Shown: positions 1 through 52,679 of the stretch, piece by piece
Layout of the letters: each line of letters starts with the position of its first letter
How positions within the stretch are numbered: position 1 is the first letter of the stretch
NCBI GenBank assembly: GCA_013288905.1
Contig: JABDAW010000003.1
Location: forward strand, 1-52,679
DNA length: 52,679 nucleotides
Direction of reading: 5' to 3'
Source of the DNA: Bacteroidota bacterium
GTDB taxonomy: Bacteria > Bacteroidota > Bacteroidia > AKYH767-A > JABDAW01
Position numbers and translations under genes: made by a program
The notes under the pieces: model-generated
What the model was told of the DNA's origin: nothing
Database searches by the model: none
Seen by the model: the letters and a program-made list of their open reading frames with translations, nothing else

Positions 1-1160
1 GGAAATTCATTGATGCGGTGTCTTCCTGGTGGGTTAATATTCATGGTCATTCAAATCCTGTCATTGCGGAGGCAATCGCACGGCAGGCAAGGGAAATGGA
101 ACATGTCATCTTCGCTGGATTTACGCATACCCCTGCCATTCTTTTAGCCGAGAAGCTGATAGAAATTCTTCCAAATGATTTTGCTAAAGTATTCTATTCC
201 GATGATGGTTCTACCGCTGTCGAAGTCGCTATTAAGACGGCGCTTCAATATTGGTTTAACAAAGGTATTCCAAAACGCAAAATCATTGCCTTCAATGATG
301 CATACCATGGCGATACATTCGGGGCGATGTCTGTGGGTTCTCGAAGTGTATTTAATGCACCTTTCCAGGAACTTTTATTTCATGTGGAACATATCCCTGT
401 GCCTATAGGAAATGATATTGAAACCTGCATAGAAAGATTTACAGATATAGCAAAGGATAATGCTGCTGCCGCCTTTATTTATGAGCCTTTGGTGCAGGGT
501 GCTGCCGGTATGGTGATGTATGAACCTGTTCATTTGGAGCGTCTTCTATCTATAGCAAAGGCTCATAATATTCTTTGCATTGCTGATGAAGTGATGACTT
601 GTTTCGGGCGAACCGGCAAGTTGTTTGCAAGTGATTATCTGATTTCAAAACCAGATATTATTTGTTTGTCTAAAGGCATTACGGGAGGCTTCCTGCCTTT
701 GGGAGTTACTGTTTGCACACAGGAAATCTTTGATGCTTTTTATGATGATAAGAAGTCAAAAGCCCTGTTTCACGGGCATTCTTATACTGCTAATCCTATT
801 GCCTGTGCTGCTGCCAATGCAAGTTTGGAGCTTCTCTTAAGTTCCCAATGCGAGGATCAAATCAAGATGATTGCAGGTCATCACAGTTCGTTTATTGATA
901 AAGTAAAATCGCATTCATTTGTTCGGAATGCCCGCCAGACGGGCACTATCATCGCTGTAGAATTAAATACTAAGGAAGACTCTTCTTATTTTAATTCGAT
1001 AACCAAGGATATTTATAAGTATGCTTTAGATCGCGGCGTGCTGCTTCGTCCTTTGGGGAATGTTATTTATTGCATGCCTCCCTATTGCATCAATCATGCC
1101 GAACTACGGGCGGTTTATGATGTGATGGAAGGAATAATTACAGATTTTAATCAAAAATAA
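1..1160 (+). CDS. bioA: adenosylmethionine-8-amino-7-oxononanoate aminotransferase (BioA), 5' end cut by window edge
   Basis: ORF 18..1160 stays open in frame back to base 3 (KFIDAVSSWWVNIHGHSNP...). Class-III PLP aminotransferase pattern typical of BioA. Confidence 0.85.
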   Translation, partial: KFIDAVSSWWVNIHGHSNPVIAEAIARQAREMEHVIFAGFTHTPAILLAEKLIEILPNDFAKVFYSDDGSTAVEVAIKTALQYWFNKGIPKRKIIAFNDAYHGDTFGAMSVGSRSVFNAPFQELLFHVEHIPVPIGNDIETCIERFTDIAKDNAAAAFIYEPLVQGAAGMVMYEPVHLERLLSIAKAHNILCIADEVMTCFGRTGKLFASDYLISKPDIICLSKGITGGFLPLGVTVCTQEIFDAFYDDKKSKALFHGHSYTANPIACAAANASLELLLSSQCEDQIKMIAGHHSSFIDKVKSHSFVRNARQTGTIIAVELNTKEDSSYFNSITKDIYKYALDRGVLLRPLGNVIYCMPPYCINHAELRAVYDVMEGIITDFNQK

Positions 1161-1196
1161 TTCCGATCCTCGATAAGTCAGAATTAAATCCTTAAA

Positions 1197-2639
1197 CTAT
1201 TCTTTCACAAACTTCCCGCGTGTTGTTTCATTCGCCCCAATAACCTCATAGAAATAAACCCCTTCGCTCCATGTGGAGATATCTATTTGGGTGTCATTGC
1301 CAGAAATTGTCTGTTGATAGATTTTATTCCCAAGAACATCTTCAATGGTTAATAGTGAATTGTTAATCGTTAATTGAGAATGAAGCGTAATGCTGGTAGT
1401 GGCGGGATTGGGGAAGAGCGTGATGGTTGGGGTATTTGTTATTGATTTAAAACCTGTAGTTATAACAGTTGCTTCAACAAAGTCACAATTGGGTTTCGCA
1501 CCAGTGGTTGAATCATTAAAATCAATTAGCTTGGTATAGGTATTTGTTACAATATCAAAACTGAAAGCGACACCTACATTATTTGCCCCACCATTTGTTG
1601 TTGTTCCATAAAGTTTTCCATTTCCACCATTAAATAAACTTCTTTGAGGACTTGATCCATTAACACTGTCAAACATGTGAACAACGGTATATGTATTCGT
1701 TAAAATATTATAATTGAAGATTACTCCAAAATCTCCTGAATCCGGATTATTTAAACAAACATGTGTTGCCATTCCATACAACAAACTATCGTTTACTTGA
1801 ATTAAACTTCCAGAAGGGAAACATCCATCATTTGACCAAAAATGATGCAAATCCGTAATCTGATTTGTTGATGTATCCAAGCTAAAGAATACACCACCAC
1901 CACTACCGGTATATTGATCATAGCCTCCATCTGATGCCATTCCATATAGCAGATTATTTGATGCCATTAATAAACTTCCATATATTGGATTAGCGCCGTT
2001 CCAATAATTAAATGATGCCAATGTATCATATTGATAACTTATAGGATCGAATTTAAAAATTACACCCCGATTATTAGTACCTCCTAAATTTGTCATTCCA
2101 TATAATTTACCGTTATTTAACTGAACTAATGTTCCATTAGGAAATGAACCTGATGCATTTTCAAAATCAAAAATATCGGTATAGATATTAGTTGTGGGAT
2201 TAAATCTATAAATTGTTCCATTTCCATTTGCTCCATAATTAGAACATAACCCGTATAAATTTCCATCCGAACCTAAAATCATTCCGCTTGTTGGATAAGC
2301 ACCTTGTAATGATTGATCCAAAAAATAATGTAATCTGTTATATGTTCCAGTTGAAGGATCAAAACTAAAAATAATACACGTATCATAACAATTAATATAA
2401 TAAGAAACTCCGTATAACAATCCATTGTTTGCTTGTACCATTCCCCCAATAGGTGAATCACCAATACCAGTCATTAAATGCACATTATGGAAATTACTTC
2501 CATTAGTATCTGCGGCAAAAATAGTTCCGCGGTTTGATATGCCACCAAATTGACAAGTTCCATATAGTTGCGTCTGTGCATTCGCCCCGAGCACCATCAG
2601 CCCCATCACCACCACGATTATCAAAGTAAAATTCTTCAT
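1197..2639 (-). CDS. secreted T9SS-sorted repeat protein (GloVer-like G-x-LYG...GG...G-x-(V/I)F repeats)
   Basis: N-terminal signal peptide. About 8 repeats such as GKLYGMTNLGGTNNRGVIFKFDP. C-terminal PNPA...GVYFYEV...GKFVKE sorting-domain pattern. Confidence 0.75.
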   Translation of the reverse strand: MKNFTLIIVVVMGLMVLGANAQTQLYGTCQFGGISNRGTIFAADTNGSNFHNVHLMTGIGDSPIGGMVQANNGLLYGVSYYINCYDTCIIFSFDPSTGTYNRLHYFLDQSLQGAYPTSGMILGSDGNLYGLCSNYGANGNGTIYRFNPTTNIYTDIFDFENASGSFPNGTLVQLNNGKLYGMTNLGGTNNRGVIFKFDPISYQYDTLASFNYWNGANPIYGSLLMASNNLLYGMASDGGYDQYTGSGGGVFFSLDTSTNQITDLHHFWSNDGCFPSGSLIQVNDSLLYGMATHVCLNNPDSGDFGVIFNYNILTNTYTVVHMFDSVNGSSPQRSLFNGGNGKLYGTTTNGGANNVGVAFSFDIVTNTYTKLIDFNDSTTGAKPNCDFVEATVITTGFKSITNTPTITLFPNPATTSITLHSQLTINNSLLTIEDVLGNKIYQQTISGNDTQIDISTWSEGVYFYEVIGANETTRGKFVKE

Positions 2640-2879
2640 AGTTATTAATTAAAATTAAGGATTCATTTTTCTTTTCAAGCCACAAAATTACGATATTGCT
2701 TTGGAATGACAAAATCTATTTGAAAGATTTCTTTTATGTGGAATAAAATTGTGCCTATATAATAAAGGAGTAAGGCAGCTATTTTTTCCACCCCTTCCAT
2801 TAATCTAATCTCTATGTTTTATAATTTTCAAAGAATATGAAAATTAATGAGGCATGAAGAAATTTTTCTTGGTATAATA

Positions 2880-3127
2880 CCAATTATGCAAGGGGGAATA
2901 CAAATTATGCAAGGTCGGAAGACAATTATGCAAGGTCGGAAGCAAATTATGCAAGGTCGGAAGGAAAATATGCAAGGTGGGATGGAAAATATGCAAGCGC
3001 GGAAGACAATTATGCAAGGTCGGAAGGACAATATGCAAGGTCGGAAGGACAATATGCAAGGTCGGAAGCAAATTATGCAAGGTCGGAAGGACAATATGCA
3101 AGGTCAGAAGGACAATATGCATCGCCA
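2880..3127. repeat. tandem array A: 12 copies of a 21-bp unit (wATGCAAGGTCGGAAG + 4-5 variable nt)
   Basis: TATGCAAGG recurs at 2885, 2906, 2927, 2948, 2969, 2990, 3011, 3032, 3053, 3074, 3095 and 3116 with no indels. Confidence 0.95.
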
Positions 3128-3302
3128 TTTTTTTGCTATTTTAGGTTTAAATGAACAAATTTAAGGCTGAATATTAGAATTGTTAATAACTTTTTTTAAA
3201 AAAATTTTCAAAAAATTTGGTCAATTCAAAAAAATATCTTTAATTTGCAGTCGCGAAAGTAGAAAAAGATTTCAAAAAAAAGAAAATAAATAAAAATAAA
3301 TC

Positions 3303-4334
3303 ATGGCTGAAATAGATGAATCAAAATATGAATGCACACAGAACCAACTCTACGTTCTGGGCGGGGTCTATGCTGCAAATCTTACAGCGAATCTTGCCGC
3401 ATTCACTGCCCATAGCCCGCGATTTATTACAGCTTTTATTACTGCCTTAACAGATGCCGTAACTTATGCCGAAGGTCTCCCAAATGATGAGCAGGTAAAG
3501 GTTCCTAAAATGGTGGATAGAGTAGGATTAATCCCTACCGGAAAATTTTCCATCAGCGATTTGAATGCCCTGAAAACTTATCTCCTCAAAGCCTTCCCGA
3601 CGACTTTCGCTATCATGTATAATTCCGCAGGAGCCAATCTGCGAAGAGATGCAGGCAATAATAATTGGGTGCAGATAAAAGCGCTCTTCAAAGCAATGGT
3701 AGATTTTATGGCTGTCCCTGCAAACCTTGCCCAATTGCTTTTGAATGATGTAATGCCCGCCGGTTTCCCCGCAGCAGTCGCCGCTCATCAACTTACATTC
3801 AATAATGATTATACCACTTTCCTTTCAGATAAATCTACCAGCGAACAAACAAGTGCCAAGATTACCGCGAATAATGTAATCAAAGCAATCCTGACCGACA
3901 TAGATGTTAATGGAGTCGTTATTTTTCCTCCCGGAAATACAAAACACGACCTCTTCGTCTTCAGCATCCAAAAAGATATTATTGCCCCAAAAGGCAGTGC
4001 CAGCCTCAAAGTTGGAGTGAAATTAGACGGTGCCTTCACCGTTTTGCCGGATATTCCGGTAAAGATTCAAGCCGCAGGTCAGCCCTCCATCACCGTAAAT
4101 ACGGATGAAGAAGGAATAGCACATTTCCCCGGAATAGACCCCACTAAATATAAGGTAACCATTATCTATCCGGAATTAGTTACTGTGGAATTCAACAAAG
4201 ATGTTGATACCGGAGTCAATGCCAGATCCGAAGTACTCATGGAAACGGCACCCCCGCCACTTGATGAGGAAGATCCCGAAGATGACGAATCTCCTATCAA
4301 AGAAGAAGAGAAAAAAGAAGAGAAAAAACCTTGA
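3303..4334 (+). CDS. hypothetical protein; C-terminal beta-sandwich (carboxypeptidase-regulatory-like) segment and acidic/lysine-rich tail
   Basis: 343-aa ORF with ATG start, followed by a hairpin terminator. No family recognised. Confidence 0.6.
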   Translation: MAEIDESKYECTQNQLYVLGGVYAANLTANLAAFTAHSPRFITAFITALTDAVTYAEGLPNDEQVKVPKMVDRVGLIPTGKFSISDLNALKTYLLKAFPTTFAIMYNSAGANLRRDAGNNNWVQIKALFKAMVDFMAVPANLAQLLLNDVMPAGFPAAVAAHQLTFNNDYTTFLSDKSTSEQTSAKITANNVIKAILTDIDVNGVVIFPPGNTKHDLFVFSIQKDIIAPKGSASLKVGVKLDGAFTVLPDIPVKIQAAGQPSITVNTDEEGIAHFPGIDPTKYKVTIIYPELVTVEFNKDVDTGVNARSEVLMETAPPPLDEEDPEDDESPIKEEEKKEEKKP

Positions 4335-4355
4335 TAAAATTCAAGAAATATAACA

Positions 4356-4390
4356 AAAGACCTTTCCAAACCGGAGAGGTCTTTTTATTT
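4356..4390 (+). terminator. rho-independent terminator
   Basis: AAAGACCTTTCC / GGAGAGGTCTTT stem with 5-nt loop, followed by a T-rich run. Confidence 0.7.
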
Positions 4391-4490
4391 TCCTTTTATT
4401 GCATTCCCCAAAAAGGGAATGTCATAAAAGGATGAAGAATAGCATACTAAAAATAGTTATAATTACCCAAATTTATACTCAATTTATTGG

Positions 4491-4498
4491 TAAGTTTG
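4491..4498 (+). promoter_or_regulatory. -7 promoter box TAAGTTTG
   Basis: Matches Bacteroidota TAnnTTTG. Lies 82 bp upstream of the mreC ATG. Confidence 0.45.
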
Positions 4499-4579
4499 CA
4501 GCCATGAAATCCCTATACCTTTATACTAACGAATTGCAATGGCAAATTGTCAATTCTCAATTGTCAATTGTCAATTAAA

Positions 4580-5413
4580 ATGCGCGCCCTTTTCCTCCTT
4601 ATATATAAATTCCATTTCTTCTTCTTCTTCCTGGTATTAGAAGTGTTTTGCATCTATCTGCTGGTGCAGAATAATAATTATCAGAGGGCGAGTTTTGTGA
4701 ATTCTTCGAATGTATTGGTGGGGAAGTTTTATGATGAAGTCGGCGTGTTTAATTCCTTTGTGAATCTGAAGACTACCAATAAGAATCTTGCAGAAGAAAA
4801 TGCCCGCCTCCGTAAGCTGATTGCCGATACTTCGATGAGCAGCAAGGCAGTGAAGGTGAGTGTGAATGACAGTCTTTACAAACAGCAATATCAATACATC
4901 ACGGCTCATGTCATAAATAATTCAATTAATAGAAGAAGCAATTATCTGACCTTGAATAAAGGCAGAGCCGACGGCGTGCGGCGCGAAGATGGCGTGATAG
5001 CCTCGAATGGCGCGGTGGGCAAGGTGAAATATGTGTCGGAACATTTTTGTGTGGTGATGTCGCTTCTGCATAAAGATACAAAGATAAGCGCAAGAATCAA
5101 GAAGAACAAATATTCCGGAGAGCTGCGCTGGGAGGGCGGTTCGGCTACACAGGCATCGCTGAATGATATTGCCGTGCATGTGCCGATTGCTATTGGCGAT
5201 ACTGTTGTTACGAGTTCTTATTCGCCGATTTATCCTGAAGGAATTACGCTTGGCACGATTGCTCATTTTGAATTGAAGCCCGGGCAGAATTTTTATAATA
5301 TCACCGTCAATCTTTCGACTACTTTCGGGAATCTGACGTATGTATATATCGTGAATAATCTCTTCAAAAACGAACAGGTAAAATTAGAGTCCGAGATACC
5401 CCAACATGATTAA
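4580..5413 (+). CDS. mreC: rod shape-determining protein MreC
   Basis: N-terminal TM helix, coiled-coil segment and MreC beta-barrel region. First ATG of ORF 4547..5413. Operon with mreD/mrdA/rodA. Confidence 0.85.
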   Translation: MRALFLLIYKFHFFFFFLVLEVFCIYLLVQNNNYQRASFVNSSNVLVGKFYDEVGVFNSFVNLKTTNKNLAEENARLRKLIADTSMSSKAVKVSVNDSLYKQQYQYITAHVINNSINRRSNYLTLNKGRADGVRREDGVIASNGAVGKVKYVSEHFCVVMSLLHKDTKISARIKKNKYSGELRWEGGSATQASLNDIAVHVPIAIGDTVVTSSYSPIYPEGITLGTIAHFELKPGQNFYNITVNLSTTFGNLTYVYIVNNLFKNEQVKLESEIPQHD

Positions 5414-5924
5414 TCAAATAGTCTCTAATTTAATCCGTTTTATCGTCCTCGTGCTGGTGCAGGTCTTGATATTAAACAATGTTCAGTTGAATGGATACAT
5501 CAATCCGTTTATGTATATTTTATTCATCATGCTCCTCCCCATCGAAACGCCAGGATGGCTGCTACTGCTGCTATCTCTCGCTATGGGCTTGACGATAGAT
5601 ATGTTTTCAAATACCTTGGGAATGCACGCGGCGGCATGTGTCTTTATCGGATACCTTCGACCAAGAATCATCAGATCAATTTCCCCGAGAGATGGTTATG
5701 AATCAGAGGCAAATCCGAACGTAACAGACATGGGTTTCAGGTGGTTTATATCTTATACCATCATCATGGTTTTGCTGCATCATTTTGTATTATTTTTTAT
5801 CGAGGCGTTTAGCTTTGTGGAATTCTTCAGTACCCTGTTCAGAGTTATCTTGAGCAGCATACTCACGATACTTCTCATCATCATCAGTCAGTATCTTTTC
5901 ACCAGTAATAAACAACAGTCATGA
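5406..5924 (+). CDS. mreD: rod shape-determining protein MreD
   Basis: 172-aa polytopic membrane protein. Overlaps the mreC stop and the mrdA start. Confidence 0.75.
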   Translation: MINQIVSNLIRFIVLVLVQVLILNNVQLNGYINPFMYILFIMLLPIETPGWLLLLLSLAMGLTIDMFSNTLGMHAAACVFIGYLRPRIIRSISPRDGYESEANPNVTDMGFRWFISYTIIMVLLHHFVLFFIEAFSFVEFFSTLFRVILSSILTILLIIISQYLFTSNKQQS

Positions 5925-7765
5925 TACAGAGCGTTTCAACAAATCGGAGATATATCATCATCGCAATCTTTCTTTCAGTAGGGATAATCTATCTTGCGAG
6001 ATTTTTTTATATTCAAGTGATTGATGATAGTTATATTAAGTCGGCACAACATAATTTCCTTCGCCCTGTAACACAGTTCCCTTCGCGTGGTTTGGTATAT
6101 GATCGTAAGGGAAAGCTCCTGGTTTATAACGAACCTGTCTATGATTTAATGGTAACGCCGAAGTTGATCAAAGGCATGGATACCGCGGAGTTCTGTGCAT
6201 TGATAGGTATTGCCAGGGAGGAATTTGATAAGAAGCTAAGGCTTGCAAAGAAATATTCCAGAGACCTTCCTTCCCCTTTTGAAAAGCAATTATCCAAGGA
6301 GACTTATGGGACTTTGATGGAGAAGCTGGATGATTTCCCCGGCTTCTTTGTTCAGCCAAGAACATTAAGAAGATATAATGATAGGACTGCTGCGCATCTT
6401 CTTGGAGACATTGGGGAAGTGGATTCTGCAACCGTGAAGGATAGTAAATATTATCGTGATGGAGATTACATTGGCAAGAGTGGAATAGAATTGACGTATG
6501 AGCCAGAGCTGCGAGGGAAGAGGGGTTCCAAGCTCATGATGGTTGATGTTCATGGCAGATTAATGGGAAGTTTTGAGAATGGAAAGTATGATACCTTAGC
6601 TGAAGGAGGTGAGAATCTGACAACTTCTATTGATGCAGGTTTGCAATCTTATGGGGAAGAATTAATGCAGAATAAAATAGGAGGTATCGTTGCCATAGAA
6701 CCTTCAACAGGAGAGATATTGGCAATGGTTTCATCACCTTCTTATGACCCAAATCTATTGGTTGGAAGGTTGCGAGCACAGAATTATGGGAAACTCCTCA
6801 CGACGGACAATAATCCTTTGTATAATCGGGCTTTACTTTCCTCATATCCTCCTGGATCGACATTCAAAATTATCATGTCCTTGGTGGCACAACAAGAGGG
6901 AGTTCTTTTTCCTGAAACCCGCTATCCATGCGCGATGGGGTATCCTCCCGGTGGTGGTAAACCTGCTTGTGAAGCGCATCCTTCCCCATGCGATCTCGCT
7001 ATGGCGATTACCTATTCCTGCAATTCTTATTTCTGTTATGTATTCAAAAGTGTTTTGGATAAGAAGGGTTTCAATTCCTTTGAAGAGAGCTTCACGAGCT
7101 GGCGAAAACATATCCTTAGTTTTGGCTTGGGAAGGAAATTAGGCGTTGATCTTCCTACTGAATTAGGGATTGGCGTTCCTACCATCGAACATTACGATAA
7201 AGTCTTTGGCGAAGGGCATTGGAAGTCTTCTACGATCCTCTCTCTTGCCATCGGTCAGGGTGAAATGGGAGTGTCTCCGCTGAAAATGGCAAACGTTATG
7301 GCTACCGTTGCAAACAGGGGATACTACTACATTCCGCATGTTGTAAAAGCTATTGGTGATAAGCAATTTCAATTTGAGAAATATACTACTAAAAACTATA
7401 CTGATGTTGAATCTAAATACTTCGATATCGTGATTGTTGGTATGGAAGATGTTGTACAAAGCGGTACTGCGGCAGCATCTAAAGTTAGTGGTATTGATAT
7501 TTGTGGAAAGACAGGTACTGCACAGAATCCGTCTGGAAAATCACACTCGGTATTCGTAGGTTTTGCTCCAAAGGATAATCCTAAAATAGCTATAGCAGTT
7601 GTTGTTGAACATGCGGGCTGGGGTGCTGAATGGGCTGCCCCTATTGCCTCCCTGATGATTGAAAAATATTTGACAGGAACTATCACTCGCCCTGAAATTG
7701 AGAAGAGAATAAAGAATGGAGTCATACTTCCAGTTCCCAAAGTAGCCGTTAATAATGAGAGATAA
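5921..7765 (+). CDS. mrdA: penicillin-binding protein 2 (transpeptidase)
   Basis: PBP dimerisation and transpeptidase domains (STFK, KTGTA motifs). Operon context. Confidence 0.9.
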   Translation: MIQSVSTNRRYIIIAIFLSVGIIYLARFFYIQVIDDSYIKSAQHNFLRPVTQFPSRGLVYDRKGKLLVYNEPVYDLMVTPKLIKGMDTAEFCALIGIAREEFDKKLRLAKKYSRDLPSPFEKQLSKETYGTLMEKLDDFPGFFVQPRTLRRYNDRTAAHLLGDIGEVDSATVKDSKYYRDGDYIGKSGIELTYEPELRGKRGSKLMMVDVHGRLMGSFENGKYDTLAEGGENLTTSIDAGLQSYGEELMQNKIGGIVAIEPSTGEILAMVSSPSYDPNLLVGRLRAQNYGKLLTTDNNPLYNRALLSSYPPGSTFKIIMSLVAQQEGVLFPETRYPCAMGYPPGGGKPACEAHPSPCDLAMAITYSCNSYFCYVFKSVLDKKGFNSFEESFTSWRKHILSFGLGRKLGVDLPTELGIGVPTIEHYDKVFGEGHWKSSTILSLAIGQGEMGVSPLKMANVMATVANRGYYYIPHVVKAIGDKQFQFEKYTTKNYTDVESKYFDIVIVGMEDVVQSGTAAASKVSGIDICGKTGTAQNPSGKSHSVFVGFAPKDNPKIAIAVVVEHAGWGAEWAAPIASLMIEKYLTGTITRPEIEKRIKNGVILPVPKVAVNNER

Positions 7766-9017
7766 TAAAGGCATTCTCCAAAACATAGATTGGATAACCA
7801 CATCGCTTTATTTCCTCCTCATTACCATGGGTTGGATTTGTATTTATGCCGCCGATTATAACGAAGAGCACAGTAAAGTTTTTGACTTCACACAGAATCA
7901 TGGGAAGCAGCTTATGTGGATTGGTGGCTCATTAATTATAGCATTAATCTTTCTTATATTAGATGGGAAATTTTATTCCGCCTTCGCATATATTGTTTAT
8001 GGAATTACGATTGTTCTTCTCATTGCTGTTCTCTTGGTTGGAAGAAAAGTAAAGGGTTCTGTGTCATGGTTTGAAATCGGAAGTTTTAAGCTGCAGCCCG
8101 CAGAGTTCGCGAAGTTTGCCACTACATTGGTACTTGCAAAGTACTTGAGTAATATGAACATTAAATTGAATGATACCAAAACAAAACTGGTAGTCTTTAC
8201 AATTCTTTTCGTTCCTATTATTCTTATCATTTTGCAGAATGCAACGGGGTCCGCATTGGTCTATCTTTCTTTTGTATTTGTGCTTTATCGTGAAGGTTTA
8301 TCAGGCAATTATTTATTGTTAGGATTCATTGCCATCGTCATATTTATCTTAGCACTGCTGGTAGATAAATTGACGCTGATAATCATCTTTGCTTCCATAA
8401 TCTTTATTGTTTTTTTATTAGCCAGAAAGAATAAACGAAACATCCTATCATTGCTTGGAATATTCGCTATTTGTTCGGGGATGGTATTGAGTGTGGATTA
8501 TGTCTTTAATCATGTCCTTCATGAATATCAAAGAGGAAGAATAAATGTCCTTCTCGGCAAGGAACAAAACATTAAAGGTTCAGGTTGGAATGTGCATCAA
8601 AGTATGATTGCTATTGGTGACGGCGGATTTTTTGGTAAAGGATTTCTTAAAGGAAGCCAGACCACATTTGATTTTGTTCCTAAACAAAGTACGGACTTTA
8701 TATTCTGCACAGTAGGTGAGGAATTTGGGTTTGTGGGAGTGTTTGTTGTTATCAGTTTATTCTTGTTTTTATTAGTCCGAATCATACAACTTGCCGAACG
8801 ACAGCGAAGTTCTTTCTCAAGAATCTATGGATATGGCGTTGCTTCTATTCTCTTCTTCCATGTTATGATTAATATCGGCATGACCATCGGATTAGCACCG
8901 GTGATAGGCATTCCACTACCATTCTTCACTTATGGAGGCTCTTCTTTATTGGCATTCACGATGATGCTTTTTGTGTTTATTAGATTGGATGCACATCGGT
9001 TGCAGATATTAGGTTAG
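7755..9017 (+). CDS. rodA: rod shape-determining protein RodA (SEDS family)
   Basis: FtsW/RodA/SpoVE-type polytopic membrane protein. Overlaps the mrdA stop. Confidence 0.9.
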   Translation: MRDNKGILQNIDWITTSLYFLLITMGWICIYAADYNEEHSKVFDFTQNHGKQLMWIGGSLIIALIFLILDGKFYSAFAYIVYGITIVLLIAVLLVGRKVKGSVSWFEIGSFKLQPAEFAKFATTLVLAKYLSNMNIKLNDTKTKLVVFTILFVPIILIILQNATGSALVYLSFVFVLYREGLSGNYLLLGFIAIVIFILALLVDKLTLIIIFASIIFIVFLLARKNKRNILSLLGIFAICSGMVLSVDYVFNHVLHEYQRGRINVLLGKEQNIKGSGWNVHQSMIAIGDGGFFGKGFLKGSQTTFDFVPKQSTDFIFCTVGEEFGFVGVFVVISLFLFLLVRIIQLAERQRSSFSRIYGYGVASILFFHVMINIGMTIGLAPVIGIPLPFFTYGGSSLLAFTMMLFVFIRLDAHRLQILG

Positions 9018-9048
9018 ATCGAAATGTTTTTATTGTTTAAAAATTCTC

Positions 9049-9056
9049 TACTTTTG
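9049..9056 (+). promoter_or_regulatory. -7 promoter box TACTTTTG
   Basis: TAnnTTTG match 42 bp upstream of the ATG at 9098. Confidence 0.45.
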
Positions 9057-9097
9057 CAATTCATAAAAAAGAAATCTTATTATCTAATATCAAAAAT

Positions 9098-9655
9098 ATG
9101 AGGCGAACAAATCTATACATCATCGGGCTGTTGGTTGTTATCAGCAGTTGTACTTCTGTGAGGTATGATACCGAAAGATACATCAAAAATAATATCGAAA
9201 TTCATAAGACTGGTGAATATAGCAGCATCAAAATTATCTCTCTGTATAATCAAACTTCCATGAAGGACGGGTCGCGGCTGGAGATGACCGGATATAAATA
9301 TAATAACCAAAAAGGTTTGGTGGTTTCTGCATATCAATATTATAAGGACAGGAAGAAATTCAAAGATGATAACACCGTGCTTTCTAATACTGCATTTATT
9401 CTTTTGGATACGGTGCAATGTCGCACGATACTTACTAATTACAATCAATTGGAAGCAAAATTAAAGACCGAAACTCCCGGCAGTGAAGAAGAGATATTCA
9501 TGGATTTTACTGTATCTGAAGATTTATTCTTCAGTATGCAAAAAGCCAAGGGTGGTGGGGTTTCTAATGATGTTTATTTATGGATTAAAGGAGAAAAATA
9601 TACCATTGCTTCGGATGCTTTGTTGAATAATATGGAGGATTTTTTGAAGTGGTAA
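9098..9655 (+). CDS. hypothetical lipoprotein
   Basis: Signal peptide with lipobox VISSC. 185 aa. Confidence 0.6.
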   Translation: MRRTNLYIIGLLVVISSCTSVRYDTERYIKNNIEIHKTGEYSSIKIISLYNQTSMKDGSRLEMTGYKYNNQKGLVVSAYQYYKDRKKFKDDNTVLSNTAFILLDTVQCRTILTNYNQLEAKLKTETPGSEEEIFMDFTVSEDLFFSMQKAKGGGVSNDVYLWIKGEKYTIASDALLNNMEDFLKW

Positions 9656-9664
9656 AGTGGTGTA

Positions 9665-9722
9665 AAGGTATAGGGTATAAGGGTATAAGGGTATAAGGGT
9701 ATAAGGGTATAAAGGGTATAAA
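9665..9722. repeat. octamer tandem repeat (GGGTATAA)x6-7
   Basis: GGGTATAA at 9673, 9681, 9689, 9697, 9705 and 9714. Fills the 69-bp gap up to the gldA ATG. Confidence 0.9.
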
Positions 9723-9724
9723 TT

Positions 9725-10639
9725 ATGTCAGTAAAAGTTGTTGAGATTTCTAAGGTTTATGGGAAGCAGAATGCTTTGGATGGTGTTTCGTTTGAGGTAA
9801 ATGCTGGTGAAGTTCTTGGGTTTCTTGGTCCTAATGGTGCGGGCAAATCTACCATGATGAAGATACTGACTTGCTTTATTCCACAGACTTCCGGGACTGC
9901 TTTTGTTTGTGGACATGATGTGAATGAAGAGCCGCTTGAGGTGAAGAAATGCGTGGGATATTTGCCGGAGAATAATCCTTTATATCATGATATGTATGTC
10001 AAGGAATATCTTGAATTCATTGCTGGCATACAAGGATTGAAAGGGAGTAAAACCGCAAGGGTTAAAGAGATGATTGGTATGACCGGGCTTGAGGTGGAGC
10101 AACATAAAAAGATAGGTGCGCTTTCTAAAGGGTATCGGCAACGAGTCGGACTGGCACAGGCTCTGATTCATGATCCTAAGGTGTTGATTCTTGATGAACC
10201 TACTTCAGGATTAGACCCTAATCAACTTACTGAAATAAGAAGTTTGATTAAGAATATCGGCAAGGAAAAGACGGTGATATTTTCTACTCACATTATGCAG
10301 GAAGTTACTGCTATATGCAGCAGAGTGGTGATTATTAATAAAGGAAAAATTGTTGCTGATGATCCTATAGAAGTTCTTAAACAACATGCCGTGAGTAAGG
10401 CTGTCATATCTGTAGAATTTGATGCTCCGACATCAAAGACTGCCTTGAAAAAGATTGCCGGTGTTAGCGAAGTAGAACTGATTAAAGACAATCAATGGCA
10501 ATTATATTCCGATGCTGAAACTGATATTCGCAAAGAGCTTTTCAACTTTGCCATTGAGAATAAATTAGCCATTATTACTATCAAAAAAGAGGAGCAGAAT
10601 TTGGAGGAAATCTTTCATGAATTGACGAAGAATAGTTGA
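9725..10639 (+). CDS. gldA: gliding motility-associated ABC transporter ATP-binding subunit GldA
   Basis: Walker A GPNGAGKST, ABC signature and Walker B. GldA-like length and sequence. Confidence 0.8.
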   Translation: MSVKVVEISKVYGKQNALDGVSFEVNAGEVLGFLGPNGAGKSTMMKILTCFIPQTSGTAFVCGHDVNEEPLEVKKCVGYLPENNPLYHDMYVKEYLEFIAGIQGLKGSKTARVKEMIGMTGLEVEQHKKIGALSKGYRQRVGLAQALIHDPKVLILDEPTSGLDPNQLTEIRSLIKNIGKEKTVIFSTHIMQEVTAICSRVVIINKGKIVADDPIEVLKQHAVSKAVISVEFDAPTSKTALKKIAGVSEVELIKDNQWQLYSDAETDIRKELFNFAIENKLAIITIKKEEQNLEEIFHELTKNS

Positions 10640-10766
10640 CACAATAGGTGGTAAACTAAACGAAATCATTTCTTGAGCGATAACCGGTCTCCAATGTTAT
10701 CAAATATACAGGGAGATAAGGGTTTCTGTAAGTTTTGTATTTTTGCACGAATTAAATAATATAGAA

Positions 10767-11426
10767 ATGATAAAAAAAGATTTAGAAGTTGATGGGTACA
10801 TAAAGATGGCTCCTGATTATGCAAAACCAATATTGAAACATTTGAGAGAAGTCGTGCATAAGGCTATCCCTGATGTGGAAGAAAAAATGTTGTATAACTG
10901 TCCTACGTTCTTGTTTGCCGGGTCGCCTGTATGCAGCATGATCGCTTATGATAAACCTTATTGTGCATTCAATTTATGGAAAAATAAATTGTTGAAGGAT
11001 CCGGATAATTTATTGGTAAACCATGCCAAAGCGGATGGAAAAATCATTGGGAATTTAACCAGGATAGACAGCGTGAAAGATCTGCCTTCTGATGAAATCC
11101 TTATTGGATTTATCAACCAGGTAATAGAATTAAATAAGCAAGGCACCATGCCTCCTCTTCCATTTAAAAAGAGCAGAGCCAAGGAAATGGAAGTGCCTGA
11201 TTATTTCCAAAAGGAGTTAGATAAAAATGGGGCTGCCAAAAAGACATTTACTAATTTTAAAACATCACAAAGGACTGCTTATTTACGATTTATAACGCTT
11301 CCTATCTATGAACAAACACGATTGAATAACGTAACGAAAGCTATCGAATGGCTTGCGGAAGGCAAGGAACAGAATTGGAATAAAGGGAATGGCACAAGAG
11401 GTAGGAAAAAAAGTTTGAAGCGCTAA
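10767..11426 (+). CDS. DUF1801 / YdeI-OmpD-associated family protein
   Basis: N-terminal YdhG-like region and C-terminal YdeI-like region. First ATG in ORF 10743..11426. Confidence 0.65.
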   Translation: MIKKDLEVDGYIKMAPDYAKPILKHLREVVHKAIPDVEEKMLYNCPTFLFAGSPVCSMIAYDKPYCAFNLWKNKLLKDPDNLLVNHAKADGKIIGNLTRIDSVKDLPSDEILIGFINQVIELNKQGTMPPLPFKKSRAKEMEVPDYFQKELDKNGAAKKTFTNFKTSQRTAYLRFITLPIYEQTRLNNVTKAIEWLAEGKEQNWNKGNGTRGRKKSLKR

Positions 11427-11439
11427 TTAAACGATTCTT

Positions 11440-11650
11440 CTTCATGGTGAAAGCAAGTAGCCCTTCTCCTAAAAAATACTTTTCTTTGCAAGCAAAATAA
11501 AGGATGGGATAAGGTCTTTCCTTAACTTTTTGTACTTTTGCACAAATCAAACAATTAAATACAATGGCAAAACCAATTAAAGAAACCCCAGTATTGATGG
11601 GAGAAGATGCAAAGAGATTCTTGAAACAGAAAGAAGAAAACAAGGGCAAA
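11440..11650 (+). repeat. dispersed repeat copy 1 (promoter plus 5' part of small ORF)
   Basis: Bases 11440-11622 differ from 12291-12473 at 4 positions, with no indels (constant offset 851). Confidence 0.9.
11533..11540 (+). promoter_or_regulatory. -7 promoter box TACTTTTG
   Basis: TAnnTTTG match 24 bp upstream of the ATG at 11564. Confidence 0.5.
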
Positions 11651-11716
11651 AAACTTCCTCCTGAAGAAGTAGAAAGAATAATGAAAAATTACAAAAAGTT
11701 TAGGGTCATTGATTAA
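11564..11716 (+). CDS. 50-aa putative antitoxin (not in ORF track, under 60 aa)
   Basis: Encodes MAKPIKETPVLMGEDAKRFLKQKEENKGKKLPPEEVERIMKNYKKFRVID. Stops 15 bp before the GNAT gene. A paralog precedes the PIN gene. Confidence 0.55.
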   Translation: MAKPIKETPVLMGEDAKRFLKQKEENKGKKLPPEEVERIMKNYKKFRVID

Positions 11717-11731
11717 TTTTATTTTATCTTA

Positions 11732-12271
11732 ATGATTTTAGACGATCTTAAAAGGTTATCTCAAGATCATGCTATTCTCCCTTTTAAATGTGGAGATACT
11801 GATCTTGAAAACTTTCTTAACGATGATGCAAAAGCTCATGGTGAAGCCCTTTTATCTGTAACTTATTTAATGGAAAAAGACAATTTAACAATTGCTTTTT
11901 TCAGTCTTTTTAATGACAAGATTGGCTATAATGAAATAAACAGTCATCGAAAATTTGAGAAGATATTTAAAGCCAAGCTACCAAAAAGCAAATGGTTTAA
12001 AAGCTATCCTTCCGTTAAGATTGGAAGGTTTGGAGTTCATCAAAATTATCAAAACGAGGGAGTGGGAGGTAAAATTTTGGATTTTATTAAAGGCTGGTTT
12101 ATTGATAATAATAAAACGGGGTGTATGTATATTACGGTTGATGCTTATAAAAGATCATTGCCTTTTTATTCAAAGAATGGTTTCCTGTTTTTGACGGATG
12201 ATGATGTAGATTCTGATACTCGCTTGATGTATTTTGATTTGACATTATTAAAAAATAGTTTAATAAATTAA
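11732..12271 (+). CDS. GNAT family N-acetyltransferase, TacT/KacT-like toxin candidate
   Basis: FKCGDTDLENFL N-terminal motif and acetyl-CoA site (GVHQNYQNEGVGGKIL), typical of toxin-type GNATs. Preceded by a small ORF. Confidence 0.75.
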   Translation: MILDDLKRLSQDHAILPFKCGDTDLENFLNDDAKAHGEALLSVTYLMEKDNLTIAFFSLFNDKIGYNEINSHRKFEKIFKAKLPKSKWFKSYPSVKIGRFGVHQNYQNEGVGGKILDFIKGWFIDNNKTGCMYITVDAYKRSLPFYSKNGFLFLTDDDVDSDTRLMYFDLTLLKNSLIN

Positions 12272-12290
12272 ATCCTTAAATCCTTCTCCC

Positions 12291-12501
12291 CTTCATGGTG
12301 AAAGCAAGTAGCCCTTCTCCTAAAAAATCCTTTTCTTTGCAAGCAAAATAAAGGATGAGATAAGGTCTTTCCTTGACTTTTTGTACTTTTGCACAAATCA
12401 AACAATTAAATACAATGGCAAAACCAATTAAAGAAACCCCTGTATTGATGGGAGAAGATGCAAAGAGATTCTTAAAGCATAAGAAAGAAAGCAAGGGTAA
12501 G
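12291..12501 (+). repeat. dispersed repeat copy 2
   Basis: See copy 1. Confidence 0.9.
12384..12391 (+). promoter_or_regulatory. -7 promoter box TACTTTTG
   Basis: Same box and same 24-bp spacing to the ATG at 12415 as in copy 1. Confidence 0.5.
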
Positions 12502-12567
12502 AAAATTGACCCGGAAAAACTTAAAAAGATGAGGGAGAGTTATCTTAAATTCAGCCCTAAAAGTTAG
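12415..12567 (+). CDS. 50-aa putative antitoxin, paralog of 11564..11716
   Basis: The first 21 residues are identical to the paralog. Internal ATG of ORF 12373..12567. Stops 9 bp before the PIN gene. Confidence 0.55.
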   Translation: MAKPIKETPVLMGEDAKRFLKHKKESKGKKIDPEKLKKMRESYLKFSPKS

Positions 12568-12576
12568 GTTTGAAAG

Positions 12577-13065
12577 ATGAAAAAACTAAAAATTTATTTA
12601 GATACTTCAATAATTAATTTCTTATTTGCAGATGATACTCCCGACTTCAAAAGAAACACAGAAGACTTCTTTGATAATTATTTAAAGAAAGGAATTTACG
12701 ATTGTCTTGTTTCTGATGTAGTGTTTGATGAGATAAATAGAACGGAGGAGGATGAAAAACGATTGAAACTTTTACAGGTTATAAAAGATTATAATATTCC
12801 TTATGATTCTTTCAATAAGGAGGCAGAACGACTGGCTCACATTTATATCAAAGATGGAGTTATTCCAGTTAAGAAATTTGATGATGCCAGGCATATAGGG
12901 TTGGCAACTACTAACAGTTTTGATATTCTACTATCCTGGAACTTTAAGCATTTGGCAAACGTAAACAAAAGAATAAAAATTAAAATTATTAATGAACGCG
13001 AAGGATATTTCTATCCTCTTGATTTGGTAACACCTATACAACTAATATATGATGAAAACGATTAA
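12577..13065 (+). CDS. PIN-domain protein (VapC-like toxin candidate)
   Basis: IYLDTSI acidic N-terminal motif, DARHIGLAT, SWNFKH. 162 aa. Confidence 0.7.
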   Translation: MKKLKIYLDTSIINFLFADDTPDFKRNTEDFFDNYLKKGIYDCLVSDVVFDEINRTEEDEKRLKLLQVIKDYNIPYDSFNKEAERLAHIYIKDGVIPVKKFDDARHIGLATTNSFDILLSWNFKHLANVNKRIKIKIINEREGYFYPLDLVTPIQLIYDEND

Positions 13066-13249
13066 AGACTATCCGGTATCAAAAGCTCTTGAAGAAGTTT
13101 GGGAAATGAAAGAAAAAGCATCTGAAGCTACTAAAGATTTATCTTTTGAGGAATTACAAAAGCATTACAAAGAAGTAGCAGAAGAATCTGCCAAACTTTT
13201 AAATGCCAAGATTATTCCACTTGCGAATGGCTCTTTTAAATTCGGGTAA
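13049..13249 (+). CDS. hypothetical 66-aa protein
   Basis: ORF overlaps the PIN stop by 17 bp. Helical, charged composition. Coding status unproven. Confidence 0.35.
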   Translation: MMKTIKDYPVSKALEEVWEMKEKASEATKDLSFEELQKHYKEVAEESAKLLNAKIIPLANGSFKFG

Positions 13250-13318
13250 TCCATCCCTCCTTTCCTTCACAAACCTCCCCAAAGACCTGCCTCCTCCTTC
13301 CTCCTCCTCTTCCCGTCG

Positions 13319-13377
13319 TGGTGAAAGCAAGTAGCCCTTCTCCTAAAAAATACTTTTCTTTGCAACAAAAATAAAGG
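13319..13377 (+). repeat. dispersed repeat copy 3 (first ~60 bp only)
   Basis: TGGTGAAAGCAAGTAGCCCTTCTCCTAAAAAATACTTTTCTTTGCAA is shared with copies 1 and 2. Confidence 0.85.
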
Positions 13378-13409
13378 TAAGGAGATGAAAGAAAAGGGTA
13401 ATAAATTCA

Positions 13410-14024
13410 ATGATGAAAATTCTTAAATATTTTTCTCTATTATTAATTGTTATTGGATTTATTGGTCTCTTGGGTTGTGGATTAATATTTACTACTATAC
13501 TTGATTACAAATATGAATTACCAATTGCATGGAATGCTCAAACAACAATGAGTAGTGAGAACAAGTTTTATGTTGGATTGCCTGATTATGGAAAGATTCA
13601 AGTGTATGATATTAATGGGAAGTTTCTATTCAACTTTAAAGTTTATGGTTGGGGTGGAGAATTTACATTTAAAATAATAGGTGATACTATTCAAGTAAAA
13701 ACTGTACATAAGGATTTATTAAGTTTTTATGATTTAAAGGGAAGAGCTATTAGCAGTAAACATATTTACTTTAGTCATGATGACTATAGAGATTCACCTT
13801 CAACATCTGATCCATCACATACTATAATTAATGGATATTATATAAGAACTGAAACTGTTATCATTCCAAAAATCATAATTGAAAAAGATGGTAAGACAAC
13901 TATCATTAAATCCCCTTTATACCTGAATTTATTAAAGGCTCCTTTTCTTTCAGGTCCTTTATTTTTCTTTGGAATAATTATCTTTTTTTCAATAAGAAAT
14001 AAAATGAAGAATCAAGTTAAATAA
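13410..14024 (+). CDS. hypothetical membrane protein
   Basis: N- and C-terminal hydrophobic helices. 204 aa. Confidence 0.5.
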   Translation: MMKILKYFSLLLIVIGFIGLLGCGLIFTTILDYKYELPIAWNAQTTMSSENKFYVGLPDYGKIQVYDINGKFLFNFKVYGWGGEFTFKIIGDTIQVKTVHKDLLSFYDLKGRAISSKHIYFSHDDYRDSPSTSDPSHTIINGYYIRTETVIIPKIIIEKDGKTTIIKSPLYLNLLKAPFLSGPLFFFGIIIFFSIRNKMKNQVK

Positions 14025-14073
14025 GTATTCCCCACAAAAAAGCCCGAACAAAATTCCTTCTGCCCGGGCGTTC

Positions 14074-14101
14074 CCTAATTCCTAATTTTTAATTCCTAAT
14101 T
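14074..14101. repeat. AT-rich dispersed element CCTAATTCCTAATTTTTAATTCCTAATT
   Basis: 28-nt sequence identical to 23569-23596. Related copies at 23236-23270, 23363-23390, 25060-25087 and 42735-42762. Confidence 0.9.
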
Positions 14102-14109
14102 ATTTACCT

Positions 14110-14472
14110 CTATAGCTCCCCTTCCTTCACCTCCACAGCATCATTCCTGCCGCAGGTTTCTTTTAGGATGGTGGAGACAAAATTGGTGTCGTCGGCTACT
14201 TCAAATTCTTCCAAAGTAGTGGCATGTTCCTCGCATAATGGGATGAGATAAATGGTGGAATCTAGGGGTCTGGATTGCAAATCCAGACCAGCGTCGGCAA
14301 TAGGGTCGGTTTTTGTTTTCACTACATAGCCTCCGTCTATTTCAGGATTCCGGCAGCCGGGGACAAGGCACATGCGTACTTGCATGCCGGTAAATTTCTT
14401 CCAGTGGTTTAATTTATTGCCACAGTTGCAGCCTTTTAAGGGGGTCTCTTTGCTTGATTTTAATTTTATCAT
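14110..14472 (-). CDS. small Cys-rich protein (CxC...CxxxGC...CxxH), possible zinc-binding or HNH-like fold
   Basis: 120-aa ORF. The Cys/His pattern resembles small W..W..C.V.GC...HV...PLC..H proteins. Carries an in-frame hairpin module. Confidence 0.5.
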   Translation of the reverse strand: MIKLKSSKETPLKGCNCGNKLNHWKKFTGMQVRMCLVPGCRNPEIDGGYVVKTKTDPIADAGLDLQSRPLDSTIYLIPLCEEHATTLEEFEVADDTNFVSTILKETCGRNDAVEVKEGEL

Positions 14473-14510
14473 ATTATTATTTTATACTTATTTTTCTATT
14501 CCATTCCCCA

Positions 14511-14772
14511 AAAAGACGAAAGTGCAGCCGTATGGTTAGAAACGGCTGCCCTTTCTTTAGAAACGGCTGCACTATCCTTATATATGGCGGAACAATGCAT
14601 GGAAACGGCGGAAGTATCCTTACATTGTTCCGCCGTTTCTTTACAAACGGCGGAACTATCCTTACAAACGGCAGAACAATGCATGGAAACGGCGGAAGTA
14701 TCCATACATAGTTCCGCCGTTTGTAAAGAAACGGCGGAAGAATGCTTGTATCCTTCCGCACTTTCGTCTTTT
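14511..14772. repeat. tandem array B: 11 x 21-bp units (AAACGGCGGAA core, some inverted), bounded by a 15-bp inverted repeat
   Basis: AACGGC at 14541, 14562, 14604, 14646, 14667, 14688 and 14730. Inverted cores at 14627 and 14711. AAAAGACGAAAGTGC at 14511-14525 pairs with GCACTTTCGTCTTTT at 14758-14772. Confidence 0.9.
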
Positions 14773-14792
14773 AGAGACATGAAATGTGGTTT

Positions 14793-15701
14793 TTAATTAA
14801 CTGTAATCTTTAAAACCGCATCAAATCCTTGAGGACCATTGGAAGTAATTATTTGATGCATAAAGTAAACCTCAATATTTGCAGCGAGCCCAGTAACCTG
14901 GGTATGTGCTTGCTTGGTAGGGTCTAACCTTACGAAAGTAATTCCATTATAACTGATCCACCAATCGTGTATTTCGCCCTTAGCTCCCGCTGCTGTCAAA
15001 TCTAAAATTCCACCTACAGGATTGTTCTTCACCGCCCAAGGTTGTTGCTTTCTTGGAGTTACTTTTTTACAGGAAAACCCACCTGACTCTATCCCAAGTT
15101 GAGCAGTGGCAAAGTTCTCATTCGCATACGATTGAAAAAGAAATTTCAACCCTTCCATACCATTATTAAGAGCAGTCCAGGCAGCTTGTTCGCCACCGGC
15201 TTCAGAGTTGCCATAAGCAGTCGCCAGCAGTCCTAAAGCCGTAATAGTGGCTCCGGGAACAGATACATAAGTAGATACGGCAGCCAGGGCAAGGGCATCT
15301 TTTGCCTGTTTCGTTTTGTCTGCCTTAGAGCCTTTCCATTTAAAGACGGCGATGTACTTTCTTTGCATGGTAGGCATGCTGAAAAGGATGATCTGCCCGT
15401 TAAACTGGGTGACATCTACCCCTCTGAAATTCAATCTTTCCAAATCATAGGAACTGATATTATAGATTTCCACAGTTTCGTCCATGGCATCATAGAGGTT
15501 GTTTTTGAAACGCTCATAGCCTGCCAAAATAAAATTTATCACCCAAAATAAAGGACTCAAGAAGCGCGATGGTGATCTCTCGGCTTCTTCCTCATCAGGA
15601 CCAAATTCGCGAATGTGTTGGTTCTCCTGCGCTGTTTCAGCATACCCTCTGCTGATTTTTTCCTTGTAGGATTCTTTTTGTTTTACAAAATTTAATTTCA
15701 T
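14793..15701 (-). CDS. hypothetical protein (302 aa)
   Basis: Long ORF with ATG start. No signal peptide. Central Ala/Gly-rich hydrophobic stretch. No family recognised. Confidence 0.6.
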   Translation of the reverse strand: MKLNFVKQKESYKEKISRGYAETAQENQHIREFGPDEEEAERSPSRFLSPLFWVINFILAGYERFKNNLYDAMDETVEIYNISSYDLERLNFRGVDVTQFNGQIILFSMPTMQRKYIAVFKWKGSKADKTKQAKDALALAAVSTYVSVPGATITALGLLATAYGNSEAGGEQAAWTALNNGMEGLKFLFQSYANENFATAQLGIESGGFSCKKVTPRKQQPWAVKNNPVGGILDLTAAGAKGEIHDWWISYNGITFVRLDPTKQAHTQVTGLAANIEVYFMHQIITSNGPQGFDAVLKITVN

Positions 15702-15977
15702 AAATAATTATTTTTTAATTGTACCTGAAAAAATTCGTTCCATACCTTACGCATGGTTTACGACACCCGAAATAATGGAAGTGAAGCATCTATACTACTT
15801 TTCACCACCTTTTGTACTCGAATCCAAGGGGTTCTATCCTGAACAACGATGCTAAGCCTGACAAACTTCCCGCCTAACACCTCAAAACTTTGAGCTTACT
15901 TTAATATCGTAACTCTTATGTTTTTTGATGGCGCAATAATAACATTAATTCGGGAAACAAATCATCTTTGGGTTTTT

Positions 15978-15985
15978 TATTTTTG
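15978..15985 (+). promoter_or_regulatory. -7 promoter box TATTTTTG
   Basis: TAnnTTTG match 47 bp upstream of the ATG at 16032. Confidence 0.4.
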
Positions 15986-16031
15986 CGGCGATGGACGGGG
16001 GGTTTTGGGGAATGAGAAATATATTTATAGA

Positions 16032-16427
16032 ATGAAATCAAAGGATAAACAGAGTAGAGCATCTTTTTCGAAAGGGTTAATAACAATATCTGTTATTACT
16101 TTATTATTCTGTCAAATCATACAGGCACAAAGTTTAAGAATAGAAATATTTAATAGAACAGGGTATGATTTAGATTCGGTTTATATGGACTATAATTATG
16201 TTGGTTCAATAAAAAAAGATTCATCGGTATTAGTTTTGGATTGTAAAGAAATAGTGATGGATAGTGGAATGCCAATAGGTCGTCCAGAGGGAATTATTAA
16301 AAACAAAGTAAAGACTTCTGAACCACAATATCTCTGTGGAACAGAAATTTATTCAGTAAAAGAAGGGGATTTTAAATTTGATATTAAAATAATGGAAGAG
16401 GCATCAAATTATAGATTATATTGGTAA
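16032..16427 (+). CDS. hypothetical secreted protein
   Basis: Internal ATG of ORF 15918..16427 gives MKSKDKQ... with a signal-peptide-like hydrophobic segment. Confidence 0.5.
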   Translation: MKSKDKQSRASFSKGLITISVITLLFCQIIQAQSLRIEIFNRTGYDLDSVYMDYNYVGSIKKDSSVLVLDCKEIVMDSGMPIGRPEGIIKNKVKTSEPQYLCGTEIYSVKEGDFKFDIKIMEEASNYRLYW

Positions 16428-16535
16428 TAATAAAAGGAATAATTATAACGAATCCTAAACCCTTTCCTTCCAACCCCAATCCCCGCTTCCTGCCTCCTTC
16501 TACCTTTAATCCCTGTTCCTTGATAATTTTTGGGA

Positions 16536-16841
16536 ATGATTGAAAAAAATTTACATATATTTTTATATTTAATATGGTTGTATCCATTAGAGTTATACTT
16601 TGCAATATTCTTTTTGATGAAATGTCGAAAGACAAAATATTTCAAATGGGTCTTATTTGTAAATATAGCAATCTACTTATCATATACTTTGGGAATGGAT
16701 AGATTATGTGATAACTTCTTTTATTATATAACAGATGATTTTGGAGAAGCATCATTATCTGCACTCTTTAGCTTGATACAAACATTGTTGAATGCGATAG
16801 TCTATTTTATAATCAGAAAAAATCTACAAATAAATACATAA
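16536..16841 (+). CDS. hypothetical small membrane protein
   Basis: Three hydrophobic helices. Very AT-rich. Weak support. Confidence 0.3.
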   Translation: MIEKNLHIFLYLIWLYPLELYFAIFFLMKCRKTKYFKWVLFVNIAIYLSYTLGMDRLCDNFFYYITDDFGEASLSALFSLIQTLLNAIVYFIIRKNLQINT

Positions 16842-16889
16842 TGATGTTGAATCCCTTCAATTAAAAACATACTAAAGCATTGATTCCAG

Positions 16890-16974
16890 CGGAGAGATGG
16901 GGATTCGCCCCCCCGGACCTGTTACAGTCAACGGTTTTCGAGACCGCCACATTAAACCACTCTGCCATCTCTCC
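16890..16974 (-). tRNA. tRNA-Ser (anticodon CGA), non-canonical T-loop
   Basis: The reverse complement folds as a type-II tRNA. Acceptor GGAGAGA/TCTCTCC, anticodon loop CTCGAAA, long variable arm. T-loop reads GGCGAAT instead of TTCRANY. Confidence 0.75.
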
Positions 16975-16979
16975 TGCTG

Positions 16980-16987
16980 CAAATATA
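16980..16987 (-). promoter_or_regulatory. -7 promoter box TATATTTG
   Basis: TAnnTTTG on the minus strand, 6 nt upstream of the tRNA-Ser 5' end. Confidence 0.5.
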
Positions 16988-17161
16988 GAATAAATAATTT
17001 GAAGATTAAGGTATCAATATATTTTCAATAATTTTATAAATTCGCCCCGAGTGTTTCCCAAAAGAGGATTTTGTTTTAGTTTTTGATTGAAGGGCTTCTC
17101 GAAAGAGGAGCCTTTCTTTTTTGACCTTATGATACCGGCTAATTATTATTGAAATAAAATG

Positions 17162-17169
17162 TAGTTTTG
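17162..17169 (+). promoter_or_regulatory. -7 promoter box TAGTTTTG
   Basis: 26 bp upstream of the xth ATG. Confidence 0.5.
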
Positions 17170-17194
17170 GCAAGGTAAATTATAAAGATAAATC

Positions 17195-17962
17195 ATGCAA
17201 AAGATAATTTCATATAATGTCAATGGCATCCGTTCGGCACTATCAAAAGGATGGTTAGACTGGCTCCAGATGGTAAATCCAGACATCGTCTGCCTCCAGG
17301 AAATAAAGGCGCATCCCGAACAATTAGACCTTACGCTCTTTGAAGAAAGAGGATATAAACATTTCTGGTTTCCTGCCCAAAAGAAAGGCTATAGTGGCAC
17401 AGCCATCCTTTCTAAACATGAACCCGATCATGTGGAATATGGTTGCGGAATCAAGGAATCTGACTTTGAAGGCAGGATCATCAGAGCAGATTATGGAGAT
17501 GTATCCGTGATGAGTGTCTATATGCCATCAGGAACTACCGGTGATATTCGTCAGACTTTTAAATACAAATGGTTGGACGATTTTCAGAATTACATTAATG
17601 AATTAAGAGTAACCCGCCCCAACCTGATTATTGCAGGAGATTATAATATTTGTCATAAGCCGATAGACATTCACAACCCTGTTTCCAATGCCAATTCATC
17701 CGGCTTCCTGCCAGAGGAAAGAGCATGGCTGGAGGGCTTTGTCAATAGCGGATTCATTGACTCTTTCAGGCATTTCAACAAGGAGCCACACAACTATACA
17801 TGGTGGAGTTTTCGAGCAGGTTCACGCGATAAGAATCTGGGCTGGAGAATAGATTATCTTATGGTTTCTGATCCTTTGGAAAGCCGTTTGAAAAGAGCTG
17901 TAATCCTTCAAGAGGCAAGACATTCGGATCATTGTCCGGTATTGATCGAAGTAGATTTTTAA
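17195..17962 (+). CDS. xth: exodeoxyribonuclease III
   Basis: EEP-family AP endonuclease motifs (NVNGIR, CLQE, SDHCP). Confidence 0.9.
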   Translation: MQKIISYNVNGIRSALSKGWLDWLQMVNPDIVCLQEIKAHPEQLDLTLFEERGYKHFWFPAQKKGYSGTAILSKHEPDHVEYGCGIKESDFEGRIIRADYGDVSVMSVYMPSGTTGDIRQTFKYKWLDDFQNYINELRVTRPNLIIAGDYNICHKPIDIHNPVSNANSSGFLPEERAWLEGFVNSGFIDSFRHFNKEPHNYTWWSFRAGSRDKNLGWRIDYLMVSDPLESRLKRAVILQEARHSDHCPVLIEVDF

Positions 17963-17982
17963 GGTCTGAGGACTCAATACTT

Positions 17983-18045
17983 TCAACACTAAGTTCACTA
18001 AGATTCACTAAGTGTTTCTTCATGAACTTAGTGTCTTAGTGTTGA
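17983..18045. terminator. hairpin built from CACTAAG repeats between convergent genes
   Basis: TCAACACTAAG at 17983-17993 pairs with CTTAGTGTTGA at 18035-18045, with inner CACTAAGTTC/GAACTTAGTG pairing. Overlaps the last codons of the pepP-like gene. Confidence 0.55.
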
Positions 18046-19439
18046 ATTTTAAATATACTATTCTCCTTCATCAATGCCTCAATCACTTCAATGGTTCTCG
18101 GGGCTTTAGCAGATAATACTTCACATCCATTATCAGTGATCAAAACATCATCTTCAATACGAACGCCGATATTCCACCATTTCGGATCGCAATCAGAGCC
18201 TTCTGGAATATAAATTCCAGGTTCAACAGTAATAACATTCCCAGAAACAAGTTCATAGGAAGTCTGAACATCATGTACGTCCAAGCCCAAATGGTGGGAG
18301 GTTCCATGCATGAAGTATTTAGAAACATCGTCTTCACTTTTGATAATTCCCAATTCCTTTAGGCCTTCGGCAATAATCTTCTTGGCAGCTTTATTAGGCT
18401 CAAAAAAAGATGCTCCTGGTTTACACAATTTAATCCCTTCAGCCTGAGCTTTAAAAACAAGATTGTAAATAGCTTTCTGCTCCTCGGAGAACTTCCCATT
18501 AACAGGCATAGACCTTGTAACATCGGCAGAATATCCATGATATTCAGCACCAATATCAACAACCATCATGTCCTTATCATTCAACTTCTTTCTATTGGAT
18601 TCATAATGAAGAATGCAAGAGTTCTCGCCACCTCCGCATATCGAAGGAAATCCAACATACTCCGAGCCATTCCACTTAAATTCAAACTCCAGTATTGATT
18701 GAACCTGGTATTCATACATGCCTGGCACAATGGATTTCATCACTTCCTTTTCAGCATCACAAGTCATATCAATAGCCTTTCGCATCAAGGTCAATTCTTC
18801 CTTTTGCTTAATCATTCTTAGTTTCGCCATATCTTCAAATAACTCGAAGGGATCTTCCTTATCTCCATCATATTTCTTTTTGAATTGATCAACCAAAGAA
18901 TATAAATCTGCCTTGCTGCCATGCTCATGAACAGCACCTTGAGGAAATTTCAGATGTAATATCTTATCAAACTTCTTGAAGTCCAACTTCAAATCATCAA
19001 AATCAGTATTCAGCATTCCTGTTTTAATTCCTAACACAGGAGTAACTCCATCTTTTCCTAATCGTCTTCCAGTCCATACTTCCTTGCCTGGATCTTTATC
19101 TTCAATGAAAAGAATTTCATTAGTCTTAATCCCTCCGATATTTTGCTCTTCTTTAAAAATTATCAACATCGAATTCTCTTCCACAAATCCAGTTAGATAA
19201 TAGAAATCCGGCTCCTGATGAAAGGTATAATCATCATCCCCGGAACGATTCCTGACTGGAGCCGAAAAGAAAACGGCGACAGATTTATCTGGCAGCATTT
19301 TCCTTAAAGCCTCTCTCCTTCCCTTGTGAAATTCTTTTGGAAGCAGGTCGGTATCATATCTGTAATACTTGTATTTCTGAGCAGAAATATTTCCTGAAGA
19401 ATAAAGAACGACGATAAACAAATAAATAAACAATCTCAT
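18036..19439 (-). CDS. Xaa-Pro aminopeptidase (M24B) with signal peptide
   Basis: Aminopeptidase P N-terminal domain plus M24 pita-bread domain (HGTSHHLGLDVHD, EPGIY). Confidence 0.85.
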   Translation of the reverse strand: MRLFIYLFIVVLYSSGNISAQKYKYYRYDTDLLPKEFHKGRREALRKMLPDKSVAVFFSAPVRNRSGDDDYTFHQEPDFYYLTGFVEENSMLIIFKEEQNIGGIKTNEILFIEDKDPGKEVWTGRRLGKDGVTPVLGIKTGMLNTDFDDLKLDFKKFDKILHLKFPQGAVHEHGSKADLYSLVDQFKKKYDGDKEDPFELFEDMAKLRMIKQKEELTLMRKAIDMTCDAEKEVMKSIVPGMYEYQVQSILEFEFKWNGSEYVGFPSICGGGENSCILHYESNRKKLNDKDMMVVDIGAEYHGYSADVTRSMPVNGKFSEEQKAIYNLVFKAQAEGIKLCKPGASFFEPNKAAKKIIAEGLKELGIIKSEDDVSKYFMHGTSHHLGLDVHDVQTSYELVSGNVITVEPGIYIPEGSDCDPKWWNIGVRIEDDVLITDNGCEVLSAKAPRTIEVIEALMKENSIFKIQH

Positions 19440-19522
19440 AGTATAGGATTTTTATAAGGCTCAAAAATACATATTAGAACAAATATATTATTAGGAAGTT
19501 ATTCATCCTAAAGTTACTAAAT

Positions 19523-19554
19523 AAAAAAACCGGGCAAACATTTAGTTCGCCCGG
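19523..19554 (-). terminator. rho-independent terminator of rpmB
   Basis: Minus strand reads CCGGGCGAAC...GTTTGCCCGG hairpin followed by TTTTTTT. Confidence 0.7.
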
Positions 19555-19594
19555 AATTCTATTTGGTTTAGCTCAAGTTTAAAAAACCCCTGAA

Positions 19595-19831
19595 CTATTT
19601 TAGATAACCTTGTTTTTCAATAATATCTAAAACTGCACTAATCCCTTTCTTGTTGATAGTTCTTAATGCCCCGGTAGATACTTTCAGAGTAATCCATTCT
19701 TCCGTTTCAGGAATATAGAATTTTTTAACCTTCAAATTCGGTTTAAATCTCCTCAAAGTTTTACTGTTAGAGTGAGATACTTTGTTGCCCTTCATGGCTT
19801 TTTTTCCTGTTAAGTCGCAGATATTTGACAT
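19595..19831 (-). CDS. rpmB: 50S ribosomal protein L28
   Basis: MSNICDLTGKKAMKGNKVSHSN... is a canonical L28. Confidence 0.95.
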   Translation of the reverse strand: MSNICDLTGKKAMKGNKVSHSNSKTLRRFKPNLKVKKFYIPETEEWITLKVSTGALRTINKKGISAVLDIIEKQGYLK

Positions 19832-19996
19832 CGTATTTATGTATTATTTTTTTGTTTGAGGGCGCAAATATATATAAATTATTTATAATCGCATCATCTG
19901 ATTAATAAATCTTGTTGTTACCGCCTCGATAATATCCCATTTAATGAACCTAAAAGGTAATCCTATCAGGCGTCAAAGTTCTCACCAAAAATAGTT

Positions 19997-20004
19997 TAAT
20001 TTTG
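19997..20004 (+). promoter_or_regulatory. -7 promoter box TAATTTTG
   Basis: 25 bp upstream of the aroK ATG. Confidence 0.5.
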
Positions 20005-20028
20005 CCACGCTAAATTTAAAAATACGAT

Positions 20029-20550
20029 ATGAGAATTTATTTAATCGGATATATGGGTAGTGGCAAGTCCTCTCGGGGAGCCGAACTTGCAGCCAAACTT
20101 GGATTTACCTTTATTGATCTGGACGCCATGATTGAAAAGGAGGCTAAAAAAACTATTTCTGAAATTTTCAATGATAGTGGCGAACAAGTTTTCCGTGAAT
20201 TGGAAAGGACAGCCCTAAGAAAAACTTTTAAAAAGAATAATATTGTGGTGGCTACCGGTGGTGGAACTCCTTGTTTTTTTGATAATCTTAAGGAGATGCG
20301 CGAACATGGAACTACAATTTACCTTAAAGCAAGTAATGGGTTATTATTTCATCGATTAGCTTTAAGTAAAGAAGAAAGACCTCTTCTCAAGGATTTGAAA
20401 GATGTCGAATTGGTGCTTCAGATAAAAGACCAAATGGCTTTTAGGGAGCCTTTTTATGAGAAGGCGAATTATGAAATAGAGGCATTAGATCTTAAAGCTA
20501 ATGATCTTGTAAAGCTGCTTCGAAGAGAACTAAAAGTTGCTAAAGTTTGA
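20029..20550 (+). CDS. aroK: shikimate kinase
   Basis: GYMGSGKS P-loop. Shikimate kinase length and motifs. Confidence 0.9.
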   Translation: MRIYLIGYMGSGKSSRGAELAAKLGFTFIDLDAMIEKEAKKTISEIFNDSGEQVFRELERTALRKTFKKNNIVVATGGGTPCFFDNLKEMREHGTTIYLKASNGLLFHRLALSKEERPLLKDLKDVELVLQIKDQMAFREPFYEKANYEIEALDLKANDLVKLLRRELKVAKV

Positions 20551-20654
20551 ATTATTTTTCCATAGAGCATTCAAGGAATGACATATCACCTAATCTCAAA
20601 TTCCATGATAATGTTTAAAATTGCAGCCATGAAATTAATAGAAACAATTCAGTA

Positions 20655-21386
20655 ATGTTTGCACTGTTAAAAAAGGAGATTGGAAGTTTTCTTAATTCAT
20701 TAATAGGCTATATCGTTATCCTTGTTTTCCTTATCAGCATTGGGTTGTTGATATGGGTATTCTCGACTAATTATAATATATTGGATAATGGTTATGCCAA
20801 CTTCGACAGTCTCTTTTACGTGGCTCCGATATTCTATTTGTTTCTGATTCCTGCCATCACCATGCGTTCTTTTGCTGAAGAAAAGAACAAAGGAACGATT
20901 GAATTATTATTCACTCGCCCTCTTAGTGATTTGCAAATAATTATGGCTAAATACTTTGCTGGATTGATACTTGTTTTCTTCTCCATTATTCCAACCTTGA
21001 TTTATTATTTCACCATCAAAGCTCTCGCCAAACCTCCTGTAGATATTGATACCGGTGGCATGTGGGGTTCCTATATCGGATTGTTATTTCTTGGGTCAGG
21101 CTTTGTTGCTATTGGGATATTTTCTTCTGCCATCACCGACAATCAAATCATATCATTTATTACTGCACTCTTCCTTTGTGGATTCTTTTTCCTGGGATTT
21201 GAATTCCTTGGCTCCTTCGAATTGTTTGGCAAGGCAGATAATATCATCCAGCAAATAGGTATCAAAGCCCACTATCTATCCATGAGTCGGGGTGTATTAG
21301 ATACAAGAGATTTGTTATATTTTATAACCCTTGTTGCATTCTTTATTATCTGCACCAAGACGGTTTTGCAGTCAAGGAAATGGTAG
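20655..21386 (+). CDS. gldF: gliding motility-associated ABC transporter permease GldF
   Basis: ABC-2 type permease, immediately upstream of gldG. Confidence 0.8.
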   Translation: MFALLKKEIGSFLNSLIGYIVILVFLISIGLLIWVFSTNYNILDNGYANFDSLFYVAPIFYLFLIPAITMRSFAEEKNKGTIELLFTRPLSDLQIIMAKYFAGLILVFFSIIPTLIYYFTIKALAKPPVDIDTGGMWGSYIGLLFLGSGFVAIGIFSSAITDNQIISFITALFLCGFFFLGFEFLGSFELFGKADNIIQQIGIKAHYLSMSRGVLDTRDLLYFITLVAFFIICTKTVLQSRKW

Positions 21387-21431
21387 TTCAGGGAATTATA
21401 AATGATGAATTATAAATTATAAATTTATAGG

Positions 21432-23141
21432 ATGGAAAAGGTTATTAAGAAGAGAAGCCGCAGGAGTCAGGACTTGTTTCAATTGTTTTTGAGTTTGGGG
21501 ATTGTTATCTTTATTAATATAATTTCTACATTCGTTTTTACTCGTTTTGATTTGACTTCAGAGAAGCGATATACGCTCTCGCCTGCCACCAAGGACTTGT
21601 TGAAGAAGCTGGATGATGTAGTATATGTCAGGGTTTATCTGGATGGCGATTTTCCGGCGGCATTCAAACGTTTAAAGAATGCTTCCAAAGAAATGCTCGA
21701 TGAATTCAGGGCTTATGCGGGTGATAATCTTCAATATGAATTCATCAATCCGAATGCCAACAATGACCCAAAGGAAAGAGATAAATTATATAAGCAATTG
21801 ATGGAAGATGGCTTGCAGCCTACTGATTTGAATACTAATGAAAAAGGCAGCAAGTCTGTTCAACGAATATTCCCCGCCGCATTGTTCACTTATAAATCCA
21901 ATGTCAGGAAGTTCCCTGTTCAGATATTGCAAACAAGGTTAATCGGCTCTCCTGAAGAGTTGTTGAATAATTCTATAGAAGCCCTCGAATATCAATTTGC
22001 AAAAGCCATAAAGCAACTCACGGTTATCAATAAACCAAAGATCGCTTTCATTGATGGACAGGGCGAATTGGATACCTTGACGACTTATGATATCAGCCGT
22101 TATCTTGAAGATTTTTATGTGGTGGATCGCGTAACTATTGATGGTCAGATCCATAGTCTGAAGGATTATAAAGCCATCATCATTGCCAAACCTGATTCGG
22201 CATTCAATGAAAAGGATAAATTCGTCATTGATCAATACATCATGCATGGCGGTAAAGTTCTTTGGCTGTTAGACAGGATGCGAGCTTCGATGGATAGCCT
22301 CAATGGCAAGCCACAGACGGTTTCCATTGATATGAATTTGAACCTGGAAGACCAGCTTTTTCATTATGGAGTGAAGATTAATCCTACTTTGATTCAAGAC
22401 TTGAGTTGTGCCCCTATCCCTGTCATTACCGGGAGAATCGGTTCTCGCGACAAGACCGAACTGGAGCCTTGGTATTACTATCCCCTTTCCTTCCCGATCA
22501 TTAATCATCCGATAGTGAATAATCTCAATGGGGTTAAGTTTGAATTCGCCAGTACCATTGATACCGTGAGGGTTCCTGATGTCAGGAAAACCGTCTTATT
22601 GTCTTCTTCCGAATTTGCAAAGGTGCTTTATACCCCCGTTCTTATCAGCTTGAATATTATGCGTGATAAACCCGACCCGAAGCTCTATACCGACCGATTC
22701 AAGCCTCTTGCAGTGCTTCTGGAAGGTGAATTCACTTCCAATTATAAGAATAGAATTCCAAAGACTATCGCCCAAGATTCCGCCATTGATTATAAGGCTC
22801 GAAGCGTCCCTAACAAGATGATTGTGGTCTCTGATGGTGATATAATCCGCAATCACCTTGGCAAACAAAGGGGTTCGATAATTCCTTTGGGATATGATAT
22901 TAGTACCAAACAAACTTATGGCAACCGCGATTTTATTCTTAATTCAATAGATTATCTCTGCGATGATTCGGGCTTGATAACAGTACGATCCAAGGAATTA
23001 AAACTGCGATTATTAGATACTAATAAGGTAGATGACGAGCGCACCAAATGGCAATTAATCAACCTTATCGCTCCTGCTTTGTTTATAATTCTTTTTGGGG
23101 TAATCAGAAATTATCTAAGGAAGAGGAAATACGCAGTTTAA
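21432..23141 (+). CDS. gldG: gliding-associated ABC transporter auxiliary component GldG
   Basis: N- and C-terminal TM anchors flanking a large GldG-type domain. Confidence 0.8.
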   Translation: MEKVIKKRSRRSQDLFQLFLSLGIVIFINIISTFVFTRFDLTSEKRYTLSPATKDLLKKLDDVVYVRVYLDGDFPAAFKRLKNASKEMLDEFRAYAGDNLQYEFINPNANNDPKERDKLYKQLMEDGLQPTDLNTNEKGSKSVQRIFPAALFTYKSNVRKFPVQILQTRLIGSPEELLNNSIEALEYQFAKAIKQLTVINKPKIAFIDGQGELDTLTTYDISRYLEDFYVVDRVTIDGQIHSLKDYKAIIIAKPDSAFNEKDKFVIDQYIMHGGKVLWLLDRMRASMDSLNGKPQTVSIDMNLNLEDQLFHYGVKINPTLIQDLSCAPIPVITGRIGSRDKTELEPWYYYPLSFPIINHPIVNNLNGVKFEFASTIDTVRVPDVRKTVLLSSSEFAKVLYTPVLISLNIMRDKPDPKLYTDRFKPLAVLLEGEFTSNYKNRIPKTIAQDSAIDYKARSVPNKMIVVSDGDIIRNHLGKQRGSIIPLGYDISTKQTYGNRDFILNSIDYLCDDSGLITVRSKELKLRLLDTNKVDDERTKWQLINLIAPALFIILFGVIRNYLRKRKYAV

Positions 23142-23264
23142 AGTTTTTCTTTCACCGCCGCCAAATCGGGTAATTTTTGCACTGTTCACTATTCACTGTC
23201 TGTGTTTGTCCTAACCTGAAATAAATTTGCCAAACGTAATTCCTGATTTGTAATTTTTAATTCC

Positions 23265-23272
23265 TAATTTCG
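23265..23272 (+). promoter_or_regulatory. -7-like box TAATTTCG
   Basis: One-mismatch variant of TAnnTTTG, 11 nt upstream of tRNA-Arg. Confidence 0.35.
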
Positions 23273-23282
23273 CCCCCGCATT

Positions 23283-23356
23283 GGACCCGTAGTTCAACTG
23301 GATAGAATGACAGATTTCGGCTCTGTTGGTTGGGGGTTCGAATCCCTCCGGGTTCA
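23283..23356 (+). tRNA. tRNA-Arg (anticodon TCG)
   Basis: 74-nt cloverleaf. Acceptor GGACCCG/CGGGTTC, anticodon stem ACAGA/TCTGT with loop TTTCGGC, T-loop TTCGAAT. Confidence 0.85.
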
Positions 23357-23395
23357 CAAATCAATTAGGAATTAGGAATTAAAAATTAGGGCTTA

Positions 23396-23533
23396 AGTAA
23401 GTTTTTAATGGAAAAGAAGAATGATAAATTCAACACAGAGAAACAGAGATACACAGAGTTTCACAGAGAAAAATAAGACTCTGTGTATCTCTGTTTCTCT
23501 GTGTTGAAAAAAAGCTTCCATTAAAAACTTACT
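23396..23533. repeat. 138-nt compound hairpin (18-bp outer stem plus perfect 28-bp inner stem)
   Basis: AGTAAGTTTTTAATGGAA at 23396-23413 pairs with 23516-23533. CAACACAGAGAAACAGAGATACACAGAG at 23431-23458 pairs with 23479-23506. Confidence 0.9.
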
Positions 23534-23599
23534 ATAGCCAAAATTAGGAATTAAGTTGTTATATTATTCCTAATTCCTAATTTTTAATTCCTAATTGAC

Positions 23600-24310
23600 T
23601 TAATAGCTCGGCTTGCCATCAGAGCGATAAAGAATCTCGACACTGTCCGAATAATCGCCAATCTCCTTGTCGTGAATGACCCCGATGAGCATGATGGAAA
23701 TTGGAATCCCGACATTTTTTGTGTTTATCGGCAGCTCAAATTCAAAAGTCGCCGAGCCCATTCTTTCCCCTATCACATAGCCTTTGCTCTTGCCTATTTT
23801 CAAATATATCTGATGATTCTTGACATCAATAACCGATGTAATGATTTTGATTTTCTTCCCTCTCACAATAACTTTTATCGTCGGTTTATACTTGTCTTTT
23901 TTGAAATTAATTTCAGCCCCGTAGAACATTAATGCAAGCCCGATACCTTCTAAATAATTACCATGCCTCATTAATATACCTCGCAGCTCGCTGATGAATC
24001 CAAAGATATTTGACGGCACCAGTTCGGGGTCCAATCCAAAGTCAGAAAGCTTCGGCAGCACGCTCATATTCTTCCCCGATTTCCCTTCATTTAATTCATT
24101 AAAATAACTGTTGAAAGCCTTCATAAACGAAGCCATATTTTTCTTGTTCTTTACAAAATACTGATAGATCAGGTTGCACTTATGCACTAAATCCAGGTCA
24201 TCTTGTTTGATGTTCAAATCATCTTTATAATGGATTAAATTTTGATCCAAATGCTCCAAAAACTTTGCTCTTGCGGGTATGCTGCGAGGCATCCAATTCC
24301 TTCTTGCCAT
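23600..24310 (-). CDS. hypothetical protein (236 aa)
   Basis: ORF with ATG start. No family recognised. Confidence 0.55.
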   Translation of the reverse strand: MARRNWMPRSIPARAKFLEHLDQNLIHYKDDLNIKQDDLDLVHKCNLIYQYFVKNKKNMASFMKAFNSYFNELNEGKSGKNMSVLPKLSDFGLDPELVPSNIFGFISELRGILMRHGNYLEGIGLALMFYGAEINFKKDKYKPTIKVIVRGKKIKIITSVIDVKNHQIYLKIGKSKGYVIGERMGSATFEFELPINTKNVGIPISIMLIGVIHDKEIGDYSDSVEILYRSDGKPSY

Positions 24311-24324
24311 TGCTTAATTTCTTA

Positions 24325-24699
24325 TTAAATAGCTCCTGAAAGCTGCTCTTTTATGGTGAATATCTCGGTAAAAATCATCTGCCCAGAACACTCGGGCAGA
24401 AGAATTTGCTGCAGGACATAGTTGCCCCTGCTCTTAAACATACCTGGTCCTAACGTAGCGTCAGCTATTTTTGCTCTGATGTATGGTATAACCTGCTTCA
24501 GGGGAAGGTATGTTTCGCGACGTGACATACATGGTACTGCCACAGGATAAGCTATATCGGGGAGCAGCGTCATCTGCCCGAGTGTTCTGGGCAGACGCAT
24601 TTGGAGCACTAATTCCGCGCCTTTTCGGGCAATCTCCCGTTGTAATGACCCATTAATGGCTAAATATCCCGTCCAAAAAGGTGATTTTTTTGATACCAT
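24325..24699 (-). CDS. hypothetical ORF (124 aa), coding status doubtful
   Basis: Open frame ends 14 bp before the next gene, and a TATCTTTG box lies upstream. It is more GC-rich than its surroundings and contains a perfect 23-bp inverted-repeat pair. Confidence 0.35.
   Translation of the reverse strand: MVSKKSPFWTGYLAINGSLQREIARKGAELVLQMRLPRTLGQMTLLPDIAYPVAVPCMSRRETYLPLKQVIPYIRAKIADATLGPGMFKSRGNYVLQQILLPECSGQMIFTEIFTIKEQLSGAI
24378..24595. repeat. perfect 23-bp inverted repeats flanking a 172-bp segment
   Basis: TCTGCCCAGAACACTCGGGCAGA at 24378-24400 and its exact reverse complement at 24573-24595. Confidence 0.95.
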
Positions 24700-24756
24700 T
24701 AGTTCAAGAGATAAAGGAAAGATTTTTTAAGGTTCATTTTTTGCAATTCAATTCGG

Positions 24757-24764
24757 CAAAGATA
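24757..24764 (-). promoter_or_regulatory. -7 promoter box TATCTTTG
   Basis: Minus-strand TAnnTTTG match 58 bp upstream of the ATG at 24699. Confidence 0.4.
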
Positions 24765-24850
24765 TAAAACAGCGAGGCTTTGATTGCAGAATATCCTTGG
24801 CATAATGATTTCATCGAAGGATTTGGGCGAATGATAAATTGCATAAAATC

Positions 24851-24994
24851 CCAAATTCATTGCCGTTGGCTTCAGCCAACGGATAATTGATAAACACTCA
24901 ATTGGCTTTAGCCAAAAATAAATATTCTTTTGGCTAAAGCCAATTCCCTCATCCAACTTAATCCGTTGGCTGAAGCCAACGGCAATGAATTTGG
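24851..24994. repeat. nested cruciform palindrome (33-bp outer arms, 17-bp inner arms)
   Basis: 24851-24883 is the exact reverse complement of 24962-24994. 24901-24917 is the exact reverse complement of 24928-24944. Confidence 0.95.
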
Positions 24995-25144
24995 AATTTT
25001 GTACAATTTGTCATACATACATTCTGAATGATTTCCTACTTTCGCCCCATGCTATATTCAATTAAGAATTAGGAATTATGAATTACGATGCTTGGGGTAT
25101 TGATTAATAAAAGGAGATGGGGGTATTTTGAAAAATAGTAAACT

Positions 25145-25699
25145 ATGAGATTACTAAAGAATTTTTCTGATTGGAAAATTGAAAGAGATTTATACATCTC
25201 ATATAAACCTCTTAATTATGACAAGACTACATTTTCAAATGATGCTCTTTATGAAACTAATAATGAAGAATATGGTTTTTACTTTTATTCAAAAGAAGAA
25301 TTTGGTCTGTGTAAATTTCGTTGTAAACTCAAAATATTAAAAGACAAATTAAACCCTGTAATTATATATGATAGCAAGGAAATAATTTTTCATTGCTTTG
25401 TATCATTTAAAGAAAATTCATTCGAACCTGATTGGACAGATCATGGATTATTAGTTCTACGCCAAGTCGGATCCAATGAATATAGAGCTCCAGTCATCAT
25501 TATAAATTTAGAAAGATTAGAGTTTGTTTTATTTGATAAATTCTTTGTTGAACTTACCTTACATGATAATAATTCCATTACCATTGTTGAAACATTTGTT
25601 AATAAAGAAAGAGAGTTTGATAGGAAAGAAACGAATGAATATAATCTAAATGAACTTAGTTGGAATCCTTTGAGTAGCCTAACACAACCTAAACAATAA
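25145..25699 (+). CDS. hypothetical protein (184 aa)
   Basis: AT-rich ORF. No signal peptide. No family recognised. Confidence 0.45.
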   Translation: MRLLKNFSDWKIERDLYISYKPLNYDKTTFSNDALYETNNEEYGFYFYSKEEFGLCKFRCKLKILKDKLNPVIIYDSKEIIFHCFVSFKENSFEPDWTDHGLLVLRQVGSNEYRAPVIIINLERLEFVLFDKFFVELTLHDNNSITIVETFVNKEREFDRKETNEYNLNELSWNPLSSLTQPKQ

Positions 25700-25720
25700 A
25701 CATAATAAATACTATCAAAT

Positions 25721-28700
25721 ATGAATACCCGCCTCCTTATCGTCATCCTCACCTCTGCCATCTGCCATCTTACCTCTTCCATCCAAGCCCAGGATAATCT
25801 TGTAACGAATGTAAAATTCCATTCCATAGGTCCCTCCATCATGAGCGGAAGGGTGGTGGATGTGGATGTTTGCCCCGATGATCCTACGCATTTTTATGTC
25901 GCTTATGCCTCCGGTGGCTTGTGGGTTACTTATAATAACGGGCAGAGTTTTGAGCCGCTCTTCGACCATGAGGCAGTGATGACTATCGGCGATATTGCTG
26001 TGGATTGGAAGCATGGCGAAACCATCTGGATTGGTACGGGAGAGAACAATTCGAGTCGCTCTTCTTATGCCGGTCTTGGCATGTATAAGAGCACCGATAA
26101 AGGCAAGACCTGGCAGCATAAAGGCTTGGAAGATTCACATCATATCGGGCGGGTTATCCTTGATACTAATGATGATGCTGGTCGGGATTTGCAATCCCGT
26201 CCCATATATGTAGCGGTTATCGGGCATCTTTTCACGCCCAATGATGAACGTGGAGTTTTCAAATCTACCGATGGCGGCAACACCTGGAAGAAGACTTTAT
26301 TTGTTGATAATAACACTGGTGCGATTGATTTAATTATGGATCCTTCCAACCATAATATTCTCTATGCAGCGATGTGGCATCGTGAACGAAAGCCCTGGAA
26401 TCTAAAGGAAAGTGGAGCATCATCAGGCATTTATAAAAGCATGGATGCAGGCGAGACTTGGACCTTGATGACTACTAAAGAAAGCGGCTTCCCTACCGGT
26501 GAAGGTGTTGGCAGAATAGGGCTTTCCATTTATGCTGGAGATATGGAGCAAGTTATTAATCCTTCAAAAGGGAATAATAAAGATGATGACAATTCCAAGC
26601 CCAAGCATGTCATGACGAAGTTTGTGCCTCGTCCCATCTATGCTGTGGTTGATAATCACGACCTTCGTGAGAAGAAAAAAGATGATAAAAAGAAGGGCTT
26701 GACGAAGGATACTTTAAGAACAATGTCCAAGGAATCTTTCCTTTCTTTGAAAGATTCTTTGATAGAAAAGTATCTCAAGGATAATGATTTCGATGAGGAA
26801 TATTCTGTAGAGCGGGTTAAGAATATGATTCGCACAGACAGCATCAAACCCGCAGCCCTTGTGGAATATCTCGAAGATGAGAACGCCCAATTATTCGATA
26901 CAGAGATTAAAGGTGCAGAGGTTTATCGCTCTGATGATGCCGGCAAGACCTGGAAGAAAACCCATGAAGGTTACCTCGATCATGTCTTCAATACTTATGG
27001 ATATTATTTTGGTCAGATACGGGTTTCCGCTACGCGGGATTTGCAATCCAGCGACCTTAAGATTTATATCTATGGAGTTCCTTTCCTGAAGTCGGAAGAT
27101 GGCGGCAAGACCTTCAAGTCCATTGATGCGGCGAATACGCATGGAGATTATCATGCCCTGTGGCTGAATCCCAACAGGGACGGGCATCTTATTGTAGGTA
27201 ATGACGGTGGCATCAACATTTCTTATGATGATGGCAAGACTTATTTTAAAGCAAATACTCCTGCCGTCGGACAGTTTTATTCCGTGAATGTGGACATGGA
27301 AAAGCCCTACAATGTCTATGGTGGCTTGCAGGATAATGGCGTCTGGTATGGTCCCTCGACCAACAAAGAAAACACCGGCTGGCATGAAGAAGGCGAGTAT
27401 CCTTTCAAGAGAATTATGGGTGGCGATGGCATGCAGGTAGTCGTGGATACCCGCGACAACGCTACTGTCTACACAGGTTATCAGTTCGGGAATTATTTCA
27501 GAGTGAATAGAAATACTGGAGAAAACAAATACATCACTCCAAAGCATAAGTTAGGCGAAAGACCTCTGCGCTGGAACTGGCAAGCACCCATCTGGCTCTC
27601 CAAACACAATCAGGATATTGTTTATTTCGGCAGTAATAAATTCCATCGTGCCATGAACAAAGGCAATGACTTCCAGACCCTCACCGGAGACCTTACTAAT
27701 GGCGGTATCAAAGGGAATGTGCCTTATGGAACCATTACAGCCATTACTGAAAGCCCTCTTAAATTCGGCTTGCTTTATTGCGGGACAGATGACGGGAATG
27801 TTTATAGATCGGATGATGTGGGTTATAACTGGAAGAAGATTACACAAGACTTAAGGCGTAATTTATCTGACCACTTTGATATTGAAATGGAAATTAGAGA
27901 TGTAAATCCAGAGTTAAAAGCAACAACTCCTAAAGAAGGATTTACCTGCACATTATATTTAAGTCGAATAATTGCATCTTCATTTGATACTAGCACTGTC
28001 TATTTATCTTTCAATGGAAAAATATTTGATGATTTCAAAGCCTATCTATTTAAGTCTGATGATTATGGAAATGCTTTTAAACCTATTGGAACAGATTTAC
28101 CAAATGAACCAATCAACGTTGTAAAAGAAGACCCGAAGAATAAAAACATTCTCTATGTAGGCACCGACCATGGCGTGTATGTCTCCTTAAATAAAGGCAA
28201 GAACTTCATGAAGATGACGGGTGATTTCCCGAATGTGGCGGTGCATGATTTGGTGATTCATCCAAGAGATAATGACCTGGTGGTGGGCACTCATGGGCGT
28301 TCTATCTACATTGCCCATGTCGGCGAGTTGCAGCAATTGAATGATACTTTGATGGCTAAGGATATATCTATTTTCAAGATAGATGCCATTCATTACAACA
28401 AGAACTTAGGCAAGATTCCTAATCAATGGAGCGAGCCACATGAGACCAAAAAGCAATTCGCATTCTATGTAAAAGAAAAAGGAATATCTACCCTGCGCAT
28501 CAAGACAGATAAAGACCTTTTATTAAAGGAAATAAAAGATACCAGTGCTGCCGGCTTGAATTATGTGAACTATGATTTAAGCATTGATTCCACAAATCTT
28601 TCCAAGTATCAAACCTTCATTAACGAAAACAAGAAACTTAATGATGAAGAAAAGAAAATAGAGCGTGCCGATAATAAAAAGTATTACCTCAAGCCTGGAA

Positions 28701-28819
28701 AATATATCCTTGAAATAGAAACTCAAAAAGGAATTAAATCCAAACAGGAATTCATCATTAAAACCGAGGATAAGAAGGAAGGGCATGAAGGAATTCCAAA
28801 GCCATTGGATAAAGATTAA
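25721..28819 (+). CDS. secreted BNR/Asp-box (sortilin/VPS10-like) beta-propeller repeat protein
   Basis: Signal peptide. Repeated S-x-D-x-G-x-T-W Asp-boxes (STDKGKTW, STDGGNTW, SMDAGETW, SDDAGKTW, SEDGGKTF...). Confidence 0.8.
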   Translation: MNTRLLIVILTSAICHLTSSIQAQDNLVTNVKFHSIGPSIMSGRVVDVDVCPDDPTHFYVAYASGGLWVTYNNGQSFEPLFDHEAVMTIGDIAVDWKHGETIWIGTGENNSSRSSYAGLGMYKSTDKGKTWQHKGLEDSHHIGRVILDTNDDAGRDLQSRPIYVAVIGHLFTPNDERGVFKSTDGGNTWKKTLFVDNNTGAIDLIMDPSNHNILYAAMWHRERKPWNLKESGASSGIYKSMDAGETWTLMTTKESGFPTGEGVGRIGLSIYAGDMEQVINPSKGNNKDDDNSKPKHVMTKFVPRPIYAVVDNHDLREKKKDDKKKGLTKDTLRTMSKESFLSLKDSLIEKYLKDNDFDEEYSVERVKNMIRTDSIKPAALVEYLEDENAQLFDTEIKGAEVYRSDDAGKTWKKTHEGYLDHVFNTYGYYFGQIRVSATRDLQSSDLKIYIYGVPFLKSEDGGKTFKSIDAANTHGDYHALWLNPNRDGHLIVGNDGGINISYDDGKTYFKANTPAVGQFYSVNVDMEKPYNVYGGLQDNGVWYGPSTNKENTGWHEEGEYPFKRIMGGDGMQVVVDTRDNATVYTGYQFGNYFRVNRNTGENKYITPKHKLGERPLRWNWQAPIWLSKHNQDIVYFGSNKFHRAMNKGNDFQTLTGDLTNGGIKGNVPYGTITAITESPLKFGLLYCGTDDGNVYRSDDVGYNWKKITQDLRRNLSDHFDIEMEIRDVNPELKATTPKEGFTCTLYLSRIIASSFDTSTVYLSFNGKIFDDFKAYLFKSDDYGNAFKPIGTDLPNEPINVVKEDPKNKNILYVGTDHGVYVSLNKGKNFMKMTGDFPNVAVHDLVIHPRDNDLVVGTHGRSIYIAHVGELQQLNDTLMAKDISIFKIDAIHYNKNLGKIPNQWSEPHETKKQFAFYVKEKGISTLRIKTDKDLLLKEIKDTSAAGLNYVNYDLSIDSTNLSKYQTFINENKKLNDEEKKIERADNKKYYLKPGKYILEIETQKGIKSKQEFIIKTEDKKEGHEGIPKPLDKD

Positions 28820-28848
28820 TGAATTTCATTAAAAGGTGTATCTTTTGC

Positions 28849-29085
28849 TCCGAAAACTGTTTCTATCGTTCCGAAAGCTGTTTCTATTGTTCCGAAAGCT
28901 GTTTCTATCGTTCCGAAAGCTGTTTCTATCGTTCCAATAGCTGTTTCTATTACTCCGAAAGATGTTTCTTCTGCTCCAAAAGATGTTTCTTCTGCTCCAA
29001 AAGATGCATCTTTTACTCCAAAAGATGCATCTTTTACTCCAATAGAAGCATCTTTTGGAACGATAGAAGCATCTTTTGCTCTTGA
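28849..29085. repeat. tandem array C: about 11 x 21-bp units drifting from TCCGAAAGCTGTTTCTATCGT to TCCAAAAGATGCATCTTTTAC
   Basis: TCCGAAA/TCCAAAA recurs at 28849, 28870, 28891, 28912, 28933, 28954, 28975, 28996, 29017 and 29038, with a degenerate unit at 29059. Confidence 0.9.
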
Positions 29086-29166
29086 ATTTATACCTAAATT
29101 TAGCAAGGGGTCTTTTATCATCATCTTTTTTTTAACAAAAAAGGTTTCTATTGATAAAAAAATTTG

Positions 29167-29174
29167 TAGTTTTG
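29167..29174 (+). promoter_or_regulatory. -7 promoter box TAGTTTTG
   Basis: 60 bp upstream of the ATG at 29234, between array C and the gene. Confidence 0.45.
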
Positions 29175-29233
29175 TCCTCGCAAAAATAAATATAAAATCT
29201 AATAAAAAGTAAACTAAATTAAATTAAAAAGAA

Positions 29234-30154
29234 ATGAGAAAAACAGTACTTATCGCAGCATTAATTTGCTTATTCGCTATGCCATTCGCCTACGGGCAGG
29301 CAATCCCTGATCAAGGTTTTGAAACCTGGACGACACATGGGACAACTTTTACCTACCAGGTTCCAACCGGTTGGGCTACCATTGATTCATTTACCTCGCA
29401 GGCTGCTGTTGTCGGATTGGTATCACAAGATTCTTTTTATCATCACGGCGGAAATTATTCTATTAAACTTCAAAGCAAAACTGTTATTACAGCGGTTGTG
29501 CCTGGTGCAGCATGCTCTGGAATTATTCATCTTGTGAGTCCTTCACCACTTACTTACACTATTCTTGGGGGGTTTCCTGTGTCCGCAAAGCCAAATTTCT
29601 TAGCCGGATGGTTCAGGGATTCATTGCCTGGTGTTGACACCTCTTATATCGTTGCCTTTTTCACCAAGTGGGATACCAATTTGGGCAAAAGAGATACTGT
29701 TGCCTATGGCGGTTTAGCTATAGATTCAAATCATTTGTCATGGACACCTTTTCAATTGGCTATTCTTAGTGATTCTTTGAATCCGGTAACTCCTGATACG
29801 GGTGTAGTAGTGTTTTATTCAGGAAAAGGATCCGGCGGAGTTGTCGGTTCTACATTGTGGGTTGATGACCTTGGTTTCACAACTGGGATAGGTGAATTAG
29901 ATCCACTTAATGGGAATTATGACCTATATCCTAACCCTGCTTCTCAAAATCTTTATATCGTGAATAATAACCTTTTCAAGAAAATTTCAATTATCAATGT
30001 TTATGATGAAATGGGCAGGAAGGTGAATACTTCTAACTTGAATGAAGATGTTTCGGTACTGAATGTAAAATCATTATCGGCAGGGATCTATTTCTATCAG
30101 ATTGTAAGCCTTAATCAAACGCTGCTCAAGACCGGAAAGTTTATTGTTGAATAA
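29234..30154 (+). CDS. secreted protein with T9SS C-terminal sorting domain
   Basis: Signal peptide. C-terminal YPNPASQNLYI...GIYFYQIV...GKFIVE. Confidence 0.7.
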   Translation: MRKTVLIAALICLFAMPFAYGQAIPDQGFETWTTHGTTFTYQVPTGWATIDSFTSQAAVVGLVSQDSFYHHGGNYSIKLQSKTVITAVVPGAACSGIIHLVSPSPLTYTILGGFPVSAKPNFLAGWFRDSLPGVDTSYIVAFFTKWDTNLGKRDTVAYGGLAIDSNHLSWTPFQLAILSDSLNPVTPDTGVVVFYSGKGSGGVVGSTLWVDDLGFTTGIGELDPLNGNYDLYPNPASQNLYIVNNNLFKKISIINVYDEMGRKVNTSNLNEDVSVLNVKSLSAGIYFYQIVSLNQTLLKTGKFIVE

Positions 30155-30172
30155 TTTATTCTGAATTATTCA

Positions 30173-31261
30173 ATGAAAATACTGCTTTCATTCTTTACAA
30201 TAGTTTTATCCATTGCTGTTACCGAAGGACAGATTACTCTTCATCAGTCTGACTTTGGAACCATTGGTTATACTGCCATTCAAAACAATGATACCCTCCC
30301 GGCAAATACGATACATGTAGGAAATCCCAGTTCACTTCAGCAGAGCTGGGATTTCACTACATTGCATAATCATTACCAGGATACCATTTACTTTATAAGC
30401 ATTGATTCGACAAATTATCCTCTTGATTTCTCGACATCTGATATTGCTTATTGGGCGACTGATGATGGCGCTTATAATTTCATCAACTCCTCCCCGACCG
30501 GCATCATTGCTAATGGTCAGGGTCTGGACAGCGGTTATTTATCGAATACCACTCCCAATCAAGCAGTGGTTCTGCATCCGTCTGAAACTTATTTGAATTT
30601 CCCGACAACTTATAATTCGACCTTCAGTGGAACGACACATTTTGTGGTAACTATAGATACTACTTTCTCCTGGTTTCCTTTTACGGTAGATACTGCGAGA
30701 GATACCAGTACCACTGTATATAGTTCTACCTTTGATGCCTGGGGAACGGTTACCACGCCACTCGGAACCTTCAATTGTATCCGTCAGAGATATGTGGAAT
30801 ATCATTACGACACCGTTTGGATTCATTTTGATACTGTAAATATTTGGGGACAAACAAATCCATCTGTAGATTCAACACTTACTTATCGCTGGTTCACGAA
30901 TAACAAAGGCTTTGCTTTAGTGGAAATAGACATGGATTCTGCCTGGGCAAATCCTAATTATGTCACCTGGCTGGCAAGTTCTAATTTCACGACTTCTATT
31001 ACTGAAATTCCCAATAATCTTTCCAAATTCTCCATCTACCCTAACCCTGCCAATGATGAATTGAATATCCTGAATCCTTCAATGGAAGGTGCCTTCATGA
31101 TCATCTATGATTTGATGGGAAGGGAAATGGACAAGGTTTATCTGAATGAAAGATTAACAAAAATCAATACTTCAAATTACTCAAACGGTCTCTATTCTTA
31201 CCACGTATTCAATACCAAAACAGAATCTCTATTAACAGGAAAATTTATAATTAACAAATAA
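30173..31261 (+). CDS. secreted protein with T9SS C-terminal sorting domain
   Basis: Signal peptide. C-terminal YPNPANDELNI...GLYSYHV...GKFIINK. Paralog of the next gene. Confidence 0.7.
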   Translation: MKILLSFFTIVLSIAVTEGQITLHQSDFGTIGYTAIQNNDTLPANTIHVGNPSSLQQSWDFTTLHNHYQDTIYFISIDSTNYPLDFSTSDIAYWATDDGAYNFINSSPTGIIANGQGLDSGYLSNTTPNQAVVLHPSETYLNFPTTYNSTFSGTTHFVVTIDTTFSWFPFTVDTARDTSTTVYSSTFDAWGTVTTPLGTFNCIRQRYVEYHYDTVWIHFDTVNIWGQTNPSVDSTLTYRWFTNNKGFALVEIDMDSAWANPNYVTWLASSNFTTSITEIPNNLSKFSIYPNPANDELNILNPSMEGAFMIIYDLMGREMDKVYLNERLTKINTSNYSNGLYSYHVFNTKTESLLTGKFIINK

Positions 31262-31272
31262 AATATTTTATA

Positions 31273-32409
31273 ATGAAAAGTACCTTTACAATTATTGCCA
31301 TCCTGCTTTGCACCTTATTCGTCAAAGCCCAAATTACCATTACCAGAGCAGACTTTGGTAATATCTATTTCCATGCTGTTCAGGCTAATGACCTGAATGT
31401 GGATACTTCCATTCATGTTGGAAATGCCAGTGCTACTGCACAAACCTGGAACTTTGCTACTCTTCATGATAGCATTGATGACTCTCTTCAATTTATGAGT
31501 GTAGCTGCTACCCCTTACTCCAGTAGTTTTGGGGCGGCGAATCTTGCATTCACTCAAAACAATAATCCAGGAGTTGTTGAATTTGTCAATGCCTCTGCCG
31601 CTTCTTTGGTTATCAATGGTGAAGGATTTGATTCTGCCTATTGGAGTTCTCATACTCCTGCGGAAGCTGTTGTAGTTACTCCCCCTCAAATCCTTCTGAA
31701 CTTTCCCACAACTTATAATTCTGCATTTAATGATTCTTCAACTTACCAAGTTATTATTGATAGCTCCTTCGAATACAACTATCAAAATTTTGTTACTGTT
31801 CCTATTGATACTATTCAGATTCGAAACAAAACAACCTATCATTCTGTTATTGATGCATGGGGAAGCATTACTACTCCTTCAGGAACATATAATTGTCTTC
31901 GCCAAAAATATACTGAATACTCTGTTGATACTGTTTGGGTATATGTTGATACTACTATTTCATTAATCTCTCTAACTCCAAGCTGGCAAAACCCAGGTAT
32001 TATCATAGTTGATTCTACACTTAAGTATCGTTGGTTTGCCAGTGCACAAGGCTTCACCCTTGCGGAAATAGATATGGCTCCTGATACTACCACTCATACA
32101 TGGAGCCCTTCTCAAGCAAGCTGGCTGAAATCATCCAATACAGGTATCAATAATATCACAACTATTAACTCCCCTATTTCCATCTACCCTAACCCTGCTA
32201 CTTCAGAAATCAATGTTCTGAATACCTCGAATGGTGCGGTAATGATTGCCATCTATGATATGATGGGAAGTAAGGTTAATGAGCAATTATTAACAGATAG
32301 AATTACCAATATCTCTACTTCGAAATATGCCGCAGGAATCTATTCCTATCGTGTTTTGGATGTAAATAACATTGCTGTTTCTTCAGGGAAATTCAGCATC
32401 GTGAAGTAA
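31273..32409 (+). CDS. secreted protein with T9SS C-terminal sorting domain (paralog of 30173..31261)
   Basis: Collinear similarity to the previous gene (ITxxxxDFG..., HVGNxS, LNFPTTYNS, YRWF). C-terminal YPNPATSEINV...GIYSYRV. Confidence 0.7.
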   Translation: MKSTFTIIAILLCTLFVKAQITITRADFGNIYFHAVQANDLNVDTSIHVGNASATAQTWNFATLHDSIDDSLQFMSVAATPYSSSFGAANLAFTQNNNPGVVEFVNASAASLVINGEGFDSAYWSSHTPAEAVVVTPPQILLNFPTTYNSAFNDSSTYQVIIDSSFEYNYQNFVTVPIDTIQIRNKTTYHSVIDAWGSITTPSGTYNCLRQKYTEYSVDTVWVYVDTTISLISLTPSWQNPGIIIVDSTLKYRWFASAQGFTLAEIDMAPDTTTHTWSPSQASWLKSSNTGINNITTINSPISIYPNPATSEINVLNTSNGAVMIAIYDMMGSKVNEQLLTDRITNISTSKYAAGIYSYRVLDVNNIAVSSGKFSIVK

Positions 32410-32434
32410 AATAACTTAACCCTTAGACCAATAA

Positions 32435-32473
32435 GAAAGCCCTTCGATTAAGTTCGAAGGGCTTTCGTTTTTT
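32435..32473. terminator. bidirectional rho-independent terminator
   Basis: Perfect 13-bp stem GAAAGCCCTTCGA/TCGAAGGGCTTTC with 6-nt loop and a T-run. Lies between convergent genes. Confidence 0.8.
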
Positions 32474-32489
32474 AGGGGAATTCACAAAA

Positions 32490-33485
32490 TCAAAAGGCTT
32501 TAAACCCTATTATTTCTCTCACTTCTTTAACGGTCTTTCTGCTGCTTTCATGGGCTTTCTCGGCACCTTGTTTTACGACTTTATTGATGTAATCATTATT
32601 CTTGGAGAGGTCGGTAATTCTTTCTCTGAAAGGGGTTGTGAAGGTTACCATATCCTCTGCCAATTGCTTCTTCAAATCGCCATACCGCACCTTCATGGAA
32701 TTATATTGTTCATCGAAAAAGGCAACAGTTTCGGGGGATGAAACAACTTTCATGAGGGTAAATAGATTCTCAACCGCTTCCGGTTTCTTTTGATTCGGCT
32801 CTGTGGGACCTGCATCGGTAACTGCTTTCATCACTTTCTTTCTGATTATTTCTGGCGTGTCGGCAAGAAAAACGGCATTGCCCTCTCCTTCAGATTTACC
32901 CATCTTGCCGTTTCCATCCAAACCGGGAATCTTCACTAATTCAGTACCAAAATTAAAGGCGACAGGCTCCGGAAAATACTCCACTTCATAAATCCTGTTG
33001 AAGCGATTACCAAACTGTCTCGTCATTTCAAGATGTTGCTCCTGATCTTTGCCGACGGGCACTTTATTAGCCCTATGAATCAATATATCGGCAGCCATCA
33101 GGACGGGATATGTCAATAGCCCAGCATTGATATTATCAGAATGCTGCCTGATCTTTTCTTTGAAAGAAGTGCAGCGTTCCAGCTCGCCGACATAGGCATT
33201 CATATTCATTAAAAGATATAATTCGGCTGTCTCGGGAAGGTCACTTTGAATATAAATCGTTGCTGCTTCAGGGTCTATTCCACAGGCAAGATATTCCACA
33301 AGAACCTGCTTGACGGTATCATGCAAATCCTTAGGATGGGGATGCGTGGTCAGGGAATGATAATCTGCAATAAAAAAGAAACAACGGTATTCATGCTGCA
33401 TCTTGAGGAAATTCTTTATTGCCCCGAAATAATTCCCCAAATGAAGGTTCCCTGTCGAACGAATACCACTGACTACTGTTTCCAT
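32490..33485 (-). CDS. trpS: tryptophan--tRNA ligase
   Basis: Class-I aaRS motifs (GNYFGA HIGH-like, KMGKS). TrpRS length. Confidence 0.9.
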   Translation of the reverse strand: METVVSGIRSTGNLHLGNYFGAIKNFLKMQHEYRCFFFIADYHSLTTHPHPKDLHDTVKQVLVEYLACGIDPEAATIYIQSDLPETAELYLLMNMNAYVGELERCTSFKEKIRQHSDNINAGLLTYPVLMAADILIHRANKVPVGKDQEQHLEMTRQFGNRFNRIYEVEYFPEPVAFNFGTELVKIPGLDGNGKMGKSEGEGNAVFLADTPEIIRKKVMKAVTDAGPTEPNQKKPEAVENLFTLMKVVSSPETVAFFDEQYNSMKVRYGDLKKQLAEDMVTFTTPFRERITDLSKNNDYINKVVKQGAEKAHESSRKTVKEVREIIGFKAF

Positions 33486-33918
33486 TGTATGCTATTTTGA
33501 TTTGTTATTAAGGCTGCAAAATTAGTAAAAATGGGAAAGGTGGGTTGGCTGAAGCCATTAAATTCAAGAATTATAATGAGAAAAGTCCGGAATAAGGACT
33601 TATATGAAAGTAGCCTAGCATTGGATTAGAATAATATTGATTATCCGTACAATCGCACATAAATGCAAAATAAAAGAGCTTTGTACGATGATTTTTAAAA
33701 CCTTCTATATAACTCGAATCTATTCCGTTGAAAATCAAGTACTATAAATTGGAGTTATTATTTTCAAAACACAAGGCGAAACGGCTTGTCGGGGGACTTT
33801 CAAGCAATATACTTGGCAAAGTTTTATATCTATTATTATATCACGCAAAGATTAGAAATTATTAAAACTAATCATCTGAATTTTCATTTACCCTTTTCTC
33901 ATTATTCCGCATTTTAAG

Positions 33919-33926
33919 TAGATTTG
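33919..33926 (+). promoter_or_regulatory. -7 promoter box TAGATTTG
   Basis: 26 bp upstream of the purQ ATG. Confidence 0.5.
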
Positions 33927-33951
33927 CAGCGAAATAAATAATAATAGAATT

Positions 33952-34647
33952 ATGAAATTTGGTGTTGTAATTTTTCCCGGCTCAAACTGTGATCAGGATA
34001 TGATTTATGTCTTGAAAGACCTTATGGAGCTTGATGTTGTGGAGCTTTGGCATAAAGACCATGACTTACAAAAATGCGATGTAATCATCCTTCCCGGAGG
34101 CTTTGCTTTCGGCGATTATCTAAGGTCTGGAGCTATTGCTCGCTTCTCTCCGATTATGGAAAGCGTGATAAAGTTTGCTGATAGAGGCGGACTTGTCTTT
34201 GGTATCTGCAATGGCTTCCAGGTATTGTGTGAAGCGGGTTTGCTGCCTGGTGCTTTGCTGCATAATTCCAATCAGAAATTCATTTGCAAGAATGTATTCA
34301 TCAAAGCTCAAACTTATGATGCTTTGGTAACTTCGATGATTGAACATGGGCAGGTTCTCAAGGTGCCTATTGCGCATGGCGAAGGTTCTTATTATGCTGA
34401 TGAAGCCACGCTCAAGATGCTGAATGATAAAAGACAAATCCTGTTTCGGTATTGTGATGCCGATGGAAATATTACTCCCGAATCTAATCCTAATGGTTCC
34501 ATCGAAAACATTGCAGGAGTATGTAATGAGGGTCGGAATGTCTTTGGAATGATGCCGCATCCGGAGCGTGCATCGGATAATGAATTAGGAAATACGGATG
34601 GAAAAATCATCCTTGAATCTTTATTAAACGCTGTTTTAAAATTTTAA
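33952..34647 (+). CDS. purQ: phosphoribosylformylglycinamidine synthase subunit PurQ
   Basis: Class-I glutamine amidotransferase (GICNGFQ, MPHPER). Confidence 0.9.
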   Translation: MKFGVVIFPGSNCDQDMIYVLKDLMELDVVELWHKDHDLQKCDVIILPGGFAFGDYLRSGAIARFSPIMESVIKFADRGGLVFGICNGFQVLCEAGLLPGALLHNSNQKFICKNVFIKAQTYDALVTSMIEHGQVLKVPIAHGEGSYYADEATLKMLNDKRQILFRYCDADGNITPESNPNGSIENIAGVCNEGRNVFGMMPHPERASDNELGNTDGKIILESLLNAVLKF

Positions 34648-34656
34648 TATCCCATT

Positions 34657-36054
34657 ATGCATCCATTAAAAAGAACCCCTATTAAAGACCTGCTTCATGC
34701 CAAGGAATTCAACATTGAGGTGAATGTAAAAGGCTGGGTACGCACCAAGCGTGGCAACAAATCCTTAGCCTTCATTAACCTCAATGATGGCTCTATCATT
34801 CATGGAATTCAAGTCGTGGCAGAGCTTGCCAACTTCGATGAGAACATCATTAAATTAATCACTACTGGCTCTTGCATTTCTGTTACGGGCACTTTGGTTC
34901 AGAGCCAGGGACAAGGACAGGCTGTAGAAATTCAAGCCAAGAATATTGAAGTTTATGGCACTGCTGATGCCGAAGTTTATCCGCTTCAAAAGAAAGGTCA
35001 TACCTTGGAATTCCTTAGAGAGATAGCTCATCTTCGCCCACGCACCAATACTTTCGGGGCGGTGCTTCGCATTCGTCATGCGATGTCTTATGCCATTCAC
35101 AAATATTTTAATGATAATGGTTTTTACAATATTCATTCACCAATTATCACTGGTTCGGATGCCGAAGGTGCGGGTGCTATGTTTCGTGTTACGACGCTTG
35201 ATGCGATGAATCCTCCCAAGACCAAGGAAGGCGGTATTGATTATGCCGAAGATTTCTTTGGCAAGGAAACCAACCTCACTGTTTCCGGGCAATTGGAGGC
35301 AGAGTTGGCGGCATTGGCTCTTACAAAAGTTTATACTTTTGGTCCTACATTTCGAGCAGAGAATTCAAATACTGCAAGGCATCTTGCCGAGTTCTGGATG
35401 ATAGAGCCGGAGGTTGCTTTCAATGACTTGAATGATAACATGGACCTTGCCGAAGACTTCTTGAAATACCTCATTAATTATGCCCTCACACATTGCATGG
35501 ATGATTTGGAATTCCTGGAGAAGATGTACGAAAACGAATTGCTTTCCCGTCTGCGTTTTGTGGTGAATGAAAACTTCGAAAGATTGCATTATACCCAAGC
35601 TGTCGAGATATTGAAAGAGTGCGGGCATCCCTTTGAATTCCCGGTAGATTGGGGTGCCGACTTGCAATCTGAACATGAGCGTTATTTGGTCGAGAAGCAT
35701 TTCAAACGCCCTGTCATTCTGACCCATTATCCCAAACAAATCAAAGCCTTCTACATGAAGCAAAGCGAGGATGGCAAGACCGTGAAGGCGATGGATGTTT
35801 TATTCCCGGGCATCGGCGAAATCATCGGTGGCTCGCAGCGGGAGGAAGATCATGATAAACTTTTGACTCGCATCCGTGAGATGGGTATTCATGAGAAAGA
35901 TGTGTGGTGGTATCTCGAAACCCGCAAATATGGCACCTGCCCTCATGCCGGTTTCGGATTGGGCTTCGAGCGACTGATATTATTCGTAACAGGAATGGGA
36001 AATATCCGCGATGTGATTCCATTCCCAAGGACTCCGAAGAACGCGGAGTTTTAA
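34657..36054 (+). CDS. asnS: asparagine--tRNA ligase
   Basis: OB anticodon-binding domain plus class-IIb catalytic core ([15 protein letters not shown]). Confidence 0.9.
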
Positions 36055-36066
36055 ATTAAGAGCAAA

Positions 36067-36786
36067 TTACATCATTCCCTCATCAGCAAAACTGAAAAAA
36101 CTTTTGTCTGTGATGATGATATGATCCAAAACTGGTATTTCCAAAAATTTCCCTGCCTCCTTCAATTGCTTGGTTAATTTGATGTCAGCTTCACTGGGTT
36201 TTATATTCCCAGATGGATGATTGTGGCAAAGAATTATTGATGATGCGAGGTGTTGAATTGCTTCTCGAAACAACATTTTCGAATCAACAACAGTTCCTGA
36301 GACTCCACCACTGCTTATTTGTTTCTTTTCAATTATCTTATTAGCCCTATTGAGTAACAATATCCAAAATTCCTCATGTGGATGATCTCCCAAAATAGGT
36401 TGGAAAATATCAGCCACATCTTTACTTGATGTAATCTTTTCTTTCTTAATTGCCTCCGATTCGCGAGTCCGCCTTCCTAATTCAAGTGCAGCAATTATTT
36501 CAATTGCCTTAACCTTTCCCACCCCTTTGAAATCTTTATTATTAGCAATATCAAGCACCGAAAGTTTCGCCAAAGAATTCAGGTTATTCCCAACACTATT
36601 CAGAATTTTTTTGGCAACATCAACGGCAGTTTCTTCCGTATTTCCAGAGCCAATGATGATTGCTATTAACTCAGCGTCCGACAAAGATGACTTTCCTTTC
36701 CTCAACAATTTCTCTCTTGGACGATCATCTTCTGCCCAGGATTTGATAGTTACATTTTCCAATCTTTTTATTTTAATAAGAAGCAA
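36067..36786 (-). CDS. radC: RadC-family JAB/MPN domain protein
   Basis: DRPREKL N-terminal motif, HhH region and HNHPSG JAMM motif. Confidence 0.85.
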   Translation of the reverse strand: MLLIKIKRLENVTIKSWAEDDRPREKLLRKGKSSLSDAELIAIIIGSGNTEETAVDVAKKILNSVGNNLNSLAKLSVLDIANNKDFKGVGKVKAIEIIAALELGRRTRESEAIKKEKITSSKDVADIFQPILGDHPHEEFWILLLNRANKIIEKKQISSGGVSGTVVDSKMLFREAIQHLASSIILCHNHPSGNIKPSEADIKLTKQLKEAGKFLEIPVLDHIIITDKSFFSFADEGMM

Positions 36787-36901
36787 ATAACGGAAAATTC
36801 GGGAATAGAGAAATGGTTTTTGTCATTTGATTTATTGGAAATATTAATTGAATTTACATCTAAGTAAGAATTATCTTTTACTAAAGCTAATTCTATTATT
36901 A

Positions 36902-37465
36902 TCATTTCACCCGATCAGGATTGTCGGTCAGGAATGCCTTCCAGCCTGTATAAGCCTTGCCACCTTCGACAGCCTTGGCACCCTGGAAATGATGACATAC
37001 AGCCGCCGCCAAACCATCAGTGGCATCAAGGTCTTTGGGCAATTCGCCAATGTTTAATAAGGTCTGCATCATGCGCGCCACCTGCTCTTTGGAAGCATTG
37101 CCATTGCCGGTGATGGACTGCTTGATTTTCTTTGGCGAATATTCAAAGATAGGGATGCCGCGATACAATCCCGCCGCCATCGCAACGCCTTGTGCCCTGC
37201 CGAGTTTGAGCATTGATTGGACGTTCTTTCCGAAGAAAGGAGCCTCGATGGCAAGATGATCGGGATGGTAATTATCTATCAGATGCAAGGTCTTCTCGAA
37301 GATCGTCTTGAGCTTCATCGCATGGTCGTGGTACTTGCTGAGATGCAGGACCCCGTAGTGAATCAGCTCCATGTTCTTTCCTTTAATAATGATCAAACCA
37401 TAGCCCATAATAATAGTACCGGGGTCAATGCCGAGGATGATCGTTTCTTTTAATTTTGTAGCCAT
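36902..37465 (-). CDS. ruvC: crossover junction endodeoxyribonuclease RuvC
   Basis: ILGIDPG start, RNase H-like fold, RuvC length. Confidence 0.9.
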
Positions 37466-37474
37466 GAGCTGTGT

Positions 37475-38377
37475 TTAATAATTCTTAATGAAGGAATAAA
37501 TATTGAAATCCGGAAGGTCAATGGCAGCTTCTATTTTCTTTTGAAGCTCCTGTTTGTTGACATCATTCATCCTTCTGTTTTGAATGAGATAATAAGCCTT
37601 CTCGGCAAGCAGGAAGGCACGTTTGGTATTCATTGCTATGCCCTGATGACGCGCAATTTCATTCAATAACTCTTCGATACCATTGTTGTTGGTAGCAATC
37701 GTTTTAATCACCGGAGGCAGCCATGATTTCTCTTTATGAGAATGAACTAACTGCTCCAGATTCTTAACGAATATATCGGCACCCGCACGATCACTTTTAT
37801 TCACCACAAAGATGTCTGCAATCTCCATGATGCCGGATTTAATGGTTTGAATTTCATCACCCGCTTCAGGGACTAATACCACAATGGTCGTATCAGCAAT
37901 GCCGGCTATCTCTATCTCGCTTTGCCCGACACCAACGGTTTCTATGATGATGTAATCAAAGTCAGAAGCCTTCATCACATCCAATATCTCAATCACCTTT
38001 GCCGACAATCCACCCAACGAACCGCGAGTGGCAATGCTTCGAATGAAGACATAAGGATGTGTAAAATGATTACTCATCCGAAGCCTGTCACCCAACAAAG
38101 AACCGAGATTAAAAGGCGAAGTAGGATCAACAGCAAGAATACCGATCTTTTTGTTCTGAAGAAGAAGATTAGTCACCAAAGAATTAATCAAGGTACTCTT
38201 GCCAGCCCCCGGAGGACCAGTGATTCCGACTATCGGAATGTTTTTATTTTGCTTTAATCGAAGGAGTAATTCATCGCTGTCATTACTTTCATTCTCGACC
38301 ATAGAGATATACCTTGCAAGTACCTTTTTATCGCCCTTGGTGAGAGCGTCAAGCATGTTTTGAATGTTATCTTTCAT
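37475..38377 (-). CDS. meaB: MeaB/ArgK-type G3E GTPase
   Basis: GITGPPGAGKST P-loop, ETVGVGQSE, NKSD. First ATG inside ORF 37475..38413. Confidence 0.8.
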   Translation of the reverse strand: MKDNIQNMLDALTKGDKKVLARYISMVENESNDSDELLLRLKQNKNIPIVGITGPPGAGKSTLINSLVTNLLLQNKKIGILAVDPTSPFNLGSLLGDRLRMSNHFTHPYVFIRSIATRGSLGGLSAKVIEILDVMKASDFDYIIIETVGVGQSEIEIAGIADTTIVVLVPEAGDEIQTIKSGIMEIADIFVVNKSDRAGADIFVKNLEQLVHSHKEKSWLPPVIKTIATNNNGIEELLNEIARHQGIAMNTKRAFLLAEKAYYLIQNRRMNDVNKQELQKKIEAAIDLPDFNIYSFIKNY

Positions 38378-38450
38378 TAAATTCTTTGTGGAATAAGAAT
38401 GCAAATTACGCAAAGAAATATGAATTGAAATCCCTTACTGAGAAAAAATA

Positions 38451-38458
38451 TAATTTTG
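38451..38458 (+). promoter_or_regulatory. -7 promoter box TAATTTTG
   Basis: 20 bp upstream of the ATG at 38478. Confidence 0.5.
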
Positions 38459-38477
38459 GCATCCGAAATAAAAGGGA

Positions 38478-39251
38478 ATGCAAGTTAAATTATCAGTAGT
38501 AATTATCACCTTCAACGAAGAGTTGAATATTGGCAGATGCCTTGAATCCATTAAGGAAATTGCTGATGAAGTTATCGTTGTTGATTCTTATTCTACTGAT
38601 AAAACAGAAGCTATTTGCAAGGCTTATGGAGTCCGTTTTATTCAACATCAATTTGAAGGACATATCGAACAAAAGAACTTTGCATCCACCCAAACTACCT
38701 TTCAACATGTTCTAAGTCTTGATGCAGATGAAGCTCTTTCAGAAGAATTAAAACAATCAATAATTAATGCAAAGAATGACTGGAACGCTGATGGATACTC
38801 GATGAATCGCCTCACCAACTACTGTGGCAAATGGATTCATCATTGTGGCTGGTACCCTGATACCAAGAACAGATTGATGGATAAAACCAAAGGCAAATGG
38901 GATGGCGATAATCCCCATGATCAGTTTATAATGACAGAAGGAAACAAGGTAATTCATCTTCAGGGAGATATTCTACACTATAGTTATTATACATTGGATG
39001 ATCATTATAAACAGGTAGAATATTTCACAAGCATTCTTTCGAAATCACAATTTGCAAAGGGAAAGAAGGCACCTTTATTTATGGTTTATGCAAGCCCTGT
39101 GGTAAAGTTTATCAAGTTTTATTTTATTAAGCTTGGAATATTAGATGGTCATGCAGGCTATACTATCAGCCGCATCTCAGCTTATGCAACCCATTTGAAG
39201 TATAAGAAACTTCGCCAGCTTTATTTAGATAATAGAAAGAATGCTAAGTAA
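38478..39251 (+). CDS. family 2 glycosyltransferase (LPS core type)
   Basis: LSVVIITFNEE...VVDSYSTD...DADE GT-A motifs. Confidence 0.8.
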   Translation: MQVKLSVVIITFNEELNIGRCLESIKEIADEVIVVDSYSTDKTEAICKAYGVRFIQHQFEGHIEQKNFASTQTTFQHVLSLDADEALSEELKQSIINAKNDWNADGYSMNRLTNYCGKWIHHCGWYPDTKNRLMDKTKGKWDGDNPHDQFIMTEGNKVIHLQGDILHYSYYTLDDHYKQVEYFTSILSKSQFAKGKKAPLFMVYASPVVKFIKFYFIKLGILDGHAGYTISRISAYATHLKYKKLRQLYLDNRKNAK

Positions 39252-40227
39252 ACTAAAGACCATTATTATCAGTCGTACCGATGGAATTGGCGATGTCATA
39301 TTGACACTACCTATTTGTGGAATCATCAAGAAATATTATCCCGATACTAAGATTCTTTTTCTTGGAAGAACCTATACCGAACCAATTATTAATTGTTGTG
39401 AGCATGTTGATGGATTTATTAATGCAGATGAATTATCTGTTGAACAATTAAAGAAATACAATGCCGATGCGATCATCCATGTCTTCCCAAACAAGCGAAT
39501 AGCAAGGCTTTCGAAGCAAGCAGGCATTAATTTAAGAATAGGAACTACGAATAGAATCTTCCATTGGACTACAGTAAATAAGCTGGTACGATTGAGCAGA
39601 AAGAATTCTTCTCTGCATGAATCACAATTGAATTTCAAGCTCCTTGAACCTTTAGGAATAAACATTATTCCTGACTTAAAAGAGATCTCAAGTTATATAG
39701 GATTCACAAAGTTTCATTCCATAGATAAGTACCTAAAATCCCTTAAAGAAAAAGGAAAGCTCAACATCATTCTACATCCAAAAACAAATAATTCAGGAAG
39801 AGAATGGAGTATGGAGAATTATAAAGCTTTGATTAATCTATTGCCTTCGGATAAATATAAAATTTTCATTACCGGCAGCAAAGCAGAACAAGATCTCCTC
39901 TCAGATTGGATAATGACTCTTCCGGAAAATATTACTGACCTATCGGGGAAATTATCCCTTCCAGAATTTATTTCCTTTATCAAAGAAGCCGATTATTTGG
40001 TAGCTACAAGTACAGGTCCTTTGCATATTGCAGCAGCTTGTGGCATTGGGGCTATCGGTATTTATCCACCAATAAAACCTATTAATCCTACTCGTTGGCA
40101 GCCCATCGGGAAGAATGCAAAATATTTATGCGTTAATAAAATATGCTCTGTATGTCGCTCAAATCCTCCTCGCTGTCATTGCATCAATGAAATTACTCCG
40201 CAGCAAGTTGCAGGGCTTATTCTTTAA
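39241..40227 (+). CDS. family 9 glycosyltransferase (heptosyltransferase-like)
   Basis: GT9 pattern (RTDGIGDVILTLP, TGPLHIAAA). Overlaps the GT2 stop. Confidence 0.8.
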   Translation: MLSKLKTIIISRTDGIGDVILTLPICGIIKKYYPDTKILFLGRTYTEPIINCCEHVDGFINADELSVEQLKKYNADAIIHVFPNKRIARLSKQAGINLRIGTTNRIFHWTTVNKLVRLSRKNSSLHESQLNFKLLEPLGINIIPDLKEISSYIGFTKFHSIDKYLKSLKEKGKLNIILHPKTNNSGREWSMENYKALINLLPSDKYKIFITGSKAEQDLLSDWIMTLPENITDLSGKLSLPEFISFIKEADYLVATSTGPLHIAAACGIGAIGIYPPIKPINPTRWQPIGKNAKYLCVNKICSVCRSNPPRCHCINEITPQQVAGLIL

Positions 40228-40253
40228 TAAACAAGATCTTTGAATTATTTTTT

Positions 40254-41003
40254 TCATAAGAACCATTCCTGGAAATCCTTGATGGTCATTTTGCTTCTTT
40301 CTTCCCCTTTAATATCTGAAGCTATGGTGCCTTCTTTCATCAGAATGACGCGACTTCCATAACTTGCCACATCTTTCAAATTATGAGTAATCAGAATAGA
40401 AGTCAACTTGAATTCCTTGATAATCTGGTCGGCTTTCTGCATGATTATTTCAGAAGTTTTCGGATCTAATGCCGCAGAAGGTTCATCCAATAAAAGGATT
40501 TTGGCATCATCCATCACCGCCATTATTAAGGTCAATGCCTGCCTTTGACCGCCCGACAGAGTTCCAATAGACTGCTCTAATTTATCTTCCAAACCCAAGC
40601 CCAGCAATGCAATCCGCTCCCTGACCATTTCTTTAAACTTAGAATTAATACCGATAGAAAGACTCTTCCTTTTGGTTCTGATTGCTGCCAGTCTGAAATT
40701 GTCAATGATACTTAATTCAGAAGCAGTGCCTTTAAAAGGATCTTGGAATATCCTTGCAATCCATTTACTTCTTCTGAAATCTTTCCAGTCGGTCACCTCA
40801 TTACCTTCGATATTAATTTTGCCGCTGTCGGGAATAATTGTCCCGGCAATGGCATTCAATAAAGACGATTTTCCAGAACCATTAGCTCCGACAATAACTA
40901 TGAATTCTTCATTTGAAATATTTAGATTAATATTTATTAAAGCCCTTACTTCTTGTGGTGTTCCGGCATTAAATGTCTTGGAAATATTGGTTAATTCTAT
41001 CAT
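40254..41003 (-). CDS. ABC transporter ATP-binding protein (COG1101-like)
   Basis: Walker A GANGSGKSS, LSGGQRQ signature, Walker B LLLDEP. Confidence 0.85.
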   Translation of the reverse strand: MIELTNISKTFNAGTPQEVRALININLNISNEEFIVIVGANGSGKSSLLNAIAGTIIPDSGKINIEGNEVTDWKDFRRSKWIARIFQDPFKGTASELSIIDNFRLAAIRTKRKSLSIGINSKFKEMVRERIALLGLGLEDKLEQSIGTLSGGQRQALTLIMAVMDDAKILLLDEPSAALDPKTSEIIMQKADQIIKEFKLTSILITHNLKDVASYGSRVILMKEGTIASDIKGEERSKMTIKDFQEWFL

Positions 41004-41942
41004 CTAATTTGAAACCTTTCTAAGATTCGGAAGACATACAACAATCAATACAATCAATGCTGTAATCAACTTCAATAAATTCGGATCAATGCCTAATGAA
41101 AGAACAAATGCAAGGATTAATCTGAAGAATATGGTGCCGATTATCACCCCAAACAATCTCCCTGAAATGCTTTGAATTTTTAATAGGCTCATCAAAGTTT
41201 CTCCTATCATTACAGAACCTAATCCAAGGATGATTATACCGATCCCCATATTAATGTCAGCAAAGCCCTGGTATTGCGTGATAAGCGATCCGCTCAAAGC
41301 CATCAATCCATTAGAAATCGCCAGTCCGATTATCTTCATTTTGGATGTATCTATGCCCATTGCGCTCACCATTACTTCGGAATTGCCGGTAGCTCTCATA
41401 GCAATCCCGAAATCAGTTCTTAAAAGCGAGGAAAGAAACAGTATTAAACAAAAAGTAATAAGCATCAGAATGCTCAACTGACGAGCCACAGTATCTCCAA
41501 TGAAAGATAGCCAATCATAAATTACAGGGATATTTATCAAAGGAATATTTGATCGTCCCATCAAGGAAAGATTCACGGAATATAGTGCAGTCATCACCAA
41601 AATCCCAGCAAGCAAAGCATTTACTTTTAATTTTGTGTGGATGAATCCGGTGATAGACCCAGAAAGAATTCCTGCAACTATGGAGGCAGTTATAGCCACT
41701 GGAACAGAGTTATATTTCACCAAGATTATGGCAGAAACCACTCCACCTAAGGTATAACTTCCATCGGTGGTAATATCAGGAATATTAAATATCCTCATAG
41801 AAATAAATATCCCGAAACCCAAGGCAACAAAGCCCAATCCAAGCATGACGGCAGCGAGATAAAAATTCATATTTCCAAAATAATTATTGTTTTCTACGAA
41901 CCGCAAAAGTAGATAATTCATATAAAAGAAGTTTGAAATCAA
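41004..41942 (-). CDS. ABC transporter permease (COG4120-like); true start may be the internal Met at about 41870
   Basis: Polytopic membrane protein contiguous with the ATPase gene. Confidence 0.75.
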   Translation of the reverse strand: MISNFFYMNYLLLRFVENNNYFGNMNFYLAAVMLGLGFVALGFGIFISMRIFNIPDITTDGSYTLGGVVSAIILVKYNSVPVAITASIVAGILSGSITGFIHTKLKVNALLAGILVMTALYSVNLSLMGRSNIPLINIPVIYDWLSFIGDTVARQLSILMLITFCLILFLSSLLRTDFGIAMRATGNSEVMVSAMGIDTSKMKIIGLAISNGLMALSGSLITQYQGFADINMGIGIIILGLGSVMIGETLMSLLKIQSISGRLFGVIIGTIFFRLILAFVLSLGIDPNLLKLITALIVLIVVCLPNLRKVSN

Positions 41943-41979
41943 TCATCCTTATTAAATCATCACAGACTAATCCTTTTTA

Positions 41980-41987
41980 TATATTTG
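41980..41987 (+). promoter_or_regulatory. -7 promoter box TATATTTG
   Basis: 37 bp upstream of the yebC ATG. Confidence 0.5.
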
Positions 41988-42023
41988 CAGCCCTAAAATA
42001 AAAACTAATTAATAGATTATAAA

Positions 42024-42731
42024 ATGGGAAGAGCATTTGAATTCAGAAAAGGTCGTAAAATGAAGCGTTGGGACAGGATGGCTAAAGCTTTCACGCGCTT
42101 GGGAAAAGAAATTGCAATAGCGGTTAAGTCGGGTGGTCCGGTGCCGGAAACGAATCCTCGTTTGAGGGTGGCAGTGCAGAATGCCAAGGGTGTGAATATG
42201 CCCAAAGATAGGATTGAAGCGGCTATCAAGCGTGCTTCATCTAAGGATGAAAAGAATTTTGATGAGATTGTGTACGAAGGTTACGGTCAATATGGTGTGG
42301 CGATTCTTGCTGAATGTGCCACCGATAATTCCACCAGAACAGTCGCCAATCTCCGCATGTATTTCTCCAAAGGCAATGGTGCTTTGGGAAAGACCGGTTC
42401 ATTGGATTTTATCTTTGACAGGAAGGGGGTTTTTACTTTGGCTCCTGATAAGATCAATATTGAAGATATGGAATTGGAATTGATAGATTTTGGTTTGGAA
42501 GCTATCGAGCAGGACGACGAGGGTATCTATATTTATACCAAGTTTGAAGACTATGGTGCCATGCAAAAGGCTCTTGAGGAAAGAAATATCAATATCATCA
42601 GCCAGGAATTGCAAAGGATTCCGAATACTTTGGTAGAGTTGGATGAAGCCCAGGAAGAAGCGGTCATGAAGCTGGTGGATATGATTGAAGAGGATGATGA
42701 TGTGCAGGCGGTTTATCACAACATAAAGTAA
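42024..42731 (+). CDS. yebC: YebC/PmpR family DNA-binding transcriptional regulator
   Basis: MGRAFEFRKGRKMKRW... is a canonical YebC N-terminus. Confidence 0.9.
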   Translation: MGRAFEFRKGRKMKRWDRMAKAFTRLGKEIAIAVKSGGPVPETNPRLRVAVQNAKGVNMPKDRIEAAIKRASSKDEKNFDEIVYEGYGQYGVAILAECATDNSTRTVANLRMYFSKGNGALGKTGSLDFIFDRKGVFTLAPDKINIEDMELELIDFGLEAIEQDDEGIYIYTKFEDYGAMQKALEERNINIISQELQRIPNTLVELDEAQEEAVMKLVDMIEEDDDVQAVYHNIK

Positions 42732-42827
42732 GTCAATTAGGAATTACGAATTAGGAATTAGGATGTGGGCATGACTCATAATTTATAATTCCTTTCAGCG
42801 TTGAATCCTCCATAAATAATTAATTCT

Positions 42828-44516
42828 ATGAATAATATGAAAAGTCTCTTTATTATAGCCATTATGACTGCTTTTGCGGTTACATCATTTGGGGCTAATG
42901 ACAATAAAATTACTCCCTCTGAAATTAAATCGGTGAAGATATATACCAAAGGAGCGGTCGTTACCAGGAAGGCTACCATCACTGCTGATGCGGGGGCTTC
43001 TACTATTGAATTCGACAACCTTTCTTCCAGCATTGACAAGCAGAGCGTTACTGTTACCGGCACCGGTGATGTTACGATATTGAGCGTTCAATATAATTTG
43101 AATTATCTGAATGAGGAACAGAAACCGAGGGAGGTAATTGTGCTGGAGGATTCTGTAAAATTCATCAATCATGAATTAGATAAATTAAACAATCTTGATT
43201 CGGTTTATGTTGAAGAGAAGAGCATGATTCTTTCCAATAAATCAATTCGTGATGAGCGGGAAGGTGTTACTGCTGATAAATTGACCGATGTTGCAAATTT
43301 CTATCGAAGCAGATTATCTGATATTAGTGCGAAACTCCTTGATATTCGCTATGAGCAAGAGCGGTTGAGGAAGGATAAGAGCAGAATAAATGCTCAATTA
43401 AAAACCATTAAAACCAACCGCGATAAACCTACCGGAACCATCAATGTCAGCCTGTCTGCGAATACAAGAACTCAAGTTACATTAGAGATTAGTTATCTTG
43501 TTCTTGATGCCGGATGGAGCCCTCTTTATGACATTCGGGCGAAGGATATCAGCAGCCCCATTCAATTAAATTACAAAGCAAATGTATTCCAAAATAGCGG
43601 CGAAGATTGGAAGAATATTCACATTACATTAAGCACCGGAAATCCAACATTGAGCGGGGAAATGCCTCAATTATATCCCTGGCATTTGAATTTTTATGTG
43701 CCAACATATCAACCAAAATATAAGAATCGTGCTTATCATGAGGATGTTAAAACCTTAGCAGGTAAGGAAGAAGCTGATAGCGCTGCTTTAGTTATTAGAG
43801 GCGCAAGAAGTGAATCCACAAAATATGTTGTTGATGGAATTGCTGTTACTGGGTATAATAAGGATGAAGCCAAATTACAAGCGATAGAAGTAAATACCAA
43901 TAACAACCAACTTTCCGTAGATTTCGACATCGCCATTCCCTATTCCGTGCCATCGGATAACAAGGTCTATCTGGTGGATGTGCAGCATTATGAAATGAAG
44001 GCGGATTACAGCTACCACGCCATTCCAAAATTAGATAAAGATGCCTTCCTGATTGCACGTGTGACGGGCTGGGAGGCGATGAATCTGCTATCCGGCAATG
44101 CCAATATTTTCTTCGAGAATGCCTTCATCGGAGCCTCTTATTTGCAATTAAATAATGCATCCGATACCCTCGACATTTCATTGGGAAGGGACAAGAAAAT
44201 TTCCATTAACAGAGAGAAGCAAAAAGATTTCACCAAGAGCCAGACCGTGGGCAGCAATATCGTCAAGACGATTGCTTATGAAATCTCGGTAAGGAATAGC
44301 AAAGCCGAGGCGATAAATATTACGCTCGACGACCAACTTCCGATCTCTGACAACAAAGATATTTCGGTCAAGATGCTGGAGAATTCCAATGCCGAATTCA
44401 ACGATAAAACCGGAACGATGACCTGGAAAATGAATGTCGCGCCCTCTGCCACCGAGAAAAGGAAGCTGTCATTCAGCGTGAAATACCCCAAAGATCAGAA
44501 CGTTCCGAATCTTTAA
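42828..44516 (+). CDS. DUF4140/DUF4139 (MuiA-like, TIGR02231-type) secreted protein
   Basis: Signal peptide, central coiled coil, family-typical N- and C-terminal regions. Confidence 0.7.
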   Translation: MNNMKSLFIIAIMTAFAVTSFGANDNKITPSEIKSVKIYTKGAVVTRKATITADAGASTIEFDNLSSSIDKQSVTVTGTGDVTILSVQYNLNYLNEEQKPREVIVLEDSVKFINHELDKLNNLDSVYVEEKSMILSNKSIRDEREGVTADKLTDVANFYRSRLSDISAKLLDIRYEQERLRKDKSRINAQLKTIKTNRDKPTGTINVSLSANTRTQVTLEISYLVLDAGWSPLYDIRAKDISSPIQLNYKANVFQNSGEDWKNIHITLSTGNPTLSGEMPQLYPWHLNFYVPTYQPKYKNRAYHEDVKTLAGKEEADSAALVIRGARSESTKYVVDGIAVTGYNKDEAKLQAIEVNTNNNQLSVDFDIAIPYSVPSDNKVYLVDVQHYEMKADYSYHAIPKLDKDAFLIARVTGWEAMNLLSGNANIFFENAFIGASYLQLNNASDTLDISLGRDKKISINREKQKDFTKSQTVGSNIVKTIAYEISVRNSKAEAINITLDDQLPISDNKDISVKMLENSNAEFNDKTGTMTWKMNVAPSATEKRKLSFSVKYPKDQNVPNL

Positions 44517-44578
44517 AAGGCTATTTTGAATCAAATTAAAACGGTGAAAGTTAATATCGTAAGCAAGATTTACTTTAT

Positions 44579-44790
44579 AAATACCTCCGCTGATGCCGTA
44601 ATTACCTCCGCAAATTCTGTCAATACCTCCGCTGATGGCAAAAATACCTCCGCAATTCCCGTCAATACCTCCGCTGATGCCAAGAATACCTCCGCAATTC
44701 CCGTCAATACCTCCGCTGATGCCAAAAATACCTCCGCAATTCCCGTCAATACCCTCCGTTGATGCCGAAAATACCTCCGCTAATTCAATC
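44579..44790. repeat. tandem array D: 10 x 21-bp units (AATACCTCCGC core) in a 42-bp alternating pattern
   Basis: ACCTCC at 44583, 44604, 44625, 44646, 44667, 44688, 44709, 44730, 44751 and 44773. A 1-nt insertion sits in the ninth unit. Confidence 0.9.
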
Positions 44791-44842
44791 CAAATAGCAT
44801 CACATTATTTAAATTCCCTCAATTCCCTTCCCCTTAAAATTC

Positions 44843-44850
44843 TAAATTTG
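44843..44850 (+). promoter_or_regulatory. -7 promoter box TAAATTTG
   Basis: 26 bp upstream of the ATG at 44876, between array D and the gene. Confidence 0.5.
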
Positions 44851-44875
44851 CCCCTCACAAAATAATAATTATATA

Positions 44876-46255
44876 ATGAAAATATCCAATATCCTTTGTA
44901 CCCTTGCCGCCATTTTTATCTTGAATAGTTCGAATGCGCAGACTTTTTCTCCGGTCGCGAATGGCACGAATAGCGACATTTATGCCTTAGCGGTTTATAA
45001 TAGCCAACTATGGATCGGCGGAGAATTCACGGAGTGTTATAGCAGCGACACTATTATCAGCCCGATGCTCACTATTTTTGATGGCAGCAATTTCAACCTT
45101 CCCACCGACTCCGGCTGGTCTGGCGGAGGGATTACAAATTTTTTGGTGAACACTACGAATCTGTTTATAGGAGGATATTTTTCGCTTCCTTTTGATTCGA
45201 TTACCGACATCAACAACCTCGTCAAATATAATGGTACCTGGGGAGACACCGCCTATAGTCTCAACAATACCGTGGATGCGATGATTTATTATAACGGGAA
45301 TTTGTACGCCGGCGGGGCATTTAATTCTACGGATTCCGGTGCTGTGAATTACATCGCAAAATGGGACTCGGTGAACCATGTTTGGGCGAATGTGACGACA
45401 GGCGTGACCAATGGCGAGGTCAGGGCTTTGGAAGTCTTCAATGGCTATCTTTATGCTGCCGGAAACTTCACGCTCATTGACGGTGTTCCCACAAATTATA
45501 TTGCGAAATGGAATGACACGCTCTGGCAGCCAATCGGGCTGGGGCTGATAGGAAATGTCAATGCCCTGAAAGTCTTTGACACCCTGCTCTATGCCGGAGG
45601 AAACTTTATCCTTGCCGGGGCTGATACTTTTAATCATATTGCGGCTATTGATGCCAATAATAATTATTTTAAAGTCGGCTACGGGCATTCCGTAAACGGG
45701 CTTGATTCCACTGGAATAGGAAGTGATACACTTGCCGATGTCAGATGTTTTGAAGTCCTGAATGGCAGCTTATACATTGGCGGATATTTTTCTGAAGCCA
45801 ATGGTGCACCAGGCAATTCGATCATAAATTGGAATGGATCAAATTATATAAGCATGGGTAATGGAATAACTTCGTTTGGCGGCGTCGTATATGCCCTGAA
45901 AGGCTGGAATGGAAGCCTGTATATTGGTGGTTCGTTTGACCAAGCCGACAGTATTGCCGCTAATAATATTTGCAAATATGATGCACCGGCAGGAATTAAA
46001 AACGTCAGGAATAATATTGCTGTGAGCACCTTTCCAAACCCTGCCAATACGGTTATTAATTTTAATATCATCAATGAGAATAACATATCCGGCATCATTA
46101 AATTACTTGATATCAGCGGCAGAGAGATGATACAAGAATCTTTTCATGTTGGTCTGAACAGCCTTGATATCAGCAATTTGGATAATGGAATGTATCTCTA
46201 TGAAATCATTGGAAATTCTTCCATTTTTCAAGGGAAGATTATTGTTGAGAAATAA
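44876..46255 (+). CDS. secreted beta-propeller-like repeat protein with T9SS C-terminal sorting domain
   Basis: Signal peptide. Repeats of the ...LYAGGNF...NYIAKW(D/N) type. C-terminal FPNPANTVINF...GMYLYEI...GKIIVEK. Confidence 0.7.
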   Translation: MKISNILCTLAAIFILNSSNAQTFSPVANGTNSDIYALAVYNSQLWIGGEFTECYSSDTIISPMLTIFDGSNFNLPTDSGWSGGGITNFLVNTTNLFIGGYFSLPFDSITDINNLVKYNGTWGDTAYSLNNTVDAMIYYNGNLYAGGAFNSTDSGAVNYIAKWDSVNHVWANVTTGVTNGEVRALEVFNGYLYAAGNFTLIDGVPTNYIAKWNDTLWQPIGLGLIGNVNALKVFDTLLYAGGNFILAGADTFNHIAAIDANNNYFKVGYGHSVNGLDSTGIGSDTLADVRCFEVLNGSLYIGGYFSEANGAPGNSIINWNGSNYISMGNGITSFGGVVYALKGWNGSLYIGGSFDQADSIAANNICKYDAPAGIKNVRNNIAVSTFPNPANTVINFNIINENNISGIIKLLDISGREMIQESFHVGLNSLDISNLDNGMYLYEIIGNSSIFQGKIIVEK

Positions 46256-46273
46256 GCTGCTGCTATTAACGGT

Positions 46274-47020
46274 TTAATATTTCTTCAAAGAAATATCCGT
46301 TCCGTCAAATACGGCAAAAGAATTCGATTTGAACCATTCGCCAAGATTAATGTAACGGCTGCCTTCATTTAATTTAATGTCCAATGGAAGATGGCGATGC
46401 CCGAAAATGAAGTATTCGTAATGCTTTTTCTGAAGGACTTCTTTGCAATAAATCACTAACCATTCTTTGCTCTCGCCAAGGAATTTCTCTTCATGCGCTT
46501 CATTAAATATCCGGCTTCTATGCGACCAGTAATTAGCAATCTTCATTCCCAGGTCAGGATGAATGATGGCGAATAACCATTGACAAAATTTATTGGCGAA
46601 TACCTTCTTCAAAAACTTATAACCATTGTCTCCGGGACCCAATCCATCACCATGCCCGATGAGAAATTTCTTGCCTCCGAATTCTCTTTCTATTGGTTCT
46701 TTATGGAGAATAATATTTATTTCTTTTGGGAGATAATCAAAGATCCACATGTCATGATTCCCCGTGAAAAGATGCACCGGAATGCCACTGTCAGTAAGCT
46801 CTGCGATCTTTCCTAATATCCTTACATAACCTCGTGGAACAACAGTTTTGTATTCAAACCAGAAGTCAAATAAATCTCCCACAAGAAAGATTTCTTCAGC
46901 ATCATCCTTAATTTCATCCAACCATTTTACAATCCTCTTTTCGCGTTCAAGGCTTGTTGCATAGTCAGGCGCACCAAGATGAAAGTCGGATGCAAAATAT
47001 ATCTTTTTATTGGTCTCCAT
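46274..47020 (-). CDS. lpxH: UDP-2,3-diacylglucosamine diphosphatase
   Basis: Calcineurin-like metallophosphoesterase motifs (SDFHLG, GDLFD, GNHD, GHGD, GHRH). Confidence 0.85.
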   Translation of the reverse strand: METNKKIYFASDFHLGAPDYATSLEREKRIVKWLDEIKDDAEEIFLVGDLFDFWFEYKTVVPRGYVRILGKIAELTDSGIPVHLFTGNHDMWIFDYLPKEINIILHKEPIEREFGGKKFLIGHGDGLGPGDNGYKFLKKVFANKFCQWLFAIIHPDLGMKIANYWSHRSRIFNEAHEEKFLGESKEWLVIYCKEVLQKKHYEYFIFGHRHLPLDIKLNEGSRYINLGEWFKSNSFAVFDGTDISLKKY

Positions 47021-47026
47021 TTAATA

Positions 47027-50000
47027 TCAAAAGGATAAATTTTTTATAGCATTTAAAGGATTAATAAGATCAATATTCAAAACAAAACGAATGTTGTCTT
47101 TGAAGTCATCTTTCCCATTTGCAACAAGGGCAGTCTCTATATCATTAGAATAAAACAACGGGAAATAAATAACGAAAACTTTCTTTACTAAACATAGAGA
47201 AAAACCTCCATCATAAGAAAGTCCGGTAGGATTAAACGCAGCATTAGAATAGCGATAAGTCCCTGCATCAAAAAAGAAATGAATGAAGCTAACAGCCCCG
47301 AATAGCGGGATGTCTGTGTTCATTGTCGCCAGCCAATTATTAGTTTGCCCGGCAAAACTCCCCACCTTGAAATCACCATCTCGCATATATATCTGATCGG
47401 AAAGAATACCATTATATTCGCTTCTTCCGAGGTAGGTATTATCGAATAAATAATCCTGGTAACCTTGAATGCCGCTCAAGCTAAAAGAAGGATTCAAAAG
47501 GGGTGGAGGATTGTAGTGAACGAACTTCCCAGCGAAGAATCGAATGTCAGCACTGGTGCCCTTTTTGTTGTAGGAGATGGAGTAATTAAACTCCCCTGAA
47601 ACCTTTGAATAACCTGCACCTCCCTCAACATTAATCTTATAAGAATAAGGATCGAATGTTTGATGGTTATTCATGGAATAGGTGGTTTGGAAAATGTGAT
47701 AAGAAAATGTTCCTTTAACCAATGATGTATCAGAATAATCAAAAGCAGGAATATCTTTAATGATATTAATTTCTCGAATAGAAAGCGTTCTATCAACAGG
47801 GCTTCGGGCATTATCTTTCTTGAAATCAAAGGTCAATTCGGGTTGTATTTTGATGTATTTAAAGTCGTGTAAAGTTTGATTGTTTTCATTAACCACCAAA
47901 TCATTCATGTAGGCATAAGACTTAGCGGCAACACCAAGTTTTATGTTTTGGAATATGCTTTTATCAGGATGCCAAGCATAGGTCACATTGCCTGTGCCTG
48001 CAAGGCTTTTCATCGCTGTGGAATACATCGGAACAAAGATATATTCAAGATTCTTTTCAGGGAGAAAAGTATTGTATAATGCAAGACCGGGCATCAATCC
48101 ATTGTATTTATTAAACCCGACAACAGGTGTCCAATAAAGTTGTGTTCTATCAGGATTCTCAATGCCTCCAAGAAACTTTAATTGAAGGGGTTCGACTTTC
48201 TTTAATAATCCATGTGTGCGAATTGTATTATTTCTTCTATTGATTTCAGGAATGATTTCATCGGCATCTATCTTTATTTTATCATAATCCCCGAAAGGAA
48301 AATTAATAGTTTGAGTTCCTGCAAAACCCTCGTACCATTGGGTTTTAATGATGGAGTCTTTCTTCATTCCAGATATAGAAAACGGACATATAACATCTCC
48401 ATTATTCTTAATTGTAATCAAGAAATTGTTATTGGATTTATCTGCTTTTTCTTTACAGATTTTATAATCAATCTTCTTATCTGTTTCTAATAAATCATTG
48501 AAGAACCAATCAAGATTCTTTCCAGAAGTCTTCTCAACAACTTGCTTAATATCTTCAGGCATGGGATGTTTATATTTCCAGGTTTCAAAGTATGCCTTCA
48601 TACATTTATCAAATGTTTCTTCACCAAGATAAGCCATCAAATACTTAAAGATCATGGCTGTCTTCATATAAACTATTGCATCATAATTATAGACAGTATA
48701 TTCATCCGCAGGTAAATCTATCGGTTGGGTGAGATTCTTTCTTGCCATGATTAGATAAGAAATGTAAGCAAGAGAACGACTATCCAAACTTGAAAGCCCT
48801 AAGAAATTCGACAACCAACTTGATGCCTTTTCAATTTCATCTTTTGTCTTGAGAGGATGGACAGTATCCAAGTATCGAAACTCATAAAAGGAATTAATAC
48901 CTTCATCCATCCAAGCATGTCTTCTTTCATTGGAACCAAGCATTCCATAGAACCAATTATGCCCTACTTCATGCACAATAACATCTTCCAATTCCAAGTC
49001 AGAAGAGACAGAACCTATGACTGTTACATTGGGATATTCCATGCCTCCACCAGCACTTAAAGCCCCGTCAACAGCGGTACATTGATGATATGGATAATCT
49101 CCATTCCACAAGGAATAATAGTAGATAGCACTGTCAATATAGGGAATAGCTTTTCTCCAATACTTTGAATTATAATTAGTAAATAAAACCCAGGTCGTAA
49201 CTTTATTATTAGAGTGTGGCAAAGTAATTTCCCCTTTCAAAACATGATAACGTTTATCGGCGAACCAGGCAAAGTCATGCACCTTTTCCTGATGATAATG
49301 CAAGGTTTTAGTTTCCTTATCAGATTCAGGGAAGGATGAATCATCGGAATAATATTCAATTGTTTTAGTCTTATCAGCAATGTCCGTCATCCATTTTTCT
49401 TCTTGTTCGCCATTGACTAAATCACCTGTGGCGCCTACTACATAGTTCTTTGGCAAAGTAATATTCACATCGAATGTGCCGAACTCTGAATAGAATTCTC
49501 CCTGATCTAAATAAGGAATCTGATTCCATCCATTCCTGTCATATACCGCAGGTTTCGGATACCATTGAGAGATTTGATAAGACTGACCGAGATGCCCCAT
49601 TCTTGAGAACTTCCCAAGAGGAATCTTGACATGGAAAGGTGTTGAAATAGTTATTGTTTCTCCATGCTTCAAGGGCTTATTCAAAATGATTTTGGCAATG
49701 TCTATGTTCATGGAATCATATTCCAAATGAACAGACTCTCCATTAACTTTAAAATCTAATTGGTCAATAAAACCCTTATCTTCATCCTTTGCAAAGTACA
49801 GGCTGGTATTGCCATTCTCAACCATTTGCTTGCATAATGCAGTAGAATGATCTTTATAGCCATTCGCCCAAAGATGTATGTATATAAAGGATAAAGCATC
49901 GGGAGAATTATTAATGTAGTCAAAGGATTCTGTACCATTCAACTCATTCTTTACATCATCAAGAGTTACGCTTATTGTAAATCGTACTTCTTGCTGAAAG

Positions 50001-50068
50001 TATTCCTTACATAAGGACTTATCAATCCCTATCAGCAAGAAAAATAATAGTATGATGTACGATTTCAT
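47027..50068 (-). CDS. M1-family zinc metallopeptidase with large C-terminal extension
   Basis: HEVGHNWFYG...E gluzincin motif. First ATG (MKSYIILLFF signal peptide) inside ORF 47027..50086. Confidence 0.8.
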   Translation of the reverse strand: MKSYIILLFFLLIGIDKSLCKEYFQQEVRFTISVTLDDVKNELNGTESFDYINNSPDALSFIYIHLWANGYKDHSTALCKQMVENGNTSLYFAKDEDKGFIDQLDFKVNGESVHLEYDSMNIDIAKIILNKPLKHGETITISTPFHVKIPLGKFSRMGHLGQSYQISQWYPKPAVYDRNGWNQIPYLDQGEFYSEFGTFDVNITLPKNYVVGATGDLVNGEQEEKWMTDIADKTKTIEYYSDDSSFPESDKETKTLHYHQEKVHDFAWFADKRYHVLKGEITLPHSNNKVTTWVLFTNYNSKYWRKAIPYIDSAIYYYSLWNGDYPYHQCTAVDGALSAGGGMEYPNVTVIGSVSSDLELEDVIVHEVGHNWFYGMLGSNERRHAWMDEGINSFYEFRYLDTVHPLKTKDEIEKASSWLSNFLGLSSLDSRSLAYISYLIMARKNLTQPIDLPADEYTVYNYDAIVYMKTAMIFKYLMAYLGEETFDKCMKAYFETWKYKHPMPEDIKQVVEKTSGKNLDWFFNDLLETDKKIDYKICKEKADKSNNNFLITIKNNGDVICPFSISGMKKDSIIKTQWYEGFAGTQTINFPFGDYDKIKIDADEIIPEINRRNNTIRTHGLLKKVEPLQLKFLGGIENPDRTQLYWTPVVGFNKYNGLMPGLALYNTFLPEKNLEYIFVPMYSTAMKSLAGTGNVTYAWHPDKSIFQNIKLGVAAKSYAYMNDLVVNENNQTLHDFKYIKIQPELTFDFKKDNARSPVDRTLSIREINIIKDIPAFDYSDTSLVKGTFSYHIFQTTYSMNNHQTFDPYSYKINVEGGAGYSKVSGEFNYSISYNKKGTSADIRFFAGKFVHYNPPPLLNPSFSLSGIQGYQDYLFDNTYLGRSEYNGILSDQIYMRDGDFKVGSFAGQTNNWLATMNTDIPLFGAVSFIHFFFDAGTYRYSNAAFNPTGLSYDGGFSLCLVKKVFVIYFPLFYSNDIETALVANGKDDFKDNIRFVLNIDLINPLNAIKNLSF

Positions 50069-50076
50069 ATCAAATA

Positions 50077-50137
50077 AAGAAGCCACGAATGTTACGAATT
50101 CTTCTAATTAATTCGTGCCATTCGTGGCTTCTTTTTT
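50077..50137. terminator. long hairpin terminator downstream of the TlpA-like gene
   Basis: GAAGCCACGAATG/CATTCGTGGCTTC 13-bp stem with T-runs on both strands. Confidence 0.65.
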
Positions 50138-50143
50138 TAATAA

Positions 50144-51274
50144 TTATTTATTAAATATTTCATCTAATTTTCTATCAAGGTCCTGTCCTCTCAATGCTTT
50201 GCCAATGATGATTCCATTTTTATCCAATAAGAAATTCGTGGGGATAGATGTCACATTATACAACTTCGCAAGGGCGGAATTCCATTGAGACAAATCACTC
50301 ACTTGTCTCCACTTTAAACCATCTGCCATGATTGCTGATTTCCATTTTTCGGGGTCTTTATCTAATGAAACACCAAGCACTTCAAAGCCTTTATCATGAT
50401 AGCCTTCATAAGCCTTCACGACATTCGGATTCTCGGCACGACATGGTCCGCACCACGATGCCCAGAAATCTACAAGCACAACTTTGCCTCTGTAAGAAGA
50501 TAGCTTCACAGGCTTGCCCAGTGGGTCATTGGCTTCAAAGTCAGGAGCTTCCGCGCCAACATTGAGCTTCAACATTCCGACAACTTTATTATGAAAATCT
50601 ATCACATATTTTGACTTGGGATGGGCAGGATAAAGCGTCTTGTCCAAAGAATTATACAGGGGATAGTCCTGATCAATACTAATGCCGCCAATAGCAGCCA
50701 TTGCTACCATTGAAGTATTATGATCGGCGATGAATTGACGAGTGAATTTATCCTTTCTTGAATTAATATCAAGATACCTTACTTGCAATGTTTTGGTTAG
50801 AGAATCAACATTGATATTCGGTCGTTGGCGATAGTCATCAAAGGTCTTCTGGAGGTCATCAACTTCTTTGTAAAAGGCGGTAAGGTTTGTATTCAAATCA
50901 CGCAGTAATTCAGAAGTAGGACTTCCTTTGACAGTATAGGTCTTCCCCAATGCCGTGGCATCTCCCGTGATTTCAGGTTTATCCAGCGTATCTACCAAAA
51001 GATTAAAAAAGTTGCCTTGATCAATCCTTACCCTAAAATATCCGGCTTCCGTAATCCTTGGTTTGAATGTAAAATTCCCTTTGGCATCAATTATGCAAGA
51101 GTCCATAACTGAAGCCGCTTCATTGCCTAAGTCATCGAAATAAATTTTCGTTTGAGGCTTGACATTCGTCAGGGTTCCTTTGACTGGCACGACTTTACCG
51201 ACATTTGCATTCTGACTGTTACACGCCATTATGGGCATCAATGCCAGCAGAACGATTAATTTTAAATACTTCAT
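50144..51274 (-). CDS. TlpA-family thiol-disulfide oxidoreductase lipoprotein
   Basis: Lipobox IMAC, N-terminal DUF4369-like domain, WASWCGPC thioredoxin motif. Confidence 0.85.
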   Translation of the reverse strand: MKYLKLIVLLALMPIMACNSQNANVGKVVPVKGTLTNVKPQTKIYFDDLGNEAASVMDSCIIDAKGNFTFKPRITEAGYFRVRIDQGNFFNLLVDTLDKPEITGDATALGKTYTVKGSPTSELLRDLNTNLTAFYKEVDDLQKTFDDYRQRPNINVDSLTKTLQVRYLDINSRKDKFTRQFIADHNTSMVAMAAIGGISIDQDYPLYNSLDKTLYPAHPKSKYVIDFHNKVVGMLKLNVGAEAPDFEANDPLGKPVKLSSYRGKVVLVDFWASWCGPCRAENPNVVKAYEGYHDKGFEVLGVSLDKDPEKWKSAIMADGLKWRQVSDLSQWNSALAKLYNVTSIPTNFLLDKNGIIIGKALRGQDLDRKLDEIFNK

Positions 51275-51362
51275 TTTATATTACTTTATTTGATTTTATA
51301 TTCACCGATTTATTATTCAGATTTTCCGCAAAGATAGGGATGTATTATGAATTTTTGGTGCT

Positions 51363-52070
51363 TTAGAATTGCACCAAAGTGCCAACTGCCTCGCCTTCGA
51401 CAATTCTCAACAAATTTCCTTTCTGATTCATGTCAAACACTATAATCGGAAGCTTATTTTCATTGCATAGAGTGAAGGCGGTAAGGTCCATAATATTTAA
51501 TCCCTGTTTATAAACTTCATCGAAAGAGATTGTTTGATACTTCGTCGCTGTCTTGTCCTTTTCAGGGTCGGCAGAATAGATTCCATCCACACGAGTTCCC
51601 TTCAATACCACATCAGCTTCAATTTCTATGGCACGCAGGCAAGCTGCCGTATCAGTCGTAAAATAAGGATTTCCAGTGCCTGCACCGAAGATGACCACGC
51701 GACCTTTTTCGAGATGACGGATTGCTCGACGCTTGATATAAGGCTCACAAATCTGTTCCATTTTAATGGCAGATTGCAGGCGAGTACTCACATCTATCCG
51801 TTCCAAAGCGGACTGCAATGCCATGCTGTTGATCACCGTAGCGAGCATACCCATATAATCTCCTTGCACCCTGTCTATACCCCCTTCTTCTGCCTGAATC
51901 CCTCGAAAAATATTCCCGCCACCTATCACGATAGCCACCTGAATACCTTGGTCAACTGCATTCTTGATTTCATTGGAATATTGATTAAGCATATCATGAT
52001 CAATGCCAAATTGTTTAGACCCCATCAGCGATTCGCCGCTCAATTTCAGTAAGATTCTTTTGTATTTCAT
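51363..52070 (-). CDS. pyrH: UMP kinase
   Basis: [18 protein letters not shown] and amino-acid-kinase fold motifs. Confidence 0.95.
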
Positions 52071-52098
52071 CAGGTGGCTTTAGTAATTGTCAAGAGGG

Positions 52099-52106
52099 CA
52101 AAAGTA
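52099..52106 (-). promoter_or_regulatory. -7 promoter box TACTTTTG
   Basis: Minus-strand match 29 bp upstream of the pyrH ATG. Confidence 0.5.
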
Positions 52107-52201
52107 CAAAATAAACAGTAAGACACGAATGCCATTTTCTGCTTTGCAATGAAATGCCTATTATTAGATACTAAAAAAGTCGCAGGAGACATTAAACCCC
52201 T

Positions 52202-52437
52202 ACCAGTTTGAACTGCAAAGAGTTTAGTTTGAACTGTGCGGGGACCAGTTTGAGCTGGTAGGTATTTAGTTTGAACTGGTGAGGGACCAATTTGAACTGG
52301 GACGGATATATTTTGAACTGGGACGGGTATTATTTGAACTGGAGGTGTACCAGTTTGAACTGGGAGGTGTACCAGTTTGAACTGGGACGGATATTGTTTG
52401 AACTGCTGACAAAATTGTTTTAACTGGAAGGTGGATG
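52202..52437. repeat. tandem array E: 11 x 21-bp units with core (CCAG)TTTGAACTGG
   Basis: TTTGAACT recurs at 52207, 52228, 52249, 52270, 52291, 52312, 52333, 52354, 52376, 52397 and 52418. One 1-nt insertion. Confidence 0.9.
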
Positions 52438-52460
52438 ACTTCATTCTAACGTCAGGCAAT

Positions 52461-52500
52461 AAAAAAACCACGAATCCTATATACGCAGGATTCGTGGTTT
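52461..52500 (-). terminator. rho-independent terminator of the partial upstream gene
   Basis: AAACCACGAATCC/GGATTCGTGGTTT 13-bp stem. T-run on the minus strand. Confidence 0.7.
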
Positions 52501-52523
52501 ACATTTACCTGGAATTCCAGTTT

Positions 52524-52679
52524 CTATTTTGCCCTTACTGCAATAATCTGACTTTCTCTAACCAGCACACCATGACAGATTTCAGCAACAGAAATATTTT
52601 GCATAGAGCCTGAAACAAAATTGCCAATGGTAACATGAGTAAGGTCTGTCGGTTGTGCCCGCACGAAAGCCGTCCTGTC
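52524..52679 (-). CDS. 3' end of an unidentified gene (51 codons plus stop), truncated by window edge
   Basis: Minus-strand frame is open from the window edge (...VRAQPTDLTHVTIGNFVSGSMQNISVAEICHGVLVRESQIIAVRAK*), followed by a terminator hairpin. Confidence 0.45.
   Translation of the reverse strand, partial: DRTAFVRAQPTDLTHVTIGNFVSGSMQNISVAEICHGVLVRESQIIAVRAK

Follow-up and report, generated by a model that had tools for sequence, protein, structure and literature searches.

Introduction

Bacterial intergenic DNA is usually short and poor in repeats. The MIRU/VNTR loci of mycobacteria consist of 40-100 bp units that form sequence families and lie inside operons, with small ORFs overlapping the stops and starts of the neighboring genes, and CRISPR arrays are built of 23-55 bp repeats with unique spacers of similar length, together with cas genes or a leader. 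R6K carries seven contiguous 22-bp iterons. Each 17-22 bp iteron combines a core that is conserved with a brief linker that varies; the repeats are direct and spaced by two helical turns, and their cognate protein binds them cooperatively on one face of the DNA (PMC4980987). Non-coding satellites have also been catalogued in prokaryotes, such as the 46-nt families of Leptospira interrogans and the heptamer satellites of Chloroflexus (Subirana & Messeguer 2019, PMC6749651). Most of the surveyed prokaryotes have fewer than 4 satellites per Mb, the reported families share sequence, and a fixed period combined with unrelated units does not appear in the survey (PMC6749651).

Among known elements, BrickBuilt, a minisatellite-MITE of Porphyromonas gingivalis with a 23-nt unit, comes closest to the repeats considered here. 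Its 19 copies (~8 per Mb) belong to a single sequence family and have in common a leader, a tail, and terminal inverted repeats (Klein et al. 2015, PMC4596501). Its elements contain up to ~23 units with 0-6% indels, have promoter elements inside, and adjoin T9SS-cargo (PorSS CTD) genes at ~7-8 of the 19 loci (PMC4596501).

Here, we analyze a stretch of 52,679 nucleotides from a Bacteroidota bacterium, called the window in the following, and in particular a tandem repeat near its left end, array A. Array A belongs to a class of non-coding intergenic minisatellites found throughout a clade, with a fixed 21-bp step and units that differ from array to array, a combination that no described element fully matches; likewise, nothing directly matching was found in the literature on bacterial intergenic 21-bp repeats. 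An earlier note, made from the sequence of the window alone, had considered the arrays not to be a described element class. This stands in so far as no fixed period with unrelated units is seen in BrickBuilt or in the satellites, but two-turn intergenic minisatellites and satellites as such are known.

Comparison with Described Elements

Like BrickBuilt, the arrays occur in Bacteroidota, are always intergenic, and consist of head-to-tail units of about two turns, without spacers and with a conserved and a variable part; several copies lie beside T9SS-cargo genes, and spurious ORFs are called on them. In contrast to BrickBuilt, they have unrelated units, no common flanks, a strict 21-bp step, a narrow range of copy numbers, a density of ~100 per Mb, and fewer internal −7 boxes than expected (2 vs ~5). 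With the prokaryotic satellites they share the form of intergenic tandem repeats that are scattered over the chromosome and specific to a lineage, and their homogenized, non-genic, head-to-tail units fall within the 10-100 bp of non-coding minisatellites and satellites.

For the way in which the arrays may work, iterons offer the closest analogy, both being direct repeats in the 17-22 bp range at about two-turn spacing with a conserved core. However, a replicon has a single iteron family, accompanied by DnaA boxes, an AT-rich unwinding element and the gene of a rep initiator, while the 53 kb studied here are ordinary chromosome with five unrelated arrays, and no rep gene was found in them. Arrays B, C, and E superficially resemble MIRU in having ORFs that overlap the stop or start codons of the neighbors, but a good number of arrays are situated between divergent genes, and in several no frame is open. 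A CRISPR array was also considered and rejected: a full period takes up 21 bp, the variable blocks, 5-10 nt in length, are mutually related, and no cas domains were found in the window.

Array A

The features at array A are the following (window coordinates, strand, description).

1197-2639, minus strand: divergent gene to the left of array A, secreted protein with a T9SS C-terminal sorting domain (Pfam PF18962)
2683-2690, minus strand: Bacteroidota-type −7 promoter box TAATTTTG, serving the T9SS-cargo gene 1197-2639; 194 bp from array A
2869-2883, no strand: palindrome TTGGTATAATACCAA, visible in the sequence itself, adjoining array A on its left
2885-3121, no strand: array A, 11 full 21-bp units and a truncated 12th, each unit with the core TATGCAAGGTCGGAAG and a 5-nt variable block; 63-bp higher-order period
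3303-4334, plus strand: gene to the right of array A, 343 aa, weak CarboxypepD_reg-like match

Tandem Repeats Finder (TRF) places the array at 2881-3121, with a period of 21, 10.3-10.9 copies, 83-86% matches, and a 63-bp super-period. In the unit table, TATGCAAG opens 11 consecutive units from 2885 to 3095; the unit at 2990 is TATGCAAGC, and the truncated 12th unit at 3116 is TATGCATCG. The variable block reads ACAAT, CAAAT, GAAAA, or GACAA. An autocorrelation scan, which is independent of TRF, gives a lag-21 self-match of up to 0.86 in 126-bp windows. The phase-locked 21-bp units with these four blocks, as described in the earlier note, are thus confirmed by TRF, the unit table, and autocorrelation, and the length and self-identity of the array far exceed chance. 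The block variants AAGACAATTATG and AAGGACAATATG are read most simply as compensating 1-nt indels. The distance to the start codons is 182 bp for the gene at 3303 (plus strand) and 246 bp for that at 2639 (minus strand).

Array A is identical base for base, with equal copy number, in two other independent metagenome assemblies (L001 and L004), and is therefore not an assembly artefact; all contigs of the window strain that were examined are identical. The contigs L002, L003, and L005 stop ~30-50 bp before the array, so that short-read assembly may limit the array length that is observed.

The Other Arrays of the Window

All four further 21-bp arrays of the earlier note are recovered by TRF, at 14536-14747, 28831-29081, 44578-44786, and 52202-52433. 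The features at these arrays are as follows.

14515-14766, no strand: array B, ~12 units, GAAACGGCGGAAC occurring in both orientations; higher-order period of 84 bp; between two minus-strand genes
28849-29079, no strand: array C, ~11-12 units drifting from TCCGAAAGCTGTTTCTATCGT to TCCAAAAGATGCATCTTTTAC (palindromic core)
29167-29174, plus strand: −7 box TAGTTTTG, located 87 bp downstream of array C and serving the T9SS-cargo gene 29234-30154
44581-44790, no strand: array D, 10 units in which two 10-nt blocks alternate beside the core ATACCTCCGC; higher-order period of 42 bp
44843-44850, plus strand: −7 box TAAATTTG, located 52 bp downstream of array D and serving the T9SS-cargo gene 44876-46255
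52099-52106, minus strand: −7 box TACTTTTG for pyrH (51363-52070, minus strand); 95 bp from array E
52202-52441, no strand: array E, 11 units with the palindromic core CAGTTTGAACTG and a 9-nt variable block
52467-52498, minus strand: intrinsic terminator hairpin ending the minus-strand gene upstream of array E

Array C begins 30 bp past the stop codon of a BNR/sortilin gene. The stretch around its TAGTTTTG box looks conserved by eye in the related locus L108, although a MAFFT alignment did not place the two copies together. The two unit types of array D agree over a stretch of 11 nt, while 9 of the 10 positions that follow are different. Array E contains 22-bp steps, one when counted by eye and two by a walking algorithm, and the order along transcription there is terminator, array E, promoter, and pyrH.

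The gene starts lie 43 bp (B), 155 bp (C), 86 bp (D), and 132 bp (E) from the arrays; the earlier note had given 40-180 bp upstream of a gene start for the five intergenic arrays. A TAnnTTTG box between array and ATG, noted earlier in three cases, is found in four, namely at the gene to the left of A and at C, D, and E, against ~0.5 expected. Together, the arrays make up ~17% of the intergenic DNA and 2% of the window.

Distribution and Site Conservation

Sixteen period-21 arrays are present in 148 kb of the clade (~100 per Mb), this sample being the window together with the loci L001, L008, L009, L098, L099, L107, L108, and L109. No array of period 21 or 42 was detected by TRF and the autocorrelation scan in 1.5 Mb of other Bacteroidota loci. 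The excess of the 21-bp period, for which the earlier note had proposed a scan, is extreme and clade-specific. The clade is narrow, since there are no arrays in the relatives L094, L096, L097, L100, L101, and L103 (29-64% protein identity). In L012, which is more distantly related, an array of ~11 units has a 22-bp period, which is not a multiple of 3 but also corresponds to about two turns, and L064 has a 19-bp repeat of ~3 copies.

Comparison of orthologous intergenic regions, also suggested in the note, yields two pairs of arrays at kept sites with similar copy numbers. The site of array A is kept in L008 as array G, where the flanking 343-aa protein is 64% identical and the copy numbers are 11.5 and 10.3, and the site of array C is kept in L108 as array O, with a flanking protein of 85% identity and ~12 vs 10.8 copies. 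In both pairs the units are unrelated. The units of positional orthologues are no more alike than random pairs, and unit sequences change about as fast as neutral DNA. Array sites thus persist between species while the unit sequences are replaced.

Two further observations concern the neighborhood of arrays in the relatives. The synteny between L098 and L099 stops beside arrays at both ends of the shared block, and the Flavo-1 RNA, which is absent from the window, adjoins arrays K and M.

Architecture of the Arrays

A typical array consists of ~7-13 units and spans 150-270 bp, with ~11 copies being common and short arrays of 2-6 copies rare compared to those of 9-13. Within the unit, 10-16 bp form a conserved core and 5-10 bp a variable block, and the units of an array match at 64-94%. 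What the arrays share is therefore an architecture and not a sequence, as the earlier note had it: a 21-bp step, typically 7-13 copies, and unrelated units. Exactly 21 bp are found in 133 of the 136 unit-to-unit steps, across which the indel:substitution ratio is 3:271 (at least 271 distinct substitution states); this is only marginally lower than the ratio of ~3:60 in the flanking non-coding DNA (hand count, alignment A1). The higher-order periods of 42, 63, and 84 bp correspond to blocks of 2-4 units and indicate that arrays grow and homogenize in unit blocks, the signature of unequal exchange. With a G+C content of 44%, vs 30% in other intergenic DNA, the arrays are the richest part of the genome.

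A length of 21 bp is two turns of B-DNA, so that a conserved core in each unit places the same core on the same helix face along the whole array. Arrays B, C, E, F, and I have dyad-symmetric cores, on both strands. An overall curvature from in-phase repetition is predicted by a wedge model for 9 of 13 arrays, M, D, and K among them and N and B being straight, and is only weakly above column-permuted controls (hand-combined Fisher p ~0.02 over 13 arrays). Within the units we find no division into an AT-rich and a GC-rich half, no internal 10/11-bp half-sites of the OmpR/PhoB type, and no 7-bp sub-periods.

Between arrays, no shared k-mer or motif exceeds shuffled controls (k = 8, 10, 12 and k = 4-6). 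TCCG/CGGA occurs in 8 of the 16 unit consensus sequences, which is not significant family-wise. The pairwise null is exceeded only by B-D (14/21) and E-K (16/21), of which the former is the only such pair within the window; the description of the five units as unrelated was thus essentially right. Arrays E and K, the latter in L098, have the 12-mer ATATCCGTCCCA in common at non-orthologous loci. Judged from this likeness, small unit families exist, which qualifies the earlier view that the arrays are not one dispersed repeat family, although most units are indeed unrelated. Solo copies of array cores are absent elsewhere in 59 kb of the window genome, apart from two 1-mismatch matches to the 11-nt core of D.

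Position Relative to Genes

Every array faces at least one gene start, with 5 in divergent gaps, 11 in tandem ones, and 0 in convergent ones (n = 16). The terminator of the previous gene lies on the far side of the array in three cases (E, M, and P). The arrays appear to occupy the untranscribed gap that extends from a gene end or terminator to the next promoter, or the gap between divergent promoters. The genes that flank them are housekeeping genes or encode T9SS cargo, and the housekeeping genes among which the window arrays lie include mreC, mrdA, rodA, gldA/F/G-like genes, trpS, asnS, ruvC, and pyrH. A T9SS-cargo gene is faced by 4 of the 13 independent array loci, a weak trend toward enrichment (4 of ~18 facing starts vs a baseline of ~10%, p ~0.1 by hand calculation). 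No transposase was found near the arrays in the window, and no similarity to annotated plasmids or phages in the plasmid and phage collections.

Coding and RNA Readings

Since 21 bp is seven codons, the arrays might be small genes for heptad-repeat proteins, perhaps translationally coupled to their neighbors, which we regard as extremely unlikely. The period is a multiple of 3, gene callers put ORFs on the arrays, and three ORFs fit their surroundings well: that of B (14496-14780, minus strand, 94 aa, KDTSAVS-like heptads) lies closely between two genes, a plus-strand ORF of C begins at a TAATG overlapping the upstream stop codon, and that of E finishes at an ATGA overlapping the pyrH start. 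However, stops interrupt every one of the six frames in K and I; in M, the most homogeneous array, no frame is open on the minus strand, which is the strand of both flanking genes; and the only fully open frame of D is antisense to its neighbors. A frame-shifting 22-bp unit is present in the middle of E, the array in L012 has a 22-bp period, and five arrays lie between divergent genes. The mean of 2.3 open frames out of 6 does not look enriched. In addition, the variation falls in contiguous blocks without codon or third-position periodicity, and the array ORFs match no Pfam family. On account of the stops, the block variation, and the missing Pfam match, heptad-repeat genes are rejected as a general explanation. 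An array inside a translated protein at a homologous locus, which the earlier note had named as evidence against an intergenic element, was not encountered.

It is also very unlikely that the arrays act at the RNA level, as structured or protein-sponging RNAs or as parts of UTRs that terminate or stabilize the mRNAs of their neighbors. The structured transcripts that the earlier note had suggested do not hold generally, because excess self-complementarity is limited to 5 of 13 arrays (B, C, E, F, and I, which fold far better than column-permuted controls, z −2.5 to −7) and does not differ between the strands, as would be expected from dyad symmetry of the DNA. Seven of the 13 show no excess structure, and the plus strand of K folds at −0.4 kcal/mol. 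Array C and its orthologue O do begin right after a stop codon, without a separate terminator, B lies between two same-strand genes, and CGGA recurs in half of the 16 consensus sequences, but this count does not reach family-wise significance and the −7 boxes have no consistent orientation into the arrays. No Rfam family was found even at E up to 1, the only hits of the Rfam 15 covariance models being chance microRNA-like matches on array C, far below threshold. The C-rich or CGGA strand has, by eye, no consistent relation to the flanking genes. A Rho-site-like C-rich strand, whose orientation by eye is inconsistent, and promoter boxes driving array transcripts, which are not consistent either, were rejected as candidates.

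Function and Origin

The arrays are DNA-level features, neither genes nor known RNA families. The reading that we tentatively favor is that of a helically phased DNA element akin to iterons, which evolves by unequal exchange while its two-turn step is under constraint. Selection for helical phasing would hold the 21-bp step, and the arrays probably serve as a protein-binding or architectural platform. Such platforms, cooperative protein-binding or architectural (curved or looping) ones, might modulate or insulate the adjacent promoter; a single architectural protein might bind all of them, or there might be several regulators, each recognizing its own core. What speaks against a binding platform is the fast change of the units, which even between orthologues are no more alike than random pairs; a neutral rate of change is awkward for sequence-specific recognition, and ~100 arrays per Mb with unrelated cores would need many readers or a sequence-blind one. 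Moreover, unequal exchange alone keeps the period once an array exists, so that its retention at orthologous sites is not proof of selection.

A neutral or selfish satellite without function is a serious rival to the phased element, possible if somewhat doubtful. It would arise by a clade-specific mutational process of fixed 21-bp step, or from one ancient satellite that spread and whose copies then diverged at each locus by concerted evolution, and would seed intergenic DNA wherever arrays are tolerated, with unequal exchange keeping the period. The unconstrained unit sequences between species agree with it, as do the 42/63/84-bp periods and the decayed edge units, both typical of unequal exchange. 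The likeness of E-K (16/21) and B-D (14/21) hints at families copied between loci, and the synteny ends of L098/L099 adjoin arrays at both borders. We know of no slippage or repair process with a 21-bp step, a point against the neutral satellite. There is, on the other hand, a precedent for an enzyme that writes fixed-step tandem DNA, the bacterial DRT10 reverse transcriptase, which makes 7-nt repeats (bioRxiv 10.64898/2026.04.29.721553). The scarcity of 2-6-copy arrays relative to those of 9-13 is not predicted by a simple stepwise model, ~11 copies are kept at the same site across 64-85% protein identity, and within-unit indels are almost absent and seemingly compensated. Neither the highest G+C of an AT-rich genome, which decaying neutral DNA should not have, nor the 0 of 16 arrays in a convergent gap fits a neutral satellite. 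A quite unlikely alternative is dispersal by transposition of non-autonomous mobile elements with an internal minisatellite. BrickBuilt offers a model for it in the same phylum (intergenic, with a 23-nt unit of conserved and variable halves, and adjoining T9SS-cargo genes as 4 of 13 loci do here), and the E-K core is common to two loci. However, when the 200-bp flanks of 13 arrays are compared all against all by BLAST, only positional orthologues and overlapping flanks match, and no leader, tail, or terminal inverted repeat is found in common; the units are unrelated within one genome (~59 kb sampled) while BrickBuilt is one sequence family, and the window has no transposase near the arrays. 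Finally, an active, site-anchored system may write and overwrite the arrays by an RT-like, integrase-like, or recombinase-like enzyme, which we consider unlikely. The candidate enzyme would lay ~11 copies of a 21-nt template at preferred sites upstream of promoters, and the finished arrays would be read by a partner, either a protein family or a guide RNA. Such a system would explain the exact step, the narrow copy number, the high G+C, the unrelated units at kept sites, and the presence of the core ATATCCGTCCCA at sites that are not orthologous in different genomes.

Conclusions

The density of the arrays is ~25 times the 4 per Mb below which most surveyed prokaryotes stay (PMC6749651). In practice, they break short-read assemblies, attract spurious gene calls of 80-105 aa, and could serve as strain-typing (VNTR) markers. 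The strict step, the kept sites, and the replaced content point one of two ways, either to a structural code upstream of promoters, for example for protein polymerization, looping, or insulation between transcription units, or to a fixed-step mutational or writing mechanism. Promoter architecture in Bacteroidota is poorly understood, and either of the two, if true, would be new biology.

Period-21 Arrays in the Window

TRF recovers five tandem arrays with a period of 21 bp in the window, namely array A and the four further arrays (B-E) that the earlier note had already described.

Period-21 arrays of the window (TRF) and their neighbors
Array A, 2881-3121: 10.3-10.9 copies, 83-86% matches; between divergent genes, 1197-2639(-), encoding a T9SS cargo protein, and 3303-4334(+)
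Array B, 14536-14747: between two minus-strand genes
Array C, 28831-29081: flanked by two plus-strand genes, the second encoding a T9SS cargo protein
Array D, 44578-44786: same arrangement as array C, with a plus-strand T9SS-cargo gene following a plus-strand gene
Array E, 52202-52433: neighbors are a terminator hairpin (52467-52498) and pyrH

When array A is written in 21-bp rows, TATGCAAG opens 11 consecutive units, the first at 2885 and the last at 3095; a 12th, which is truncated, begins at 3116. As first described, the units combine 16 nearly invariant positions with a 5-nt variable block, which takes the forms ACAAT, CAAAT, GAAAA, and GACAA. A 63-bp super-period outscores the period of 21 in TRF. 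The array is real DNA and not an assembly product, because two other metagenome assemblies (L001 and L004), independent of this one, have it in identical form and with equal copy number; several short-read contigs stop ~30-50 bp before its right edge. Together, the arrays make up 17% of the intergenic DNA of the window, in which TRF finds no long arrays of other periods, just 7-mer tracts (4-5 copies) and one 8-mer tract (8 copies).

Public gene calls place ORFs on the arrays at 2844-3128(-) and 2847-3164(+) of the window, and at 9542-9826, 563-886, and 3656-3865 of the related loci L001, L008, and L108, respectively. These hypothetical proteins of 69-107 aa, whose strand differs between assemblies of identical sequence, are probably spurious annotations.

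Occurrence in Relatives

Relatives were collected via the flanking proteins, and every close relative examined carries period-21 arrays.

Period-21 arrays in related loci
L001 (same strain, upstream of the window): array F, ~11 units
L008: array G, 10.3 units
L009: arrays H and I, 7 and 9.2 units
L098: arrays J, K, and L, 7, 13, and 4 units
L099: array M, 11.6 units, 94% matched
L107: array N, 9.2 units
L108: array O, ~10.8 units
L109: array P, 7.6 units

The excess of period 21 that the earlier note had proposed to look for is strongly borne out: the clade has 16 arrays in 148 kb (~105 per Mb), versus no array of period 21 or 42 in 1.5 Mb of background, composed of 80 loci from other Bacteroidota (via pyrH) and seven more distant ones. 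This excess is extreme and restricted to one clade. A published survey found fewer than 4 satellites per Mb in most prokaryotes (PMC6749651). An autocorrelation scan, independent of TRF, gives lags of 21 and 42 in the clade, plus one 16-bp array, and six periodic segments with lags of 8, 14, 14, 16, 22, and 54 in the background. The 16-bp array (L001 6473-6573, 6.3 units of TATACCCCTATTCCTT) lies between two aminotransferase genes, ~200 bp upstream of the first base of the window, and is the sole long non-21 array found in the clade.

One of the lag-42 signals is the coding repeat of L107, where the gene 8512-9507(-) encodes a 331-aa protein without Pfam match that contains six 14-aa repeats (NGIPRKNLGIKYIM) with a DNA period of 42 bp; another relative has a gene of equal length at the matching position. 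This is a genuine coding repeat, distinct from the arrays, whose period happens to be twice 21.

The more distant relative L012 carries a 22-bp array at 9182-9423 (unit ACTGCGTATNNNNATTTACTGC, ~11 units, ~240 bp), in the gap that separates recO from a small ORF. Downstream of it lies a homologue, 29% identical, of the 343-aa gene to the right of array A (3303-4334(+)). The overall size of this array equals that of the 21-bp arrays and its period is one base longer, which is again about two helical turns, yet no multiple of three.

Genomic Setting and Architecture

The window, from an uncultured Bacteroidota bacterium that has genes for gliding and type IX secretion (T9SS), is a stretch of ordinary chromosome. 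It contains mreC, mrdA, and rodA, gldA-, gldF-, and gldG-like ABC transporter genes, and aroK, trpS, asnS, purQ, ruvC, radC, and pyrH, and it encodes five secreted proteins that carry a T9SS C-terminal sorting domain. The intergenic position upstream of gene starts, as originally noted, holds throughout: all 16 arrays lie in gaps facing at least one start (5 divergent, 11 tandem, 0 convergent), and for E, M, and P the terminator of the upstream gene is on the far side of the array. At C, D, and E, and on the left side of A, a Bacteroidota-type -7 box (TAnnTTTG) separates the array from the start codon, at a distance of 25-59 nt to the ATG (4 seen vs ~0.5 expected), and the positions of these boxes place the arrays 50-195 bp upstream of promoters.

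The unit-to-unit step is 21 bp in 133 of 136 cases and 22 bp in 3, against at least 271 distinct substitution states, and some variants of the variable block of array A are most simply explained by an insertion offset by a deletion. Each unit consists of a conserved core of 10-16 nt and a variable block of 5-10 nt; the alternating unit types of array D, for example, have 11 identical nt and then differ at 9 of 10. Decayed edge units and a higher-order periodicity (42, 63, or 84 bp) are indications of unequal exchange. Most arrays have 9-13 units, and arrays of 2-6 units are almost absent though detectable by TRF. Short-read assembly may in part determine the upper size limit. At 44% G+C, the arrays exceed both coding DNA (39%) and the remaining intergenic DNA (30%). 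Neither an AT/GC bipartite layout nor a sub-period of 10/11 or 7 bp was found inside the units. Their sequences are essentially unrelated, as first noted, with no k-mer shared among arrays beyond shuffled controls.

Evolution between Genomes

Three sites can be compared between genomes. Arrays A and G (11.5 and 10.3 units) are located upstream of 64%-identical proteins, while C and O (~12 and 10.8 units) both begin just past the stop codon of a BNR gene, the two BNR genes being 85% identical, and have the same T9SS-cargo gene on their other side. The promoter stretch TTTGTAnnTTTGTCCTCGCAAAAA beside C/O looks conserved by eye; a MAFFT alignment did not pair the copies. Arrays K and M are at matching positions in two genomes with 94-96% protein identity, each followed by a Flavo-1 RNA and an ABC ATPase gene, and their common flank is ~90% conserved (by eye) to within ~40 bp of the array, beyond which synteny ends. 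At all three sites the similarity of the units is at the level of random pairs, at most 12/21 ungapped. The unit consensus sequences of A and G, compared by hand, have three blocks in common (TATG, GGTCG, GGAnAA), whose order is unchanged and whose indels offset one another. Similarity is found between E and K at non-orthologous loci, with 16/21 positions equal, including the 12-mer ATATCCGTCCCA, in genomes just 72% identical in the BNR protein, and between B and D (14/21). Thus, sites and architecture persist, the sequence does not, and at least some cores recur elsewhere.

The Flavo-1 RNA (RF01705) is found at L098 15622-15727(-), L099 9380-9488(-), and L009 173-277(+), with 58-67 bits (gathering score 42); Rfam gives no Flavo-1 match in the window. 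In L098 and L099 it lies between array K or M and the downstream gene, and in L009 it precedes the homologue of the 343-aa gene, at the site taken by arrays A and G in the window and L008. At window 9659-9721, eight copies of GGTATAAG stop 3 bp short of the ATG that starts a gldA-like ABC ATPase gene (9725-10639), whose homologue in L098 and L099 has Flavo-1 and a 21-bp array upstream instead; array I of L009 is likewise upstream of an ABC ATPase gene.

A second clade-specific repeat class consists of AT-rich heptamer tracts of the AATTAGG/CCTAATT type, with 4-5 copies, in short intergenic gaps.

Heptamer tracts
Window: 4545-4576, 14074-14101, 21394-21425, 23237-23271, 23363-23390, 23566-23596, 25060-25085, 42735-42763
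L099: ~1945-1975
L107: 9595-9624

Just downstream of tRNA-Arg (23283-23357), a large inverted-repeat structure spans 23360-23597. Its core is a hairpin (23430-23507) with a near-perfect 29-bp stem of ACAGAGA-type repeats, enclosed by more inverted arms and oppositely oriented AATTAGG tracts, and Rfam returns just sub-threshold microRNA-like matches for it. Between L098 and L099, synteny is lost at both ends of a ~7 kb common block (8150-8520/1900-2250 and 15440-16400/9210-9960). Both breaks fall in intergenic gaps that contain heptamer tracts or a 21-bp array; the borders of rearrangements or insertions thus appear to coincide with gaps that carry repeats.

Nature of the Arrays

The present analysis shows the arrays to be intergenic minisatellites, a class present across the clade; they are non-coding features at the DNA level, with a strict 21-bp step, and are shaped by unequal exchange. 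Several frames are open by default, since 21 bp is seven codons (mean 2.3 of 6 per array). As genes, the arrays are rejected: K and I are closed by stops in all six frames, M is shut in all three minus-strand frames while both flanking genes are on the minus strand, a 22-bp unit occurs in the middle of E, and the variable positions form contiguous blocks that show no codon periodicity. A Pfam search of the array ORFs gave no match. Structured transcripts, which the earlier note had offered as one reading, are not general. An Rfam search of the arrays gave no match even at E up to 1, and self-complementarity in excess of column-permuted controls is limited to B, C, E, F, and I (e.g., CAGTTTGAACTG in E, AAAAGATGCATCTTTT in C, and inverted units in B), being absent in A, D, G, H, J, K, and M. 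It appears on both strands, as DNA dyad symmetry would give. A MITE-like element is rejected, as the 200-bp flanks have no common sequence except where they overlap or belong to positional orthologues; CRISPR arrays and coupled ORFs of the MIRU type are excluded as well, and plasmid and phage collections gave no match.

Among described elements, the closest is BrickBuilt from Porphyromonas gingivalis, which likewise is intergenic, has spacerless units (23-nt) with a conserved and a variable half, and adjoins T9SS-cargo genes at several loci. Unlike the arrays, it is a single sequence family with leader and tail segments that have inverted-repeat ends, tolerates indels, and carries promoter elements (PMC4596501). 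When tested for BrickBuilt's defining features, the arrays did not show them. Iterons are the best analogy for mechanism, although the arrays lack a replicon context.

The reading we favor, as quite possible, is that the arrays form a phased protein-binding or architectural platform between a transcription unit and the next promoter. The step appears to be constrained, since it equals two helical turns and the conserved core of every unit would then lie on one side of the helix, as in iterons; a small bend per unit would sum in one plane. A wedge model predicts overall curvature for 9 of 13 arrays (end-to-end distance/contour length <0.8 vs 0.93 ± 0.06 in background windows); the same model leaves N and B straight and gives a weak excess over column-permuted units. 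The main rival, which we consider less likely, is functionless satellite DNA arising from a fixed-step process or by descent from one old 21-bp satellite. The near-neutral turnover of unit sequence fits such DNA, in which unequal exchange would conserve a period once set, but the scarcity of short arrays, the persistence of sites at ~11 copies, the compensated indels, the high G+C content, and the lack of arrays in convergent gaps argue against it. A dedicated array-writing mechanism is also conceivable. Bacterial reverse transcriptases making fixed-step tandem DNA exist, such as DRT10 with its 7-nt tandem repeats (bioRxiv 10.64898/2026.04.29.721553); one template, however, would not yield unrelated units.

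The arrays are a real and robust finding. Among prokaryotic intergenic minisatellites they are best classed as a form of their own with a putative function, distinguished by the fixed two-turn period, the unrelated units, and the high density.

Follow-up and report, generated by a model that had tools for sequence, protein, structure and literature searches.

A repeat array of 262 bp, bounded by terminal inverted repeats (TIRs), lies between two orphan genes in a Bacteroidota contig. It is, judging from its sequence and that of its homologues, an inherited component of the gene module at this locus and not a MITE insertion, because homologous loci share its termini and scaffold motifs and no empty site was found. 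It probably serves as the nucleic-acid partner of the neighbouring 302-aa gene, and would form the non-coding third component of an orphan module that consists of the 302-aa protein, the array and, usually, a 120-aa protein. As to how it might act, we tentatively favour a helically phased, multivalent protein-binding DNA array, in the manner of an iteron, centromere or operator.

The array, here called array B, is one of five arrays with a 21-bp period (A to E) in the window, that is, the whole stretch of 52,679 nucleotides that was analysed. Numbers beginning with L are our labels for loci and contigs. The features of the locus, by position in the window, are as follows.

14042-14069, minus strand: intrinsic-terminator-like hairpin after the 120-aa gene, closing the putative three-part operon
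14110-14472, minus strand: 120-aa Cys/His-rich orphan gene, with C15, C17, H23, C35, C40, C80, H83 and C107 invariant
14478-14510, minus strand: 33-nt tail between TIR and start codon of the 120-aa gene, shared with the solo copies (L021/L022) and recognisable beside P0020, in its flank
14496-14780, minus strand: 94-aa ATG ORF with heptads x-A-V-[C/S]-K-[D/H]-x, covering the array; probably not a conserved coding gene
14511-14525, no strand: TIR arm AAAAGACGAAAGTGC, perfect over 15 bp, on the side of the 120-aa gene
14518-14769, no strand: array of 12 units of 21 bp in strict register; relative to the plus strand, nine are forward and three inverted; core AAACGGCGGAA
14562-14729, no strand: 84-bp (4 x 21) higher-order repeat in two copies, 14562-14645 and 14646-14729, identical at 72 of 84 positions
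14758-14772, no strand: TIR arm GCACTTTCGTCTTTT, the exact complement of the other arm, on the side of the 302-aa gene
14793-15701, minus strand: 302-aa orphan gene, invariant partner of the array; its product has a variable N-terminal part, a confident helical bundle and a C-terminal FN3-like beta-sandwich

Architecture of array B

Tandem Repeats Finder returned periods of 21, 42 and 84 bp for array B, the longest with 2.3 copies and an 87% match, so the 84-bp higher-order repeat described in an earlier note on this DNA was recovered, as were the perfect 15-bp inverted termini. The two arms are 232 bp apart, terminal complementarity reaches 28 nt at 82%, and AAAAGACGAAAGTGC and its complement are the sole two copies in the window when two mismatches are allowed. 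Significant TIRs occur only in array B among the five arrays, in agreement with the earlier view that it alone has clean termini.

Units succeed one another in the order F F F F F R F F F R F R (F, forward; R, inverted). The core is perfect in six of them (14603+, 14628-, 14645+, 14687+, 14712- and 14729+) and carries a single mismatch in a seventh (14666+), with 0.73 matches expected by chance. The remaining five are degenerate (for example AAACGGCTGCC and GAAAGTGCAGCC), and the claim that eleven units carry the core was therefore somewhat generous. The inverted cores reported near 14625 and 14709 are present in the units at 14623 and 14707, a third inverted unit ends the array at 14749, and both members of the internal 12-bp inverted repeat were located (GGCGGAACAATG at 14586 and CATTGTTCCGCC at 14623). 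A CRISPR array was rejected, as the units are contiguous and have no unique spacers.

Four further arrays with a 21-bp period, different in sequence from array B, are present in the window, and array B has solo copies elsewhere. The motif CGGA(A/G)G recurs in arrays A to D, with a looser variant in array E (ACGGAT/GGCGGG). The idea of one genome-specific core common to all arrays of a genome was nevertheless discarded, since the array pairs in L005, L015 and L021 share nothing.

Flanking genes and putative operon

Both flanking genes are on the minus strand, as expected from the description of the array as lying between two same-strand orphan genes, and the distance from the array end to the ATG of the Cys/His-rich 120-aa gene is 38 nt, as had been stated. 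On the other side, 12 nt separate the stop codon of the 302-aa gene from the start of the ORF that covers the array. From the 302-aa stop to the 120-aa ATG, nothing resembles a terminator except the first hairpin of the array itself (14759-14734), which has a poor T tail; the terminator after the 120-aa gene is convincing. The Bacteroidetes-type promoter motif TAnnTTTG was absent from both strands of 14400-14900.

Sequence searches of Pfam, NCBIfam, PHROGs, PADLOC and the PDB gave nothing significant for the 302-, 120- or 94-aa products, and family and fold searches recognised no DNA-binding domain in either the 302-aa or the 120-aa neighbour. The AlphaFold model of the 302-aa protein (pLDDT 67.5) matched only FN3 domains in the PDB and BFVD, and the model of the 120-aa protein was unusable (pLDDT 40.6). 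A membrane anchor in the 302-aa protein was considered and dropped, as its hydrophobic helix is not kept in homologues. The 120-aa gene accompanies the module in eight of the 11 loci with DNA, as well as in fragment L020, in which the 302-aa side is off the contig, and three array loci have no 120-aa gene. Toxin-antitoxin-like genes lie beside the module in the window, and a Septu-type defence ATPase lies beside it in L009. A Pfam scan of 41 window ORFs (the window has 207 ORFs of at least 50 aa) found no transposase or recombinase, nor a ParA or Rep partner, and the setting is chromosomal, in a housekeeping context.

Occupancy and sequence turnover at homologous loci

In 11 of 11 distinct loci with DNA, all from uncultured freshwater and soil Bacteroidota, a 21-bp array directly follows the 302-aa homologue, so the check for an empty site proposed in the earlier note found none. 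Over the conserved C-terminal 200 aa, the homologues are 39-58% identical to the window protein. Four further contigs, represented by gene calls without DNA, have a 330-460 bp gap or an antisense ORF at the array position. Termini and scaffold are homologous among the arrays, with GACGAA / TTCGTC ends and ATGTAAGGAT, and GTTTCTAACCAT is common to the window and L020.

The core sequences, by contrast with this scaffold, differ from locus to locus. Core-to-core spacing is 21 bp or a multiple of it in about 150 intervals, with three exceptions, and cores in both orientations keep one register. Arrays have 6-14 units, and the near-identical contig L002 lacks exactly one 84-bp copy. TIRs with compensatory changes are found in six loci (window, L021, L007, L011, L016 and L005), where complementarity is kept at all 15 pairs via changes on both sides, although the arms were picked as inverted repeats and the percentage paired is thus given by construction; half of the homologous arrays have no significant TIRs. 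In the L014-L017 group, hairpin elements and 220-290 nt lie between the 302-aa gene and the array. Cores and proteins do not change together: L014 and L015 have 302-aa proteins that are 86-96% identical and units that are only about 52% alike, whereas L015 and L016 have similar units and N-terminal parts that are only 60% identical, and no co-variation of cores with the 302-aa N-terminal part or with the 120-aa protein was seen across loci. On the reading we favour, evolution of the array is concerted, with cores being replaced, units flipping and 42- and 84-bp higher-order units arising, and its length changes in steps of whole repeat blocks.

Two other contexts, L021/L022 and the P0020 contig, have near-identical solo copies complete with TIRs. 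These adjoin unrelated genes (for example an NTP_transf_2 gene, or PNP_UDP_1 on one side and SIR2_2 on the other), and array B-type contexts in all data searched number three. The search for further copies of the termini thus gave a divided answer, with none elsewhere in the window, where array B has no second copy in 52.7 kb, and the same termini in two contexts on other contigs. The MITE-like look pointed out earlier holds for the element as such, which is discrete, small (262 bp), bounded by perfect 15-bp TIRs and copied elsewhere, but not for an insertion between the two genes. In addition to the lack of an empty site, neither the window copy nor that of L021 is bordered by a direct repeat that could be a target-site duplication, and homology between the window and L021 stops at the TIR on the 302-aa side and runs 33 nt past the other TIR. 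A blastn search of phage and plasmid collections with the array gave no match, and two matches of a pattern scan of IMG/VR (L023 and L024) were set aside as an unrelated coding heptad repeat in a large ORF of a GC-richer phage.

A selfish BOX/MITE-type composite repeat, without function in the module, copied elsewhere by some mechanism and palindromic only as a by-product of array growth, would account for the solo copies between unrelated genes, for the many other 21-bp arrays in these genomes and for cores that do not track the neighbouring proteins; TIRs, variable tandem unit number, ORFs on both strands and strong folding are also seen in pneumococcal BOX elements (PMC3049150). We nevertheless hold it to be unlikely. 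Occupancy of all 11 homologous loci despite deep divergence of the flanking genes, together with homologous termini, argues for selective retention and vertical descent, and the missing target-site duplication, the 33-nt overrun of homology, the single copy in 52.7 kb and the lack of an IS or transposase with matching ends among the 41 ORFs scanned all speak against such an element.

Perfect 15-bp inverted repeats 232 bp apart and 38 nt upstream of a gene also have the geometry typical of Bacteroidetes invertons (PMC11602134), internal units do occur in both orientations, and in two of five assemblies the contig breaks off within the array. A recombinase that flips the 262-bp segment and so switches the downstream 120-aa gene on or off is however very improbable, given that all five contigs (three that span the array and two that break inside it) have one orientation, that TAnnTTTG is absent inside and beside the array on either strand, that the 41 ORFs scanned include no recombinase and that significant TIRs are missing from half of the homologous arrays.

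Self-complementarity, DNA and RNA

Folding of 14511-14772, which the earlier note had proposed, revealed very strong self-complementarity, with z = -13.6 on the gene-sense strand (MFE -144.5 kcal/mol) and -10.7 on the other. The module arrays are all strongly self-complementary (z of -5 to -13 in nine loci, weaker in L008), and the signal was absent from window arrays A and D and from arrays L015b and L005x. Neither strand is consistently more stable, the sense strand being ahead in five loci and the antisense strand in four. Short palindromes recur once per unit or once per two units in most homologues: in the arrays of four loci (3.3 kb) ATGTnnACAT is found 13 times, versus 4 times in 128 kb outside them, and ATCCAnTGGAT, TGTGnCACA, ACAAnTTGT and TCTTTAAAGA recur as well. 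The units of the window array itself contain no short palindrome, and its only inverted pairs are of cores with 6 or 14 nt between them. Read from the sequence, its closing stem reaches 28 nt via G-U pairs, on the sense strand only, and a 3'-terminal 8-bp hairpin is kept in L020 with a different stem (GCAGCCGT/ACGGCTGC versus GCCGAGCA/TGCTCGGC) and related loops. Rfam left the array unmatched at the gathering threshold, its only match in the window being one tRNA (23283-23356). The earlier suggestion of one large structured RNA or DNA element stays live.

Cores in both orientations that keep one register, and folding that prefers neither strand, fit recognition of duplex DNA. The double-stranded array could present a platform of dyad-symmetric sites to a dimeric protein, 21 bp being close to two helical turns, and the module proteins next to it would be the first candidate binders. 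Counting against such a platform are the lack of a recognisable DNA-binding domain, of ParA/Rep, of core-protein co-variation and of short palindromes in the window units, as well as the chromosomal setting. Moreover, with four other arrays in the window and solo copies elsewhere, not every array can be a site of the module protein, and, as RNA palindromes spaced at 21 nt can pair between neighbouring units, dyad symmetry is compatible with an RNA function.

The close rival to the DNA platform, which we regard as somewhat unlikely when taken as a whole, is a structured intercistronic RNA, transcribed within the 302-aa/120-aa operon and folded into multiple hairpins that are closed by the TIR stem. 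It could act as an element for processing, stability or uncoupling of translation (compare REP/BIME, Correia and BOX), or bind a module protein as its multivalent RNA partner or sponge (compare ToxI and CsrB). The tight spacing of 12 and 38 nt, the absence of both a promoter motif and, apart from the array's own poor first hairpin, a terminator before the 120-aa gene, the low MFE and z-score of the sense strand, the sense-specific extension of the closing stem, the 3'-terminal hairpin shared with L020 and the retention of self-complementarity while the sequence turns over are all consistent with it. Against it stand the lack of a consistent strand advantage across loci and a fold topology that varies, some loci having long inverted-unit hairpins and others only direct repeats. 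In RNA an inverted core is not equivalent to a forward one, yet both keep the register; array and 302-aa gene lie apart in L014-L017; and Rfam has no match. A sponge with CsrA-type GGA loops was rejected, for GGA is frequent in several arrays but inconsistent in strand, and the motif was chosen post hoc. Because the array lies within the putative operon transcript, the DNA platform we favour would also be expected to fold into a very stable RNA, which could in turn tune how strongly the downstream gene is expressed.

Coding potential

Coding by the 94-aa ORF is poorly supported. If real, the product would be a Cys/Asp/His-rich heptad peptide with alternating [C/S]-x-D and [C/S]-x-H that works with both neighbours. 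An ATG lies at most 10 nt from the array start in six of 10 loci compared, and also in L025; the frame shared across loci has similar N-termini (M-x-x-Q-[S/T]-N, and RIEQxV in L007 and L025) and keeps the C/S-x-D/H pattern; the window, L020 and L007 agree in an S-F tail and in the position of the stop; every period is divisible by three; and in the window this frame ranks first of all six for codon usage. We consider a small protein improbable all the same. The ORF is broken or lacks its ATG in five of the 10 homologous arrays whose start can be judged, L009 being startless with two in-frame TGA codons, L011 having one TGA and L016 a frameshift, and the ATG position reading ATA in L007 and ATC in L021. 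Variation within arrays by codon position (89/80/95) has no third-position (wobble) excess, third codon positions carry the invariant bases of the palindromes while the first two positions are variable, TGA included, and between the window and L021 about six codon changes are synonymous and 11 non-synonymous (counted by eye). Ser replaces Cys throughout L020, and a pair of indels in L014 keeps the TGTACA palindrome and alters the peptide. Codon-usage log-odds are at or below zero in most loci, in a test that is biased against Cys/His-rich peptides, and, with five of six frames open, an open frame is weak evidence.

Gene callers picked the antisense strand or nothing in four relatives, and a phmmer search with the 94-aa ORF of 1.84 billion representative proteins returned only P0019 and P0020 as true relatives; the other matches were generic coiled-coil or low-complexity heptads (an MCP signalling domain, a YadA stalk and eukaryote-like minisatellite translations). 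Two further coding schemes were rejected, namely stop read-through that would join the ORF with the 302-aa gene, the two being in frame only in the window and not in L009, L007 or L011, and selenocysteine or recoded TGA in L009 and L011, where the flanking genes read normally under table 11.

Discussion

If the array is the functional partner of the flanking orphan proteins, it would represent a new system of protein and repeat array in poorly studied Bacteroidota. In either case, an intergenic minisatellite that persists at one locus over deep divergence as its sequence turns over is a clear case of a pattern which separates selection on architecture from selection on sequence. In practical terms, gene callers turn such arrays into spurious heptad "proteins" on either strand.

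Among known repeats, BOX elements (boxA - boxB(n) - boxC) resemble array B in having partly complementary end modules around variable tandem internal units whose length is a multiple of three, in being intergenic, in folding strongly if transcribed and in including large copies with ORFs on both strands. Array B accordingly has TIRs, 6-14 units across loci and a difference of one 84-bp block between near-identical contigs. The boxB unit is 45 bp, and BOX elements number about a hundred per genome at unrelated sites, unlike array B, which is found once in 52.7 kb, goes with a single gene family across deep divergence and has its core replaced in each lineage. REP/BIME and Correia elements share with it palindromic units of alternating orientation and a place in transcribed intergenic regions of operons, but they are genome-wide, follow one consensus, have no strict tandem period and are not bound to one gene family. 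BOX elements are described as extensively proliferated, probably parasitic and able to alter the expression of neighbouring genes, and REP/BIME and Correia elements as RNA stabilisers, attenuators or RNase III sites (PMC3049150).

In its logic the reading we favour resembles plasmid centromeres and iterons, whose units are in tandem with a phase of about two or four helical turns and each contain a dyad-symmetric subsite, which stand immediately beside a conserved gene of about 300 codons and whose site sequence diverges fast between relatives. In F, the 12 sopC units of 43 bp each contain a palindrome and follow sopB directly, parS of P1 lies after parB, and the iterons of R6K and pPS10 are 22 bp long. 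The strict 21-bp spacing and the per-unit palindromes of most homologues would be the corresponding putative binding sites. The differences are that no ParB, Rep or HTH domain is detectable, that neither neighbour has a Rep, ParB or ParR-type domain, that there is no ParA partner among the ORFs scanned, that the array is chromosomal and that sites and proteins do not visibly co-vary.

Type III toxin-antitoxin loci (ToxI, CptI, TenpI) likewise have a tandem array directly upstream of a small protein gene, about five units if the 42-nt higher-order unit is counted, fast repeat divergence and a defence-island neighbourhood (PMC3401426). They differ in that the units of array B are of mixed orientation, no terminator stands between array and gene in the window, the 120-aa protein matches no ToxN, AbiQ, CptN or TenpN model (Pfam, PADLOC) and the array persists in three loci without the 120-aa gene. 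The VIPR systems also place a protein gene beside a tandem-repeat non-coding RNA with a conserved tail, the vrRNA (bioRxiv 10.64898/2026.04.26.720920). These vrRNAs consist of 9-16 YNNGG pentamers in which NN varies between units, and are partnered by a RAMP protein, whereas array B has 21-nt units that are homogenised within the array, and no RAMP protein.

It is possible, if doubtful, that the 302-aa gene and the array, usually with the Cys/His-rich gene, make up an undescribed gene-plus-repeat system of defence and variable islands, in which the array, as DNA platform or as RNA, would be the obligatory partner. Solo arrays elsewhere would then be additional sites or decoys, and such a system might follow the logic of ParB-parS, Rep-iteron, ToxN-ToxI or Cas-CRISPR pairs while being unrelated to all of them.

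The array as an inherited part of a gene module

Array B lies, as the earlier note had described, between two orphan genes of the same strand, here the minus strand, 38 bp upstream of the Cys-rich ORF. The features around it are as follows.

Features in and around array B
15701..14793, minus strand: 302-aa ORF, its stop 12 nt before array B
14780..14496: 94-aa ATG ORF spanning array B, with heptads such as SAVCKDS, SAVSMHC and AEQCKDT
14511-14525: terminal inverted repeat (TIR) arm AAAAGACGAAAGTGC, with its exact complement at 14758-14772
14472..14110, minus strand: 120-aa Cys-rich ORF, its ATG 38 nt past the end of array B
14069-14042: good terminator-like hairpin, after the 120-aa gene
14074-14101, 23235-23269, 23363-23390, 23542-23596, 25060-25087, 42735-42762: AATTAGG repeats

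A 21-bp-period array directly follows the stop codon of the 302-aa homologue in all 11 distinct loci with DNA at that position (the window and the contigs or contig groups L009, L007/L012, L011, L014, L015, L016, L017, L005/L006/L010, L008/L013 and L025-27), and a 120-aa homologue follows the array in 8 of them. In a twelfth locus, the fragment L020, an array end precedes the 120-aa gene, and four further contigs, judged by gene calls alone, have a 330-460 bp gap or an antisense ORF at the array position. Since the 302-aa homologues are only 39-58% identical to the window protein over the conserved 200 C-terminal residues, occupation of 11/11 sites argues for retention of the array. No empty-site allele of the kind expected from the MITE-like insertion proposed earlier was found among them, and on sequence comparison we take the array to be an inherited part of the gene module, not an insertion.

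The 302-aa family is very small (13 clusters among 5.8 billion proteins). Among about 186,000 species genomes it occurs in two, each a MAG of an uncultured Bacteroidetes member, and nine metagenome loci also carry it. In the predicted structure the N-terminal third is variable and poorly modelled, residues 115-215 form a confident helical bundle (pLDDT above 90) and the C-terminus is an FN3-like sandwich, for which fold searches return FN3 domains only. Eight Cys/His residues are invariant in the 120-aa family, for which searches detected no relatives and the structure model was unusable. A longer C run in contig L003 (~1530-1560, window ~14440) frameshifts this gene, called there as 91 aa; the run is a variable tract or else a homopolymer error. 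The gene that comes next in L009 encodes a PtuA-type (Septu) ATPase.

With PBP2, an aminoacyl-tRNA synthetase, MeaB and six T9SS sorting domain genes, the window reads as ordinary Bacteroidota chromosome; the surroundings of array B are island-like, with PIN- and GNAT-type genes and a tRNA-Ser (16889-16974). At 11732-13249 the GNAT-type and PIN-type genes are each paired with a small ORF, and these toxin-antitoxin-like pairs bracket the module together with the tRNA-Ser, which suggests a variable island. AATTAGG heptamer repeats (about 4 copies each, often with a central AATTAAA) occupy six or more intergenic sites, with 19 matches against about 1 expected; one separates the 120-aa gene from its terminator, and tRNA-Arg is flanked by several.

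Conserved architecture, changing sequence

Tandem Repeats Finder gave periods of 21, 42 and 84 bp for array B, the last with 2.3 copies at 87% match. The earlier count of eleven units carrying the core held only in part: the 21-bp register starting at 14518 contains twelve units, six with a perfect core AAACGGCGGAA, a seventh with one mismatch (chance expectation for the window, 0.73 matches) and five that are degenerate. The inverted units placed at about 14625 and 14709 were found at 14623 and 14707, and a third at 14749, so that the orientations read F F F F F R F F F R F R. The claimed 84-bp higher-order repeat was borne out by 72/84 identity between its segments, and the 15-bp TIRs are indeed perfect; terminal complementarity reaches 28 nt at 82%, and no further copy of either arm occurs in the window with up to 2 mismatches allowed. 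Array B is also, as proposed, the only window array with clean termini, TIRs being absent from the four others (A, C, D and E).

Across about 150 core-to-core intervals from 20 arrays, cores are spaced by 21 bp or multiples thereof, with three exceptions (20, 22 and 43 bp). All module arrays fold much more stably than dinucleotide shuffles (z -5 to -13 in nine loci, weaker in L008); no such signal was found in window arrays A and D or in L015b and L005x, further arrays on the compared contigs. Dyad symmetry arises from inverted units in the window, L009, L011, L020 and L025, and in the remaining loci from one short palindrome per unit. The arrays of L009, L011, L025 and L007 contain 13 copies of ATGTnnACAT in 3.3 kb, versus 4 in 128 kb outside; others are ATCCAnTGGAT (L016 and L015), TGTGnCACA (L005), ACAAnTTGT (L014) and TCTTTAAAGA (L008). 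TIRs reach significance in the window and in L007 (22 nt), L011 (27 nt, one mismatch), L016 and L005; they are marginal in L009 and absent from L014, L015, L017 and L008. In the TIR pairs of six loci, 15/15 were changed on both sides and 92% of cells were paired, a count of compensatory turnover rather than a discovery of structure, because the arms were chosen as inverted repeats. It is architecture that the arrays conserve.

The arrays are homologous between loci though their unit sequences differ. The left end ..AAAAGACGAAA.. and right end ..TTTCGTCTTTTTGGGG.. are recognisable in L009, L011, L007, L020, L021 and L025, and scaffold motifs are common to arrays (e.g. ATGTAAGGAT and CATTGT; GTTTCTAACCAT is common with L020); between these motifs, cores of 7-11 nt are replaced together in all units of one array. 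Array divergence outpaces gene divergence: flanking proteins of L014 and L015 are 86-96% identical and the units only about 52% alike, and L015 and L016 (88% identical) still have one unit in common. Core divergence is tracked by neither the 302-aa nor the 120-aa protein. Array length shifts by blocks, the otherwise identical contig L002 lacking exactly 84 bp, one higher-order unit, although assembly collapse may be the cause; two other assemblies end inside array B.

Solo copies and other repeats

Two predicted proteins, P0019 and P0020, were called as ORFs on near-identical copies of array B that occur in other contexts and lack the 302-aa and 120-aa genes beside them. The copy in L021/L022 is flanked by PNP_UDP_1 and SIR2_2 genes, and that in a third contig adjoins an NTP_transf_2 gene. 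Window 14478-14772 aligns to L021 (blastn, 140 nt at 91% identity); homology stops at the TIR on the 302-aa side and continues past the opposite TIR by 33 nt, as far as the 120-aa start codon, a tail also present in the P0020 flank. In the alignment to L021, neither a target-site duplication nor a remnant of the two genes was seen. P0020 was obtained from the sample that also yielded P0002, which at 84% identity is the closest module homologue. Together, the solo copies, the overrun and the absence of a duplication indicate that the element can be duplicated or left behind; they did not arise by clean TIR-to-TIR transposition, and the MITE-like reading fails on the missing duplication as well as on the empty site.

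A second 21-bp array, AGGCAAATGAAATTTTCAAGT, with 5 copies and perfect 18-bp inverted ends, occupies 3640-3790 of L021, immediately past the solo copy and about 110 bp upstream of the SIR2_2 gene. L021 (3175-3224) and the window (4391-4436, just after gene 3303-4334) share a 50-nt hairpin element (82% identity) that looks like a REP-like dispersed repeat of the lineage.

The window's four other strict 21-bp arrays (2882-3121, 28831-29081, 44578-44786 and 52202-52433) have units that all differ. T9SS sorting domain (Por_Secre_tail) genes begin 90-240 bp downstream of arrays A, C and D, and downstream of array E there is a gene of the amino-acid-kinase family; a CGGA(A/G)-type motif recurs in arrays A-D, B included, with a looser variant, ACGGAT/GGCGGG, in E. 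Among the relatives, the Cys-rich gene of L015 is followed at 2288-2544 by 12 copies of a 21-bp repeat, and at 3076-3415 in L005 a 42-bp repeat in 8 copies falls within an ORF called as 340 aa. Between the 302-aa homologue and the array, L014 (~985-1145) and L017 (~3690-3835) carry a ~160-bp palindromic element with ~20-bp inverted ends (GAGCCACAGATTCACAGAT ... ATCTGTGAATCTGTGGCT) that resembles a MITE or a large terminator. In L008 a repeat centred on the palindrome AAATCTGACAGATTT is present four times at ~60-bp intervals (1800-2060), downstream of the array. The 11-mer TTCCGCCGTTT at 21-bp spacing in two IMG/VR contigs (L023 10940-11010, L024 1045-1090) was set aside: it lies inside a long ORF in a GC-richer genome and is a genuine coding heptad repeat unrelated to array B.

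Coding potential

That array B encodes the 94-aa micro-protein seems improbable. In 6/10 loci compared, plus L025, an ATG lies no more than 10 nt from the array start, and one frame shared across loci has similar N-termini, heptads that alternate between [C/S]-x-D and [C/S]-x-H, and an S-F tail and stop position that coincide in three loci. However, 5/6 frames are open across the array, and therefore the openness of this one means little. In L009 the shared frame lacks a start and contains two TGA codons; in L011 it contains one TGA, and in L016 it is frameshifted. ATG is replaced by ATA in L007 and ATC in L021, and in four relatives gene callers took the antisense strand or nothing. Unit variation over codon positions is 89/80/95, and of the codon changes between the window and L021 copies, counted by eye, about 6 are synonymous and 11 non-synonymous. 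L020 has Ser for Cys throughout, and a pair of indels in L014 alters the peptide while preserving the TGTACA palindrome. In ATGTnnACAT the invariant A's fall on third codon positions and the free dinucleotide on first and second, TGA included, the opposite of coding constraint. HMMER searches of 1.84 billion representative proteins gave P0019 and P0020 as the only true relatives.

Possible function and known systems

The array is conserved, non-coding-looking, strictly phased, dyad-symmetric and tied to one gene family, and might serve as a multivalent binding platform. We tentatively favour duplex DNA as the form that would be bound: 21 bp corresponds to two helical turns, cores in either orientation keep one register, short palindromes of specific sequence are conserved between loci, and strand bias is absent. 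The suggestion of one large structured RNA or DNA element at 14511-14772 held as regards strong self-complementarity, but neither strand had a consistent advantage, stability favouring the sense strand in five loci and the antisense strand in four. The close rival, rated somewhat less likely, is a structured intercistronic RNA: in the window, transcription of array B as part of the operon is almost certain, and on the sense strand its closing stem is extended by G-U pairs. The sole terminator-like site between the stop of the 302-aa ORF and the start codon of the 120-aa ORF is the first hairpin of array B (14759-14734), with a poor T tail.

As a MITE, type III toxin-antitoxin system, CRISPR, inverton or VIPR, array B fails the defining tests of each, and we give an inverton hardly any credence. 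In anatomy it comes closest to the pneumococcal BOX elements, in which end modules enclose tandem units and ORFs occur on both strands (PMC3049150). We think it improbable, all the same, that array B is a selfish BOX-like repeat; that the array and its genes form a new gene-repeat system is a possibility we raise with some doubt. The gene-plus-array logic of the module is closest to the pairings sopB-sopC, parB-parS and Rep-iteron.

Follow-up and report, generated by a model that had tools for sequence, protein, structure and literature searches.

The tandem array downstream of the BNR gene (array C) is tentatively read here as non-coding DNA, one of a lineage-specific set of 21-bp intergenic minisatellites, any role of which would likely act on DNA and depend on the period. 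We assign this reading a probability of roughly 40%. Array C is one of five 21-bp arrays (A to E) in the window, i.e. the whole 52.7-kb stretch of DNA analysed (Table 1), and its main significance lies in its membership in an array population that extends through one uncultured clade of Bacteroidota.

Direct reading of the sequence resolves array C into 11 full 21-bp units and one degenerate unit (28828-29081), all located between genes. TRF returned scores of 139-234 at periods of 21, 42 and 63, among them an entry for 28849-28990 with period 21 and a score of 191. In a unit-by-unit identity matrix, adjacent units matched at 17-21 out of 21 positions, as opposed to 10 for the two ends, a degree of repetition far beyond chance. 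Units U1-U4 follow the pattern TCCGAAA(A/G)CTGTTTCTAT(C/T)GT and U5 reads TCCAATAGCTGTTTCTATTAC, while each type III unit contains the perfect 16-nt palindrome AAAAGATGCATCTTTT (28999-29014 and 29020-29035). Degenerate unit 0 is closer to the late units (15/21 identical positions with U7-U9) than to U1-U4 (11-13/21). The sequence-only reading of this DNA had described a tandem array arising by local duplication, neighbouring units being most alike, and the matrix bears this out. Its unit readings and palindromes were likewise recovered, and so were the array start about 30 nt behind the BNR stop codon (first full unit at 28849), the end of the array 149 nt before the ATG at 29234 and the TAGTTTTG box in between. 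The array C sequence recurred unchanged in contigs assembled from four DNA runs, and contigs of other runs contained pieces of variant arrays. As a side observation, 21-bp arrays break short-read assemblies.

The changing sequence along the array had been interpreted as drift with polarity, as if from a growing end. It turned out to be a dyad: the left end returns in reverse-complement form at the right end of array C, around central units that are self-complementary. The last units, previously taken to be degraded, are inverted copies of the first units. For instance, TTCTATCGTTCC, found repeatedly at the left unit junctions (28861-28872, 28903-28914 and 28924-28935), has its exact reverse complement in GGAACGATAGAA at 29057-29068, and two inverted arms of 79 nt (28916-28994 and 28998-29076) are 73% complementary. 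A syntenic ortholog is a plain array of direct repeats without a gradient of this kind. The 7-bp inverted repeat that brackets array C does not reach significance when taken alone.

Both genes flanking array C have counterparts in relatives. The upstream product matches Pfam Sortilin-Vps10 (3.3e-25) together with BNR repeats, and its orthologs in the related loci L013 and L093 are 85% identical, the range among the three genomes including the window being 85-87%. The downstream gene has a syntenic counterpart in L093 that is 34% identical. The promoter block, which contains the Bacteroidota -7 box (29167-29174), is the same in syntenic L093 save two variable bases of this box, embedded in surrounding DNA that is unalignable; it probably serves the downstream T9SS-cargo gene. 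A terminator scan found no canonical terminator, i.e. a G+C-rich stem-loop followed by a U tract, in 28819-29234, in agreement with the earlier statement that the upstream gene lacks a separate terminator hairpin. The L093 array terminates in a 10-bp hairpin (GTTACGGAAT-CCA-ATTCCGTAAC) with a T6 run 6 nt further on, which the terminator scan did not flag.

Table 1. Features of array C, its surroundings and the other 21-bp arrays of the window
Feature	Coordinates	Strand	Description
Array A	2881-3121	none	11.5 units of AAATTATGCAAGGTCGGAAGG, between divergent genes
Array B	14536-14747	none	~10 units of TTAGAAACGGCGGAACTATCC, some inverted
Upstream gene	25721-28819	+	1032-aa BNR/Asp-box, sortilin-VPS10-type protein; stop TAA 28817-28819
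102-aa heptad ORF	28816-29124	-	TIETAFG / AEETSFG / VKDASFG; gene call of a metagenome pipeline
Degenerate unit 0	28828-28848	none	ATTAAAAGGTGTATCTTTTGC; begins 9 nt 3' of the BNR stop
7-bp inverted repeat bracketing array C	28834-28840, 29090-29096		AGGTGTA, TATACCT; outermost stem of the + strand fold
U1-U5, type I	28849-28953	none	TCCGAAAGCTGTTTCTATCGT; U5 is a variant
U6-U7, type II	28954-28995	none	TCC(G/A)AAAGATGTTTCTTCTGC
U8-U9, type III	28996-29037	none	TCCAAAAGATGCATCTTTTAC; dyad centre of array C
U10-U11, type IV	29038-29081	none	TCCAATAGAAGCATCTTTTGG, AACGATAGAAGCATCTTTTGC; inverted type I
Conserved promoter block	29163-29186	+	TTTGTAGTTTTGTCCTCGCAAAAA; pattern match and comparison with L093
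Downstream gene	29234-30154	+	306 aa, T9SS C-terminal sorting domain; Pfam Por_Secre_tail 7.7e-12
Array D	44578-44786	none	10 units, 42-bp alternating super-unit, 5' of a T9SS-cargo gene
Array E	52202-52433	none	11 units, conserved core TTTGAACTG

A census of the clade yielded 24 arrays in about 189 kb of related metagenome genomes, corresponding to one per ~8 kb and 2.6% of the DNA. All 24 are intergenic, with periods of 21 or 42 and unit sequences unrelated to one another. Relatives whose BNR identity is 64-67% yielded no 21-bp array in 68.5 kb, and the array-bearing genomes belong to the group with a BNR identity of at least 72%. The clade limit is sharp, the arrays being frequent inside and absent just outside. 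Across 93 sequences (1.57 Mb), TRF reported 21 arrays of period 21 and 1-6 of each other period. All tandem duplications with a period of at least 15 bp in ~146 kb of clade DNA had periods of 21, 42 or 63, with a 22-bp unit within array E as the one exception, and none had a period of 19, 20 or 23. Each unit type was restricted to its own array in ~146 kb, with no dispersed single units, and no two-copy 21-bp 'seed' duplications were found outside arrays. The units are built from a contiguous conserved core and a variable block. A composition of 21 as three heptamers was considered and rejected, as self-similarity at a shift of 7 was the lowest of all shifts among 19 unit types. Heptamer arrays also occur in the window and in related Bacteroidota loci.

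At the orthologous site, not every relative lacks an array or has one of a different period: an array of the same 21-bp period directly follows the BNR stop in L013 (13038-13202) and L093 (3653-3883), as it does in the window. The three arrays comprise 8-12 units each, and the units agree at only 10-11 of 21 positions. Position, period and size are common to them; unit sequence, strand, ORF and predicted fold differ. Neutral sites are probably saturated among these three genomes. A second orthologous site is provided by the arrays adjoining the Flavo-1 RNA in L002 and L004, again with unrelated units. At the array D site, no array was present at the syntenic position in relatives with 68% and 62% identity, showing that a particular site can do without its array. 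At 72% identity the synteny of the BNR locus is lost, and those loci are thus unusable as orthologous sites.

The DNA of several arrays is predicted to be strongly curved. In a Bolshoy-type wedge model, arrays D, C and E were the most curved 230-bp segments in the 52.7 kb. Setting the period to 20 or 22 abolished most of the curvature in most arrays; array C changed little, with a ratio of end-to-end distance to contour length of 0.598 at period 21, 0.625 at 20 and 0.704 at 22. With 125 random wedge tables and helical repeats of 10.3-10.7, the median percentile of array C was 0-2%, and it ranked in the lowest 5% for 60-76% of the tables. When real units were compared with column-permuted ones, only 3 of 15 arrays were extreme in curvature and no consistent difference emerged. 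Thus, the bend itself shows no sign of optimisation. The uniform period could equally reflect inheritance from a founder element or a mutational ruler.

Array C may have arisen and persisted as follows. Slipped-strand mispairing, unequal exchange or gene conversion would homogenise each array, keeping the period while the sequence turns over. The array C unit appears to be a quasi-palindrome, from which strand template switching could have generated the perfectly palindromic central units and a right end that is an inverted copy of the left. As the period is what persists, any function likely acts on DNA in a period-dependent manner. With exactly two helical turns per unit, small unit bends would add in phase, and the prediction for array C is a spacer with strong curvature and preserved phase that separates the BNR 3' end from the conserved T9SS-cargo promoter. 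Its role might be that of an upstream element of curved DNA, or of an insulator, topological or transcriptional, that keeps transcription units apart. In this genome the dyad would also permit a long hairpin in a read-through transcript, a feature that is not conserved. The L013 array (13038-13202) lies between convergent genes, where a role upstream of a promoter makes no sense. A role of array C as a DNA-structural spacer is plausible but unproven.

Nearly as likely as a structural spacer is a selfish or neutral array devoid of function. An ancestral 21-bp minisatellite, for example a BrickBuilt-like MITE, may have spread at the base of the clade, or a process working in fixed 21-bp steps may have produced the arrays; unequal exchange would then maintain the period while sequences drift past recognition, and 21 bp would be a frozen accident. 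The sharp clade boundary, the complete sequence turnover at orthologous sites, the presence or absence of an array at a syntenic site and the finding that in most arrays real units bend no more than permuted ones are all in line with this possibility. So is a weak residual similarity: although unit similarity between arrays is near chance, 6 of 120 pairs agree at 13 or more of 21 positions (about 1.9 expected), the joint motif information of the units exceeds that of shuffles by ~3 sd, and array E and the L004 array at 13153-13430 have GGGACGGATAT in common. These similarities are suggestive of a common ancestry of units across arrays, albeit not conclusive. A spreading element is harder to reconcile with the lack of common flanks, leader or tail, terminal inverted repeats, dispersed units and seed duplications. 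No common flanks were discernible by eye, and of 16 arrays only 3 had significant flanking inverted repeats, which differed from one another. Moreover, useless DNA is normally deleted from bacterial genomes, yet the arrays account for 2.6% of the sampled DNA, and the BNR-site array persists in three genomes whose proteins are 85-87% identical.

An improbable alternative is that array C acts as RNA. Transcribed as the BNR 3' UTR, it would form a long imperfect hairpin that ends or stabilises the transcript in a REP-like manner or is processed by RNase III. Its immediate proximity to the BNR stop, with no canonical terminator thereafter, and the + strand fold of -89.2 kcal/mol (z = -9.9; z = -7.0 for a further fold of array C) fit this idea, as does the terminal hairpin with T6 of the L093 array. 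Inverted flanks resembling terminator stems enclose array B (14510-14525 and 14758-14772; fold of -141.9 kcal/mol, z = -13.5) and the L013 array at 16217-16321, and about 40% of arrays exceed column-permuted controls in self-complementarity. However, the array C fold is not conserved among the orthologous arrays, given a z of +0.65 for the syntenic L093 array and a marginal excess of structure in L013, and over half of all arrays show no excess structure. Array E has a minus-strand terminator (52465-52500) on one side and the pyrH promoter on the other, and the L002 array likewise lies 3' of a canonical terminator and 5' of the next promoter; both are therefore probably outside any mRNA. At the gathering threshold, the sole Rfam match in the window was one tRNA, and a permissive search returned only sub-threshold, miRNA-hairpin-like matches for array C (18-34 bits vs cut-offs of 54-140). 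The hairpin at the end of the L093 array escaped the terminator scan.

Lower still we rate an iteron-like platform, in which the unit core, partly palindromic, would be the site of a DNA-binding protein and the 21-bp spacing would align the sites along the same helix face for cooperative binding. In plasmid iterons and in centromere arrays such as F sopC and R1 parC, direct repeats spaced by roughly two helical turns, some of them with a palindrome at the core, are aligned in this way; such an array is located beside a rep or par gene and has one sequence. Our arrays share with them the direct repetition and a period of two helical turns, and the contiguous core next to a variable block in each unit (e.g. 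TTTGAACTG in array E) as well as the dyad symmetry of many cores would suit protein binding. They differ in being numerous, dissimilar in sequence and scattered among chromosomal housekeeping genes. The neighbours in the window are genes for the BNR protein, T9SS cargo, tRNA synthetases and the products of mreC, PBP2, rodA and pyrH, an ordinary chromosomal setting, and no rep or par genes were found near the arrays among the window ORFs scanned. As the core differs in each array, the number of specific proteins required would run from dozens into the hundreds. A shared motif CGGA/CGGAA(C), noticed by eye in arrays A-E and L013, was marginal at best in the first set of arrays (shuffling p = 0.45, 0.12 and 0.03 for k = 4, 5 and 6) and was dropped, being missing from 8 independent new arrays.

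We judge the 102-aa ORF to be a spurious gene call, and a genuine gene for a small heptad-repeat protein is very hard to defend. Its frame is open over the entire array and was called by the pipeline, the substitutions between units seem conservative (E/D, T/A, A/S, F/I), a minus-strand TAnnTTTG box (29181-29188) precedes the ORF start by 57 nt, and pipeline ORF calls also cover some other arrays. Against this, the protein has no Pfam match, a search of 5.8 billion proteins gave no homologue at E ≤ 0.01, and of 17 codon changes between units 4 are synonymous, as compared with a chance expectation of 25%. A 3-periodicity of unit variation is absent (p = 0.985, n = 15; p = 0.89, n = 23). Instead, variable columns are contiguous (lag-1 autocorrelation of 0.163 vs -0.05, p < 0.001), i.e. 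the variation between units sits in contiguous blocks rather than in codon phase. Six-frame translation revealed three more frames open across array C, as expected from a 21-nt unit, and the similarity of peptides from both strands is explained by the dyad of the DNA. The strand of the array ORF is not conserved, minus in the window but plus in L093, and in L013 the frame is broken and the array is spanned by no ORF. A coding array C hence failed on six-frame translation, Pfam, homology, codon phase, synonymous counts and the ORFs of the orthologs. Gene callers convert 21-bp arrays into orphan 'hypothetical proteins'.

Our full-text search of the literature found no description of arrays with a 21-bp period in Bacteroidota. 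The closest counterpart is BrickBuilt of Porphyromonas gingivalis, a strictly intergenic minisatellite MITE of spacer-less 23-nt tandem units in up to ~23 copies (PMC4596501). The BrickBuilt unit consists of a conserved and a variable half, attracts spurious ORF calls and often adjoins T9SS (PorSS CTD) genes; it is a single family in which one 23-nt unit occurs at 19 loci with a common leader and tail and IS5-like terminal inverted repeats (PMC4596501). The 21-bp arrays resemble it in their Bacteroidota host, intergenic location, spacer-less units of about two helical turns with a conserved and a variable part, spurious ORFs and T9SS neighbours. Unlike BrickBuilt, each array has its own unit, there are no common flanks or inverted ends, and the period is 21 rather than 23. 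A MITE or transposon was rejected, given that common flanks, inverted ends and dispersed units are all missing. A CRISPR array was likewise dismissed, as the units abut without spacers and their variable blocks (7-12 nt) represent variants of one another.

REP and BIME elements of Proteobacteria are extragenic and palindromic, often located at the 3' ends of genes and sometimes clustered in alternating orientation. Proposed roles are mRNA stabilisation and, as topological elements, the binding of gyrase or IHF. REPs follow only one or a few consensus sequences, which a RAYT transposase mobilises and which are dispersed in hundreds of copies. Arrays B and C include inverted units as well, and an imperfectly palindromic unit of 20-40 nt, as in REP/BIME, is present in arrays B, C, E and some others but not in most arrays. 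In contrast to REP/BIME, units are confined to single arrays, most of which are purely direct repeats, and neither RAYT nor any other transposase was detected among the 30 window ORFs scanned. The PATCs of C. elegans are minisatellites tuned to the helical repeat with a reported mechanical effect (curvature, insulation) that is not sequence-specific; they are eukaryotic, Helitron-derived, of 10-bp periodicity and act on chromatin (bioRxiv 10.64898/2026.08.08.743475). The likeness to our arrays is conceptual only, in that the period fits the helical repeat. As lineage-specific intergenic tandem repeats, the arrays also resemble the STRR heptamers of cyanobacteria and other heptamer arrays of Bacteroidota; unlike STRR heptamers, they have a period of 21 instead of 7 and no internal 7-bp periodicity.

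To our knowledge, the bacterial intergenic repeats described so far, such as REP/BIME, MITEs like BrickBuilt, STRR and VNTRs, are families defined by sequence. The common property of the present arrays is their period, and they make up 2.6% of the sampled DNA in a compact genome without a common sequence. At one locus, an array was kept over species-level divergence while its sequence was fully replaced. A more far-reaching proposal, which we consider rather doubtful, is that the clade keeps hundreds of sequence-unrelated arrays, locked to two helical turns in period, as 'mechanical' elements, i.e. curved, phase-preserving spacers or insulators maintained by selection on shape or by a clade-specific factor; the latter would be a chromatin protein or an enzyme that generates repeats by a 21-bp ruler. 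Array C would then be one such element, its period rather than its sequence being conserved at the BNR locus. If selection is responsible, the arrays would represent a prokaryotic case in which DNA shape or helical phasing is the functional unit. If a mutational ruler is responsible, they point to an unknown repeat-generating activity.

Array C, the 21-bp tandem array between the BNR/sortilin gene and a T9SS-cargo gene, is one of five 21-bp arrays that TRF detected in the window, all of them intergenic and each with a different unit; when the gaps over 300 bp that separate ORFs of 110 aa or more are counted, 5 of 13 hold such an array. Sequenced from a JGI soil or freshwater metagenome, the window (38% G+C) represents ordinary chromosome of a bacterium of the Bacteroidota that has a T9SS; its genes include mreC, PBP2, rodA, pyrH, a tRNA, two aminoacyl-tRNA synthetases and several T9SS-cargo genes. 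Relatives were sampled as loci (L-numbers) chosen by homology to the BNR protein or to the DUF4139 protein preceding array D. The arrays of period 21/42 found there are intergenic save one, a genuine 14-aa coding repeat in L014. This 42-bp repeat, DGIPRKDLGIKY(D/I)(I/M)N, lies in a 331-aa protein (7465-8460, minus strand); no other 21n-period repeat was found within a real gene of the clade sample. The intergenic arrays total 24 in about 189 kb of metagenome contigs picked around two gene families, averaging one every 7.9 kb and making up 2.6% of this DNA; genome-wide numbers are extrapolations, because short-read assemblies break or collapse at arrays.

Coordinates of array C, related arrays and neighbouring features
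Feature	Locus	Position (strand)	Remark
BNR/sortilin-type gene, 1032 aa	window	TAA stop at 28817-28819	
Array C, degenerate unit	window	28828-28848	3' of BNR stop
Array C, 11 full 21-bp units	window	28849-29079	
Array A	window	2881-3121	intergenic; TRF
Array B	window	14536-14747	intergenic; TRF
Array D	window	44578-44786	intergenic; TRF
Array E	window	52202-52433	intergenic; TRF
Further period 21/42 arrays	L013, L093		BNR 85% identical
Further period 21/42 arrays	L014, L001, L002, L004		BNR 72% identical
Further period 21/42 arrays	L095, L096, L099		DUF4139 70-62% identical
Flavo-1 RNA (RF01705)	L002	11018-11126 (-)	67 bits
Flavo-1 RNA (RF01705)	L001	17174-17282 (-)	67 bits
Flavo-1 RNA (RF01705)	L004	12993-13098 (-)	67 bits

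An exhaustive scan of clade DNA over periods 9-66 revealed, among tandem duplications with a period of at least 15 bp, only periods of 21, 42 and 63, bar a 22-bp unit within array E; 21-bp duplications of just two copies did not occur on their own. In relatives whose BNR protein is 64-67% identical, four loci (68.5 kb) contained no arrays, about nine being expected at clade density, and about 75 loci from more distant Bacteroidota, Ignavibacteria and others (1.4 Mb) contained no 21-bp arrays; the few 'period 21' matches in distant loci are heptamer arrays or acidic coding repeats. Thus, the phylogenetic boundary is sharp. Arrays of (AATTAGG)n, about four copies each, occur in the window at 14074-14101 (-), 23363-23390, 23566-23596 (-) and 42735-42763, and at about 10965-10985 in L002 and 12935-12955 in L004, usually directly 3' of a gene or tRNA end; the window tRNA (23283-23356) has heptamer arrays on both flanks. 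Other heptamer arrays are at 4545, 21394, 23237 and 25060, and loci of more distant Bacteroidota (L057, L060, L069, L084, L092) often have heptamer and octamer arrays too. An 8-bp array (GGTATAAG, 7.9 copies, 9659-9721) fills the 70-bp gap just upstream of an ABC-transporter ATPase gene at 9725.

On array C, TRF reported periods of 21, 42 and 63 with scores of 139-234. The drift along the array described in the sequence-only reading is visible as a gradient in the unit-by-unit identity matrix: U1-U4 share 19-21 of 21 positions, U6 and U7 20, U10 and U11 17, U8 and U9 are identical, and the two ends agree at only 10. The 16-nt palindromes, the 149 nt to the next ATG and the TAGTTTTG box 3' of the array (29167-29174) had been described correctly. 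The last units had been taken for decayed, which does not hold, as the left-hand units join in TTCTATCGTTCC, and GGAACGATAGAA (29057-29068) is its exact reverse complement. Because of this complementarity and of inverted arms of 79 nt located by a repeat finder (28916-28994 and 28998-29076, 73% complementary), the unit order runs from left-type units through a self-complementary centre to inverted left-type units. Overall, the earlier observation is confirmed and its interpretation partly supported. Slipped-strand mispairing, unequal exchange or gene conversion would keep the units of an array alike; quasi-palindrome template switching, a known mutational route, may have given array C its perfect palindromes and inverted right end. 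In searches with window 28818-29060 (runs X1 and X6), other contigs of the same and related metagenomes carried array C-like variant units, e.g. TCCAATAGAAATAGCTATTGC, and one contig had 2 differences to the last 130 nt of the BNR gene, followed by unrelated sequence right after the stop. These variant contigs point to strain-level turnover of the region.

The BNR proteins of the window, L013 and L093 are 85-87% identical pairwise, and in each case a 21-bp array of 8-12 units begins 9-65 nt after the BNR stop. L093 is fully syntenic, with BNR gene, array and Por_Secre_tail gene; in L013 the BNR ortholog is followed by a convergent DUF1361 gene, and an array between convergent genes argues against a purely promoter-upstream role. 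The units (TCCGAAAGCTGTTTCTATCGT in the window, AACTTATTCGAGGTAGTTCCG in L013, AAAAGAGCGGTTACGGAAnnn in L093) agree at 10-11 of 21 positions, and only TTCCG/CGGAA is common, on opposite strands. At a second site, arrays with unrelated units lie just upstream of the conserved Flavo-1 RNA gene in L002 and L004. Thus, presence, position, size and period of an array can persist while its sequence is replaced. The 21-bp arrays are also gained or lost at sites: in syntenic relatives (68% and 62% identity), the gaps corresponding to array D measure just 142 and 58 bp and hold no array. The Flavo-1 RNA itself precedes an ABC ATPase gene, the array being 55-126 bp upstream of the RNA 5' end in both species. 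Downstream of array C, the promoter block TTTGTAnnTTTGTCCTCGCAAAA is conserved in L093, while the DNA around it is not alignable. Two Bacteroidota-type -7 boxes, TAGTTTTG (+) and TATTTTTG (29181-29188, -), are divergent, 6 bp apart and form an inverted repeat, a block likewise conserved in L093.

Of all properties, only the period is shared by every array and retained between orthologous sites. As 21 bp equal two helical turns, the net bends of successive units add up in phase. Under a Bolshoy-type wedge table, no 230-bp windows in the 52.7 kb were more curved than arrays D, C and E, with predicted end-to-end/contour ratios of 0.39, 0.60 and 0.78 versus a background mean of 0.93. Remodelling at period 20 or 22 abolished most of the curvature in most arrays: the ratio rose from 0.10 to 0.76 and 0.71, respectively, for the L002 array and to 0.83 and 0.75 for array D. 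That of array C barely shifted (0.63 at period 20, 0.70 at 22). When 125 random wedge tables were combined with helical repeats of 10.3-10.7, the median percentile was 0-2% for array C and 0-0.5% for array D; within such models, the curvature predicted for native arrays is independent of parameters. We tentatively favour a period-dependent, DNA-structural role (probability about 0.4). Permuting the columns did not systematically yield less bent units, so nothing indicates optimisation of the bend itself. This result also suits the main rival, which we rate as only somewhat less probable: a selfish or neutral array free of function, its period inherited or mutationally imposed.

Considerably less probable is an RNA hairpin or terminator. 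In its favour, array C as single-stranded RNA folds at -89.2 kcal/mol on the plus strand (z = -9.9 versus dinucleotide shuffles) and -81.3 kcal/mol on the minus strand (z = -7.0), an excess that survives a stricter null permuting the 21 columns identically across all units (z about -3, p = 0.02-0.03). No canonical terminator was found between the BNR gene and the next ATG, and the L093 array ends in a 10-bp hairpin followed by T6. On the other side, Rfam at gathering thresholds detected a tRNA alone in the window, with only sub-threshold miRNA-hairpin-like matches on array C, and the array of L093, a simple direct repeat, shows no excess fold (z = +0.65). Moreover, array E and the L002 array each have a canonical terminator on one side and the next promoter on the other, a placement more in keeping with a spacer or insulator acting as DNA than with an RNA function. 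Significant flanking inverted repeats, present in just 3 of 16 arrays (B, L013 16217-16321 and L002), look like terminator-like stems with the array inside or beside them. Array B, which resembles a terminator hairpin with an array-expanded loop, contains inverted units within the repeat AAAAAGACGAAAGTGC ... GCACTTTCGTCTTTT (14510-14525 / 14758-14772), and its whole region folds at -141.9 kcal/mol (z = -13.5); L013 16217-16321 is laid out likewise. In the long arrays L013 8611-9088, L095 2074-2352 and L099 1787-2041 (up to 23 units), the unit type changes along the length or two types alternate, and in the first, 8-bp hairpins can form within most single units, which would line up as a string of 21-nt hairpins.

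An iteron-like protein-binding array is considered improbable. No units were found dispersed elsewhere, each being confined to its own array, and the arrays do not share flanks. CGGAA(C) was rejected as a recurrent motif, being marginal by shuffling and missing from eight independent new arrays. No internal 7-bp periodicity was found in the 21-bp units.

That array C is a real heptad protein gene, as the metagenome pipeline call of a minus-strand ORF (28816-29124) implies, is very unlikely: the heptads look protein-like, but three other frames are open too, and the like peptides on both strands follow from the DNA dyad. Neither a Pfam match nor a homologue (E <= 0.01) was found for the ORF, of 17 distinct codon changes between neighbouring units 4 were synonymous (25% expected if random), the ORF called in L093 is on the other strand, and no ORF spans the L013 array. 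Between-unit variation showed no 3-periodicity (15 arrays, p = 0.985; 23 arrays, p = 0.89); variable columns are contiguous (lag-1 autocorrelation 0.163 vs -0.05, p < 0.001), giving a conserved core and a variable block. Through array E runs a 133-aa ORF (52070-52471, minus strand), open across the frame-shifting 22-bp unit; its end, TGATG, overlaps the pyrH start codon and mimics translational coupling, probably by chance.

Among described elements, the BrickBuilt MITE of P. gingivalis comes closest; this 23-nt intergenic minisatellite often lies beside T9SS genes and draws spurious ORF calls (PMC4596501). BrickBuilt is one sequence family with leader, tail and IS5-like inverted ends, whereas the clade arrays are without these. 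Genes for T9SS-secreted proteins (Por_Secre_tail or CHU_C) often adjoin arrays (A, C and D of the window, L093, and L095 5447-5588 and 9069-9185), as has been reported for BrickBuilt. This may be a mere effect of the length of the gaps that surround these genes (for the window, p is roughly 0.07). The literature searched contained no account of comparable arrays with a 21-bp period. In summary, the arrays are shown to be non-coding and locally homogenised, their sequence turning over with the period kept, and array C is best seen as belonging to a clade-specific class of non-coding minisatellites, not described before, whose period is locked at 21 bp.

Follow-up and report, generated by a model that had tools for sequence, protein, structure and literature searches.

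Array E, a tandem array of eleven units at 52202-52437 of the window (by which we mean the whole stretch of DNA analysed here, 52,679 nucleotides long), appears from comparison of five loci to travel with the gene on its terminator side, here called gene X, and not with pyrH, the gene on its other side. In all likelihood the array represents the 3' part of a conserved, and also duplicated, module that comprises gene X, its terminator, the repeat units and a boundary box with a T run. As judged by the conservation of its architecture and of its cores, array E is best described as a non-coding array kept by selection.

Anatomy of array E

The features on which the analysis rests are given below; all of those flanking array E are on the minus strand.

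52524-52679, minus strand: 3' end of gene X (last 51 codons and stop), the full gene being present in L001:3594-4289
52465-52500, minus strand: T1, intrinsic terminator of gene X, a 15-pair hairpin with its T run at 52464-52458
52438-52464, minus strand: spacer from T1 to the first unit, homologous in a second copy of the array
52202-52437, strand-neutral: array E, eleven 21-bp units, one of them of 22 bp
52350-52363 and 52372-52385, strand-neutral: two units with the perfect 14-bp inverted repeat CCAGTTTGAACTGG, with a 22-bp step between them
52186-52195, minus strand: 3' boundary box TAATGTCTCC, one period past the last unit
52155-52185, minus strand: T run (52179-52174) and final ~20 nt of the module, with homology to the paralogous copy stopping near 52155
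52099-52106, minus strand: -7 box of the pyrH promoter, TACTTTTG, fitting TAnnTTTG and lying outside the conserved module
51363-52070, minus strand: pyrH, UMP kinase (Pfam AA_kinase; homologues named UMP kinase)

Each unit of array E consists of a 10-nt core, reading TTTGAACTGG on the plus strand and CCAGTTCAAA on the gene X strand, followed by a variable 11-nt spacer. The eleven units of the original prediction were all recovered, with eleven TTTGAACTGG-type boxes at 52207-52427, six of them exact and five with one mismatch. Their placement on a single helical face was likewise borne out, the start-to-start step being 21 bp, or two helical turns, with the sole exception of one 22-bp step from 52354 to 52376. 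A twelfth one-mismatch match to TTTGAACTGG is found elsewhere in the window, outside array E; in 100 shuffles of the whole 52.7-kb window, the mean number of matches was 5.2 and none of the shuffles (0/100) reached 12. TRF assigned a period of 21 to array E, with a higher order of 42 bp. Lags of 7, 14, 10 and 11 were checked for sub-periods and gave no signal, and an origin from heptamer repeats was rejected on these same lags.

An inverted repeat had been predicted for several of the units, and this was partly the case: CCAGTTTGAACTGG is perfect in two units and near-perfect, with one mismatch, in three others (at 52203, 52245 and 52287), but the left arm is missing in the other 6/11 units. 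As for isolated copies of the palindrome, there was no CCAGTTTGAACTGG outside the array anywhere in the 52.7-kb window; six copies of the shorter AAACTGG/CCAGTTT do occur outside array E in 56.8 kb, three of which are located within less than 100 nt of gene X ends. Since the palindrome is confined to 5/11 units and is not conserved in the orthologous arrays, a dimeric palindromic operator, the shape originally proposed for these sites, is not the conserved feature.

The framing of array E was as predicted on both sides. The terminator hairpin occupies 52465-52500 with 15 pairs (its start had been put at 52461), and the CCACGAATCC stem of T1 also closes gene X in L213. On the pyrH side, TACTTTTG at 52106-52099 fits TAnnTTTG, the -7 promoter box of Bacteroidota, and lies 29 nt before the ATG (52070) of the downstream ORF, which is that of UMP kinase; the end of array E is 96 bp away from this -7 box, with the T run and the boundary box in between. 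A weak hairpin with G-U pairs (52203-52182), which can pair only on the minus strand, precedes the T run, and it is not kept as a hairpin in the arrays of other species. No inverted repeats flanking array E were found.

Array E is confirmed as a real feature. In four metagenome contigs that were assembled independently and run across the array, its sequence is the same at every base, and it is thus not an assembly artefact. It is likewise identical in the contigs of runs X1-X4, with no indels and no joints, contigs being apt to hide rare variants.

The gene X module and a second copy of the array

Gene X encodes a protein of 231 aa for which there are only 18 homologues among 5.8 billion proteins and no Pfam family match. 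Its AF2 model (pLDDT 69) comprises a helical bundle followed by an Ig/Fn3-like sandwich. As a candidate for the binder itself, gene X was rejected: Pfam, PHROGs, PDB sequence and Foldseek searches against PDB and BFVD yielded generic Fn3/Ig matches only, with no DNA-binding match, and no Rep or winged-helix signature was seen in the protein.

Five gene X loci were read, that of the window together with L209, L213, L212 and L211, where the gene X protein is 77%, 59%, 57% and 50% identical to that of the window, respectively. In 5/5 loci the order is the same, namely gene X, terminator, 10-11 units of 21 bp and boundary box, and the number of copies behind gene X at 100, 77, 59, 57 and 50% identity is 11, 10, 10-11, 10-11 and 11. 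The spacer between terminator and array measures 25-45 nt in the four relatives, and the box is mostly followed by a T run, which on the gene X strand is seen past the array in the window, L209, L212 and L213. The boundary box itself stands after all five arrays, in the forms TAATGTCTCC, TAATCTCTCC, ATATGTCTCC and AATATGTCTG, and each of the arrays has occasional 22-nt units of its own. The genes around the module differ: upstream of gene X we found cdsA, a DEAD helicase, Wzz, SprA and a histidine kinase, a different neighbour at every locus, and downstream of the arrays pyrH, a Kelch T9SS protein and unrelated unknowns, with pyrH as the neighbour in the source genome only. We surmise that array E adjoins pyrH merely after a rearrangement. 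The proximity to pyrH had been read to mean that such arrays are not confined to accessory genes, a view that is weakened, with array E going together with gene X, a clade-restricted accessory gene.

At the level of the repeat unit, an in-register alignment of the window, L209 and L211 shows C1 A2 G3, A9 C10 T11, G13 and C21 to be invariant, and the units of the window and L211 match at 13/21 positions despite gene X proteins that are only 50% identical. The core box sequence is not kept in L209, L212 and L213. Given that the L212 unit AAAGATAGATATGAACACCGA and the L213 unit AATTAGATTCAATCTAACTCG connect to that of L211 only via AGAT(T)AGAT, it would seem that the unit sequence turns over while the architecture stays.

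A second copy of the array was present in run X3, a small sorted-cell-type data set dominated by the source organism, in which the end of a 5384-nt contig aligns to 52189-52405 with ~88% identity. The two copies are distinguished by 19 substitutions and by six single-base indels that sum to zero. Among the substitutions, 17/19 are in spacers and 2/19 in the ten 10-nt cores, which constitute 46% of the aligned positions (P about 7e-4 by our own binomial estimate); accordingly, the cores of array E are probably constrained and the spacers are not. Constrained boxes with free spacers are the pattern that recognition sites would be expected to look like. Homology between the paralogues runs into the spacer on the T1 side, and on the pyrH side it stops near 52155, indicating that the promoter region of pyrH lies outside the duplicated unit.

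Period-21 arrays of the lineage and known repeat systems

Within the window, TRF disclosed five period-21 arrays (2881-3121, 14536-14747, 28831-29081, 44578-44786 and 52202-52437), all of which are intergenic and each with a different unit. We extended the census, counting arrays with four copies or more and a period of 10 or longer, to nine non-redundant loci of the lineage (161 kb), which gave 22 arrays: 18 with period 21, three with period 41/42 and one with another period. The period-21 arrays have 6.6-12 copies and the period-41/42 arrays 5-6 copies, so that total length is equal, with the proviso that short-read assembly may cap the lengths visible; the length of the class is ~150-250 bp. 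The comparison census, in 1377 kb from 80 other Bacteroidota, yielded 7 arrays, two of them with period 21 (4-5 copies). The density of period-21 arrays is therefore ~77-fold higher in the lineage than in other Bacteroidota, or about one array per 9 kb. The units of the lineage arrays, of which the window has five and relatives have 13, bear no relation to each other. The source organism is an uncultured soil Bacteroidota, and the genes of the window are chromosomal (mreC, PBP2, rodA, aroK, trpS, asnS, purQ, ruvC, yebC, pyrH and several T9SS-secreted proteins), with no Rep, transposase, LytTR or cas genes among them. Taken together, arrays each with its own sequence appear to mark one lineage of uncultured soil Bacteroidota.

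Features common to the arrays were few. A search for a shared motif in 13 arrays returned TTTG/CAAA in 12/13 and CGGAA in 5/13, with no fixed position or strand, and the boundary box was not found beside other arrays above chance frequency. Intrinsic curvature from phased A-tracts found no support: in the Bolshoy wedge model, the ratio of end-to-end to contour length was 0.37-0.98, the same as for random tandem 21-mers, with 0.78, 0.95 and 0.64 for the three E-type arrays tested. A T run also lies behind arrays A, B and C, and a flanking 15-bp inverted pair accompanies array B only. With respect to position, one array lies between convergent genes (L205:10882-11072), and array D is absent from the orthologous spacer between DUF4139 and the T9SS propeller in L214, which is 141 bp long and has the promoter CTTAAAATTCTAAATTTGC kept. 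Array R2 has 2.4 copies in L205 vs. 7 in L206, exactly where the two contigs cease to be identical. A metagenome scan with TTTGAACTG-N12-TTTGAACTG gave, among the matches listed, mostly unrelated low-G+C 21-bp satellites, because the pattern itself selects for period 21; the source organism was not among these matches.

Full-text search of the literature on period-21 arrays in Bacteroidota found no description of them, the nearest being BrickBuilt and heptamer repeats, and we could not match the lineage-wide 21-bp class, as it appears from these sequences, to any described system. Heptamer repeats are also common in the source DNA.

The closest parallels in box and spacing are the sites of LytTR regulators, which are 9-bp direct repeats separated by 12 (11-13) bp, e.g. 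ACCAGTTAT-12-ACCGACTAT (PMC6193735). Array E shares with LytTR-type operators (AgrA, HdrR/BrsR, VirR) a 9-10 bp box and a variable spacer of 11-12 bp, and the ACCAGTT-type boxes resemble ACCAGTTCA of the window and CCAGTTAAG of L211. The family consensus is ACC[AG][CG]TTA[TCG]-like; ACCAGTTCA matches ACCAGTTAT at 7/9 positions and ACCAGTTAA of L211 matches it at 8/9, and the boxes of L209, L212 and L213 do not fit. However, known LytTR sites are two repeats ~10 bp upstream of the -35 element, whereas the eleven repeats of array E follow a terminator and stop 96 bp short of the next promoter. Neither the window nor the gene X loci showed a LytTR gene, and the solo LytTR protein of L214 is encoded beside a type I R-M system, not beside an array. 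AraC half-sites and plasmid iterons have a spacing like that of LytTR sites, and plasmid iterons are repeats of about 17-22 bp in helical phase that occur 4-9 times, the rep promoter containing a partial inverted repeat. Like iterons, array E is tandem, has a conserved core and a variable rest, keeps to two helical turns and stands beside one gene; the promoter of gene X in the source genome likewise contains two partial core copies in inverted orientation (in L001, AAACTGG at -80 and ACCAGTTT at -38 from the gene X start), while those of the other four loci do not. Unlike iterons, array E is chromosomal and amid housekeeping genes, 52 kb contain five arrays with different units, and gene X has no Rep/winged-helix signature. 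Lacking a promoter-proximal pair, a Rep gene and a replicon, array E is thus best placed outside the LytTR and iteron classes.

Among repeats of Bacteroidota, BrickBuilt of P. gingivalis is a 23-nt minisatellite within a MITE, of one sequence, 19 per genome, with terminal inverted repeats (PMC4596501). The arrays have in common with it that they are strictly intergenic, gapless tandem repeats of ~21-23 nt with leader or tail pieces, and array E, too, is closed by a conserved tail box and is present twice in its sample. In contrast to BrickBuilt, hardly any two arrays share a unit, the period is 21 and not 23, and array E is without terminal inverted repeats; set against the MITE criterion of many same-sequence copies, array E has one detected paralogous copy. 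REP/BIME elements and VNTRs occur as hundreds of short extragenic repeat clusters after genes, with a higher-order structure from unequal exchange; REP units are palindromic with one genome-wide consensus, and VNTRs vary in copy number between strains. The lineage arrays resemble these elements in being extragenic, in their post-gene position and in their higher-order structure of the unequal-exchange type. Unlike a VNTR, array E is identical in four independent contigs and its 10-11 units are kept by five species. A CRISPR array, which would have repeats of 23-47 bp, unique spacers about as long as these and accompanying cas genes, was considered and rejected on the 10-bp core, the 11-bp and mutually related spacers and the lack of cas genes in the window.

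Possible roles of array E and wider meaning

We lean, with less confidence than doubt, to the view that array E is a phased multi-site docking array for a sequence-specific binder. Each unit would offer one recognition box of 9-10 bp, and a period of 21 bp, equal to two helical turns, would align all boxes along the same side of the double helix. In this arrangement, some ten molecules of a specific binder might occupy neighbouring units cooperatively and build up a nucleoprotein block that separates the gene X end from the promoter that follows. In the long run, the recognition box would drift along with its putative reader, with period, copy number and boundary box remaining unchanged. Several lines of evidence speak for a docking array: 1) position, period, copy number and boundary box appear conserved while the flanking genes differ; 2) the spacing is strictly 21 or 22 bp; 3) the units of the window, L209 and L211 align in register, and the cores seem to be constrained between the paralogues; 4) three of the six outside core copies are less than 100 nt from gene X ends; 5) the lineage is enriched, with 18 period-21 arrays in 161 kb vs. 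2 in 1377 kb; 6) the dimensions of box and spacer agree with those of LytTR sites, whose published direct repeats the boxes of the window and L211 resemble. Against it, no recognizable DNA-binding domain is encoded in the window or by gene X, and the 10-11 sites greatly exceed the number in known operators of LytTR or AraC. The reader would also have to co-evolve with the array, inasmuch as the box is not kept in L209, L212 and L213, and with ~18 arrays that each have an unrelated unit, many readers or a sequence-blind reader would be needed. Moreover, own-core copies near neighbouring promoters were seen only for array E in the source genome, in the gene X promoter, and not at L209, L211, L212 or L213; arrays also lie between convergent genes, and array D is missing from its orthologous site in L214. 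Finally, the constraint on the cores would be equally expected if the boxes were read as RNA.

Alternatively, the arrays may be by-products of a process in the lineage that duplicates exactly 21 bp, for example through a slippage ruler or through nicks staggered by two helical turns, with subsequent expansion and homogenisation by unequal exchange, in which case array E would be an old survivor. Such an origin, which we judge to be unlikely, would account for a period that is constant whatever the sequence, for period-41/42 arrays of equal total length, for a 42/63/84-bp higher-order structure typical of unequal exchange, for loci that gain or lose arrays (array D in L214; R2 in L205 and L206) and for the absence of any motif, curvature or fold common to all arrays. 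It is less easily reconciled with the five gene X loci, where the unit sequence has turned over completely and yet 10-11 copies and the boundary box persist, as free drift should scatter the copy number and lose some arrays. In addition, the cores are significantly better conserved than the spacers between paralogues, the units of the window and L211 match at 13/21 positions where neutral intergenic DNA should be randomised, and identity in four independent contigs means that array E is no hypervariable VNTR.

It is also conceivable, albeit improbable in our estimation, that array E is transcribed in the direction of gene X and acts as a repeat RNA, whose ~11 boxes would make it a sponge or scaffold for another RNA or for a protein that binds RNA. 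Transcription would start between T1 and the array or result from read-through at T1, and the boundary box with the T run would form the 3' end. The T run past the array in the window, L209, L212 and L213 and past arrays A, B and C is consistent with this, as is the weak hairpin at 52203-52182, whose G-U pairs allow it to form only on the minus strand; constrained cores with free spacers would suit recognition of RNA as well as of DNA. However, T1 is a strong terminator, a search for a TAnnTTTG box between T1 and the array found none, and the hairpin ahead of the T run is not conserved. Folding z-scores of the sense strand ranged from -6.4 to -0.4 in the five orthologous arrays, with no conserved structure. 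The stretch was found in none of the RNA sequencing runs. Nor was there a match to an Rfam family: over the window, the sole gathering-level match in Rfam 15 was a tRNA, and over 52000-52679 at E <= 1 nothing came up but a chance miRNA match on the terminator.

A further reading takes the array and its boundary box as a recombination site that ends a mobile or duplicative gene X cassette, arrays in general then marking cassette borders and hot spots of rearrangement. Gene X and its array do sit in a different neighbourhood on both sides in every genome, at least two copies are found per sample (L211 and L212 in one sample; the window copy and its paralogue), the homology of the paralogue stops sharply near 52155, and L205 and L206 diverge exactly at an array. 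We nonetheless regard a cassette border as distinctly improbable: there are no recombinase or transposase genes near any copy and no matching left-end repeat upstream of gene X, other arrays flank unrelated, ordinary genes, and poor synteny at such divergence, which is common in Bacteroidota, needs no special mechanism.

The original prediction had cast array E as the operator array of a dimeric regulator controlling pyrH. In its favour, the array lies 96 bp upstream of the -7 box and in helical phase, and two perfect and three near-perfect 14-bp palindromes are present. Comparison of the region upstream of pyrH in relatives had been put forward as a check, with a lack of conservation there named among the refuting results, and the array was found not to be conserved in that region. 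Among 185,579 species representatives, no pyrH match exceeds 81% identity. In a pyrH relative at 90% identity, the gene lies 39 bp behind an M1 peptidase gene, and in relatives at 87% and 86% it lies 74-78 bp behind tsf, in the row rplM-rpsI-rpsB-tsf-pyrH; none of these has an array, and the upstream gene is a different one. Likewise, 0 of 80 more distant pyrH loci carry an array upstream. The array accompanies gene X whichever gene lies downstream, homology to the paralogue ends before the pyrH promoter, and the palindrome is not conserved. We consider the pyrH operator hardly credible and, as far as comparative data can tell, already largely refuted.

Most implausible of all is that array E encodes a protein of 7-residue repeats (21 bp being 7 codons), which was rejected with no frame conserved across the window, L209 and L211: although each of the 14 arrays tested is open in one frame or more (41 in all vs. 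about 26 expected by column permutation), the minus-strand ORF 52471-52070 reads PVQTGxx repeats and arrays A and C carry ATG-started ORFs of 102-105 aa, array E is open in one minus-strand frame only (and this by the chance that neither frame beside the 22-nt unit has a stop), in L209 only the opposite strand is open, L211 is open in another frame with TGA/TAG in that of the window, the 22-nt units are species-specific and shift the frame, the window ORF begins inside the terminator and runs through the pyrH promoter, and the variation forms one contiguous block instead of falling on third codon positions.

If the comparative picture holds, the reading of the locus is corrected in that pyrH, an essential gene, would not be under the control of an exotic operator array. 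Array E would instead be like a functional satellite, with period, copy number, position and boundary box kept at 50% protein identity. The unit drifts over a long span while the core appears constrained in the short term, which recalls how centromeric repeats, or iterons, co-evolve with the proteins that bind them; in contrast to those cases, array E is on the chromosome and beside a gene without a DNA-binding signature. Looking beyond this locus, we entertain, with considerable doubt, the possibility that length-controlled arrays (~10 x 21 bp or 5 x 42 bp) exist by the hundred in the lineage, free to change in sequence but not in period, length or position, and make up a new class of element, with lineage-specific machinery which measures two helical turns and either reads or writes them. 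A ruler-type nuclease or integrase might make such arrays, or a periodic chromatin-like binder might use them. Were this so, the gene X module would be the best-conserved example of the class, and dense arrays with a single sharp 21-bp period regardless of sequence would point to an unknown molecular ruler in this lineage.

Array presence and array structure

Array D, one of the five intergenic period-21 arrays (A-E) in the window, is missing from the orthologous spacer of a relative with 68% protein identity (window 44516-44876 vs. L214:10402-10544, the latter from MAG GCA_037134775.1). This spacer runs from a DUF4139 gene to a T9SS beta-propeller gene, and the promoter downstream of the array site has been kept in the relative although the array itself is absent; no single-copy progenitor of the array D unit was recognisable in the L214 spacer. 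To the right of one array, two relatives' contigs from sister samples (L205:6860-6940 vs. L206:3100-3275) share 100% identity; to its left they are unrelated. The array at this point of divergence has 2.4 units in L205 and 7 in L206. Either the array was the site of a rearrangement or insertion, or the break is an assembly chimera.

Array B, with units in both orientations, lies between the two perfectly matching arms of a 15-bp inverted repeat, AAAAGACGAAAGTGC at 14514-14528 and GCACTTTCGTCTTTT at 14759-14773. Folding predictions, with an RNA fold z of about -9 to -12, indicate that the array's full 230 bp could form a single long hairpin. In array D, every second unit carries a perfect match to the Bacteroidota -7 promoter box TAnnTTTG (TATTTTTG) on the minus strand (44646 and 44730), and arrays A and C likewise have minus-strand boxes of this type pointing into them (at 3163 and 29188, respectively). 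The 102-aa minus-strand ORF of array C begins 57 nt past one such box. Some arrays may be transcribed or even translated.

At the end of gene X, the clade-restricted gene upstream of array E, the stop codon is followed at once by a perfect 12-bp palindrome, CTGGAATTCCAG (52509-52520), composed of two array half-sites (CTGG/CCAG). As a separate observation, one genome from the array-bearing lineage encodes a stand-alone LytTR-domain protein of 151 aa (L214:6749-7204), its gene lying directly 3' of a type I restriction-modification operon (hsdM-hsdS-hsdR).

Hairpins and other intergenic repeats

Terminator hairpins behind different genes, and also in a second species, have the stem CCACGAAT...ATTCGTGG in common:
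window 50068-50142
window 52465-52500, the gene X terminator
window 52118-52135
L213:6790-6835, gene X locus of another species

This recurrence suggests that the hairpins are related to one another and make up a family of terminators or REP-like elements. A REP-like hairpin, CATCCTGACAGG...CCTGTA(A/T)GGTTG, is absent from the window and recurrent in intergenic regions of relatives, several times near arrays:
L205:6944
L205:15613
L207:12538
L207:5080, minus strand

A ~250-nt intergenic element (11440-11691, 12291-12542 and 13308-13377; copies 89-93% identical) precedes each of three successive small genes (11732-12271, GNAT; 12577-13065; 13410-14024), and looks like a duplicated promoter/leader region or a series of small gene cassettes. 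Elsewhere, the 70-bp gap between an ORF (9098-9655) and an ABC transporter gene (at 9725) is taken up by 7.9 tandem copies of the 8-bp sequence GGTATAAG (9659-9721). Two long intergenic inverted repeats were also seen, one downstream of a tRNA (23429-23459 / 23478-23508; 31-nt perfect arms, 18 nt apart) and a second at 24831-24884 / 24961-25014 (54-nt arms, 93% complementarity, 76 nt apart).

Heptamer runs

Immediately 3' of genes in the window, the heptamer AATTAGG/CCTAATT forms short tandem runs of 3-5 copies:
14074-14101
23237-23271
23363-23390
23566-23596
25060-25085
42735-42763

Such runs flank the tRNA at 23283-23356 symmetrically. The relative L214 has this heptamer as well (L214:7361-7390), and further heptamer runs, GAGTTAT x11.6 and AAATTAT x9, occur in relatives. 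Collectively, these runs resemble the intergenic heptamer repeats known from Beggiatoaceae, cyanobacteria and some Bacteroidetes (PMC4679880).
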